Part shown: piece after piece, positions 1-64,000 of the stretch
Layout of the letters: each line of letters opens with the position of its first letter
Position numbering within the stretch: the stretch's first letter is position 1
Origin: Octopus vulgaris
Lineage: Eukaryota
Direction of reading: 5' to 3'
DNA: 64,000 nucleotides
Assembly (NCBI GenBank): GCA_951406725.2
Contig: OX597825.1
Location: 52,762,001 to 52,826,000, forward strand
The notes under the pieces: model-generated
Databases searched by the model: none
Told to the model about the DNA's origin: nothing
What the model saw: only the letters and a program-made list of their open reading frames with translations
Translations under genes and position numbers: made by a program

Positions 1-46
1 GAAAGAAAATAAAACTGAAATATTGCAACAGTATATAATAATATAC

Positions 47-112
47 TGTTTTCAAATTTTGGGACAAGGCTGGCAATTTTAGGGGCGGGAGTAAGTCGGT
101 TAAATTGCCACC
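47..112 (-). mobile_element. 3' fragment of tRNA-derived Nin/Inv-domain-type SINE
   Basis: tttcaaattttgggacaaggctggcaatttt matches the 3' end of the copies at 22017-22230 and 38207-38421. Confidence 0.6.
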
Positions 113-125
113 ATTCTCATATATG

Positions 126-179
<54 letters not shown>

Positions 180-395
180 TAATAATAAATATTAGGGAAT
201 AAATCCAAACTTACAGGGAAAAATCAGATTTAGGATTGAATCCAATTTTATAGTAAAATATTATATTATATTAAATTAGAGACAAAACCACTATTAGGCA
301 AATCAAACAATGAAAAACTTATGCCAATACATAAGATTATTTAATTTATATTATTTAAATATATAACAAAATTATTAAAAAAATATAATTAATAT

Positions 396-462
396 CACAC
401 TACGATTGTTTCATGGCTGCTAACTTCTTCAAATTTTTGAGTCACAGTCATTCATCAGGTGG
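396..462 (-). ncRNA. Minimal type-I hammerhead ribozyme (mirror copy)
   Basis: Reverse complement of 983-1049; stem III reads GAAACaatcGTA. Confidence 0.65.
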
Positions 463-982
463 TTTAAATATCTAAAATATAATCAGTATTTTTAAGATAT
501 AAATAATATATATAATATAATAATTTTACTTATAATAAACTCTATTATTAAATATGATTATATCAAAATCGACTATAATGTTAAATATTAACTTTAATTT
601 ATAAGGTAGGAAACCCATAATCTAATATCAATATTAGTCTATATCTAATTACATAAATATTTAAAATGACTAATATATATAAATTATCAATGAAAATATA
701 TATAAATATTATAAACACTAATAAAAATGATTATAATATTTATATATATTTTCATTGATAATTTATATATATTAGTCATTTTAAATATTTATGTAATTAG
801 ATATAGACTAATATTGATATTAGATTATGGGTTTCCTACCTTATAAATTAAAGTTAATATTTAACATTATAGTCGATTTTGATATAATCATATTTAATAA
901 TAGAGTTTATTATAAGTAAAATTATTATATTATATATATTATTTATATCTTAAAAATATTGATTATATTTTAGATATTTAAA

Positions 983-1049
983 CCACCTGATGAATGACTG
1001 TGACTCGAAAATTTGAAGAAGTTAGCAGCCATGAAACGATCGTAGTGTG
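983..1049 (+). ncRNA. Minimal type-I hammerhead ribozyme
   Basis: ccac CTGATGA atgactg..cagccat GAAAC gatc GTA gtgtg: canonical core, palindromic stem III ACGATCGT. Confidence 0.8.
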
Positions 1050-1183
1050 ATATTAATTATATTTTTTTAATAATTTTGTTATATATTTAAATAATATTAA
1101 TTAAATAATCTTATGTATTGGCTTAAGTTTTTCATTGTTTGATTTGCTTAATAGTGGTTTTGTCTCTAATTTAATATAATATA

Positions 1184-1224
<41 letters not shown>

Positions 1225-1226
<2 letters not shown>

Positions 1227-1475
1227 TAACTATTTGAGGGAATATTAATCCTAACTTACAGGGAAAAATTCAATTTAGAAATACTAAATCAAATTTCACA
1301 CAATATAATATATATATATAAAAAAATTAGAAAAAAACCCACCTTTTATCAATTCAAAATGAGCAATTAAATTACACCATCTAGAAAATTACATATAATA
1401 GAAATATTAGAATTAAAATAACAATAATATACTGATGATTAAGTAAATTGCAAAAAAAATAAAAACGTATATAAT
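1225..1475 (-). mobile_element. 3' end fragment of a related PLE pseudo-LTR family
   Basis: gggaat..aatcc.aacttacagggaaaaa and aaattaga.a.aaa.ccac are similar to 193-310; flanked by (TA)n. Confidence 0.5.
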
Positions 1476-1476
1476 T

Positions 1477-1516
<40 letters not shown>

Positions 1517-1589
1517 CGTGTGTGTTTGTATATATATATATATATATACGTATATATACATATATATATATGGTCATGTGTTGCGAATG

Positions 1590-2490
1590 AATGAGGATAG
1601 CTGTGTGAAAAATTGTCACACCCTAGCAGTTGAGGGGACTTGAGGAAGAAGTAGACCCAGGATGAGGTGGTGAAGCATGACCTTTGAACATTGGGCCTTA
1701 CCAAGGCAATGACTAGTGACCGGGACCTTTGGAGATATGCTGTGCTTGAGAAGACTTGGCAAGCCAAGTGAGACCATAGCCTATGGCCTATGCCAGTGGG
1801 TGTAACCAGCCCATTTATGAATACCCCTCTTTTATTGGACAATAGACCTACTGAGGCAAGTGAAACCAAAATCAAAATTGCTGACATGGTCGATGACAGT
1901 ATCACTTGATTGTCACTCATGCCAGTGGAACATTAAAAGCACATCTGAACATGGGGTGTAACCGGCCCACTTATGAGTACCCTTCATTTATTGGACAATG
2001 AACTTTGCTTGTGAAGACCTACTGAGGCAAGTGTAAACAAATCAAAATCAGTGACATGGCCGATGATAGTACTGCCTGATTGACACTCGTGCTTGTAGAA
2101 CATTAAAAGCACATCTGAGCGCAATTGTTGCCAGGGCCATGGATTGGCTCCCATGCCAGTGACATGTGAAAAGCACCATTTGAGTGTGATCATTGCCAGT
2201 GTTGCCTTACTGGCACATGTGCCAGTGGCATGTGAAAAACAACATTCAAGCATGGTCGTTGCCAGTGCCACTGGGCTGGCTCCCATGCAGGTAGCATGTG
2301 AAAACACCTTTTGAGCGTGGTTGTTGCCAGAACTGCCTGACTGGAGTGGTTGGCGTTAGGAAGGGCATCCAGCTGTAGAAACTTTGTAAGATCAAATTAA
2401 GCCTGGTGCAGCCTCTGGCTCACCAGTCCTCAGTCAAACCGTCAAACCCATGCCAGAATGGAAAGTGGACATTAAACGATGATGATGATG
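1590..2490 (+). mobile_element. RTE-clade LINE 3' end (ORF tail, tandemly duplicated 3' UTR, (GAT)n tail)
   Basis: SCVKNCHTLAVEGT*GRSRPR-type ORF end; ~160-bp duplication 1797-1950/1953-2120; tail ttaggaagggcatccagctgtagaaac..ttaaacgatgatgatg. Confidence 0.75.
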
Positions 2491-2879
2491 ACATATATAT
2501 ATGAGCTTCTATTACATAGGCAACATACCATGTTTACTTCATTTCTTTCTAGTTTCCTCAGATGCTCTGTGTTTAAAGTTAGGTCTCACTACCTGCAGTA
2601 TTACTCTTTGCACCTATGCATCATAAGATTTGTCCTTTGTCCTTTGAGAGAAGCTCTTTGTGCAAGTAGAGATAATAGCTGGGCAAACTTTTTCCAGACT
2701 GTTTCTACTCTGGCTTCTATGGTCGCTGAGCAACTATGTACACTTAGGTACTAGAAGTTATCAACTACTTCTACGGGCCCTTTCCACATCTGATAGTGTT
2801 TATTTCTGGTAAGCTTTTGTTGCCAACCCATCTATACCTGCTACATTAAAGTGTCCCTTTTGTCATACTGAGCTTCATC

Positions 2880-3190
2880 CTTTGCACCATTCGAGTGTGA
2901 TCGTTACCAACGTCGCTTCTCTGGCACCTGTGCCAGTGGCATGTGTAAAAAGATTCGAGCGAGGTCATTGCCAGTAGTGACTGACTGGCCCCCGTGCCGG
3001 TGGCACATGAAAAGCACCCACTACACTCTCAGAGTGGTTGGTGTTAGAAAGGGCATCCAGCTGTAGAAACTCTGCCAGATCAAGATTGGAAACTGGTGCA
3101 GCCATCTGGTTTGCCAGCCCTCAGTCAAAATCGTCCAACCCATGCTAGCGTGGAAAGCGGACGTTAAATGATGATGATGATGATGATGAT
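2880..3190 (+). mobile_element. RTE 3' UTR / RTE-tailed repeat
   Basis: Same tail motif and (GAT)n as 2340-2490. Confidence 0.75.
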
Positions 3191-3296
3191 GTGTATATAT
3201 ACATATATTCTTATATATATATATACGTGTATGTACATAAATATATCTGTATAAGCATATATATATATATATATATACATGCATGTATATATATAC

Positions 3297-3327
<31 letters not shown>

Positions 3328-3344
3328 CATACATATATATATAC

Positions 3345-3389
<45 letters not shown>

Positions 3390-3406
3390 CATATATATAT
3401 TTTTAT

Positions 3407-3725
3407 ATCATCATCATTCAACATCCATCTTCCAAACTGGCATGAGTTTAATCGTTTGACTGAAAACTGGGAGCTTCACTAGGTTTCAGTCTTATTTGGC
3501 ACTGTTTCTACAGCTTGATGCCCTTCCAAACACTTTGAAGAGTGAAGTGGATGTTTTTTTTATACCTCTGGGATGGATGCCAATTATGAAACACTGGCAT
3601 TGGCCATGACTACAATCTCACTTGTTTTGACAGGTCTTCTCAACGATGGACCAGCTCCTTCCCACATTTCCAGTCACTCAACAACCACTTTACAGAATGT
3701 ACTGGGTGGATTTATAGGGGCACTA
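3407..3725 (-). mobile_element. Diverged RTE 3' UTR copy
   Basis: (ATC)n then gtttctacagcttgatgcccttcc, the reverse complement of the tail motif. Confidence 0.6.
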
Positions 3726-4064
3726 ACAGTAGAAGTCATTCCCATTTTAGAGGGTATGAAGTATCTCATAGTTATGAACTATATAGCTGTTAGTAAGGAG
3801 TGGAAAATAGATGGGAGTCCACAGGCAACAATGGATTAATATCTTTCACTGTGGTAGCTGTTCTCTATTCACAACAAGTGAATCATGTATTTACAGACAT
3901 CACAAATCAATACTCAAACATATTAAAACACCACTTCTCAACAACCAAACTACTCATATTTTCACATTTGCAACATGAGCACTTTTTCTTTTAATAATAT
4001 AATTATTATTAGCCCGATTTTGCAACTTGTAATAAAAAATTCTCTAGCATTTATCATATTATTA

Positions 4065-4102
<38 letters not shown>

Positions 4103-5052
4103 GTGTGTGTTATTCTTTATTGGTAAATAATAATCTGTTTAAAACTGGCATCAATATTGCATCTGGAGGATTTCTGATGAAAGTATTCAAGTGAGGCATG
4201 TAATATGTTGAAAGTGAAGCCAATGAAATGTCGGGGAATATCCTGAAAAACAACATTGATTACATAGTAATTGTTATCAGATTATTATTGATTTTGTCCA
4301 AATTGTTATCTAGCTACCGTTGATTGCACCAAGAAGTCGTTATAAAAGTCTAATACACAGGATGGAAATTAACAATAAAATAATATTGATTTTTTTTTAT
4401 ATATATTTTTTAGTTCTCTATTTCATATATGATATATACTTTTTTGTTTTGTGTTTTAACAAATTATTCTGAAATAATAATTTGGAAAAGATTACCTTGA
4501 TCTTGTATTCTATAATTCTGAAATATGATTCTTGCTGGTGCTGTTTTGTTTATCAACTAACTCTTAGATGGAAACAGTCCTCTGAGATACTTCATACCCT
4601 TATTTTGTTTTATTTATATGCTTTCAGATTGTGTATGTTATTGTTGGGCCAATCTTGATCATCTGAATTAAGGGTGTTTCAGTTGTGATCATACCAACCT
4701 TTTGTATGTATATCAAAGTTTGACATTGCTCAATGTTATTATCTTGGATGTGATGTGAAGAATATTTGGCTGTTGTTTGTAGCAGGGTCTGCTTCACATA
4801 TACTTGCTTCTATGTTTGATCATTGAACCCTAGCAGGTTGGTTAAGTGTTCTCCCCACCTCATTTATCAACCTATACCTAGTGTGTGAGGTATTTGATAA
4901 AGACAACTGCATAGAAACCCATTGCATATGTATGTGTGCATACATACATATATACACTCGAAGCTTTTGTTGGCCCAGAGAAAACCATATGGCTGTGATG
5001 CAAATTTCATAAACAGACAGCCATGTATACACCTGTGTATGCATATATGTAT

Positions 5053-7255
5053 GTCATTATTCAGTTTTATTTCAAGATTTCTTTCCAGACTGAGACCATT
5101 GACATTATGCTGTGCTTGAGAAGAAGGGGATCAAGCCAAGCAAAATCACTGTTGTGGCAGACACTGGTGTCACATAAATGACATCTGTGCTGGTGGCACA
5201 TAGAAGCACCTATTGCACTCTTGAAGTGATTGGCATTAGGAAGGGCATCCAGTTGTAGAAACCATGCCTAATCAGACTTGAGTCCGGTGCAGCCTTCTGT
5301 CTTGCTAGCCCTGGACATTAAATGATGTTGATAACGATGACGAGAGAAAGAGCTGGTTTCTAACCTAGATCCAATGCACCTTCATTGGAATTTCAAAATC
5401 AACGACAAGCCGTTTCTTTTTGTATGTATATGTGCAGATTTGTATGTTTTGTTTCATGCATATATTCTCATGCATATAGTTGCATATCTAGACATGCTCA
5501 AATATATTTAAATGATAAACTTGTGGAAAGTTTTACAGATTTTTACAGTTCCAGTGATGGACTGGATCTGTAATCTTCGAATTAGCTTTCTCCTTTCTGG
5601 TTTTGAGAAACCTGATTTCTGAAGATTGGTATTTAGGCAGTCTGTTACATATCTCAGGGCCCCAATAATTATAGGTATAAACTTGAACTTGTAATCTGGA
5701 TAGAGTAACTGCAGATTTCTCAAAAGTTCAGTGTAGGTATTCACTTTTTTGCTTATCTTCAGCTTTATGTTAACATCTGCTGGGCAGCTAATTTCCTCAA
5801 CTATACACAGTTTTCCTTTTCTAACCCAAATCATTATATCAGATCTGTTGTGCTTATATTTTATTGAGATTTTCACTGTGACATTCCACCAGTACTCGTT
5901 TTTATTATGGTTTCTTCCATACTGTGGGTTCTTATTTCTTTGTCCTTGGGGTTATCCTTCTAACAGATTTCATAATAGAGTGTCCTAGCTACAACATCAA
6001 GTCTCATCAGTAGATAATAACATGATGACACTTCCATACAACTGCTTATGATGTGGACGATATCTTCAGTGTGAACTCCCTAACGTCTGCATTGGATGTC
6101 ACATTTTACTGCTTTTCCTGCATCTTTATCACTTTTTTGTGCATCAGGTATTTGGTTGATATTTCCTGTTCCTGGATTGCAAACATATACCCTTCAAAGT
6201 AGGGGGTAGTAATCTGGCTATTGGCCCATGATAGACTGCTTTGATGATCAATGTTATTATCATCTCGGAGCTTTCTACTAACATATCCATGCATAGTCTT
6301 CTGCTCATATATGCTCATCCTTTCATATGATGATACATTGCAGTAGAGTCATGCGACTTATTTGGGCATGTGCTTAAGGTTATCAGACAAGGAATATTAC
6401 TCAATGAGCTGCCTTCCAAGTCTTAGGATGTTATCAGCTTCATGTATGCAAACTTGTTCAAGGGATTCACTTTGACACTTGGTGGTTAAAAGATGTTGCT
6501 GAAGGGATATGATACGACATTCAAAGGCATTTTGGATCAAAGCCTTTACCACCTTGTTTTCATTTTAGGTACAGGTATTTTACATTACTATTTATGTGGA
6601 AATTATGTGTGCTTTTTAGTATTTTTCAGGTTTTCACATCAATGGCTCAGATCTCATCAAACATCCAATCAAGCAGCCCAAATGTTGGTATGTGTACTGG
6701 CACTGCAAACACATTGTGGATCACTGTTTTATTGAATGCAGAGAGTTCTGAGGTTCAAATTTTCTTTATTTGGCTGTAATATTCGTTATTGGCACATGTT
6801 TTATTACAGGTGCCATTGTAAGATTTGTTTTCATTCACCTCTAGATACTTGTAACATTTCTCATCAGATATAGGGGAAACAGTCAAATCCTTGACACAAA
6901 TGTTGCTAGTCTGGTTTACAGTTTTCCCCCTTTCCACAGCCACATAGCAACATTTATCCTGAGCAAACTCCAACCTTGCATCCTTTGAGAATGTTGTAAC
7001 TAGGTCAAGGCTCTTTTTCATCTTGTACATATTCTTTGCATAAGGTTTCAAGTCATTCACAAAGAAACTGTGTAATTTTGGTATTTCTGTTTCCTTGTGA
7101 ACCAGTGAGTTTTCCTTCAGACTTCCTTAACACGATGAAGTCAGGTCAGCTATGGCTTTGACTATGCTCACTGGAACTTTAGCAAGTTGAAGGTCTTCTA
7201 GCTTCCATGAGAGGGGAACAAAGTCAAAGGCTTTCTTGTAGTCTAGTCACATTGA
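5053..7255 (-). mobile_element. R4/Dong-clade non-LTR retrotransposon, degenerate (RT, CCHC knuckle, restriction-like endonuclease)
   Basis: Minus-strand motifs LDYKKAFD, FVNDLKPYAK, YKYLE, EGYMFAIQEQEI, HIISSC, NRSDIMIW..EISCPAD..PIIIGAL; many stops and frameshifts. Confidence 0.85.
5090..5342 (+). mobile_element. RTE 3' UTR copy nested in the R4 3' UTR
   Basis: ttaggaagggcatccagttgtagaaac..ttaaatgatg tail interrupts the R4 3' end. Confidence 0.65.
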
Positions 7256-7513
7256 AACATGTATGTATGTTTGTATATATGTATGTATATATGTATGTAT
7301 GCTTGCATGTATGACATATGACCATGTCATACTTACATAGTATCCTCAACTAAGGATCTGCTTTCTACACCACTTTTCCTCAATCTCTCCAATGATGATC
7401 CTCTTGCTCACATATTCCAGAAGCAGCTGTAAGAGAGTTGCTTATCTACCATAACTGTTTTATTCTTTATACTTTATACTTTATCGTACTTTATTATGAA
7501 TAACGCCCATTCT

Positions 7514-8380
7514 TATCAGATTGAACAAAAAGTAAGTAACATTTTTGAACCATCAAGAATTTGTACTGGACTTTTGGCAGAGTTTAAAAACTTTTTTAAA
7601 CATTTTCTTGCAATTATCTGAAAATACAGACATAGACTTGCCCAAATGCATCAATAAATTAACATTGATATTCTTTTCACTGTTGTTACAATCATCTGAA
7701 ATGGGACTGTCAAAGCTCGATATTCAAGCAATTTTGTTATTCAACTTCAAAAAAGGACATAAAGTAGCTGAAACTGCTTGTGATATCAACAAAACATTTG
7801 ATGAGGAAATGACCAGTGTGTGGCCAGCATGAAAAGAGCTTAAATGATCTTGTAGTGGAAACCTGAGCCTTGAAGATCATGAGCATAGTGGACACTAATC
7901 TGTCATCAATGACTGTCATTTAAAGACCATCATTGAGAAAGATACACATAAAACCACTTGAGAACTGGCAAAAGAACTTAAAATTAGTTAGAAAACTGCC
8001 TGCAACCATTTGCATGTGATTGGAAAATCAAAAGAGCTTGACAAATGGGAACCTCATAGTTTGAATGAAAATCCAAAAATGTGCAGATATGAAATTTGTT
8101 TCTTGTTTCTTTGTAACTAGACCAATCCATTTCTCAACCGCATTGTAACTTGCAATGGTAAGTGGATTCTCTACAATAATAAAGAACATTCTTTGCAGTG
8201 ATTGGACTAAATGAAGCACCAAAACCTTCTCTAAACCCAAGCTCTTCCAAAAGAAGGTTATGGTAACTGTTTGGTGGTGTACTGCTGGATTCATCCACTG
8301 TAACATCTTAAAACCCAGAGAAACCATACTGCAGATGCATATTGCTACGAAATTGTCAAAATGAAAGAAAAACTGCTACC
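7514..8380 (+). pseudogene. mariner (Hsmar1/SETMAR-like) transposase relic with left TIR
   Basis: From ATG at 7701: ILLFNFKKGHKVAETACDIN, LDKWEPHSL, FLNRIVTCNGKWILYNN, KKVMVTVWW; multiple stops. Confidence 0.85.
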
Positions 8381-8779
8381 ACAATAATTCCTGTAACAAC
8401 TTTCATAAACCCTTCTTCTAGAAGTTGGTGAGGAAGCCTCTACAATCTTGAATGATGTGTTAGAAACACCAGCCAAAATACTACTCAGTTGAAAATATGA
8501 AATAGGAAGGCATTAGACAAGGTAAAGATAGATATAATACAAAACATGATGGTCACAGCTGTAATGCTTTTGATCATAATTTTTTTTCTTAGATGTAATA
8601 TAGTCAGATTAGGGATCTCATCACAGGTTGACGAGGTCTGCTACTGGTACCATATAAATTAGTACTACATGTTTCATGATCAAGTGGTCAACAACTAAAC
8701 CAGTTCCCTCCACTTTAGTAGCTTGTTACACTTGTAATGAAGGTGTCTGTACACCTTGCAGGATTGAAAAGCAAGACCT

Positions 8780-9012
8780 GTCAAAGGCCAGGTGAACTCC
8801 TTGAGGGCCAGTGGCAATGGCAAACTCCTTGTGGGCCAGAAGGCAATGGCAAACCACCCCAATATCTCTGCCAAGAAAACACTGTGAGAAAGTCAGAATG
8901 AAGTAACATTATGGATTCACCTGATGGGAGAACCTGTGCTTAATTGAGAAGGCTTTCACCATAGTATCATCAACACACTGCAAAAGCATACAATACATGA
9001 TGATGATGATGG
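8780..9012 (+). mobile_element. Putative RTE/Bov-A-like repeat fragment
   Basis: ggcaatggcaaaccaccccaatatctctgccaagaaaac resembles the Bov-A/RTE motif; ~28-bp tandem duplication; (GAT)n end. Confidence 0.35.
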
Positions 9013-10542
9013 ACCTTGAGTTAAACACCAAGTGTAACAGCAATATTCATCTCCTTCACCAATTTGATACCAGCCTGCATCCTGAGGCTACCCCTGGTTC
9101 AATGATACTTCCTGTTTAGGACCATTTATTTCAAACACCATCTTATTAATGACAAAGTTAGTTTACTAAGTTCTTCATTATTTTCAAAATTAATTGAAAA
9201 CAAAGGCAAGTCTATTTCAAGAGAAATAGGGTAATAAGTTGTTAATGCCATATACTATTAGAATTTTTCACACTGAATCCTAAAACTTGATCTGATCAGA
9301 ATTAGAACACAGAACCAAAGTTCTAGAAATATATCATATTTTAAGAAGGTAGTCTACAACATTGTCTTTCAATAAACTCTAAGTGAGAATGACTTATACA
9401 GTAGACTGTTGCGCAGTGTTCATGGAAAGCTGTTCTATAATCTAATAGATCAAGAAGTAATTTCAGAATGTTATTGTCACAAGAAATGCCTTTATTATCA
9501 TTATCAGTCTGAGTGTTCTTGTGTTTAAAGATCTGCATTAAATCCCCATTTACAGTTCCAATTAAAACCTAATTTATTAGTGGAACAGTTCTCAATTACT
9601 TACAGTATGAAAGTATGCTAGCTTTGACCACTAAACGGTTAAATGGCATTCTGTTAACGAAACAACCACATTGACAATCCAATAAGGTTTGCCTAATTAT
9701 ACACAAAACAAAACAGTCATTGATTTATCTGGAGATAACATCTCATTCTCCAAATGCTATGATTTGTTCTGTGAATGTTATGGGCTAATGATTAAGCTGT
9801 AAGTCTCAGGTGAAGAGCTACTTGTTTGGATTCTATCAATGGTCGTGTTGTGTATTTGGAAAAAGCCTTGTATTGTTCATTTCACTTGGAAGCAAAATTG
9901 GTTTATGAACCAGATAGATTAACTTAATGGTATAAAGAGTAAATGATTTTAAAAAAATCATGGTAAAGGTAATGTTAATGTAATTAAAGTAATAACTTTT
10001 ATATTAAATTACAATCACAGTAGGGAGAAGAGATTAATTTTAAATGAGAAATTTTAGTCGAGAAAGGTAAGGGAGACAGCTCAGAAATATTTATTTATTA
10101 AGAATTAAATGTAGGTATTTAGCTTTCATGCAGAATGAGATTGGACTCTGGGTGCTTCTTGTCATTCCTATAGCCCTATAGTCTCATCTATAATATCAAC
10201 ACTGGCATCTAGCTTAGTGGATGACACCAGAGCTTCAAGCTTTTTGACTTCATAGTTTTCATAAGTTATTAATAAAAAGCAAAATAAATGGCTGAGGAAG
10301 AAGAGGAAAAACTATGAATTATATGGAAGGATAATCTAAAGATTTGGACAGATGATATGCAATGATAATGAATATATACATGTATAAATATAATATATAT
10401 AAATATAATAAAGTATATATATATATATATATATATAGATATATTGATAAAACGGTAAGATAACAAAAGAAAGAAAGAGACCTCAATATTATGTAAATAG
10501 AGGAAATTTATCTATACAATATGTTACATTACTCGGTAGTCA

Positions 10543-10605
10543 AGATAAAACTCTGAGTTTCAGATGCCGAAGTGGAAATCCACAACACCATCTCTTCGGT
10601 TATCT
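10543..10605 (-). ncRNA. Hammerhead ribozyme variant in PLE pseudo-LTR (left arm)
   Basis: Mirror of 14729-14791. Confidence 0.65.
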
Positions 10606-10799
10606 GGCTATTTGAAAACGTTATGAAAAAATACCGTTAAAAGTGAAGGGAAATTACTCTGTTATAACTCTGCTTTGCCTGCGTACTTATACATCGCTCG
10701 CATTTTTCGTCATAAAAATTATATAAAAATACATAAAAATATATAAAAATATATAAAAATATATAAAATCTTCTTGGGACATAACACAGAAAGCATGTT

Positions 10800-12713
10800 C
10801 TATCCGTTTTCTTTAGGGGACCAAAAACGTAACAGAAATTTAGTCACATGTGGGCATGATCCGAAAAGCTCTGTCCTTGTATTTAGACATGTGGTAGGGT
10901 CTAAGCTGCTTTTCCAGATAAGCCATCTCTCCATGTCGCATAAACCGCACCTTCCGCTGCCGTTAGTGTAGGGCTTACATCTGGCCAAAATCTTCCATTG
11001 TATGTTATAATCGACACCTTTATCTCTTAAAGACCAAATATGATTGGATAATTGTGTCGCTTTTCTTTTGTTCCAGTGCCTAAAGCTCAAAGTGTGGTTA
11101 TTGAACCTGGCCTTGAAATTACCCTCTGTCAGGCCCACGTATTTCTTCGTCGAAACGGTGTCTTTAGTGGTTATAGAGTTTACGGTAGCTTCATATATGA
11201 TGGTCTTGGACATGCAAGCTCCATTTAGCGGGCACAATTCTTTATTCCTGCATGAACAGCTGTTTTCTTCTTGTGTTTTTTGTATGTTATGATTGATTAT
11301 GTTTTTAAAATTGGTAGTTGAACTAAAACTAATTTTTAAATTGTGTCTATTGAAGAGTTTCCTATAAGCATGGTTAACTGGAAAATGTCTATCTATCAGT
11401 GCTAGGAAATATTTACCTATATTGAAGGCCACCTCGGGTGAGTAAGGGGGTGTAAACCAGATGACCTTCCTATTTCTATTATTCCTTTTCCTTACTGTTG
11501 GGCTGGTGATAGGTGTATATTTTATTTTTTCGCTAAAACCACTATCTTTTAAAGCTTTATTATAAACTGGGGCAATGCTATTGAAGATGTCCTCATTAGA
11601 TGAGAGGCTAGAAATCCTCTTACTAATATTTTTAACTAAATTTTTGAATACTATAGGGGGATGGCATGAACCTACATTAATATAACTTAGTCTATCATTG
11701 GGCTTCCTATAAGGCTTATAAATATTATTATTAAGATCTAAGGAAACGTCTAAGAAATTGACAACCGTCAGGTTAGTGTCTATAGTTATACTAAGTCCGA
11801 AGTGTTTCATTAACTGGATAATATCCTTCCTAAAACGATCTTGTGCTGGTCCATTTGTATTAGCTGTTAAGGCGAGGGCATCATCTTTGTAGATGGCGAA
11901 ATGTACGTTAGGGAATGTCTTACCGAAGGTATCTAGGAGAAAGAGTCCAATTAGATCACAGATGCCTGCCCCATCATATGAACCCATGCTCACATCGAAA
12001 GCGTCCTCCGTGTCGGTGTTTTTTACCCACTTTGCATTCTCACTGAAAAGTAATGTCTTTCTAGCATGGAAGATTATATCCTTATCATTGGTACTAATTT
12101 CTATGAAGTCACTAGCGAAGATTAGGGCTTTATCTAGCAGTTCTTTAGAGATAGAGGCATAAAAATCAACAATATCGAATTGTGTAAACCTCGCTTTTTT
12201 CTTATTCTTAATAGCTTTAAACCAGTCTACGACTTCTATACTATTGGACCATTGCACTAGCCTAGTATCGGTCTTAATTTTCATATTTATTTTATCTAAA
12301 ATTTCTTTGCTAATAATCCCTAGTTCTGACTTGGCTGGGTTGATAAGCCTACATTTAGGGTTGGAAAGGAAGTTTTCTTTGTGATCTTTAATAGTAATAA
12401 AGGCCTCTTTTTGGGGGAGGGTTTCTATTTTTTTATCTAATTTAAGTTTAGCGGCGATGACGCTAGCTTCTTTATTAATTTCGTTATATGTCTGTGCCCT
12501 AGCCTTAGTATAATTATTAGTAATGCTGTTGTGTAAGAGTTGTGTGTATTTGCTGTTATCTACCAGGTATAAGTTCTTGGTTTTATCCGAAAAAAGTGCT
12601 TTTTTCTTGGAGCTTTTTATATGATCAATATCTTTTTTCAATTTATGTTGGAAATTGTTAAAAGACTTGCTGAAGATCATGAGCAAAATAAAGTTTCGTA
12701 AGTCTTTTAACAA
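10800..12713 (-). CDS. PLE polyprotein (reverse transcriptase + GIY-YIG endonuclease), 5'-truncated but uninterrupted
   Basis: FDIVDFY, MGSYDGA, YKDD and FLDVSL RT motifs; CSCx5CPLNGAC; IIYEATV..YVGLTE; CGLCDME; CPH terminus, as in Naiad PLEs. The first ~15 aa are antisense read-through of the fold-back junction. Confidence 0.9.
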   Translation of the reverse strand: MLKDLRNFILLMIFSKSFNNFQHKLKKDIDHIKSSKKKALFSDKTKNLYLVDNSKYTQLLHNSITNNYTKARAQTYNEINKEASVIAAKLKLDKKIETLPQKEAFITIKDHKENFLSNPKCRLINPAKSELGIISKEILDKINMKIKTDTRLVQWSNSIEVVDWFKAIKNKKKARFTQFDIVDFYASISKELLDKALIFASDFIEISTNDKDIIFHARKTLLFSENAKWVKNTDTEDAFDVSMGSYDGAGICDLIGLFLLDTFGKTFPNVHFAIYKDDALALTANTNGPAQDRFRKDIIQLMKHFGLSITIDTNLTVVNFLDVSLDLNNNIYKPYRKPNDRLSYINVGSCHPPIVFKNLVKNISKRISSLSSNEDIFNSIAPVYNKALKDSGFSEKIKYTPITSPTVRKRNNRNRKVIWFTPPYSPEVAFNIGKYFLALIDRHFPVNHAYRKLFNRHNLKISFSSTTNFKNIINHNIQKTQEENSCSCRNKELCPLNGACMSKTIIYEATVNSITTKDTVSTKKYVGLTEGNFKARFNNHTLSFRHWNKRKATQLSNHIWSLRDKGVDYNIQWKILARCKPYTNGSGRCGLCDMERWLIWKSSLDPTTCLNTRTELFGSCPHVTKFLLRFWSPKENG

Positions 12714-14514
12714 TTTCCAACATAAATTGAAAAAAGATATTGATCATATAAAAAGCTCCAAGAAAAAGCACTTTTTTCGGATAAAACCAAGAACTTATAC
12801 CTGGTAGATAACAGCAAATACACACAACTCTTACACAACAGCATTACTAATAATTATACTAAGGCTAGGGCACAGACATATAACGAAATTAATAAAGAAG
12901 CTAGCGTCATCGCCGCTAAACTTAAATTAGATAAAAAAATAGAAACCCTCCCCCAAAATGAGGCCTTTATTACTATTAAAGATCACAAAGAAAACTTCCT
13001 TTCCAACCTAAATGTAGGCTTATCAACCCAGCCAAGTCAGAACTAGGGATTATTAGCAAAGAAATTTTAGATAAAATAAATACGAAAATTAAGACCGATA
13101 CTAGGCTGGTGCAATGGTCCAATAGTATAGAAGTCGTAGACTGGTTTAAAGCTATTAAGAATAAGAAAAAAGCGAGGTTTACACAATTCGATATTGTTGA
13201 TTTTTATGCCTCTATCTCTAAAGAACTGCTAGATAAAGCCCTAATCTTCGCTAGTGACTTCATAGAAATTAGTACCAATGATAAGGATATAATCTTCCAT
13301 GCTAGAAAGACATTACTTTTCAGTGAGAATGCAAAGTGGGTAAAAAACACCGACACGGAGGGCGCTTTCGATGTGAGCATGGGTTCATATGATGGGGCAG
13401 GCATTTGTGATCTAATTGGACTCTTTCTCCTAGATACCTTCGGTAAGACATTCCCTAACAGTACATTTCGCCATCTACAAAGATGATGCCCTCGCCTTAA
13501 CAGCTAATACAAATGGACCAGCACAAGATCGTTTTAGGAAGGATATTATCCAGTTAATGAAACACTTCGGACTTAGTATAACTATAGACACTAACCTGAC
13601 GGTTGTCAATTTCTTAGACGTTTCCTTAGATCTTAATAATAATATTTATAAGCCTTATAGGAAGCCCAATGATAGACTAAGTTATATTAATGTAGGTTCA
13701 TGCCATCCCCCTATAGTATTCAAAAATTTAGTTAAAAATATTAGTAAGAGGATTTCTAGCCTCTCATCTAATGAGGACATCTTCAATAGCGTTGCCCCAG
13801 TTTATAATAAAGCTTTAAAAGATAGTGGTTTAACGAAAAAATAAAATATACACATATCACCAGCCCAACAATAAGGAAAAGGAATAATAGAAATAGGAAG
13901 GTCATCTGGTTTACGCCCCTTACTCACCCGAGGTGGCCTTCAATATAGGTAAATATTTCCTAGCACTGATAGATAGACATTTTCCAGTTAACCATGCTTA
14001 TAGGAAACTCTTCAATAGACACAATTTAAAAATTAGTTTTAGTTCAACTACCAATGTTAAAAACATAATCAATCATAACATACAAAAAACACAAGAAGAA
14101 AACAGCTGTTCATGCAGGAATAAAGAATTGTGCCCGCTAAATGGAGCTTGCATGTCCAAGACCATCATATATGAAGCTACCGTAAACTCTATAACCACTA
14201 AAGACACCGTTTCGACGAAGAAATACGTGGGCCTGACAGAGGGTAATTTCAAGGCCAGGTTCAATAACCACACTTTGAGCTTTAGGCACTGGAACAAAAG
14301 AAAAGCGACACAATTATCCAATCATATTTGGTCTTTAAGAGATAAAGGTGTCGATTATAACATACAATGGAAGATTTTGGCCAGATGTAAGCCCTACACT
14401 AACGGCAGCGGAAGGTGCGGTTTATGCGACATGGAGAGATGGCTATCTGGAAATACAAGGACAGAGCTTTTCGGATCATGCCCACATGTGACTAAATTTC
14501 TGTTACGTTTTTGA
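12664..14514 (+). pseudogene. Inverted PLE polyprotein copy with frameshifts and an ~30-bp deletion
   Basis: ORF pieces 13109-13486, 13557-13844 and 13933-14514 nearly identical to the left arm; retains native-looking DLLKIMSKIKFRK. Confidence 0.88.
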
Positions 14515-14728
14515 TCCCCTAAAGAAAACGGATAGAACATGCTTTCTGTGTTATGTCCCAAGAAGATTTTATATATTTTTATATATTTTTATATATTTTT
14601 ATGTATTTTTATATAATTTTTATGACGAAAAATGCGAGCGATGTATAAGTACGCAGGCAAAGCAGAGTTATAACAGAGTAATTTCCTTCATTTTTAACGG
14701 TATTTTTTCATAACGTTTTCAAATAGCC

Positions 14729-14791
14729 AGATAACCGAAGAGATGGTGTTGTGGATTTCCACTTCGGCATCTGAAACTCAGAGTTTTATCT
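14729..14791 (+). ncRNA. Hammerhead ribozyme variant (CCGAAGA core) in PLE pseudo-LTR
   Basis: agataa CCGAAGA gatg..catct GAAAC tcaga GTT ttatct. Confidence 0.65.
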
Positions 14792-14847
14792 TGACTACCG
14801 AGTAATGTAACATATTGTATAGATATATATATAGATATAGATATATA

Positions 14848-14915
14848 TGGCAGTGCCCCAGCATGGCCACAGCTCATGAGCTGAAACTAGATAAAATAAA
14901 AATAAAATAAATAAA
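14848..14915 (+). mobile_element. SINE 3' tail fragment
   Basis: ggcagtgccccagcatggccacagc..tgaaac plus A-rich tail, like the end of the 26740 family. Confidence 0.55.
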
Positions 14916-15146
14916 TATATTGCGGTACAACAATGCTCCAATATTTAGTGGAAATAGCAGCTGATAATATATGATGCTGTGTATATACTGGCAAGGAGTT
15001 CAAAACCTAGGTTCTAGATTATCCACATCTGGGTTGTACATTTTTCTAATGTTTTTCCTACAGATGAGATGACATTTTTTATCTTTGCCAGTATATACAC
15101 AGTGAAGCTTTACTATTGCATCGTATTTTAACAACTGCTATTTCCA

Positions 15147-15532
15147 CATATTAAGATGGCTAGTATACTTTACGTTGTCGAGCGCTTACTGTTTACATCT
15201 CGCTCAGAGATTTATTATTGCTTTCAGACCATTTTTCGAAATCAGTGACAGTGGTTACTGGAAAAACATTAAATAGATATTCATAAACAGGTCTCTCTTA
15301 TCGAAAACCCATGATTAGCGTGTGTTGACAAGAGACAATAATCTCGAAACTGCAGTCCATGCGTATCACTTAGGTTTTTGAGAGGGGATGACCTCCCTTT
15401 GCGAATATCATTAAAGGGCACAGAATTGTGTCTAAAGCCAACTGGAGACGATGATCTCCTGGGGCTAAAAAGCTACAGTATCACACCCCACCCCTAGTGG
15501 TTAGCCATATTAAGATGGCTAGTATACTTTAC
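15147..15532 (+). mobile_element. Non-LTR retrozyme-like unit (359-bp monomer + 27-bp terminal repeat)
   Basis: Identical catattaagatggctagtatactttac at 15147-15173 and 15506-15532; internal HHR; no long ORF. Confidence 0.7.
15318..15364 (+). ncRNA. Minimal hammerhead ribozyme with U3-A8 core
   Basis: gcgtgtg TTGACAA gaga caataa tctc GAAAC tgca GTC catgcgt. Confidence 0.75.
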
Positions 15533-15684
15533 ATTGGTGCATTGTTGTACCACTATTCTATATTTATACTTTAACCTTGTGGTGTTTGTTTTACTGGACA
15601 GCAATTCTATTGCATTGCACTATTTAATTATTTTATATATATATATATTGGGGTCATGGGTATAATTCTTGTGGAGAAATGGGT

Positions 15685-16030
15685 TGACTGCCTGACTGGC
15701 CCTCATGCTGGTGGCACGTAAAAAGCACCATTCGAGCATGGTTGTTGCCAGTGTCACCCGACTGTCTTCCATGCCGATAGCATGTAAAAGGCACCATTCA
15801 AGTGTGGTTGATGCCAGTACTGCCTGACTGGCCCTCATGCTGGTGGCATGTAAAAAGCACCCACTACACTCTTGGAGTGATTGGCCTTAGGACGGTCATC
15901 CAGCTGTAGAAACTTTGCCAGATCAGACTGGAGCCTGGTGCAGCCTTCTGGCTTGCTAGCCCTAAGTCAAATGGTCCAACCCATGCCAGCATGGAAAGTG
16001 GACGTTAAATGATTATGATGATCATCATGA
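15685..16030 (+). mobile_element. RTE 3' UTR with tandem subrepeats
   Basis: Repeated ggtggcacgtaaaaagcacc units, the tail motif and (GAT)n. Confidence 0.75.
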
Positions 16031-16801
16031 TGTGTCTATTACATAATAATAATAATAGTAAAAACAACAACAACAACAACAACAATGAAAGTACAATAAA
16101 TCTGTTTCATATTCCCAGCACTATTTTGAATATTTTGTTTAATACTCTAGTCAAGGAAGCGGTAGAGTGCAGTGACCTTGGTATCTGGAGCACTTCCAGA
16201 CTGAAAGGAGAAGATGGATATAATGTTCAGGTTTAACATCTAGAGATCAATGTTTGCTAGAATATTTTGGGTGGGCAGGAAATTCCAGAAGATTGTAATT
16301 CTGAGGAGAGAAAAAATGGAGTCAAGGTAGAGATAAAGTCAGGAATATCTAATTGAAAAGGTCGCAGTTGGCTAGTTCAGAATAGAGTGTGTGTATGTGT
16401 GTGTGTGTGTGGTCAACTAGTTAATAGAATAGAGGTTATTTTAGTAGAAGTAGCATTGATGGTAGTATACACTTTGTTTAGAAGAGAGGCTATTGTAGTA
16501 GATGTATCATGATAGAAGAGAGTATAGACTTACCTAGTTCAGAAGAATATAGGCTATTGTGATAGCATTGTCAGAGAAGGCAAACAGAGACAAAAGCTGC
16601 ATGTTTATCTGCTAATGGTTGAAATGTGTTGCTGAATGAATTATCAGTGCCTACCAGTCAATCAGTAAACTGGTTGTTTGGTCCGAGATGTTGTAATAGT
16701 TCTATGTGAACGATACTTTAATATAAGTTTCACTGGTGTATTTTGTCACTAAAATATCTACAATGTCTACAAGTTGTAAAACACTGTTGAAGTTTATTTT
16801 A

Positions 16802-16881
16802 TCATTCTAATGTCCAGTGCAAGCTGTTTTGATATTTGTGATAGACCAATGTTGTTAATGTCAAGCTAATTAAAGCTGTAA
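16802..16881 (-). CDS. Candidate terminal exon (phase 1) xTALISLTLTTLVYHKYQNSLHWTLE*
   Basis: Strong acceptor ctttttcctcttttttctctgtcttttccag; hydrophobic peptide; no homology check possible. Confidence 0.4.
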
Positions 16882-19800
16882 CTGGAAAAGACAGAGAAAA
16901 AAGAGGAAAAAGCGATAAGAGAAATAAAAGAAAGAACAAAGAATCATATTTCATGATGAGTTATCAAAATATTTTACAAAGAATTATCTGAATATTTTTG
17001 CAACAAACTATTGGAACATTTTCAGAGAACTATCATAATAGTTTTACAAAAGCTGACTTCAAGGACAGTTGAAAATAAAGCATAAAAGAAGAGTAAATTT
17101 TAATAATGGCTCAACAGTCAAAGATAAACTAAACATAGTTTTATATTTAGAAATTCTCTCTGGCAGTAAGGAAGCTGTATTACTGAAAGGATTGAACACA
17201 TAACTCATGGCTTCAAAGTTCTACTTGTTTATAAGCAGCACTGCAGTACAACAAATGTTAGCTAACAGGTTTCAACCCTTTGTGCTGAAAATAGATGCCC
17301 CCACCCCCTAGTCAAAACTTGATGACCTTTGCAGCAATACCAAATGATCAGTAAAATTTAGAAATCAATGACTGTATGAGTAATGCATAAAGGCAGGCTA
17401 CAGTGGTTCAATTCAGGTCTGGGAGATTTCATTTTACCTTTTTTTTATATTATTATTATTATTTTGTATTCCAAACGTTCATTGAATCTGTTGAATAGAT
17501 TCTAGTCTGCTTGAAACGGTTGGTTGTAAGAGAAATAATCAAAGACTAAACTATTCACAGTTCCAAAGAGGAAGTATATTATCTCCTATTTTCTATAGAA
17601 ACAACCAGAGATTTTCAAGATTTAAAACCAACTAGAAGGAAATGCCATCATCATCATCATGACAGTCTACACTATTATCTTCATGATTCCAACCCAACCC
17701 CCACCACTACTACCACCATTATTATCACCATTATTTTCATGAAAGAGCTTATTCTGCTTGTTCAGCTAAATCTATAACCTTCATCATAGCATTGAACCAT
17801 TTCTACATCCGGTTCTTCTGACCATATTAGCTGCTATTCTAAGGAAACTTTTGTTTGAATTTTACACACCAACTCTGCCTCATTCACAACATGCTGCCAA
17901 TTGAAACAAGATTCTTACACCTTTGACGGATTTAGAAGACATAAATTTCAATAAAGTGTTGCATTCTTGCATTGCACACTGGTTAGATAAAATAGTACGA
18001 AAAACAACTTTGAAGACCATGTTCTGCAAATGTATTCTTCTTAACAGTATTTCTAACCAGAATCCATTCAACTCAATAAACAATAGTTTTTGGTTAAAAT
18101 TCTTTACACTACTTTAGCAAACCATCTGCTAAGCAATTTAACATATAAGAAAGGATATCACATAAAATCAGAGTTTGTGTCATATTCCATTAAAATTCTT
18201 CATTTGTCTAACTTGATCCAAAAAGGAAGCAGAATGCCATATAATGCAGGGAAATAAATTTCCTTTTATTCTAGATGTTTCACTGTGATAGCTACTTAGG
18301 GTTTGCAGGTTCTAGAAGAGCAAATGTTTGTAAGTGCCTTTGGAACAAACATTTTTATAGCTTTTCAAAACAGCCAAATATTCCTACTAGAGGATTCTTA
18401 TTCTAGAGAGAGTTAATAGCAGCATACACAGTAGTCTAGTGATGTTTTCTAATAGAATTAGCTAAATTGTCAAGATTTGATGCGAAACTTCAAAAGTATT
18501 AAATACACACACATGCTATTAATTAGAGACATTACACAGCAATGATTGAAATATAAGTGTGTACAATTGTATTTAACACATTAGAGTGAAGTCGGTCATG
18601 AAATTAGCTTCATCTATGAGGAGACTTTCTTTCTAGAGACAGTTTCCAGTGTGTTTTGCATACATATTGTCTATAAAGAGAATTTCTGTCCTATTGAAGT
18701 GTGCACGAACATGGTAAATAAAATTATACACACATATATCAACATATATTTCACCAACATGCACACACATTTGACAATACTGCAGAGATTAGCTTATCAT
18801 GTGAAATATTCAGTTGTTGCTGAATATCTGTTTGATGACCTACAAGAACCGTACTTCTTTCTCTTTCTTCCCAAACCAGGATCTAGCTTATACAGTTAAG
18901 GAGCCTTGAAAAGCTCTTTATATTCTTAAAAATATGCTCCAATATCTGGCTGGCCCATTCAGAAGCCAACAACAGAAATGCTAAAGTCACAACCACGTTA
19001 GAAATACTAGCCAATCTCTTTCTCAAATCAGATCCCTACATCTTATAAACATAGCACTTGCATCATATAGTTTGTAAAAAGGCAGGATAGTCAAATATGA
19101 ACTGCTTTTGTTCATAGATACATTCAACCAGTACTTATTTAGTACTAAATAATCAAAGCTATGATGTGATACAAGAGCTAAGATAAATAATTCAGAGCAA
19201 CTAGCGGCATTTATCTAGACAAAGACAAATAAAGGTTTCTTAGAGGGAATCTTAGTTGACTGAAATTTTCCTCACATGTAGACAAATTAGAACAATGACT
19301 TTGTAGCAACTGGGACCAACCACATGAGAAGGGGAGACAATCAGAATAATGAAGAATTTTCAGAAATGACATGTCATTAAAGAAGTAGAGTTATTGTCTA
19401 GAAACAAGAGGACAGCTGTGGACATGTGTTTCTATATCAAAAGGCATCATCATCATTTCAGCTGTCCTGCATTATCTCCAGCAGAGAAGACAGTTATGTA
19501 CAAAATCAAAAAATTAGATTGTACCTGATTAGTGTTATAAACAGTACATACAAATGAAAATTTCCTTACAGCCAAGTGGACTGAGCCACTGGGACAACAA
19601 GGTATAAATCTTGTTATCAGTTCAGTCCTGGATAAATATGAGCTGATACTTCTATATAGAATGATCTGGTATTCATTTAGCAATAACAGACAAAAAGAAC
19701 ATTACAGAATTCATTGTTGTAGGGGTGTTATAAACAAAATTCACTGGAATATTCCAGAGCTAAAAATAGTCTTGTTTTGTCCAGAAATACAGACTGAATA

Positions 19801-20756
19801 ATAATGTTCTGTTACTGATTTCAGTCACTGGACTTTGGTCATCCTGAGACACAAGTTTTGTTTGGACTCTGATACATTTTTTCAGTCTGCTTCCTATCTG
19901 ATAGATTATTAATTACCAAATTGCTGAATTATGCTTGTTGACGACACTGATAAACATTAAAACCAACACATACATGCAATACATACACACATACATTACA
20001 TACAACCATCACATATATACATTACACACACACACACACCATTTTTATAATTATTTTTCCATATTACATGGTGTCAGAAAAGAATATATTGGGTCAAGAT
20101 GTTTTTGCAGGTGAACTCCCTTCTTGTCACCAACCCCACAGCCTATTTCCTGGTGAATTGATAATTTTCTAGTCTCTGAACAACAGACAGCCTGAACATG
20201 TTTACTTGCAGAATTGGAAGCAAACAATACTGCAACAAGTCTTTTGGTTACAAAGATCATGTGAAAACATGTTAAGGCATCCAGATGTGCTTTTCACAAT
20301 GGATTGCAAGCAAAATGAAGTAAGCAACCTTGAATGTGTTCATTAACAATATGACCCTCCCAAATGTTTAATGTTATCATGTTTATTATGAGATTTTTAA
20401 TAAAAATTCTTGCAAAACAAATTCAAATGAATGAATAGCAGACAAACCTCTGCAGTTTCTACCTGAGAAATTCCTGTCAAAATGCTCTGATCAAGCAAGG
20501 CTACAGCAGATGGCAATTGCCTGAGATGCCATACAGTGGAATGAAACCTGGAACTGTGTGATTATAAAGTGACTTCTTCATCCCACATTTATACTTGCAC
20601 TTATGATAGTAACTTTGTCATAAGTTATTAATTTAAGGTAATTTGATATTACATAGATTAGTTAAACAATGACTTGGTATGGTATCATATCAGTTGTTGC
20701 ATGGTGTAGCATAGGAATATCTTCAAGCAATATCCCATATCACAATAGTGCCCCAC

Positions 20757-20790
20757 CTGTCTGTCTCTCCACATTATCAAATCAGCAGGG
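20757..20790 (-). CDS. Candidate short exon (phase-1 reading ALLI*)
   Basis: Acceptor ttcttctctttcag and donor CAG|gtgggg. Confidence 0.2.
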
Positions 20791-21034
20791 CTGAAAGAGA
20801 AGAACTGTCTAGGCATACAGATGCTTTTTGCTTCATACAGATATACAGATACATTTAGGCAAGCACACACATATACACACTATATATATTCATATATAAT
20901 CCGAGAAAAACAATATATTCAATTAGATGTGTAACTCAAACACTCATATATCAAATGATTGAATAACAAGTCTATATCTATAATCAATTGTATGACTACA
21001 TTTTATAAATAAAACATACATACACACACATATA

Positions 21035-21092
<58 letters not shown>

Positions 21093-21169
21093 TATATGTA
21101 TATATGTGTATGTGTGTATATGTATGTGTATATATATACATATGTATATGCATATATACATATGTATGC

Positions 21170-21216
<47 letters not shown>

Positions 21217-22016
21217 TGTATGTGTGCACATATATGTGTCTGTGTCTGTGTGTATATATGCATCTATGTTTAAACAAATTGAGTATCATCAAGGATCTTG
21301 ATAATAATTCACCAGAAAGAAATTAAACGTAGAGTCATTTCTACACTATCTGCACAAATGAAGTAAATATATTTCCTCCTATTTCATAATAAATATTCCA
21401 CTGTATGGGAAAGCTAACTAAAGAAAAACAAAGCATGAAACCAATAAAAAATACTATTGTATTACCATCTTGACAAGATTAGTCTACTTTTATATTTTAT
21501 CACCCAATTATTTTAGTCCCACTGTCGACTGCTGGCTGCCAGGGGAAATGATCTTACATGAGAGAAAGTGAAAGAGAGAAACATATAGACAACGTTTGGT
21601 CAACACCCTCATTCGCCACTATACGTTATAGTGACTGCAACAATACAGAAACTATATGAGATAGGTGATATATATATATAATTGATATCAAAGTCTACTA
21701 CACACACATACACCCACAGAAGCACTCATGTACATTTAATGTATGGGTGCATATGTATATGATAGTTTATATGTACAACAATAAGAAGTAAATGCTTGTG
21801 TAACATCTAAGATTGTACACACAATGATAGTGTGTAAACACAAGTGTCCAAAAGTATATATAAAATTAAAACAAGGAATTAATATGGAATAAAATGATGA
21901 GTTTGATCTGAGGATGTTGTCCTTCATAAATGGGATTTTACAGGATCAAATAAAGTATTACAGATTAGCCAAGCCATGTCAGCCTTGGGAATAACCAACA
22001 TCACAATTATGATAAT

Positions 22017-22230
22017 GGTTTCAAATTTTGACATTAGCCCAGCAATTTCGGGAAAGGGGTTAAGTCAGTTACATTGACCCCAGTGTTCAACTGGTACTTA
22101 TTTTATCAGCCCTGAAAAGATGAATTGTAAAGTAGACTCTGGTGGCATTTGAACTCAGAACATATAGATTGATGAAATGTTATTAAAGATTTTGCCTGAT
22201 GTGCTAACAATACTGCCAGCTCACTACCTT
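22017..22230 (-). mobile_element. tRNA-derived SINE (Nin/Inv-domain type)
   Basis: Reverse complement carries gagctggcag head, gttcaaat B-box and gataaaataagtaccag domain. Confidence 0.75.
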
Positions 22231-22589
22231 CATCACAATTATAATAATACTTATGGTGTGTGTGTGTGTATGTGTGTGTGGGGGGGATGTGTGTGAGTTT
22301 GTATGTATGTATGTGACAGACCAAGACTATTGGATGCAAATGATCTAATAGACCTCAACTATAACTACAGGAAACCAGTCAATCACCTGATCACCTGTCA
22401 ATCTGATGCCCAACAAGCCCGATTAACATTCTCACCAGAAACCAGAAAGCCTGATAGACAGATACTCATAATTGCAATGTCCTTCCGAAGTGAACTACGA
22501 ACTCCCTAACATAGGTTATTCATTAGTGTCTTCAGATTTAGAGCTAGGAGAGCTCTGAGAAGCAAAGTAGTTTGGAAAAAGAAAACACG

Positions 22590-24120
22590 GAAGCTTAAGG
22601 ATCCATGGAATAGTTATAGATTTACAGAAGTCCTAAATGAAACACTTGATGAGAAAGAGAAGACAGGACAACTGAAAGTTCTTACAAGACATTCGGCTAG
22701 GAGAGAACTATACCAGGTTGCTCGAAGAGAATTTAAGCAGCTGATATATTTAGAAAGGGGAGACATAGGAAAAGTGTTTGCCAATTTCCTCGGTGTGAGG
22801 ACCAGAGGCATGAAGCTTACAGAATTGCACGACAGTATTTCAGGAAAAATTATGAGTAGGAGAGAAATGTGTATAGATAGATGATAGTACACAAGCACTT
22901 AGTAATTCTGAAAAGAAAGAGACATGCAAGTCCTATTATGAAAAGTTACTAGACATGGAAAATGCATGAGAGAATAAGAGTCTTCCCAATGAGAACCCAA
23001 TAAAGGGATCATGTTTTCCACTCAACAGCAATAGGATAGATAAAGCAATCAAAGCCACTGATCCTTCAAAAATTACCTCCAAGATGCTTAAAAGACCTGG
23101 TCGGGTGAATACACAGCCTAGTCATGCATATAATTTATCAGGTTGTACTAGAAGGTGTATCCAACAACTAGTTTAGCAGCATTATAGTTAACTGTTTCTG
23201 AAGTAATTATAGGTTTATCAAATTTGCCAGACCCAGTCATGAAAGTTACAGAAAGGGCTATTGCGCAACTATTTAAGAAGTAAGCTTAGATGAGATTCAG
23301 TTTGGTTTCATGCTAGGGAGAAGTGGTATTGATTCTATCTTCCTAGTAAAGCAACTTCAGGAGAAGCATTTAGCCAAAAATAATCTGCTATACTTTGCAT
23401 TGACATGGAGAAAGCCTTTGAAACGGTCTCTCATTCCCTCATGTAGAACTTGCTGTAGAAGATAAGGCTAAAAGAATGGCTGGTGTGAACTGTCTCCCCA
23501 AGCCATTTACTTGGGTGCTGTCAAAGGTAAGAATCAGCAATGAGTATAACAATGAATTTAATGTGAAGATAAGAGATCACCAGGGCTTGATTCTCAGACC
23601 TCCCTTATTTATCATAATATCCATAACAGAGGAATTTAAGATTGGTTGCCTGTGGGAGCTTCTCTATACTGAATACTATTTTTATAACAGAATCTAAAGT
23701 AGAATTAGCAAAGAAATTCTAGGTGTGGAGCAAAAAATGGAATCAAAGGGTGTTAGAGTTAACTTAGCAAAGACCAAAGTCCTAGGCAGGAAAATAGACT
23801 AATTATAAATTCCTTTAAGGAAAGGATCCTGATTGGTCTGTAGAAAAGGTGTAGATAGAAAATCTATACGGTGTATCCAGTGCAAGCTATGATCACATGA
23901 GATGTTCAGTGGTATCACAGCAAGGTTAACAGAGAAGATAGTTTGAATAAACACTAAAAATACACAGGAAACAGATTTCCTCAAATACCCAGAAGGATCC
24001 TTTGAGATAGTAGATAATTTCTGTTATCTAGGTGAGCTACTTAGCAGTGGGAGGATGCTCTGAAAGTGTAGCCACCAAAACAAGAAGCTGCTGGAGAAAG
24101 TTCAGAGCAATTACCTTCCT
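22590..24120 (+). pseudogene. RTE-clade LINE RT fragment, degenerate
   Basis: FGFMLGRSGIDSIFLVKQLQEKHLAK, MEKAFE, HQGLILRP, LRVNLAKTKV, FCYLG. Confidence 0.8.
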
Positions 24121-24399
24121 GACACACTCCTTGATCTCCAACAGATAATCACATTTAACTCTACCCCCATCTAGATTCACCACTCACTGCATCTCCTGCT
24201 GTCTCTCTGCCACTTGCTTCTCACCTTCCAACAAACTTACCTACCTATAGCACCTCTCTTTATTTGCTTTCTTGTAACAGGAGGATGTGTTTGATACATT
24301 TTCACCATCATTCTGTTTTTCTTCCAAGAGGAGTAACTGTGTATCACCCTAACAGCATGACATCTGGGGGGGGGGATACTTCTCATGTGAGTTACTTGG

Positions 24400-24592
24400 T
24401 AATCTCACTAGAGCCTACACCATGTAAAAATGTATCTTGTACACTCGGTGAGCTACTTGGCATTAGAAAGAGCATCCATTTGTAGAAGCCATGCCAAAGC
24501 TGACACTTGAAGCTTGACATGGTTCTCTGGTTTGCCAGCTCTTATCAAACTATCCAACCCATACCAACATGGGAAAACAGATGGTAAATGAT
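24400..24592 (+). mobile_element. Diverged RTE 3' UTR copy
   Basis: ttagaaagagcatccatttgtagaagcc..ccaacccataccaacatgg. Confidence 0.55.
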
Positions 24593-25012
24593 CTCACACA
24601 CACACAAACACAATCTGACATGTCTTAAGTTCAACTGCACATGTTCTCTTTTGTCTCTGGGTACCATATCCTTGTCATATATTTGATGAAGTGGAGGAAA
24701 ACAAAAAGGAAAAAAGGAAAATGATAGCCATTCACCCATTGATGGATAGTTGTGCTGGATCATGACATGCTATGTAATTGCCTGTTTATTGGATGTAGAA
24801 GAAAACAAAATTGTATCAAAGTGGTTGCAGCAGAAATAATAGTGAGAAGGTGGGTGAGAATGTGTAAGTGAATGAGGGATAGCATGTGCGCATGTGCCCA
24901 AGCGTGTATGTGTATGAGAGAGATGAGGAAGTAAGAGAAGAGGGAAAAAAGGAGACAAGAATCTATTTTATATGAATTTTTTTTTCTCTTTTTGTCCGTT
25001 TTCCTCTCTTTG

Positions 25013-25056
25013 CTATTTTGTTTTCGTTTCATAAAGCTCGCTAAAGAGCTGCACTT
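25013..25056 (-). CDS. Candidate terminal exon (phase 1) EVQLFSELYETKTK*
   Basis: Acceptor tttgtttattatcttgcag after a long U-rich, AG-poor tract; CACTAAC at 25288-25294. Confidence 0.3.
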
Positions 25057-26489
25057 CTGCAAGATAATAAACAAATAAACAAAAAAAAAAAGACATTTAC
25101 AAAATCAAACAATAAAAACAATTTAAATAAAAAAGAAATGAATAAATAAAATTGGAAAATAAAAATAAGTTTGAAAAAATATTTTTAAAAAATCAGAAAA
25201 AGAAATAAAAAAGAATCTAAGAGAATCGCAACAGATAAGCGGTTATTTAGTTTCGGTACAAAAATACAACATCAAACATCGACGTGCGTTAGTGTCGCGC
25301 AGAAGATAATGCAGAATCAATAACAAGACAGGAAAAGAAAGCACCACATTAAACTAAAGCCAAAACCATTTTATCAGGGAATTTTTCACCTACTAATAGG
25401 CTCCATCCAGAGCTACTTAGTATCATCATCATCATCATCATCATCATCCTCATGTCTGCAGTAAACTTATCTTCAGAAGGGTAGCTATATGTGTACATAT
25501 GTGTGTATGTATGTACGTATGCGTGTGTGTATGTCTGTGTGTGTGTGCGTGCGTGTGTGTGTGTGTGTGCATGTGTGTATGTCCATGTGTGTGTAGGTAT
25601 ATATATATATATCCATACTCTCTATATATGTGAGTATATACACATACACGCATATATATCTATCTTTATATATATATATATGTGTATATATATGTATGTA
25701 TATATATATATATATATATATACTTATATATACACACATATGTATATATATGTATATACACATATGTATATATATATATGTATGCTTATCTTTTTCTTTT
25801 GCTTTTGGTTTGTTCTTTTCATTCTTTACCTTGTTTTTGATTTTATGCTTTGCTTTTAGCTGGTTGCTTTTCTTCCACTTTTTGAAAAAAAAAAAATGTT
25901 TTTTAAATGATTTTTTGTTTTTGTTTTTGCTAATGTCGTCTAAATTAACTGTGTCTTAATTAACTGCATTTACCATTTCTGCTGGTCTATACAACTGAGT
26001 TCTGACCTAATTAACTCCTGCTAACAGACATTGTTCTCCAGACACTTTATGTGTATGCTGATGCGATGTTGTATGGCAGATCAACAGATCAAGAGTGGAG
26101 AAGTGGGAAGAGCAGTGAGGATTCGTGCAGTTATTCTAAATGGGAAGTTTAATAGTCTATCATCATCATCATCATCATCTAAGTGTATGATCCTAGTCTG
26201 ATACACAGTACCAATGTATGTGTTAATATATATATATATATGTTATATATATATATATATATATAGCAATAATAAATCTCTACGTATATATATATATATA
26301 TATGCATCATCATGATCATCATTTAACGTCCACTTTCCATTCTAGCATGGGTTGGATGATTTGACTGAGGACTGGCAAACCAGATGGCATATATATAAGA
26401 TATATATATATTGATGTATGCATGTATATGGCACAAAGGAGCAACTAGTACCAGTGTGCATAAAGGTATGTATATATGGTAACAAACAC

Positions 26490-26522
<33 letters not shown>

Positions 26523-26739
26523 ATGTGTGTGTGTGTGTATACATGATGCCATGCCACTGAGTATATGATAACCGCTAGAGAGGATATAGCATCAAGTTAT
26601 GTATGGTACGTATATGTGTATATGGTACCCAGAGTGTACATACAGTGTCACGCTATATTGTGACACTATAAGGGTCAGTATATGTCTGAAGGGGTACCTA
26701 AAAGAAATTGGAATTTTGCAATATATTTTTATTCAATAG

Positions 26740-26900
26740 TGCAGGAGTAGCTCTGTGGTAAGTAGCTTGCTTACCAACCACATGGTTCCGGGTTCATTCC
26801 CACTGCATGGCACCTTGGGGAAGTGTCTTCTACTAAAGCCTCGGGCCGACCAAAGCCTTGTGAGTGGATTTGGTAGACAGAAACTGAAAGAAGCCCGTCG

Positions 26901-26941
<41 letters not shown>

Positions 26942-27135
26942 ATATGTTTGTCCCCCCCCCCCAACATCGCTTGACAACCGATGCTGGTGTGTTTACATCC
27001 CCGTAACTTAGCGGTTTGGCAAAAGAGCCCAACAGAATAAGTACTTGGCTTACAAAGCATAAGCCCTGAGGTCGATTTGCTCGACTAAAGGTGGTGCTCC
27101 AGCATGGTCACAGTCACATGACTGAAATAATTAGA
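26740..27135 (+). mobile_element. Full-length tRNA-derived SINE with internal (TA)n
   Basis: tRNA-like head gtggtaag..ggttcattccc, body, and gtgctccagcatgg..tgactgaaa tail; related copies at 46365-46750 and 59094-59360. Confidence 0.85.
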
Positions 27136-27225
27136 GTAGTTTTACATGCTTGCTCTTATCAACTTCAAAGTATTCTCCATTTTGAAGCAACACAAGTATA
27201 TGAGTGAGCATAAGGTGACCAGATG

Positions 27226-27427
27226 TAGAGGGTGGGCCATAAGTCATGCAAAATATAAGTTGAATATGCTCCAGAATTTTCAAAGACAAGTTTCAATGTT
27301 TCTGAACTTAAATATAATAAATAGAATAATGATGAATACACATATACTTGTACATGATGAACAAAATGGATTAAAATAAAAATAAGATTTCAAATGTTCT
27401 GGAGTGTGATTTTTGGCCCAGCCTGTA
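27226..27427. mobile_element. Tc1/mariner-type MITE
   Basis: TA-gagggtgggcca ... tggcccagcctg-TA inverted termini. Confidence 0.5.
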
Positions 27428-27437
27428 TATGCTCACA

Positions 27438-27890
27438 CATCATCATCATCATTTAATGTCCATTTTCCATGATGGTATGGGCTGGACGGTTTGACAGAAG
27501 CTGACCATCTCAAAAGCTGTTCAGGCTCCATGTCTGTTTTGGCATGGATTCTATGGCTGGATGCCCTTCCTAATGCCAACAACTTTACAAGAGTGTACTA
27601 GGTGCATTTATGCAGCACCAGTACAGGTGCTTTTTATGTGGCACCAGCACTTATGAGTTTGCATGATTAGGGATGCTGAGCTGGACAAGGTTGCAAAGGA
27701 TGAGCCAATATGCAAGGGCAACCATGCTTTTACTAAACTTGATGTTTCTTTTCAAGCACAGCAAATCACCAGGAGTCTTAGTCCCTTGTCATCTCCTCTG
27801 TGAGTCCCAACGTTTGTGGATCCTTTCTCACCACTTTGTTCAATGTATACCTGGGTCTACCCCTTCCACATGTTCCGTCTACAATGAGTG
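27438..27890 (-). mobile_element. RTE 3' end copy
   Basis: (CAT)n, ggctggatgcccttcctaatgccaac, and ORF-tail similarity. Confidence 0.65.
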
Positions 27891-27994
27891 CATAAAGCAA
27901 TTCTATGAATTTACAAAATGCATGATATGCATTCTAGCTGGAAATGAGTTTATGTGATGTACATAACCTGCAAGTAAATCTGCAGGATATCTTT

Positions 27995-28154
27995 TATCTT
28001 TTACTTGTTTCAATTCTTAGATTGTGGCCTTGCTGGTGCTCCACCAGTACTTATTTTTATAAGCCTGGTACTTATTCTATTGGTCACGTTTGCCAAACAG
28101 CTAATTTACAGAGATTTAAACACACCAGCACTGGTTGTAAAGCCATGGTAGGAG

Positions 28155-28192
<38 letters not shown>

Positions 28193-28275
28193 TCGGCTTC
28201 TTTTAGTTTCTGTCTACCATATCCCGTCACAAAACTTTGGTTGACCCAAGGCTATAGTATAAGACACTTGCTCAA
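27995..28275 (-). mobile_element. Diverged SINE of the 26740 family
   Basis: ggtgctcc..ggtacttattctattgg..(CA)n..agacacttgctcaag. Confidence 0.65.
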
Positions 28276-28450
28276 GTTCTTTTGTGCAAATGTGTCTATA
28301 AAAAGATCTGTGCATGTAATTTTTCTTAAGGTACCTTGTAATAACTAATGCTGCTGTAAGTTTTGAATCAAGCCCTGGCTGCATGACACAACATGAAGCC
28401 AGGGTCATGTGCAGTATTTGAGCACATAAACATGAAACATGCATGTATTG

Positions 28451-28708
28451 CAGTGATTTTCAACCAAGGTCCTTACAGCCCTTGAAGATCGACTAATATT
28501 TTGTTGTTAAAATTTATTAGCAATAAACTGAATATACTTCTACAATACACAAAATATTTTAATTTTGTTACACCATTGCTAATGATATCTAATTATAAAA
28601 ATATAACATGATTTAAAAAAAAAACAATAACAGAATTGTTAAGAGGGATCATACTAGTAAAATAGGCATCAAAAGAGTCCATAGGTGAAAAAGGGTTGAT
28701 AGATACTG
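28451..28708. mobile_element. hAT-type MITE
   Basis: cagtgattttcaacc..ggttgatagatactg termini; flanks atgtattg/atgtaaag (6/8 match, possible 8-bp TSD). Confidence 0.55.
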
Positions 28709-28938
28709 ATGTAAAGCAAAAGTTGTGTTTCACTGTATATATGATTTCCCATTTTTGGCTCTTAGAATGTTCCTTACAATATCCTGTTCACTTTTCAAAT
28801 GGACTGACTTGAATTGTAAAGGGAATAGGTTATTGTAGAGTACCATATAATGAAAAGTGAGGTGGATAGTATATTATAAGTTCACAAATGTTTTTGATAT
28901 GACCTCATGGTACTCCTTGTTAGTTGGCATGGTGATTG

Positions 28939-28966
<28 letters not shown>

Positions 28967-28969
<3 letters not shown>

Positions 28970-29046
28970 ACTAAAAATTAGGGTGTCTGAGAGACACCAT
29001 CATGCCGGCATGGTGGTGTCTCTCAGACACCCTAATTTTTAGTTGT
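28967..29046. repeat. 80-bp spacerless palindrome
   Basis: 40-bp arms, one mismatch, centre GCCGGC, within a (TA)n-flanked insert. Confidence 0.9.
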
Positions 29047-29615
29047 AAAAAAATTATTACCTTTGGACGGTATTTTTTCCCATGCTAGTCACTTGACAAT
29101 ATCGATATTATCCTTATTTATAAATTTATATATATATATATATGCATATACATTAAGCTAGTTTTGTTCTTTATGATGGTATCTGTGCTGCTGATGGAAC
29201 TGATATCTGAGTTGAAAATTCCATAGCTAGTCAACTACCAAGTCTCCTACAAGAAGATAAGTGGCACTGCTACTCTGGGCGATGGCCCTACCACTCTGGG
29301 TTACCATGACTTGGTAATCCTGTGACCTTCAACTGGGCTGCATGATTAATAACCACTGCTAACAATTTCGGTCAGTAAGGTCTTAACCAATGCACCAGTC
29401 TTAGCCAATGATTGGTTAAGGAAACTGATGATGTAGACTTGTGATGGCACAAATTCTTGAAATAGCTGATTGATTCAAAAAGTAAAAATGTGGGTAGGCT
29501 TAACTGATGATGAATGAGATTCACTGTGTAATTGGTTGGGACAAAATACTGACATAGACTGGTGCTGGTAGAAAGCAGTTGCTGGTTATTGCTACTGCTA
29601 TTACATAAGGCTCAC

Positions 29616-29669
29616 CAGTGATTAGTCCAGAAAATGATGACAGATAGTTTTTGGAGTTGGACAGTTTTT
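29616..29669 (-). CDS. Candidate 54-nt internal exon (phase 1/1) EKLSNSKNYLSSFSGLIT
   Basis: Acceptor tttaattttgtttacccag, donor CTG|gtgagc, open frame. Confidence 0.4.
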
Positions 29670-30754
29670 CTGGGTAAACAAAATTAAACTAAATATAGGG
29701 TTTAACACTAATGCTTGTGATATGCCCCAGATATAATATCAGGAGATGATTGCAAATGTAATTGAAAGTAACAATGGCATGAGAAAATGTTTACTGAAAT
29801 GATGTCAGGTCGAAACTAGTGATAGGAAAGTTTACTGTTGTTTAACCCCAGGTCAGCTCTAACCAAGCAGACATATTCAAAACCATTCCAGCCATGACCT
29901 TATCTTCTTTTTCCTATATGCAAACTTGTGTTCTTTTCAAGAGCAATAAAACATGATTTGAGGGAGATTCAGCTACTATTTCATGCAAGTTGAATCACCT
30001 TGTACAGGCTCCCTTTTTGGATCATAAGGGAGCCGTGTTAATAAGGTGGATTTAGACCTCATAATATAAGAATAGAGGCTTTCTTTTCTGAGCCAAACTA
30101 TGAAGAGTATGTTGCATGCGAGAAGTGTCAATGGTTTTATTCAACCAAGTGACAATAAAAGACAAGGAGAAATAATGAAGTGAATACAAAAGTGCATTTC
30201 CTGTAGAAATGCAATGGAAAACACCAATCAGCAGATCAAGATGCACAAACAACAAAGGTTACTGAAATGCTTCATTAGTTTCGATCTGACAAGATATTTA
30301 CATAATCTCTTAAGAGGAGAAAATACATCTTATGAATCATATAAACAACATGCATTGTGCTTGATTAAATTCAATTTTATCCGATTATGGTCTCAGATGG
30401 TTTGCTGCAATGCCATTTTTAGAAGCAGAGGGCAGTGAGGTGTTAAATGGGTCACTTTATTTGAAGCATCAATGATAATAGGAATATCGCTATTGAAATA
30501 GTTACAGAGTTGACGAGACAATTCTGTGATCAGATTTGGTAATTTGAAGTCAACTGTCTGCTAATGTTTGAACCATCATCATCATCATCAATGCTTTAAT
30601 GTCGACTTTTCCATGCCCAAATGGGTTGGAGGGAATTAGATGCTTCCAAGTAAGGTAATATTTCCCCATGACATGTTTACACAGAAGACTGGAAAGGAAG
30701 GACACTGCTTGCATAACAATGCTTACAACTATAACGAGAATGTCAAAAAGACAG

Positions 30755-30764
<10 letters not shown>

Positions 30765-30791
<27 letters not shown>

Positions 30792-30945
30792 GGCCTTCTT
30801 TCAGTTTCCAGTTAACAAATCTGCTCACAATGCTTTGGTAGGCCAGGGGCTGCAGAAGACACTTACTACCCAATGTGACATGCAGTGGGATTGAACCTAG
30901 GACCATGTAGCTGGGAGGTGAACTTCTTACCACACAGCCATACAA
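30765..30945 (-). mobile_element. 5' half of a 26740-family SINE
   Basis: cttctttcagtttcc..gggattgaacc..cttaccacacagcca. Confidence 0.65.
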
Positions 30946-31477
30946 GCATCATGTTTAGCAGCTACATTAAACTTACAATAATTAATCTCTAAAATAAAAT
31001 ATCTTTTTGAATTGTTTTAACATATCGTTTTTACATTCTGTCATGGAATGGAAGGGGCTACTATTCAGCATATCAGAAATGGCCTTTCGTGATATCTTGT
31101 AAAGGACTAAGGAACTGGAGGCCTATGTCATTGTCCATTTACATTCTCTACAACATATTCAATAATATCAAACTGTGACTCTCTACATTTGATTTACCTC
31201 CATCTCTATACATTCCTTCACTAGCCATGTTTCATAATCATCAAGAGATTCCTTACTCATGAATTATAATCTATTTTTTTACAGAGAAATACCTTTCTTG
31301 CCAAGAACAAGGGAGTGTCTATGTGGCCACTTACTTGCTAGAAATAGCAACCAAATCTCCTTTAGTTCACACTTTCCCATCATAAATACAGACAGGATAT
31401 ATACATTATATAGTTCTAAATAGACCTGAAATTTAACTCTACCACTTATTTCCCTTGTGCTTGTTATGTGTATGTAT

Positions 31478-31796
31478 ACCGGTGGCTTGTAAAAGGGCAC
31501 CATTCGAGTGTGATCGTTACCAACATCGCCTTACTGGTACCTGTGCTGGTGGCATGTGTAAAAAGATTCGAACGAGGTCATTGCCAGTACCGCCTGACTA
31601 GCCCCCATGCGGGTGGCATGTAAAAAGCACCCACTACACTCTCAGAGTGGTTGGCATTAGGAAGGGCCTCCAGCTGTAGAAACTCTGCCAGATCAAGATT
31701 GGAGCCTGGTGCAGCCATCTGGTTCGCCAGCCCTCAATCAAATCATCCAACCCATGCTAGCATGGAAAGCAGATGCTAAATGATGATGATGATGAT
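31478..31796 (+). mobile_element. RTE 3' UTR copy
   Basis: Closely similar to 2880-3190. Confidence 0.8.
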
Positions 31797-32454
31797 TTAA
31801 CAAGCTACTAAATTCTTTATTTCTCTTGATTTCCTGTAACTCAAACCATCTCATGGTCTCAGTAGACTCTACTACTTGACTAGTGGATGACTGTTGGCTG
31901 AATCATAAGTTTACTGAATAAATACCACCTAGAAATTGTTTTGGCTATTAGCAATCTAAGTTCAAATCTCATTATGGTCAACCTTTTTTTTTATTTTATT
32001 CTCCCAGGTCAATAAAGTACCTGTCATGTATTGGTATTCGATTCTTCTGAATTTCTCAGAATCAGTTATGCTGTACTGTAAATGATATGTGACGAACCAC
32101 TTACAATATCAATGGCCTTGAAAATAATGGTGACAATGTGAGTGAGGGGATGGCTACTTATGTAGCATGCTATCATACTCACATGAACTCAGAACATAAA
32201 GAGATGTAGCTAAAAACCACAAGGTATTTCGTCCAATGTTCTATCCAATTTGCCATTTACTACTAAAAAATAGTATTCATTTTCTTAAGAGCATCTTATT
32301 TAACAATCATGACTTGTCTCATCATACACACCTAAACAATATGCAGGTATGTATAAATATATATATATAGCAAATAAGAAAATGGAGAAGCACATTAGTT
32401 GGTTCATCAACAAATGTGTTTGTGTGTATGTGTGTGTATATATATAATGTATTT

Positions 32455-34830
32455 CGTCATCCTCATCATCATCGTCACTTAACGTTCGTTTTCCATGCTG
32501 GCATGGGTTGGACGGTATAACTGGGGACTGGCAAAGAGGTTGCACCAGGTTTCAATCTGATCTGACAATGTTTCTACAGCTGCATGCCCTTCCTAATGCC
32601 AACCACTCTGAGAGTCTAGTGGGTGCTTTTTACATTCCACCGGCACAGGTGCCAGTCAGGCAATACTGGCATTGGCCATGTTTAGATGGTGCTTTTTACA
32701 TGCCACCAGCATAGGACCCAGTTGGAGCGGTGGGTTGGTCAGGATGGGCTGGCATCAACCATGTTCAGATGGTGCTTTTTACGTGCCGCCTGCATGGGGA
32801 GCCTGTCATGTGACACTGGCAACAATCCATGCATGAATGGTGCTTATTGTGTGCCACCAGCACAGGAGCCAGTCAGGCGGCACTGGCATTGGCCACAACT
32901 ACAATTTCCATTTTTTATTTCGGTTTAATTGAGATTCTGATTCTAATTTGATTTTGATTTTTGATTTTACTTGACTCAATATGTCTCCTCAAGCTTGGCA
33001 TGTCACCCGATGATTCAAAGGTACTTTTTAAAAGGGCTGGTTATGCAACACTGGTAAAGGCTATGGCAGTGATCTTACTTTACTTGCCTGGTCTTCTCAA
33101 ATACAACTTATCTCCAGAGGTTTCAGTCTCTTGTCATCACCTCTGTGAGGCCCAACGTTCGAAGGTTACACTTCATCACCTCATCCCATGTCTTGGGTCT
33201 CCCCCTTCCATGGGTTCTTTCCACTGTTAGGGAATGACACTTCTTCACACAGCTCTTTGGTGTTTATTGCCCCTGTGCATCTGCTGCACACAAAAGCTAT
33301 CATCCTGGTTAACCTTCCTTTGATGTTGCTGCACCTCTTATGCATCCATAGCTTACACTAGGTACATCTTATGGAGTTTCTACCAACACCTTTTCTACAG
33401 ATTGAGCAGGGCCATCTACCTGAAGGGGTTTGTGATTTGTTTGCCTTCCTACTTACTGGGACTTTGATTTTTGCAACATTGACTCTAAGGCTCTTTGATT
33501 CTAAACTTTGCTTCCTCTCTAGTTCTGGTTATGATTCAGCTATGAGAGCAAGGTCATCAGCATAGAGGAGTTTGCAGGGGCAGCTTGTCTTGTATTCTTC
33601 TGGTATTACCTTGAGGACTATGATGAATAAGAAGGAGATGGGGGCTGATCCTTGGTGAACCCCTACTTCTACCTGGAATTCTTCCTTATACTCATTGCTG
33701 GCCCTTACCTTACTGACAGCATCCCTGTACAGCTCTTATTAACCACCTGCCTATCCCTTATCTGGTGGGCTTGAAACACATCGCCCACCAGATAAGGGAT
33801 TGGGGGACCCTGTCAAACGCTTTCTCCAAGTCAACAAAAGCCAAGTCTAGGAGTTTATCTTTAGCTAGATATTTCTCCAACAGTTGCCTTGTCAGGAATA
33901 TAGCATCAGTGATGCTTCTACCTGGCACAAAACTGAACTGCATATCATCTAAGCAGACTCTCTCCCTAATTACTTGTGTTAAGACGCTCTCCATGATCTT
34001 CATCACCTGACCCAGCAGTTTCATACCCCTGTAGTTATTTCTATCTAAAGCTTCACTTTTTCCTTTCTAGCAATTGACTACGGTGCTGCTACAACAGTCA
34101 TTGTGTATGACTCCTTCAGGAAATACCTGATTTACAATACAGGTGACTAGACCATAACCCACACCACCAGATACTTTAAGCACCTCAGCAGTGATTCCTG
34201 ATGGGCCAGGGGCTTTTCCTGTCTTCATATCCTTAAATGCTTTATCTACCAGGGTGCTATCGATTCTGGTAGCTGGTCCCCCAAATGGGTCAACATTTGG
34301 CAGGCTCTCCTCCTCTCACTCATTCTCTATATTCAGCAGCCTTTCCTAATGGCATCTCCAAGCATCTTTATTTGCAGAATCAGTAAAAGCAAGTGCACCA
34401 TCATCCATGCAGATATTTCTCTCCTGTAACATCACAATTTTCTCTCACACACTGTCTTGTAATCCAAAATACTTTGGTTCTTTGGTCCTCATGTTGCTGA
34501 GCACTAGAAAACTTCTTCTTTTCTGATTCTTCCTTGACTATATATATATATATATGTCTCCTGGCCTCACTTCTGGCTATCTGGTACAGTTCCATGCTTC
34601 TCCCACTCTTCCAGGTTTTCGAGGCCTGTTTCTTTACTCCAATGGCCTTGTCAACCGTATTATTCAACCACCACATTACCCAGGGACTTTGCACCAACTG
34701 CAGATTTGGTTTATGATGCTCAGTAAGCTGTCCCATAGGAATTTCCAGTTACCCTCTATGTCCCAAGTCTGTAGCTCCTCCACCCTCTCATCAAATATCT
34801 CAATGAGGATATCCCTAAATCTCTGACCAT
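32455..34830 (-). mobile_element. RTE-clade LINE, 5'-truncated and degenerate, with 3' UTR
   Basis: ORF 33758-34024 MQFSFVPGRSITDAIFLTRQLLEKYLAK..DLEKAFDRVP; LLYADDL; KAPGPSGI; tail at 32455-32640. Confidence 0.85.
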
Positions 34831-34884
34831 GCATCTATATATGGATGTATGTAAATATATATAAATATAGCTATGTATCATTGT

Positions 34885-35090
34885 CATCATCATCATTTAA
34901 TGTCTTCCTTTCATGCTGGCATGCATTGGACAGTTTAACAAGAGCTGGCTAGGTAGAAGACTGAACTATACTTCTGTGTCTGTTTTGGCATGGTTTTTAT
35001 GGCTGGATGCCCTTCCTAACAACAATCATCCCACAAAGTGGGCTGAGTGCTTTTCACATGACACCATCACAGGTGAGGTCAGTTTTGGTA
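34885..35090 (-). mobile_element. RTE 3' UTR copy
   Basis: (CAT)n and ggctggatgcccttcctaac. Confidence 0.65.
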
Positions 35091-36157
35091 TGGTGGAACT
35101 CACAAAATTATGATTATAAGTTGAATACCCTAAGCACTAAGCCCTGTGCCTTCATTTCATTTAGCTAGAAAAATTCACTTGAATAACCAGATTCAGAATT
35201 ATGTTAGTGGCTGAGTATTCCATAAACACTTATGTATTTCTTCAATAGAATCAGCATAATAGTGAGTGACAAGGCTGGACTTTTTAAACTGCAGCAACAA
35301 TCCAGCCAATAGGCTTCTCTACAGTTTTCATTTACCCGATTTTACTCACAGGTTATGGGTCAACTCAAGGCTACAAGAAATGACATTTACCAATAATGCC
35401 ATGGAGTGGGATCAAACTCAGGACCCCATGTTTGTTAAGTGAATTCTTTAATCATTTGACCACATGACACCTAATTGGTGTATGTAGATGGTAACTGTAA
35501 ATGTAACAGAACTTATGCGGATGACTCAGATAAAAATTAGTACAAGTGGAAAACTGGGAAAAACGTTATATTTAATTAAAACAATTCTCATAATTTACAA
35601 TTCTTGATTAAAATTTCTTAAAGTTGAAATTAATTACTTTTGATTACAAAGTTAAATGAAAGAACTGTAAAATGCTATTTTTTAAAGATTAATGCTTTTT
35701 CATTGTGCCATTTTTTCCCAATTTTTCACTTCTGCACTTATTACCTATGCCATGTTAACTATACCAAATTTACCTAGATTTATAGGTAGGCACCCAACAA
35801 CTGGTTAATGGCTTCTTTAAGCAGCTGTAACATTTACAATTTATGAATATTACTAGGAGATAGAGGATTTCAATTTCTGCTCAAGGAAAAATTGGTTGGG
35901 TCCTGTCCAAGAGAAATTTTACCTCTCATTAGGTAACAGCATCAAAAATTAGAGTTGGTCAAGTAATTAGCTAATATTTTTAATTGCTTCATCTATAGGA
36001 GTTGGGTGACAGAGATGTAACTTCTATATGTGACCACATAAATAATAATATCAGTTTAAAATTGAAAAGCAATTGAAGTAATAAGTACTAGCAAAATATA
36101 AGTTTGAGAGTTGATTACAACTTGATAAACTGTTCAAAACAGATCATATCAAAACAC

Positions 36158-36357
36158 CTGTGCGGGTGGCACGTAAAAAGCATCCACTACACTCTTGGAG
36201 TGGATGGCGTTAGGAAGGGCATCCAGCCGTAGAAACACTGCCAGATTTGACTGGGCCTGATGAAGCCTTCTGGCTTCACAGACCCCAGTAGAACCGTCCA
36301 ACCCATGCTAGCATGGAAAACGGACGCTAAACGATGATGATGATGATGATGATGATG
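36158..36357 (+). mobile_element. RTE 3' UTR copy
   Basis: Tail motif with long (GAT)n. Confidence 0.75.
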
Positions 36358-36718
36358 TTCACTCTGGTAAAGAAACCTCTGTCTCCCTAAAAGAATTAAA
36401 ATTCCTGTTAGTACACCGAGAAGTAGCAGTTCATTAGATGCAAAGAAACTGTAGAAACCCAAACCACTATAATGCAATGGTAAGGAGGTTTGTTACCAGA
36501 TAAGGTCATTTGGTAAGCTAACATTACATATTTTGGATTGTTTCATGGGCAGATAAAAAAATTACTTAAAAGATCAATAGATTTAAAAGATAGCTTCTTA
36601 AATGATAAATCAGTTTTGATATCAAATGACATTTTCTAAGGATAAAAATCTTGAAGGAGTTCTACATGATGAATACAAAAAGAGCCTGCAGGTATATCTT
36701 TGCCAAGATAGTTGTTGA

Positions 36719-37127
36719 AATGCTAAGATCAGTTATTGGTGCTCTGAAGAGCAAGCAATTTTGGCGTTGATGGAATATGTTTCTCAGAAATCTCTTCTCC
36801 ATTTTTATCCTAATCTAAATTGTGGATAAAAAAAGTTTACATTTGGTGTAATTTCTCTCTTCTAAGTGGAGACCATGCAGTTCTTTCATAAATTGTTCAG
36901 CACAATTCAATACCTGCACTGGACAAGTGCAGGTATTGAATTGTGCTGAACAATTTATGAAAGAACTGCATGGTCTCCACTTAGAAGAGAGAAATTACAC
37001 CAAATGTAAACTTTTTTTATCCACAATTTAGATTAGGATAAAAATGGAGAAGAGATTTCTGAGAAACATATTCCATCAACGCCAAAATTGCTTGCTCTTC
37101 AGAGCACCAATAACTGATCTTAGCATT
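36719..37127. repeat. Perfect ~202-bp-arm palindrome with 5-bp spacer
   Basis: aatgctaagatc..cctgcact GGACA agtgcagg..gatcttagcatt. Confidence 0.92.
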
Positions 37128-38206
37128 GCATTATAGTGGTATGTCCACAATGCAGAATAAACGTTCAGCCAAGTGGATCAATGCCTTGGCAAGAGCTAAT
37201 GGCAAGTTTCTGAATGGCAATGAATTAGAAGTACCAATAACACAGAGCAAGTGGTGATACTTGTCAGGTCTATGGACTTATTTTCTCCTATCAGTTAAAC
37301 CCCTGAAGATTTCCCAAACACATGAAGGTCAACAGGGTCACTGCCTCTGTTCTGCTTCTGGATGGTTTATCTTGTATTAATTGTAAAAGACTGGATGGTA
37401 TAACTTTATGTGTTTGGGTGCCTCTTCCAAAGTCCTGACTCTTTATCAGCAGAACAGCTGAATATATTTCTAAATATTCAATGTTATCTACCAGTTATAT
37501 TTTTCAACCAATTGAAATGACTGATGTTGGGGGTCCTTTAATAATTGTCTTGAGTTGAAAATTTATTGAGAAGAAAGGGGAATAGCATGAGGGTGCTTAG
37601 TTTCATGAAAGAATCTCTGTAAATATTGTATAAAGCAACGACACTTGTGTTCTTTCTTGTCTTCACTTGTATATTGTCAATAAACTAGTTCTTTTGACAA
37701 GTCTATATTTATATTTTATACAAACTGTCAGTATGGAATTACCAATGGTTATGTTAGTCATGGTGAATAATTCACCGATCTCACATTTTATTTAGTGCTT
37801 AAGTTGAAATAATGTAAGATTTATATCACCAAATAGGAAAAATAAATGTAAAAGAGAATTATTTAGGAAGATATCTATATATCTTAATTCTATAACCACT
37901 GTAATGAATTTTATTGTAATGTTCCATATATTTGTTTTATTAGATGAAGAAGGGAAGAGGGAGAGGAGAGGGAAGGAAACTACATACTGCTGACTAATGT
38001 TTGGTTTTTCTATAATAAACATTAATTAGTAATGTGTCAAGTCACATTTATTACAACTAATATTACATGCCAAACAACTCGAAGAAGAGTCAAGAATGGC
38101 CATTCAACATGCTAGAAATAGCAACCAAACATATCACAAATTATAATGTGCCATCATAAAAGCAGAAAGGATACATTACACATTTTACTTTTAGATATAT
38201 CTTAGG

Positions 38207-38421
38207 AGGCAGTGAACTGGCAGAATCGTAAGCACACTCATCATAATGCTTTGCGGCATCTCATCCATCTTGACATTCTGAGATCAAATTCCACTGAGGT
38301 CAACTTTACCTTCCTTCCTTTCAGGGTCAATAAAATAATTACCAGTTGAGCACTGAAGTTAATTTTATTGACTTAGCCCCTCCCTTGAAATTGCTGGCCT
38401 CGTGCCAAAAATTGAGACCAA
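38207..38421 (+). mobile_element. tRNA-derived SINE (Nin/Inv-domain type)
   Basis: ggcagtgaactggcagaatcg head, gatcaaattcc B-box, cctttcagggtcaataaaataattaccag. Confidence 0.75.
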
Positions 38422-40316
38422 TCTTGGTTATCGCTAAAAAGATAAAATGGTAACTTGCAGGCTTACCAATGGTCATCTCTATTCAAATAAGGATTGACCT
38501 GAGGTTAAACATTATGAATAGAGAGAGATTACCAAAATATTCCATAAACGGTTAATGATGCAATCAAGCATTGACTATCACTTGCACACTTTTTCCTTGT
38601 TTCCCACAAAAGAGCTATATTCAACTACTCCAGCTCAAATTAAAGAAATTTTTAGCTCTGTGTTTGAAGATGTTTTTATATATTTGCTAAGTTGAATATT
38701 GATGACAACATGTATCTGATATAAGCAAAGATACCTAGTGATATTCAGGAAAGGAAGAGGTTTGAAGAAGAACTGGCTGTTTGTATATATATATGTCAAA
38801 CACATTGTGGTTTTCATTGCCAGTTCACCCCTGAGAGGATCAGGCTGCTATGACTATGAAGTTGAGATATCACATAAAGATTCTTAGTTGTTCATACAGA
38901 ATAGCATTCAAGGATGACTTAATATTTCTAGCTGGTCAGAGTGCCATGTGGAGATCTCCACTGTTGATTCATACTCGCAGAAGACAGGAAGCAGTTAAGA
39001 TAGTTCTGACTGCTATTTCTTACAGGTGTAGTTGCCACACAGTGGTTTGCCTAGTTGGCTGGTGCATCAGTCAGTCTGTCTGTCTATTAGTCAGCTGATC
39101 ATCCATCACTTTCATTGGTTTTAGCCAAGAGTTACACAGAATAATCAGTCTCTGAATGTCTTAGTATGGAATTTAAAGTGATTATTTTATTCCTTTTATG
39201 AGTTAAATACTAATTTAAACTCAAACACTTTTTCAAAAAGTAATTTGATATTTTTCTTTACCATCGAAATTTAACAATAAAACTATTTCAATAACAGTAA
39301 AATAATTTTCAAGAATTTAGTAAAATTATTCAACATTTTACGAAAACATATAGATGATGTTCATCTTTCTCTAACCAAATCATTGAAAATCACTAAATTA
39401 GCAAACTTTTTTCTATATTTTGCTAATTAGTTAAATTGAGACATTAAAGAAAATGCCAATTATAGTTTACTGTAATAGATAAGTTTCATTAAAACTTGAC
39501 TGGAACAGAACATGTACATTATTTTGAGAAATTAATTATACTTGTTGAAATTTGATTAATATGGATGCAATATCTTATATTCATAAATCACATTGTATCG
39601 ATGTAGCAATGTGTTGTATTTTAAATAAGGCTTCCAAACATAATGAAATATAGTGATTTAAATATTTAAAACTAAAATGCTAAACATAGTAACGTATAAC
39701 TGAGTAACTATTAATTTTTAATGAAGAATATATTCTTTTTACTTGTTTCAATTATTGGGCTGTTGCTATGCTGGATCACTGCCCTGTAAGCTTAGTGGGA
39801 AAAATTGACCCTAGTAATTAACTTTCTGTTTTAAAAACTGATTGTTATTCTATCACTCCATTTTGATTACTCACTAAATTACAAGGGGCATAAACAAACC
39901 AATACTGGTTGTGTAGATTGGGCAGGGCAAACACACAAGACCACTACAAATGGAGTATCTTCCAACATTATATATTCGTCAAGAAATGTGAGATCTCAGA
40001 GGAAGCACACACACACACACACACACAGTACAGACAAAATTGTGTTTAATGGTAACTTGTAATAAGTATATACAATAAGCGAACAGGTTTGTTTAGAATC
40101 AAAACTTCAACTTGAACTGTGACTGAGACAAAATAGTGTTGTAGCTTCCTATCAAGGAATGACTATGTGGTTCATTATTGAGTGGTTAAAGAGATACTGA
40201 AAAGAAATAATGAACAGACAAAACATGTGGTATCACTTTAGAGTTTAGAATTTATAATTCAAGCATAACTGCAGAGCTGTTAAAGTAAATAAGGGATTAA
40301 GAAGTTGTGCATAATG

Positions 40317-40402
40317 TCTTACAGCTGTTTCAAGAAAAGCAGTGCATATGGTGCATATCTCACTGAGGAAAGATTTCCATATAAAAGGCAGCTTCTCAGA
40401 GA
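40317..40402 (-). ncRNA. Degenerate hammerhead motif
   Basis: tct CTGAGAA ... GAAAC agct GTA aga with palindromic ACAGCTGT; stem II poorly paired. Confidence 0.4.
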
Positions 40403-40416
40403 AGAGTTAAGGAATA

Positions 40417-40711
40417 TCTTTATATATAAAAGTGAAGTTGTGTGAGTGTCCTACGATTTAGATTCCTAACTACTCCCACATTTGCGGTGCAGTTTAACCA
40501 AAACCGGGTATCTTATAGCCGTGATTCATATCGAGCCCTTCTGGGTATTAGCGCGCGTCTACGATGAGTCTACGATTTAAAAAAAAAATTACCATAATTT
40601 TTTCCCATTTTTAATGCATTTTTTCCTATTATATAAGGGAAGTAACTCTCTAAAAATGCTTATATAGTTATTTCCCTTACAAACCCGAGCAACGCCGGGC
40701 GATACTGCTAG
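40417..40711 (+). mobile_element. Non-autonomous Helitron
   Basis: A|TC..tatataaaa 5' end; 3' hairpin cccgagcaacgccggg then CTAG|T; no TSD. Confidence 0.85.
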
Positions 40712-40924
40712 TCCTTGATAAAGGATATCAGTAGTTACCAGTCTCATCGTCTAAAGATATATATATATATACGCTTTGGAGACATAAAATGTACAGCAAT
40801 ATCAGAGAATGGTTAAAAGGGAAATAGCTTTTGTATGTGGAAGATTCAGAGGTACAATAAACACTGAAAATGTACATAAAATACACTCCATTAACTGGCA
40901 GGGTGTAAGCTAGAGGTAGTAGAT

Positions 40925-41620
40925 AGCTTACATTAGTAGCGGAGGTGGATTCTTTGAAAGTATAGCAGCAAAAATAAGATTAAGCTGGGCAAAGTTCAGA
41001 GAGCACTTACCTCAGCTGGCAACAAAGAGGCTCTCTCTCAGAGTGAAAGCAGATTGCATGATGCCTCTGTGTGAACAGCTATGCTACATGGCAGTAAAAC
41101 ATGGGCTGTGACAGCCGAGGACATGCATAGGCTTGAAAAAAATGAAGCCAGTATGCTTTGCTGGATGTGCAGTATCAGTGTGCATGTTTGACAGAGTGTA
41201 AGCATCTTGAGAGAAAAGCTAAGCATAAGAGGCATCAGATGTGGTGTGCAGGAGAGATGACTACGTTGGTGTGGTCATGTGTTGTATATGGATGAGGACA
41301 GCTTTGTAAAGAATTGTTGATCTGTAACTGCAGAGGGAACCTGTGGTAGAAATAGATCCAGGAAGATATAGGACAAAGTGGTGAAGCAGGATCTTCAAAC
41401 TTTGAGCCTCACAGAAGCAATGACTAGTGACTGAGACCTTTGGCAATATGCCGTGTTTCAGATGATTCGTCAAACCAAGGGAAATCATAGTCATGGCTAA
41501 TGCTGGTGTAACAGAACTGGCACTTGTGCCAGTGACACGTAAAAAGCACCTTTCGAGCATAGGCCTTTTCGGAGACAGAGTGGCCGAGCTCCTTCCAAGG
41601 GCTGGGCCTCGTTGAGGCAA
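40925..41620 (+). mobile_element. RTE LINE 3' ORF fragment
   Basis: AMLHGSKTWAVTAEDMHRLEKNEASMLCWMC, LRWCGHV. Confidence 0.8.
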
Positions 41621-42229
41621 TGACTGATTTTCCTTAACTGATGATCAAAATGAGCCTTCTATTGAAAATCATGGGATGTTAAATTATTTGTTTTTGCGTT
41701 ATTTTGATTTTATCAAGGATTTGACAATAAATAATAATGACTTTAGATAGTAAATTTAGTTTTAGACTAATATGATGAATGACATTTCACAGTGGTAGTT
41801 AAAGCATGTAAGTGACTACTTATTGAATGTTCTCTCACATTCCCTGACCCCAAGTATTTTGGCCATCTGGCTGTGGGCTATTTTGAGACATGACTGTCTG
41901 CCTGCCTGGGAATACCTGCCATTGCTTGGTGGAGCGATTTTTGAATGCCTGTGAGATCACACTTCTCACTGTAGGGTGAGGAATAGAGGTTTTGAATTGG
42001 TAACAGGTGTATTTATTGCAACCATTTGCTCAACATCACACTTAACAGGATGTATAGTTGGAAGGATCCTCCTTGTAAATGTACAAAAATAAGTGATTAT
42101 TTCAAACATGTACCATCAAACATGTAAGTATCATTAATATACTGAAAAAGGGTAAACCAAATTGTTTCCTGTAAAACCTGAACTGTGTTCCTCCTCTGTG
42201 GCCTTTTGTCGGCAGAGTTTATCTATTAT

Positions 42230-42485
42230 TGACCCATCCATCGTCTGTTTGTTCATCAACTTTTTCTACAATTGACTTCTCTCAAACTGTTAGCCCAAAT
42301 GGGACCAGATTTTTATGATAGTACCTGGCTTGGTCCTCTATCAAATTTTTTAAACTTGTGCTGATTCAACAATTGTTTACCATTCTTTGAACAAATTACT
42401 TGATCTTCTTCTCTGAAACTATTGGACCTAATGTCAGAAAAGTTTACTGGGGTGTTCCTTGGGTAGTCTCCTACAAAGTTAATTG
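42230..42485 (+). repeat. Possible Helentron/HINE-type tandem units
   Basis: Two diverged units beginning cttctct..aaact..tgg.cc.aat, resembling mollusc HINE core repeats. Confidence 0.3.
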
Positions 42486-43032
42486 ATATTTTATTAATTG
42501 GATGATTTTTTATTTAATAGAAAATCTATTTAATAGAAAACCCATAAGGACTTTTCATTTTCTATATGTTTTCCATATTTCCCGGTCAGAATCATCAAGA
42601 CAAACACCAAATGACAGTGAGAGGTTTACTGTACTGGGAAAATTACAAAGATCTCTTCAGTTTCGCTCACAGATTTTTAAATTAGTTTTTTTAACTAAAC
42701 GGTTTGAAACTTTGTATACTGGTTTAATTTCACACGCTGAACATGGTTTATTTTTCAACATTTTTGACAAAATTTAGTATTTCAGAAGTTAATTCAAGTT
42801 AAAGTTGTTATATTTGGGTAATTTTAGTCAATCAACGACGTAATTCAGCTGAAGAAAGTTACTGCTGTTTGTGACAGTGATCAAAGAGCAACAACTTCTG
42901 GGTTATCTCTACTAAATGTCACCACTCTGTTCTATTTCACTTTTGTTTACTGCCTGTGTTGCATATTACACACTTTTTTTGCTTTTGGTTCTCGCATCGG
43001 AGCAATCAGTAAACATCGAAGAATCAACACCA

Positions 43033-43524
43033 AGGTGGAAGAAATATTATTTACATATATTTATTCATTTGCCCCAACATCTAATTAGAGAGATACTGTA
43101 GTAGCAGTGACAACAAGTTTGCTCACTGGTTGGTAGTTGATAGTGTAGAAGTTATTGTCTGCCACTAGAGAGGGAGAGAGTAAGGAATGCTTGGAGCTGA
43201 CTAGAAAGAATGAAAGGATAAAGGTGGCATTGTCTTTCTTCCCAATTGAAGGGCGAAGGGAAAGTGTTGCTCCTTGGTCATAGCTGACACAAAAGAGAAG
43301 CTTTTGACAGCAAGAAAGACAATGCCACCTTTACCCTTTATTCCTTTCTAGTCAGCACCGTGCATTCCTTACTCTTTCTCTTTCTACTGGCAGACAGTAA
43401 CTTCTACATCATCAACTACCGACCAGTGAGAAAACTTGTTGTCACTGCCACTACAATTATCACTATATCTCTAACTGCATGTCAGGCAAATGAATAAATA
43501 TATGTAAATAATATTTCTACACCT
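43033..43524. repeat. Diverged ~210-bp-arm inverted repeat
   Basis: Arms 43033-43240 and 43312-43524 with many substitutions; ~70-bp spacer. Confidence 0.85.
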
Positions 43525-43674
43525 GAAACTAGTAACAGCAGCAATGAATCTCTGACATTTAGCATCTCAACACTACAAACACAAGCCATCTTAAAAACTG
43601 GGGGCCTTGGAATTCAGGAGCAAGGAATGCAAAATTCGCCTGATTTTGATATTGGGCTAGTTAGTTGAGCATCT

Positions 43675-44385
43675 ATGGATGACAATGAGTGCAAGACCAT
43701 TCTTCAGCAGAAGTGGAAGCTACCAAAGCAGTTTATATACCCAAAGAATCAGCAGAACAGAAGGTACTCTCCAACATGGGAAGAGAAGTTTCCATGGCTT
43801 AGGTATTCTAAGTCACTGGATGCAGTTTTTTGTTCAGAGTGTATTTGTTTTGCTGCCCAAGATATGAGCAATCCGGAATTTGTAGCCAAACCATTCCAGG
43901 ATTGGAAGAATGCCTGTGGTCAAGAAAGAGAGTCTCTAATTCATCATGGAAAGTTAGAACCCATCAAGGAGCAATGAAATGGCTAATGAATGTTTGATGA
44001 TTTGCCAAGAAGAAAAGAAATCGCTCACAGAACATTTTTCTAAAGCAATATGCTCAGCAAGTTGAAAAGAACCAATTAGCTCTTTTATGCATTCTTGATG
44101 TAATTACTTCCCTTGCAAAAAGAGGAATTTTACTTACTGGAAGCTGGTCCTATGAGAAGAAGGAAGAAGACAGTAATTTCAAATTTTTTATTAAGTGGAA
44201 AGCGAAAGATGATCCTGATTTTGCAGCCTTTCTGGAAAATGCACCAAGGAAAGCCACATATTTATTTCCTGTTATCCAGAATCAACTGATTGAATGTCTT
44301 GCAAAGGTCATCAGGACGCAAATCATTAATGAAGCCATGAAGGTTGACTATTTCAGTATCATGGCTGATGAAATTTGTGATGCAA
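43675..44385 (+). pseudogene. hAT transposase N-terminal relic (TTF-type zinc finger + DUF4371-like region)
   Basis: FPWLRYSKSLDAVFCSEC, FQDWKNA, NAPRKATYL..IQNQLIE, YFSIMADEICD. Confidence 0.85.
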
Positions 44386-44597
44386 ATGGTTCTTTTGGCT
44401 TTCGAAAACGACCTTTTCTTTCTTTTCCTATATTTTTTGTCAAGTTAGAATTTCTCTGTTTTGGTCAGGATTTTCCCATTTCTTTTTTCTTGTATAAAGC
44501 AAATGGACAGAAGCATTTAAAAAGAATTAAATTCATAGAAGCGAACAATATCAAGAATGTTAATTTTAATCGTAATGATGGAAAGGATTAACATTTT

Positions 44598-46147
44598 TGG
44601 ATCTAGTTAGAGGCACAAAATCAGCCCCCTTTAATTTTGCTCAGATTGTTTCCAAATTTGGACTATGGATGGAGTTGGAAATTTTGATTACACTCAACCA
44701 ATTACTTTATCTCGTAAATTAAAGATTTTGATGCTAACTGGAATTAAAGTTGAAAAATTTGTGTAATTTTAGCCAAACAACAGACAGCGAGGCATTAACA
44801 ACTAGTTACCATAGCAACATATGACTCGCTGAGCTGAGTTTTTCTCGTCTGCACGCAGTTTCTCTGCACATGTTTCGATTTTGTTATTTTTGTGCAAACT
44901 TTATAAATCATCCATTACCTATTGCTTATATGAATTAGAATTTAATTTTAGGTATTTTCCGTGAATTTTCGTAGTATTTTACATATATTTCATGAAGCTT
45001 TTCTGTATTTGTTTACTTTTTGCTTGTTGGTAAAAGCATAGAATGGCTGCATCCAAGTCATTTTGAAAACAGAGGTGGATGCTACATATTATTTCGAAAA
45101 CAAAAAGGGTGTTATCCTTAAAAAAATAATAATAAAATAAACCTAGGCACAATATAACTAAGAAAGTGGTTCGAGGGAATTTGTACTGACGGTGCGCTCG
45201 CAATGGATGTAATGAACGTTTGTCAGTAAGGAGAGAAAGGAAAAAAAAAAAAAACTTCGGATTTTTCGCGTGCATTCGACATATCTGACCGCCAAACTCG
45301 TCGCAAGCCTCTTTTTAACCTTGGTTAATGGTAAACATTAACCCAAATAGCTGCTAATGCGGGTGCACTTGTAAATATTTACCCAAATACATACAGACAA
45401 ATACGTTAATATAACGAAAAAATAAATAAAATCATTACTTCATAAGGTATCTATTTTTATTAAGAAACTTAGAATGAACAGGTCACATAGGTTACAACCT
45501 TACACAGGGCACAACCATAAAGTTGATACCGTTCGCTACAACGAAAGTTTATTATTGGCTAAAAATAGTGTTTCGCTTTTTGAACGTCTGTAACATTTTC
45601 GTCAATTTTTTCTCAATAAATTCTTTGGTTCAAATGAATAAGGAATGAATATTTTGGATCTTTTCGGTTTGAACGGCAGTTTTTCTAGCGGTGTCATATG
45701 AAATTGTCACCCTTAATTATAACCCTAGTATCGATCTATTGCATTTCAATCTGTTTTAGGGTTAGGGTTGGAGGGAAAGGTATCTTTTTTTTTTCAGAAA
45801 TGTAAATAAACCCAATCTGTTTCTTAAACGAGGGACATATTCATACGGCATAGAATGTTTTCAACTCAATAGGCGTCATTGATTGGTTGAAATTGCAGGA
45901 ATTGAAGAAAAAACAACAAATATCTTACAAACTATAGAATGTTTTCAATAAAACCAAGAGAAAAAGATGTTTTATAAACACATTCTACCAGTATACGAAG
46001 TTTAAAAGTGTTTAGTTACGTCGAAATTATTAAAAAAAACTGCTGTTCAAACCGAAAAGATCCAATATGTTTAATATGACATATTTTCAGATTTTTTGCT
46101 TCGTTTTAAAAGGGGGCTGATTTTGTGACTCAAACTAACTAAATCCA
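44598..46147. mobile_element. Non-autonomous TIR DNA transposon
   Basis: Inverted termini ggatctagttag..cacaaaatcagccccc and gggggctgattttgtg..ctaactaaatcc. Confidence 0.65.
45656..46063. mobile_element. Nested MITE (GG termini, 8-bp TSD; Merlin-like)
   Basis: TIR ggatcttttcggtttgaac.gcagttttt; flanks aatatttt/aatatgtt; internal ttagggttaggg. Confidence 0.75.
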
Positions 46148-46364
46148 CACTCTCTTTCTTGAGCGTAAAAAATCCTCTTCCCGGGTGACAATAGTTTATA
46201 TGTCAGTTTGTTGCACACATTCTAATCGTTTTGATAATTGAAATCGGAAAGGTTTGAATGATTTCATCGGCATTTTCTTGTACCAAAGAGCACTCTTTCG
46301 ATAGACAACTCGTTGATTACATAGGTGTCACTTGGTGGAAATAAACGCAATTATTTTATCTTTA

Positions 46365-46750
46365 ATCTTTTACTTGTTTCAGTCATTCGACTGGAGCACC
46401 GCCTTTAGTCGAGCAAATCGACCCCAGGACTTATTCTTTGTAAGCCTAGTACTTATTCTATCGGTCTCTTTCGCCGAACCGCTAAGTTACAAGGATGTAA
46501 ACACACCAGCATCGGTTGTCAAGCGATGCTGGGGGGACAGACACAGACACACAAAGATATACACACACATACATATATATACACATACATACGACGAGCT
46601 TCTTTCAGTTTCCGTCTACCAAATGCACTCACAAGGCTTTGGTCGGCCTGAGGCTATAGTAGAAGACACTTGCCCAAGGTGCCACACAGTGGGACTGAAC
46701 CCGGAACGATGTGGTTCGTAAGCAAGCTACTTACCACACAGCCACTTCTA
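46365..46750 (-). mobile_element. Full-length SINE of the 26740 family
   Basis: Reverse-complement match along its length. Confidence 0.85.
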
Positions 46751-47130
46751 CGTCTATAATTACCAAACTTTCATTCATAAGATCATTGACTATTTCGTTT
46801 CATTGCATTTCAATTTGTACTACTGATTGCGTACAAGCGAATAAGTAAAACTACGTCCTTTATTTTTTTTAATCATCTGCTGATATCAAAATAAAAATAT
46901 TTTGTAGCGGGGGCCATTTGTGGATCCAAGGGGCGTTTGGCCAAAATGGGCTGAAAACTTTTGCTGTATAATATACTAAATCAGATCTGCAAGTATAGAT
47001 ATATGCCTTTCTGACATACCCTCCCCTTCCCATCATTGGGACAATGCATAGAACTATTTGTAATTGCTAACTTGGTTTGGTTTTTGTTGGTCTTTACTTC
47101 CTCTAATATTTTAGTCTGGATATGATCCTC

Positions 47131-47180
<50 letters not shown>

Positions 47181-48033
47181 TCAAATTTAAGGAAAGACGA
47201 AGACAAGCGTAGGAGTAACAAGCAAGTGTATTAGTTTGACGCTAGGGAAAAATGAAAAAGTTTTTTACGTTTCGAGCCTTCGCTCTTCGACAAAAAGAAA
47301 TAAGAGGATTTAAATAGAGGGAATGAAAAAAAAAAAAAATGTGTTGAGTTCTATGGTTCAACATGGCAAATAATTGGAGAAAAAGGAAAGTTTTTTTTAG
47401 GCGGTGGTGAAGGTGGAGGAGGAAGGATTTATAATAAAGCATGCTGGAAGAAGGAGTTAATGAAAAAAGGAAGAAACAGTTAAAAAGGAGAGAGAATAGA
47501 AAAGCACGTACGGGAGTTCAGAAAGTTCAAAAGTCATGGTAGATTAAAGCGATTTACATCAACGAAAATAGCCGGTGTGATCCGTGAAGGTAGAGTCCAA
47601 AAGTGTATGAAGATCCAGTGCTAATCCGGGTGGAGTGCTCTTATATGGATGAGGAGAGGTGCTGAAAGGTCTGGAAGTGGTTAAGATATGCAAGTCCAAG
47701 AGAGTCGGAAGTTCAATCAGAATCAAACTGGTGTAATCTCGTGAGTGTATAATATATAGTTCAAATTTATAGAAAAGTAAAGACGAAGACGGGTGCAGGA
47801 ACAACAAGCAAGTGTATGAATTTCACGCTCTGGGAAAATGGAAAAGTCTTTTACGTTTCTAGCCTACGCTTTTCGACAGAAAAGAATAAGAGGAAATAGA
47901 GAGAGAATGAAAATAGAAATGTATTGAGTTCAGTGGTCCAATATGGCAAATGACTGGGGAAAAAAGGTGATTTTTCTGGCGGTGGTGAAGGTGGAGGAGG
48001 AATGATTTATACTTAGGCATGCTGGGAAAAGGA
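47181..48033 (-). mobile_element. Tandem PLE pseudo-LTR unit with two HHR-like motifs (period ~586 bp)
   Basis: Direct repeats 47181-47455 and 47761-48033; motifs at 47261-47298 and 47848-47884. Confidence 0.6.
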
Positions 48034-48284
48034 TATATCGTTGCCAATATATTAAATTGTCGTACGTCTAAATTTGGTCAAAATTCGTTTTCTTCAATAT
48101 TTGTTTTGGATTTGAATATCTGGTTCTTTTGGTCGAACTATCGTATCTCCAGCTGCTTCAGATGCCAATATATTAAAACTTGTCAAAGTGTAGTATAACG
48201 GATTGGCTATGGAATGGTGAAACTAACTTTTCGTTTTCTGAAACAGCAACATTGTGGACTTACGACACTTTAGCTTAATAGCAA

Positions 48285-48340
<56 letters not shown>

Positions 48341-48356
48341 GTATGTATATATACAT

Positions 48357-48985
48357 ACATGGACTAAATGGGATCTCCCTAAGAAGAAACTGACGTGGAC
48401 TGACCCGTGGAGGGATGCTGGAACCTTTTCACATCTCCTTCTTGCTGCGGGTGGTGCACGACACACTTCCGACGCCAGTAAATCTGTACAGATGGAGTTT
48501 AACGGAAGACCAGCTATGTAGACTTTGTGGAGAATGGAACACTATGGCACACATCTTGAAAGGGTGCAGAGTAGCAATTTTTAGCACTTTTTCAAGGCAG
48601 ATATAAATGGCAACATGATAGGATGCTTGGAACACTTGCTCATACCCTGGAGCAGGAAACGCGCCAAGAAACATCATCACCAAAGGAAAGCAACAGGTGC
48701 AATTAAGTTCATGAAAGAGGTGGGGGAACCAGTAAAGTCAGCAAAAACAATACACAGCTTCCTGCAATGATCTCGACCATGTGATATGAAAGTGAACTTA
48801 GGGGAGAGGTTGTAGTTTCGCCTGGTTGTCGATACAACCCTGAGGTCAGATGTGGTCCTGTGGTCTGAAAAAGTCAAGAAAATTATCGTAATTGAACTAA
48901 CAGTGCCGTGGAAAGAGAGATGTGATGAGGCCTATGAACGGAAGCGTCCCAGATTTGAGAGCCTTCTGCAGGATTGGTGAATGGA
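48357..48985 (+). pseudogene. HERO-clade non-LTR retrotransposon C-terminal fragment (zinc knuckle + RLE)
   Basis: SFLLRVVHDTLPTPVNLYRW, CRLCGE..HILKGC, TLRSDVVLWS..IELTVPW..AYERK. Confidence 0.85.
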
Positions 48986-49045
48986 TAAAGCCCCTCCTTA
49001 TAGGTCTTATATATACATACTCTCTCTCTCTCACACACACACGCG

Positions 49046-49081
<36 letters not shown>

Positions 49082-49123
49082 TGTATCAACTGTTTGGATG
49101 TTTTGCGTTCTTGTCCCATTTTG

Positions 49124-49161
<38 letters not shown>

Positions 49162-50000
49162 CGGCGTACGTACATTTTGGTCCCTTATATGTAAGGATAT
49201 ATTTATCTAAATCTTGTACGACTCTATTCTTTCTTTCTATCAGCCCATTCACGCTTATTCGTTCATTCTACTCTTCGTTCTTTCGTTCCCCCTCTCTCAT
49301 TTTTCCTTGCTTTCTCTTCTTGCTCACTTTCCTTCCTCTTTTCACTTCACTGTGTCCCTATCATTTTTTCTCGCCCCTCCTTAATTCTTCTGTCCCTCTG
49401 CCTTTATCTCTCTCTCTCTTCTCTCCCTATGTGACTGGTGTTCGGCTAAGCCTAATCTTTCTTTCTTGGTTCGGCCGTCGTCCTTGCAACATCTATATTC
49501 CTCCCTGTGCCTATGAAATCTTGTATCTCTGCCGTAAGTATTTTCATACACGCCAACTTAATTTAATTCGTCCTTAGTCGAAAGACACCGGTTGTTATGT
49601 CCTGTTATTTGTATATGTGTAACATTGTCCGTTTTTTACGTGCATTCGAACGCAGCTGGTAGCATCTGGCCTTTGGCCGCTATTTGGACACAGAGACACA
49701 CACACACGCACACACACACACACACACAAACACACACGGATACACAGACACACATACACACCTCCACAAAACGATCATAAAAAGTAGAAAGAGTTATTAG
49801 ACCCCAAACGGCATTTGACCATCCTCAAAATCACAAAAGGTGTAATTTATGGCCTGCCTACCCACCAACACACACTCAGTGACACTGAAATGGTCAAAGA
49901 TAAAATTCTTATAGCCCCCTTGGAGGCCAGCAGACCAAAGGAAATCCTTCTTCTTCACTCTCTCTTCCCCTCTTTCTCTTTAGCCTCAGATACAAACGCG

Positions 50001-50047
<47 letters not shown>

Positions 50048-50340
50048 ATACACACAGGTTCTCTCTCTCACTTCCTCCTCATCCACTTCACCCTCTTGTG
50101 CTGTCTTGTTCCTCCCCACCACTACGAAACTCTATAAAATGATTAAAATTCCCCACAAAGGAATTATTTTGATTTGAAAACCCCACTAGAATGGGAGAAA
50201 GCGCTAATGATCTAAATGATATGATATATATGTAAAAAATGTAATATATAAATAAATATCTGTAAATATAAACCATCCGATATTCTGATTACCTCATTTC
50301 TTCTAATATACAATACCTGTACATCATCTCCAAACCTTCT

Positions 50341-50382
<42 letters not shown>

Positions 50383-50689
50383 TCATAAATACATATCTGT
50401 TTATTTACCGAACCAATAAATCCCAGGATTCAATACAAGTGTAGCTTGTTCTATAATACATTATAACGGAAAGGCTTCAATTTTTAATGCCTTCCCTATC
50501 ACCAAATGCTGAACCGAGCATATTCTTGTTTTGTGATTTTGAGGATGGTCACTGTTTGAAAATTTCTTGTATTATTTCGAGAAAATGCTTATCTTTATGG
50601 TCTATGGTTTAAAAACTTTTGTGCATAAATTGCTCATGCAAAAACACCATAAATTACAGTAATTGTCCTATTGGATACCATACAAACGA

Positions 50690-51880
50690 GTAGTATTAAA
50701 AAGTACAGATTGTATTGAGAGACAAAATTTCGCCGGCACCACTGTTAGGACTATTGTATCACATGATTCCAGCGTATTTTAGCATCACTAGTAATAGACG
50801 CCTAAATACTGAAGGCTGGGCCAAAATCTCTCTCTCTCTCTCTCGCCCTATCTATTAAGGAGTACATAAGCTGACTATACCTTCCCTTGAAATCTTTGGC
50901 TGTCATACTCCTGTAATGACTTGTGATTCCACCGCATGCTTTGAGGCTGGCTCTACAGATCACAACCTTTGAGATGTAGGTTCCTCCCAGAAGGTAGCTA
51001 GTAAGATTTTGAAAGCTAGAGGTTGGGTGTAGTTTGGAGGTCTGTGTACATGTAGATTTGCATGTATTGTAGAGCGCCTTATTAGAATGAATGTGTTGAA
51101 GCCAGAGTAACTAACTATAACGCTGTGGGAGTTGAAGAGCTCATAGTACTCATAGCCTGTAGGGAACTGCTTCTTGATCGACGAGGGGAAGCTACTAGCA
51201 TTGTTAATGAAAATATTTCTAGGTTAAATGAAGATTATCTTTCGCCTTCAGGTCCCCCCTGGGGCTTCTCCATATATGCTAACTTCTTAGTGAATCCACT
51301 CATTCACTCATCGCTGATGGATCACTCTTGAAGATTTCTATCCATTAAAAATTTAGAGATTCTTCTACTGAATCCTGTGACTAGTTTTCTAATTACTGTT
51401 AGTGGGTAGTTAGATTTTCTGTGAATATTTACACTTTTGTCGTTGGGCTCCCTTTATAAGTAGCCAAGGAACTCGACTTTTGTCAAATTGTTGGTAACTG
51501 CTAAATAGACGCCGAATTATTTATTTGATCCTTCTCGAACTTGTTCATGGTATGGCCCTGCGTATGGTTTAATACTACCAGGTCATCATCTTTATACAGG
51601 ACCGAACCATGGTACTCCTCTTCCTAACTTGCGCCCAATATAAATAAACCAATATCGGCCATCTCGCCTCTGTCATAGTTTTCCATACAATCGTCGAACA
51701 GTGCACTGCCTTATTTCTTCACCGAGTAACAATCATCATGAACCAAGATTAACATACTGGAGTTCACAATGATTCTGACATCGAGATCGCTGATACTGTT
51801 GAATTGCTTGCCAAAATCTAAAGCCTTCAGGAGGAGGATTTCAATATCGAAGAGTAGAAATCCACAATGTCGAAGTGGGT
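50690..51880 (-). pseudogene. Second, strongly decayed Naiad-like PLE
   Basis: HFDIVDFYSSI, LLKALDF, MENYDRGE, LYKDDDL, YELFNSHSVIVSYS and DFKGRY, collinear with the 10800-12713 protein. Confidence 0.75.
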
Positions 51881-52776
51881 GAAACTACACACACTATACC
51901 GACACACTCACACATCAGGTACATACACACATATATACACCAGGGAACGGATTTTACCAAAACACAAACGCTCATATAAACACACAAATTCACTTGCACA
52001 GCACACTCACACGCTCACGCATGTGTTGCAGATGCACATTTGCAGACACACGCACAGCAGATATGCTCGCACACGTACCAGATTAACACATCCATATATC
52101 AGAAATACACGCGCACACTCCAGTAAACTGATCCCGTCTCCCTAGACAACGTATCGCTTGTAACATCCTGTCCTATCACTCGAGCTCAGGAATTCTGAAT
52201 GGTTTCTAATATCGCTATCAAATTGACAACTCCATGTGACCTGCGTTGATAGACTCAGTACCCAGAACCAATCTTGCTCTCCCTTTAAATCGCTTTCTGT
52301 GCCTGAAGAGCAAGGTTCGTTTGACTAGCCTATGAAATTTGAAGCTGCATGGAGCTGAATCAAACTATTAATAAATACCATACACACACATGTCTGTCTG
52401 TCTGTCTATGTATATATGTGTGTATGTGTATGGTACTCACTGTGTTAATGCTACTGAAGCTATCTTACAAAAAACAATTATGCTTAGGAATGATATTGAA
52501 TAAAACCATTTCCATCTTCTTAACATTATATTACGTAATTCTATTCATGAATATATATTTAGTTTTGAGCTGAAATATGAATAATTGTGTATAAGAATTC
52601 AAATTTATCTTTGTGCTGAAACCTAAATAATTTTGTATATAAATACACATTTATCATTGATTTAAAATTTAAATAATCCTCTCTTTATGAATATGTATTT
52701 CTTACAACTCTAAAATTTCAATAACTCTTCATGTCACTATATATATATAACCTTGATTTTTTTACTGTGTGCATAA

Positions 52777-52820
<44 letters not shown>

Positions 52821-53616
52821 ATAGATAGTCGTACACACAATATTGTGTGTATACGTGCGTGTATGTATGGTATAAAAAATATAAAAGTACGTGCAATACA
52901 TATATACATAGATATAGGTATACATAAACACACACGCGCTCACACACATGTCTACACACATACACACACATACACACGCACATACAAATATCGTTGCGAA
53001 TTTGATGAACAAAAACAAAGTCATAGAAAAACTAACAGAAAAGTGTTAGGGAAAATGTTAAAAGTTTGATTAGAAAAAGAAAGGCAAATATAAGGGGGAA
53101 ATATTAAAGTTCTTTTAAATATCATATATCAGTAAGGGTTAGAGATTTCAGTTAATAAGGGAGTTAAAATATTAAAAAAAAAAGTCAAGTAGTGTTGACA
53201 CGCTATCTTAAAAGCAGATTCTTAAAAGTGATATAGGGTCTTTCAGAGAAGGTACGAAGATGATCGATGAAAACGTGTGTAACATTGACACGTCTGTTTT
53301 GACACGCAACAAATACTTAATTTACATTTTTGCATGAAAATAAAGGGATAAATACAAGGATTTAAATGACAGCAGATTCCCTTTTAACTTAAAACATTTA
53401 CAGTTGTTGTCCTTGATTTCGGAAACCTTTGATCAAAATTTAGGAGGATTTTGTGTATGTGCCTGAGCATGCATAACACCTCAGCTGTATTTCATCAAAT
53501 AACTACGCGGTTGGCATTGTTAAATGAGCAATTAAACTGGGACAATGTGTGTAATTTGTGTTCTACTCTTTCCACTTATAGCATACGTATTTATTAACCC
53601 ATAGTAATGATTCATA

Positions 53617-53920
53617 GGAGGCGCAATGACCCAGTCGTTAGGGCAGCAGACTTGCGGTCGGAGGGTCGCGGTTTCGATTCCCAGACCGGGCGTTGTGTGT
53701 GTTTATTGAGCGAAAACATCTAAAGCTCCACGAAGCTCCGGCAGGGGGTAGTGACGACCCCTGTTGTACTCTTTCGCCCCAACTTTTTCTCACTCTCTCT
53801 TCCTGGTTCTTGAGTAACGCTGCGATGGACTGGCGTCCCGCCCAGCTGGGGGGAACACATACGCCACAGAAACCGGGAAAACGGGCCGATGAGCCTGGCT
53901 ATGTTTGAAAAGGGAGCATG
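53617..53920 (+). mobile_element. tRNA-derived SINE (head A + tail X)
   Basis: ggaggcgcaatgacccagtcgttagg..ggtttcgattccc head; gctgcgatggactggcgtccc tail. Confidence 0.8.
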
Positions 53921-53999
53921 AAAAAATGGAACAGATAAACTTTGCTGCTGTGAATAAAAAAATCTGACTGGCAAATATTTAAGGAACTAAAATGTTGTG

Positions 54000-55280
54000 T
54001 GAGTAAACTTGTTCTAAATAAAGTCGGCAATTCAGAAAATCGACATTGAAGTAAAATTCACTTTTAGAGAGGAATATCTAAAACATATCAAGACTCGTCA
54101 TGTTATTAGATATTGGAGAAGGACAGCTGACTGTCAGACAAGCAACGTCAAAATATAGAGCAACATTTGGAAAAATTTTGATTGTAATCTCAGCGACGAT
54201 TGATGAAGCAATGATTTATCTGAAGTGTTAGCCAACAACATTTTAAGCCAGAAATTAAGAACAAAATACAATAAGATTCAGGCTTAATAAGGAAGATTAA
54301 CTGTTTTCGCACATGCTAATGCTTCAATCAGCATAAAATGAAACATTTAGTGACCGGAAAAGGTAAATACTCAAAGACTTCTAACAGTCCTTTCCCTGTG
54401 ATCTACGAACCCCAGATTTTTGGATGGGTAAAGATGTATTTCGTGATTGGTTTGTCCATTAGTATGCCTATTTGTTCGTCAGGGCTTAAAGAAAATGAAG
54501 AAACCAGAAAATATAATGTACTTGTTAATTCTCAACACCTGAAGGGCCCACTAGCATGAATTAAATTTCGTATCTGATAACAGGAATATTTGTGAGGGTA
54601 ACTTGTCAAACGTAGCACCATTGGTTCAATATGTGGATCAAAGAATTATTTCGAACTTTAAATGTCACTATAAAATGATTTTATGACGAAGACGGCGAAT
54701 AAAAATGTCAACTCTACAGAATTTCAATACAATTTTATGATTAAAGATCCAATATTTTCATTCGTGGCTGCATAGAACCTAGTCAAGCATGAACCATTTT
54801 TAAGAGCGTGGCGAAAGTTATGGCTGAACGTGATGTTTGCAGATCTAGAGTGTGATCAAGACAAAAGTTTTGTAGGATTTCACATAAATCAGAGGGCAAC
54901 TGAAGTGCAAGAACTCATGGAAACTGTTAAAGTATCTTTGAAAGATAATCTTTCATACAAACTTAATGTTACTAACATAGAAGAGTAGATACGCACGAAA
55001 GATAACATTGAAGTCGTATCCACTTCTAATGATCAAAAAACCATTTACTGATAGTTAAAAGAGAATTATTCAGAAGAAGATGGCGAAGAAGACGACAGAG
55101 ATCAAGAAATGATATCCTCTGGAATCTTGCAGAAAAGTGTATTGAAATGGTGATTAAATTTGTGGAACAGAAGCAAATCTTCAGCCATCGTGACGTCATG
55201 CATGCCTGCTTTGTGCAGAATAAGGCTATCGTAAAGACAATAACAAAATTGCAAACAAGGTGATAAACGAAAGTATTTCA
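54000..55280 (+). pseudogene. pogo/Tigger (jerky-like DDE_1) transposase relic
   Basis: RLTVFAHANAS..KMKHLVTGK, PVIYEPQ, FRDWF, NVAPLVQYVDQRIISNFKCHYK, AWRKLW. Confidence 0.8.
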
Positions 55281-55969
55281 AGAAGGCAATAAAGTGTCAA
55301 GAAGCGCTGCAGTAGAAACTGCAAGTACCATCTAGATGCAGTGCAGCTGATGTAGTCGAAATTACAACGTCTTTCCATCTATAAGCAGTGCAGCAGACGA
55401 TACAGAAGCAGGAGAAATGAGCGAATAAATTTTTATTTGTTGCTCTGTATTTGTATTTTATATAAAAATATTTCATGAATGAACTAAAAATAAATAATCA
55501 GGGTTTTTAAAAATAACTTTTGCTCCTATTTGTTTTCTGCTTCTTTTTTCTCCTTAATTTCCCCTAAGTTTTCAAATTTTAAATATGATTTCAGGCTTTG
55601 ATTAATTTTTTTTTTTATCGTGAAAAATTTACATTTTTTGTCAAGTGTTGATTTAATTTTAAAACGTCTCGCTAAACGACTGGTTCTGTATTTAATGACA
55701 AATAAACTACGAAAATATTGTTGTTTATCTATTCTTTGCTCTCCCTTAAATTAGAATTTTAAAAGTATTGCCCGGGTAAACCCCAAAACTCAGGAAATCT
55801 GGATCTACTCAATCCCGAGGAATTTGAATTTTCGGACTTCTATTGTAGTCGATGTGTACGCACACAGACGCAAGCAGACATGTACATGCCATAAAATAGA
55901 CGTACACACATCCATATACAGATACTCGTACATACCTAAAAGATAGAAAAACACCCGCATACACACACA

Positions 55970-56843
55970 TTCGTGGTCTGCGCAATAAGTATCCGGACTG
56001 TGCCCTAGTAACGAAGCTAAAGCACGTAGAGTGAAAGCGCTTGGCACAGATTGACCTTGAACTCTGCTGTGCATGTGCACTAAGTTTTAACGTTCTGCCG
56101 CTCGTCTACTGTTTACAGCAGTGCTTGGAAGTAATGTGTGTAATGAGTGTTCGTCGCACTGACTATGACAGAAAAGTTCAGCAGAAAATCAACATCAAAT
56201 TTTGCCAAGAGCTTGGTAATACCTGGTCAGAGGCCCAAGCAAAGTTTTAAAAAAGTTTTCATCGTTCTCGACAAAATCAAGGAGACTTTGTGTAACTGAA
56301 ACGCCAGTGTCAATTTGGTCAGCTGAAAGCAGTTGTGGCACAAACTTGGCAGACACGTGTCTCATACCCAAATCTGGGGTAAAAGGCTGAACTGAACGGC
56401 AACTAATCTACACATCCTCTGATAACTCATGGATGGTGGTGATTTGCCGATTTCCTTTCACATCTGCAATGCTTTTCTCAGTTCTGTTGGTTGCAGGTCT
56501 CCCAGAACGTTCGTCAATATTGACATGTTTTCGGCCATCTTGGAAATGTCTGAACCACTTGTACGCGTGTGTGTGGTTCATACATTTCTCTCCATACACT
56601 TTCTTCAACTTTGTGTGGGTCTCTGAGTAGGTATTGTCACGACAGCTTTTTGTGTCATGGTCAATGCGACGATCACACGCTACACACTTTACTTCGAAAC
56701 ATTGTTGTAAACAGCAGGACCTTAAAACTTAGCGCACATGCACAGCAGAGGTCAAGGTCAATCTGTGCCAAGCGGCTTTACTCTGCAAGCTTTAGCTTCA
56801 TCACAATGGCAACAGTCCGGATACTTATTGATCAAACCTCGTA
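55970..56843. mobile_element. mariner derivative made of two inverted 5' ends
   Basis: ~280-bp diverged inverted arms (aataagtatccggactg..); minus ORF 56408-56608 VYGE..YKWFRHFQDGR..DERSGRP is the mariner HTH. Confidence 0.8.
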
Positions 56844-56892
56844 TATGAAAGACACGCACAGGAACATGAGAAACAGCCTCTACTGCTACAGT

Positions 56893-57040
56893 TCTATATT
56901 TAAGAGATGAGGAATTATGTACATTATTTACATTATTTACATTTGACGGATATTTGTCCTCATCTTGTTTGTTGCTAACACGATGTGGTTAAGAGCGCGG
57001 ACTCTAACCTCAAGATTCCGAGTTCGATTCCAGGCAGTGA

Positions 57041-57104
<64 letters not shown>

Positions 57105-57254
57105 TAACAACATCGAAAAATACCTTAGGAATGAGGACCCAAGTTTGAAATTTCCCCCAAGACACCTGATGAAGGCTGGAGGGTATATCAGCCGAAACGT
57201 TGTGTTAACAACAAACAAGATGAGGACAAACATCCGTCAAATGTAAATAATGTA
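56893..57254 (+). mobile_element. tRNA-headed, HHR-containing SINE-like element with 53-bp inverted duplication
   Basis: A/B-box head 56985-57031, (AAT)n, HHR, inverted repeats 56929-56981 and 57202-57254. Confidence 0.75.
57161..57206 (+). ncRNA. Minimal hammerhead ribozyme
   Basis: gacac CTGATGA a ggctg gagggtatat cagcc GAAAC GTT gtgtt. Confidence 0.8.
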
Positions 57255-57660
57255 GAGTCTACTGCTGTTCCCATGGTATCTGAGATAAATTTAATATACT
57301 TACACCTACAGAGCGAATAATCTTGCTGTGAAAACATAAACTGAAACAAACACCTTTTATTATTCACTTCGTCCAAAGGAAATGGTTGGAATTGTGTTTA
57401 CGTGTTCTACGACTTATTAGTCATTCATCAGATGGTGTGTACCCTTTCTCTTAGTCCTAGTAAAATAACCAGTCGAGTTTGCATAATGTGTGATATTTAT
57501 GTACAACAATGTCTATGAGAAAATCTATGATAAATTTATCTGTGTCTGTATAGTTCAAATAATTTTGAAGAACGTAGCTTCATCCCTCGTTACCAATACA
57601 GCCCCAACAACAACGTTAGCAGCAGGGAAACCACAGACCAGCCCCAGCAAACCAACTTAC

Positions 57661-57920
57661 CCTGAGAAGGTGTTGTGGACAACACGTCTTACAGAATGTA
57701 CTTCGTCACCCGGCTTCATATTGACTGACCCTTGCTTACTTTTCAATGTCGTGACGTATTACTTCATATCCAATGCGACTTACACACCGAACTCTCACTT
57801 CTTTCTCTTGCCAACAAGTTATTACAGAGAACTTGCAAAATGTTGTAACAATCTAACATTGCTGCAACTGGTGATGTTTCTTAGCAGAGGTAGTGTCCAT
57901 TACTTGACTACTTCTCTCAA
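57661..57920 (-). CDS. Candidate host-gene exon with ATG at 57719 (MKPGDEVHSVRRVVHNTFSG-)
   Basis: Acceptor ctttctttcaacgttcag; consensus donor GG|gtaagt; non-repetitive, CpG-containing sequence. Confidence 0.45.
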
Positions 57921-58059
57921 CTGAACGTTGAAAGAAAGCCAAGAATGACCCGTCTTTTTTTTGCCAGTCCTTCTAATTGTTGTTTCTCTTGTCCGCCTAT
58001 GTATCGTCTATCTGTCCGAACATTTTAATACTCTCTATTGCGTTTTTGTTCCATTTATA

Positions 58060-58335
58060 TATATATATACACACACACTCACAAAGCATAGACACACAGG
58101 GATATACAAATGCGGAAATAAAGACACATACAACAGGAATACAAAATGGTAGATTGTTAGGAAGGAGAAACACATACACACACAAAAAAAAAAAGAAAGC
58201 AAAGGACCACTGATAAGATCACAGATGTGTGATGAAAGAACTCTGGCCGAAATGGAATTAATATGAAATAGAGCTGAGCAAGTGAACACCAAATATATAG
58301 TGCGAGTGTTTTCATTGGCTAAACTGGCAATACGA
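58060..58335 (+). mobile_element. Diverged solo copy of the 60662-62118 pseudo-LTR family with HHR (58204-58248)
   Basis: ggacca CTGATAA g atcac..gtgat GAAAG aa CTC tggcc; collinear with 61840-62100. Confidence 0.7.
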
Positions 58336-58573
58336 CCACCCACAAATACAATATATATCCAGAAGTTAAGGAATGGAGTAGATAAAATTTGGGCTGCATC
58401 TATTTCATAGTGAGCGGAAACTCGGAAGTAGTAAATATCCAAGCGAGGTGTATACCACAGGCTACTCTTCAGGCTAAGGGTATCTTGATCATATGAAGTT
58501 TACTTTGTCATTAGGAGGCCCATGTTAACACAGTAGCTAGAACTTCTCTCCTTCATAACATTATTTTCATTGT

Positions 58574-58828
58574 GGAGGCGCGTGGCTTAGTGGTTAGGGT
58601 GTCAGCACCATGATCATAAGATTGTGGTTTCGATTCCTGGACCGGGCGACGCGTTGTGTACTTGAGCAAAACACTTCATTTCACGCCACTCCAGTCCACT
58701 CACCTGGCAAAATTGAGTAACGCTGCGATGAACTGGCGACCGTCCAGCAGGGGAACACATACGCCATAGAAATTGGGAAACCGGATCCATGAGCCTGGCT
58801 AGGATTTAAAAGGGCGTATTTATTTATT
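58574..58828 (+). mobile_element. tRNA-derived SINE (head B + tail X)
   Basis: ggaggcgcgtggcttagtggttagg..ggtttcgattcc head; shares tail with 53617-53920. Confidence 0.8.
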
Positions 58829-59092
58829 GGTTACGACGGAACAGCCTGCTCGTGAAATTAACGTGCAAGTGACTGAGCACTCTACAGAGTGTACCCTTAA
58901 CGTAGTTCAGTGGGGAGATTCAGAGTGGCACAGTGAGTGACAGAAACAGGAAGAACGCGCAAGAGAAAGTTGTGGTGAAAGAATACAGCAGGGTTCACCA
59001 CCACCCCCTGCTGGAGCATCGTGGTGATTTAGGTGTTGTCGTTTGATAAACACTCACAACACCTAGTCAGGGAATCGAAACCGCGATCCAAC
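58829..59092 (-). mobile_element. tRNA-derived SINE (head A + tail Y)
   Basis: Reverse complement shares the head of 53617; tail cacgttaatttcacgagcaggctgttcc. Confidence 0.7.
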
Positions 59093-59093
59093 G

Positions 59094-59360
59094 TGAGTGG
59101 ATTTGGTAGACGGAAACTGAAAGAAGCCTGTCGTATATATGTATATATATATATATGTGTGTGTGTTTGTCCCCCTAGCATTGCTTGACAACCGATGCTG
59201 GTGTGTTTACGTCCCCGTCATTTAGCGGTTCGGCAAAAAGAGACCGATAGAATAAGTACTGGGCTTACAAAGAATAAGTCCCGGGGTCGATTTGCTCGAC
59301 TAAAGGCGGTGCTCCAGCATGGCCGCAGTCAAATGACTGAAACAAGTAAAAGATAAAAGA
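59094..59360 (+). mobile_element. 5'-truncated SINE of the 26740 family
   Basis: gtgagtggatttggtagacggaaactg..aaatgactgaaacaagtaaaaga. Confidence 0.85.
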
Positions 59361-60222
59361 TATATATATATATATATATATATACAAAATGAGAAAATGG
59401 AGAAACATACCTAAATCAATCATCAACCATCAGATAATACCCAATCAATACTTTATTAAACCATTACACAACAGCAATGACATTATACATAATATATTAC
59501 AAATATAACTAGACATAGAAATAGAAATAGAAAATACAATTACATCTTAGCATATATATATATATATATATACCTCTATCTGTCTATCTATCTATCAATA
59601 TAAACACACACACATATGCATATATATAGCTATATGTTTGTATACAAGTATACATTGTAATTTCCTGGAGATGCTGCCGTCTCTGCTCCTAGGAATCCCC
59701 GTCTATTCTGTGGACTAATGAGAAAATACTTAATAGAATTTCTGGGCGACTATCGAGATGCCTACATGCATATAAATGTACTTTCGCACAATGCCGTGAA
59801 AATAAATTTTGAGTAACCGTTAAGATATGGTAAATTAATTTACTTTAATGTATGGATGACTTAAGTTTACTTTTAAACTCCCTGTTCTTGTAAACTCCCA
59901 GTAACTCGTTTTGTGATCATAAGTACATCAAACATTGCGTGTGTGTATTCTCACATTTTTGCTGATGCTTGTATGAGCGTGTGTACTTGTGCCATGATTC
60001 TTGCTCGAGGGCGTTTATACATCCATATCTGTTAACGGTTATTTTCAATACTTTTTTCACTGGATTACGTGTTCGTTTCTCTTTTCGTCCTCTGCAATTT
60101 TATTTTTGATCTTCTATATATATATATATGAAGATTTTTCCTCCCTCTCGCTGTTTTACTCTCTACAAAACAGAAAGTTACATTGTGGAACAGTTATTTT
60201 AACGAGTTGTTTTTATTTATTT

Positions 60223-60326
60223 ATCCCCCGAGGAGATACATCTTCATCATCGGATGCTCCTGAACCAATTGCTTAGTGTCCCACAACAGGAATCGATGGT
60301 AGATGTGTTGAAACAATTCTCGGGAT
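60223..60326 (+). ncRNA. Hammerhead variant with long stem II
   Basis: atccc CCGAGGA gatacatct..agatgtgtt GAAAC aatt CTC gggat; one stem III mismatch. Confidence 0.6.
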
Positions 60327-60416
60327 TAAAAATAAATTTTCGTATATTCCATTTTGTCTTTCATTTATTATATCTATCTTTATATACATATATGTATGTA
60401 TGTATATCTATATCTA

Positions 60417-60485
<69 letters not shown>

Positions 60486-60545
60486 CACTTGACCGCTGGT
60501 GGCAGAAAATTTTTCTTGAATTTTTTGTTACCCTTATATTGATTG

Positions 60546-60595
<50 letters not shown>

Positions 60596-60634
60596 TCACA
60601 CACACAAACATATATATATATATACGTATATATG

Positions 60635-60661
<27 letters not shown>

Positions 60662-60665
<4 letters not shown>

Positions 60666-62118
60666 TGTTATATTTCGGAATGGTCATATTGCCAGTATAG
60701 CCAATAAAAACACACGCACTATATATTTGGTGTTATTTTGCTTCAGTGATATTTATTTTTTACATTAATCTTAATCTTATTTCGGCCAAAGTTCTTTCGT
60801 CACACTCCTGTGACCGCATCAGTGGTCCTTTGTTTTCTTCTCACTTACTTGTGTCTCTCCTTACTAACCGTCAGCCATTTTGTATTTCTATTGTATGTCT
60901 TCATTTGCGCATGCTTATATCTCTATGTGCGTCTATGTTTATTTAGTGTGTGTGTGGGGGGGATGCCTGTAATATTTGTATCTTCTGGTTATATACATTC
61001 TTGTAATTTGTATTTTGTTTTTGTTGTTGTTGCTTTTGTTCTAATTTTGTTCATGTGTTTACATCCACCCATTATTATCATTACATATGCTTGTATGTAT
61101 GTATGTATAACAACAATATTAGTAATAATAATAATAAATCTAATCGAAAAAAAAAAAAAAAAAAGAATATACATATACATATATATACATACATATACAT
61201 ATACATATATATATATATACATATATACACACATATATACACATATACATATACATATATATACACATACACATATATATAGATATTCATTTCTATTTCT
61301 TTAATTACCTGTGTATTTACTATGTTTGCAGGATCCACTATTGTCATATGTTGTGGTGTGCGCTATTGCTCCATTCTAGTTTTCTATTCAGGCTAGGTTT
61401 ATTTTCTATTATATGTGTAGCTTCTGTAATTTATCTAATTGTTGCATCTGTTCTATGTGTGGACAATATCTTAATCTCTATGTTATTGATTGATCCCCCG
61501 TGTTCTTGTTCGGCGTGTTGGTACAGAATCGATGTATATGTGTATATATGTGTGTATATATGTATATATATATATATGTATATGTATATGTATGTATATA
61601 TATGTATATGTATATTCTTTTTTTTTTTTTTTTTTCGATTAGATTTATTATTATTATTACTAATATTGTTGTTATACATACATACAAGCATATGTAATGA
61701 TAATAATGGGTGGATGTAAACACATGAACAAAATTAGAACAAAAGCAACAACAACAAAAACAAAATACAAATTACAAGAATGTATATAACCAGAAGATAC
61801 AAATATTACAGGCATCCCCCCCACACACACACTAAATAAACATAGACGCACATAGAGATATAAGCATGCGCAAATGAAGACATACAATAGAAATACAAAA
61901 TGGCTGACGGTTAGTAAGGAGAGACACAAGTAAGTGAGAAGAAAACAAAGGACCACTGATGCGGTCACAGGAGTGTGACGAAAGAACTTTGGCCGAAATA
62001 AGATTAAGATTAATGTAAAAAATAAATATCACTGAAGCAAAATAACACCAAATATATATAGTGCGTGTGTTTTTATTGGCTAAACTGGCAATATGACCAT
62101 TCCGAAATATAACAATAT
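60662..62118. mobile_element. PLE 3' fragment with inverted pseudo-LTR (arms 60662-61250 and 61532-62118)
   Basis: ~590-bp near-identical arms; minus-strand spacer encodes the GIY-YIG C-terminus SILYQHAEQEHGG..IKILSTHRTDATIR*ITEATHIIENKPSLNRKLEW; HHR motifs at 60784-60828 and 61950-61994. Confidence 0.85.
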
Positions 62119-62357
62119 CTGTTTCAACACACGACTTCACATAAAAAATCTTGCACAACAAATATTTAAACGTATATATATATATATATACCCATATATA
62201 AATATAGATGTATATACATATATGTCTGCTGCTTTTAAATAAAGCATATTACTCTACCTCTGGTATTTGAGTACTCTTTCGGGTCTCCTTGTTTCACATT
62301 TATGTGCTTATTCTGGTACATGTATATATATACATATATACATATATATATATATGC

Positions 62358-62404
<47 letters not shown>

Positions 62405-62597
62405 TACATACATATATACACATATATACATACATATATGTACACACACACACGCACATATATATATACATAGCTATCTATATATCTATCTATATATATA
62501 TATATATATAAAGTTAATCCAAACAAGAAAACACAGCAACGCGAGGACGTGGAACAATTAAAGTATTATTTGACGCTCAGGAAAGAAGGGAAGGAGG

Positions 62598-62632
62598 GTT
62601 TAACGTTTCGAGCGGAGCTCTTCGTCGGAAAC
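62598..62632 (-). ncRNA. Ultra-minimal hammerhead (CCGACGA core) in a PLE-type 3' end starting at ~62511
   Basis: gttt CCGACGA a gagc tcc gctc GAAAC GTT aaac. Confidence 0.7.
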
Positions 62633-63579
62633 AAGGAGAAGGAAAGATCGCAAGAAGGGAAGACAGAGGAAAAAAATACTTTTGCTGGTGGTGCTCAAGA
62701 GATCACATGTTGAAAGAACAGAAGTTGAGAGGTAGATGAATCATGATTTTTAAAAACAAGAGAGTTTCAAAGACAAGGAATGTGTGTGGGTGCGTGTGTG
62801 TGTGTGCAAGGATGACAAGTGTGTTTGTGCGTGCGCGGGTGTGTGTGTGTATGTATGGTGAATAATAGGCATAGCAAGCTAGCTGTCATAAAGGAGTGGC
62901 ACTTGTTGTATCCAGCCAGGTCAAAACCAGGTAAAAAAACAAAGGGGTATATATGTGTGCGTGTAAGTATATGTATCATGTGTGTGTTGTTTGTAGTGTG
63001 TGTGTGTGCATGTGTGTGTTCGTGTGTGTATGCGTAGAGTTTGGGTGTGTGGCGAGTAACTGTGCTTAACCTAGTGTATGTGTGCGTGTGTGCTTGTGCG
63101 TGCGTGTGTGTGTGTAGGGATGTATGTGTGGGTTCATTTGTGTGAGTGTGTATGTATGTATGTGTATGTGTGTGCGTGTATGTACATATACATACATACA
63201 TACACACATATAATTTAAAGGTTAATATGTAACTGTAAATACCTTGCAACGTTGCAACTGCTACGGTAATTATTAACTGGTAATTGAATGGTAAATGTGT
63301 AAAAGACGATGATCCTAGAATTAAAAGTGAAAGAATTAAAAATAAATAATTAAACGTGAAAAGATGAAAGTCAGCCTATTATATCACATTACAATATAGA
63401 TGTTATTGTTTTACTTTTGACATGTAATACCAAACCAGTTTAAGAGATTTCTCTGGGCCCATATTAGGCAAGAAGTTGAAACTTTTTTGGCCCATGACAC
63501 TCCATTACTCAAGTAATGCATGTATAAAATTTGAATGAAATCAGTTGGGTAGTTCTCGAGTGTCAGTGATGCACACATT

Positions 63580-63582
<3 letters not shown>

Positions 63583-63663
<81 letters not shown>
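63583..63663. repeat. (GA)n microsatellite
   Basis: Direct read. Confidence 0.98.
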
Positions 63664-63667
<4 letters not shown>

Positions 63668-64000
63668 TGTTAAGGTCGAATTAACCTGGAACATGTCTGT
63701 AGTTGTCACCATTTCCTAATAATCAGACACATTCTCTTTTTCAATCCATTGTTGTTGATTCATTCGAATTAAATTAAATCTCCTGTCTTCCTTGATCAGA
63801 ATTTCTCATCAATATTATAATTGTTCTCATCACTAAGAGCCTTTACTATAATTAATTTTAAAAATTCTTGACTAGCTGCATCTGCTATGATCCAGTCAAT
63901 AATTTAGTGTTTTGTATAACTGAATAAAGCAACAGAAAGGAAAAGAAAACAAATGTTAACAAATCCTTGAACTGCATGCAAATATGAATATCTTAAATTT

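Follow-up and report, generated by a model that had tools for sequence, protein, structure and literature searches.

A long head-to-head palindrome of a Hydra-clade Penelope-like element in Octopus vulgaris

Introduction

Two copies of a Penelope-like element (PLE) lie head to head in a stretch of 64,000 nucleotides of the Octopus vulgaris genome (contig OX597825.1 of assembly GCA_951406725.2), referred to below as the window, and together form a palindrome of about 4.3 kb. The locus raises the question of how a retroelement comes to be inserted as two inverted copies of itself and, before that, whether the second copy is real and to which clade the element belongs. Comparison with sister insertions in the same genome points to a real-looking, recent and apparently dead Hydra-clade insertion with a long, ordinary inverted arm.

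Anatomy of the locus

Alignment of arm against arm recovered two inverted arms at the coordinates originally predicted. The features of the locus, in window positions, are as follows.

10414..10441, no strand: left-hand (TA)n target tract; family copies likewise end in (TA)n
10442..10508, minus strand: 3' 'tail' of 67 nt, in the left copy only; it agrees with the 3' ends seen elsewhere in the family, and the right arm lacks it
10509..12668, minus strand: left arm, a 5'-truncated copy starting at unit position 359, with no indels and six substitutions of its own
10543..10605, minus strand: left hammerhead-like motif with the variant core CCGAAGA and a predicted cleavage site after 10549
10800..12743, minus strand: 647-codon open frame that encodes native residues 87-708 from position 12668 onward
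12664..12668, no strand: inversion junction, 1 nt of exact microhomology inside a 4/5 match (GACTT versus native GACCT)
12669..12699, plus strand: spacer of 31 nt, made of native element sequence that runs on into the right copy
12700..14825, plus strand: right arm, an inverted 5'-truncated copy ending at the fixed short end of the family
after 14450, plus strand: deletion of 29 nt in the right arm, with 3 nt of AAA microhomology
14729..14791, plus strand: right hammerhead-like motif, same variant core, predicted cut after 14785
14826..14848, no strand: right-end TA/TAGA microsatellite; the flank beyond it is unlike the left flank

The alignment spans 2,128 columns with 14 mismatches, one of which lies just beyond the exact end, leaving 13 substitutions within a symmetry whose exact limits are 10509 and 14825 around the spacer. 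The right copy, spacer included, begins at unit position 327. Several 1-bp indels and a deletion of about 30 bp had been noted in the right arm, and the alignment bears this out with seven 1-nt indels and the 29-nt deletion. When polarized against 38 other copies, all eight indels are assigned to the right arm and none to the left, and the substitutions are evenly divided (six left-specific and seven right-specific). The window contains no N, and further palindromes occur elsewhere in it.

The symmetry does not end at the 3' end of the element, as had been thought, since the left copy extends 67 nt further; the right copy terminates at an internal site that is fixed in the family and there meets the TA/TAGA tract. 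The one-sided extension corresponds to the PLE 'tail' described in the available portions of PMC8557442 and PMC3846280. Insertion into (TA)n, as in Hydra elements, is seen at both ends here and at nearly all family ends inspected.

Coding capacity and clade

A natural copy of the element elsewhere in the genome (L032) has an ORF of 708 codons and was used as the reference for the intact protein. Measured against it, the proposal that the palindrome spans nearly the whole ORF needs correction, with 622 of 708 residues (88%) covered; the start codon, the RWK motif and the 5' UTR are missing, and both arms lack the first ∼86 codons. The left arm had also been described as an uninterrupted ORF. 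Its 647 codons are indeed open, but the first 25 are read-through of the junction and not element protein, and the reading frame of the right arm is broken into pieces. The left frame contains the DKT motif, the RT motifs FDIVDFY, MGSYD and YKDD, a CxCx5C linker and, at its C-terminus, a GIY-YIG-type nuclease, for which Pfam gives a match near the C-terminus (residues 530-562, E = 0.012) that falls under the curated cut-off. The window copy, whose 5' UTR and initial 86 codons are missing, is predicted to be dead.

The element had been identified as a Naiad. According to the available text of PMC8557442, Naiads are marked by an N-terminal nuclease, DKA, CxC and GxKF/Y before the RT, a CCHH motif and units of 3.4-4.4 kb, and are without a canonical hammerhead. 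Hydra elements are described there as having a single ORF with a C-terminal nuclease, RWK, DKT, CxCx5C, CxxC and CxH, no CCHH, a GxKF/Y motif that is not conserved, (TA)n targets, units of less than 3 kb and hammerheads. In L032 the RT motifs (residues 250-349) precede the nuclease motif (from residue 577), RWK lies at residue 37, in the part truncated from the window copy, and DKT at residue 114, and the cysteine motifs are CSCRNKELC at residue 557 (CxCx5C), CGLC at residue 660 (CxxC) and CPH at residue 691 (CxH), so that all of the Hydra protein marks are present. No cysteine occurs between residues 572 and 649 of L032, and hence none inside the GIY-YIG core, and CCHH is absent; no GxKF/Y motif was found in this copy and its sole CxC falls after the RT. 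A Naiad identity is thus rejected: the nuclease is not N-terminal to the RT, neither DKA nor CxC nor GxKF/Y precedes the RT, and the tandem unit of ∼2,589 nt lies outside the Naiad size range. By its motifs and by-eye comparison, the element is a Hydra-clade PLE.

Hammerhead-like motif

A hammerhead ribozyme had been proposed in the 3' UTR of each arm. A hammerhead-like motif is present on both arms and is identical between them, but it is a variant, with the core CCGAAGA and an extra U before GAAA. Across 39 loci, 86 of 90 cores read CCGAAGA and the other four CCGATGA. In a layout made by hand, stems I-III and the cut site are arranged as in Hydra-1_Obim, from which the core differs by U4C and the extra U. 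A relaxed scripted scan missed the motif since it required stem II to abut GAAA, and an Rfam scan of the window gave no hammerhead match, returning merely simple-repeat microRNA matches below threshold. The U4C change is reported as a natural variant that is less active in vitro yet sustains a viroid in vivo (PMC3088659, available portion), and weak activity and a need for dimers are reported for PLE hammerheads in which stem III is as short as this (PMC4209133, available portion).

The family across the genome

A search with the left arm against the whole O. vulgaris genome (2.8 Gb), in which 40 of 1,805 candidates were scored, gave at least 39 other loci that are ∼99% identical over nearly the whole query, and this likeness upholds the view that the insertion is recent. 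The best-scoring copies, 38 of these loci, were fetched with 10 kb around each and define the tandem unit of the family. A frame of at least 700 codons is kept in 12 of the 25 full-length copies examined. An inverted arm is present in 35 of the 38 other long copies; 30 of these arms end at the short site, three at the tail and one elsewhere, and one is cut by the edge of the locus. Locus L050 carries an inverted stub of 76 nt that was missed by a later filter.

Exact patterns of an element end followed by TA occur 961 times in the genome for the short end and 1,270 times for the tail end, with none for reversed controls. On one contig (C1), the range spanned by the first 100 tail ends has 64 listed short ends; 50 of these point outward, away from a tail end no more than 15 kb distant, and no outward short-short or tail-tail pair occurs among the C1 ends listed. 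From this contig we drew an unselected sample of 32 pairs, picked by their ends alone; L097 dropped out of an initial set of 33 loci through the end filter, 16 pairs under 0.6 kb were left out and one 13.8-kb pair was taken only in part (as L064).

The inversion had been regarded as the extreme case for a PLE. This does not hold within its own family: the mirror of 2,145 nt is exceeded in L052 and L064 (2,503 each), L056 (2,290) and L033 (2,215), i.e. in four of the 38 best copies, and in one of the 32 unselected pairs (L096, 2,455). Counting the locus of L064, two of 50 C1 pairs are longer, which places the window mirror in the upper few per cent; by extrapolation, a few dozen mirrors of such length are expected genome-wide. 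The window palindrome is therefore a long yet ordinary example of the layout of its family.

Reality of the right arm

The original prediction allowed that the right arm might be a fold-back chimera, and such a chimera could stem from a sequencing read or from the assembly. The distribution of indels gives this some substance, as eight on the right and none on the left compare with 1.3 per arm expected from sister loci (P = 7 × 10⁻⁵), and five of the seven single-base indels fall within runs of three or more like bases. However, a read that folds back copies one strand and would repeat the tail and the left flank without adding any element sequence, whereas the right arm contains 31 nt of native sequence missing from the left arm and ends at the short end of the family, followed by a different flank. 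That short end is not peculiar to this locus, given its 961 genomic occurrences and its pairing with tail ends. The anatomy of the locus thus answers the concern, since its flanks differ and so do its two ends, each of them fixed in the family, and a chimeric origin is hardly credible; a false right arm is very unlikely. The evidence for the locus comes from one assembly.

The indel excess itself is a separate matter. There is about an even chance that it is in part consensus error in a hairpin that is hard to sequence, the alternative being real decay. Similar indel clusters were observed on three other inverted arms of the family. Among the best-scoring copies, which were selected for likeness to the main arm, the two arm classes differ by eight against 31 indels, but a family-wide bias of inverted arms disappears in the 32 end-chosen pairs (19 against 13, P = 0.38; substitutions 40 against 30), and the 8-against-31 imbalance is therefore a selection artefact. 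The excess is local to the window locus and not family-wide.

Public sequencing runs were also consulted. Twenty of the 24 listed contain over half of the query words, with no RNA run listed among these. No listed contig of runs X1, X2, X3 and X12 (12640-15600) carries the letters of the right arm at 12959, 13108 or 14056 or its extra base at 13460, family alleles being seen, and none listed among the contigs of X1, X2, X3 and X9 bridges the centre of the palindrome. Contigs from such runs drop rare variants, for two runs 76-80% was covered, and the insertion may be missing from the samples; these results consequently weigh neither way.

Formation of the inversion

We consider it probable that the locus is one recent Hydra-clade insertion of two truncated copies, double-primed after the nuclease had cut both strands. 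A single element would have entered a TA microsatellite as two 5'-truncated copies placed head to head. Its nuclease would cleave the target on both strands, and a separate cDNA would be primed from each of the resulting ends, one at the tail site (the left arm) and the other 67 nt further in (the right arm). The cDNAs would then stop near unit positions 359 and 327, and their 3' ends would anneal by a few bases and be filled in. That the two stops lie a mere 32 nt apart is likely to be chance. Function is superfluous for explaining the window copy.

The rival reading also takes the insertion as real, but has a single tail-primed cDNA fold back and prime itself, with resolution at an internal TATA-like site and a later crossover that flipped the spacer. 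Self-priming is the published interpretation of PLE junction palindromes (PMC3846280, available portion), and the tail has been ascribed to resolution of an intermediate by the nuclease (PMC8557442, likewise). Much of the family evidence suits both readings. Direct joins account for 36 of 63 other junctions and inserted bases for the remaining 27; microhomology at the direct joins averages 2.1 nt against 0.74 by chance and reaches at least 2 nt in 23 of 36, where 18% would be expected (P = 10⁻⁹). Variants common to both arms of one locus number 117 of 219, compared with 3.8% (maximum 20%) for shuffled pairs, from which it follows that the arms of a locus derive from one parent; the window arms have five subfamily alleles in common and differ at one site (unit 1532). 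Self-priming predicts the same sharing of variants and the same microhomology. The two readings part over which arm extends further. Under a fold-back the tail arm should in every case extend further 5', and it does so at 16 of 27 C1 junctions, but the short arm is the longer at the other 11, by up to 1.5 kb, and also at the window locus, where it is the right arm; a simple fold-back from a tail-primed cDNA cannot give that. Loci L087 and L091 have the whole unit on the short arm and merely ∼300 nt on the tail arm, the arms of L071 are without any overlap that a fold-back or recombination could use, and near-symmetric joins are not enriched (three of 32, against 1.7 by shuffling; P = 0.24).

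Each arm at the window locus holds element sequence that the other lacks, which together with the microhomology of the family favours two separately primed cDNAs, and we think it somewhat likely that joining of such cDNAs at their 3' ends is the mechanism of the family. The argument from polarity is stronger for the family than for the window copy, since at this locus a crossover between arms of 2.1 kb could flip the spacer after a fold-back. The 13 substitutions between the arms, against 5.8 expected from sister loci (P = 0.006), suggest that the window copy is older or noisier than average. Self-priming followed by a crossover appears rather unlikely here. Double priming is also favoured by in vitro work on a Poseidon PLE, the protein of which is predicted to be a dimer: both strands are cut and extended, and the two start sites used bracket the tail (PMC11167929, available portion). 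For PLE head-to-head inversions we lean, if only slightly, towards double priming over self-priming as the process that this family exhibits, with both RT start sites used and with two RNA units, derived from a single parent, as templates; the fixed pairing of long with short ends, the fact that either arm may be the longer, and the joins with microhomology would be its marks. The term 'twin priming', current for L1, was not met in a limited check of the PLE literature, and the available portion of a retrozyme preprint (10.64898/2026.07.22.740005) contains nothing on PLE inversions.

Hairpin RNA

It had further been suggested that read-through of the palindrome would give a dsRNA hairpin of 2 kb, a potential target of ADAR editing or source of endo-siRNAs directed at the family. 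The arms are 99% complementary and would pair if transcribed, and small RNAs from rotifer Penelope copies are mostly antisense (PMC3846280, available portion). Both copies point outward without a 5' UTR, however, so that an outside or antisense promoter would presumably be needed, and nothing sets the window copy apart from an estimated several hundred inverted sisters. The window has 149 long open frames, and a Pfam scan of 54 of them returned only transposon-type or unknown-function matches (Mos1 HTH, part of an RT, DUF4371 and, weakly, DUF6498), although a large intron is possible. Between the arms there is no ADAR-type signature: A/G differences in the sense of the element make up three of the 13 substitutions and the others are mixed. 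On these sequence grounds such a role is improbable for the window copy, and the idea, if valid, would be equally applicable to hundreds of sister insertions.

Significance

The window locus matters little alone, being a long case of a layout already described for PLEs, in a clade that has also been described. The family matters somewhat more: for the origin of PLE inversions, self-priming has been proposed (PMC3846280) and two start sites have been shown in vitro (PMC11167929). With about a thousand young insertions that have two fixed ends, the predictions of the rival readings can be counted directly in this family. The kilobase palindromes that so young a family leaves behind are, in addition, candidates for a source of dsRNA, provided that some of them are transcribed.

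Comparison with known systems

The standard PLE insertion, as described in the available portions of PMC8557442 and PMC3846280, has an inverted 5'-truncated copy at the 5' end and a tail at one end. The window locus shares with it the head-to-head inversion, the one-sided tail and the microhomology at the join, and differs in a mirror that is long (2.1 kb) and nearly without spacer; the tail, at 67 nt, also exceeds the 30-40 nt usually given (PMC8557442). Naiads resemble the element in being PLEs with a (TA)n preference and inverted insertions (PMC8557442), but their domain order is reversed, they have DKA in place of DKT and their unit is larger. The in vitro cutting and extension of both strands pertains to the Poseidon clade and not to Hydra.

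The nearest known element, judged from the part of its sequence available, is Hydra-1_Obim from Octopus bimaculoides, with identity at 72 of 97 residues along one RT-thumb stretch (counted by hand). The two are alike in having a unit of less than 3 kb (2,589 nt here, 2,507 nt there), a single ORF, a (TA)n target, the motifs RWK, DKT, CxCx5C, CxxC and CxH and a hammerhead-like layout with a short stem III. They are nevertheless distinct families, with RT motif C reading YKDD here and YRDD there and with a hammerhead-like core of CCGAAGA plus the extra U here and CTGAAGA there.

In the twin priming of L1 elements, two target ends prime two cDNAs that are joined through microhomology, resulting in an inversion. 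The arrangement proposed here is alike in its two primed cDNAs, its microhomology join and its inversion. To our knowledge, the 3' end is never duplicated in L1 inversions; here, unlike in L1, it is present on both arms, and two RNA units, either from a tandem transcript or as two molecules, would therefore be needed.

Several further palindromes and probable transposon fragments accompany the main head-to-head palindrome, which consists of two 5'-truncated Hydra-clade Penelope-like element (PLE) copies.

Additional features in the window
258-1188: second palindrome; arms of ~460 nt, 98%; set in (TA)n
3010-3558: older or smaller palindrome; self-match 72%
7536-7829: fragment with Mos1-type HTH; Pfam match
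12680-12678 (-): chance ATG in the antisense spacer; codon 22 of the left open frame
28967-29046: older or smaller palindrome, 80 nt; self-match 97%
33761-34066: RT fragment; Pfam match
36716-37130: perfect inverted repeat, 205 nt; 5-nt loop
43040-43518: older or smaller palindrome; self-match 76%
44001-44588: DUF4371 fragment; Pfam match
60662-62118: third palindrome; arms of ~590 nt, 99%; spacer ~280 nt

The palindrome at 258-1188 carries a hammerhead-like core (CTGATGA at 987), is extended by ~80 nt on its left end alone and gave no match to the Hydra-clade PLE family of the main locus; it looks like a second head-to-head stub of the PLE type. The palindrome at 60662-62118 also contains a hammerhead-like core (CTGATGC at 61956) and bears its extension on the right end alone, followed by (TA)n; it represents a third family, unrelated to the other two. 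The perfect inverted repeat lies outside (TA)n, and a search of its right arm for a hammerhead core found none. The 80-nt palindrome sits shortly after a TA run. The three Pfam-matched fragments are probably remnants of transposons.

The chance ATG in the main-locus spacer shares the reading frame of the left ORF, so that a transcript, if produced, could by its sequence yield a protein without the first 86 residues.

At three sister loci of the family (L062, L063 and L064), the inverted arms contain 5 indels in 1,160 nt, 6 in 566 nt and 11 in 798 nt, respectively, clustered and of 1-6 nt each; these clusters, which resemble those of the main-locus right arm, are possibly consensus errors. At loci L064, L066, L067 and L068, units of this family are arranged in arrays, multi-unit tandem as well as nested inverted, that in places run past 10 kb.
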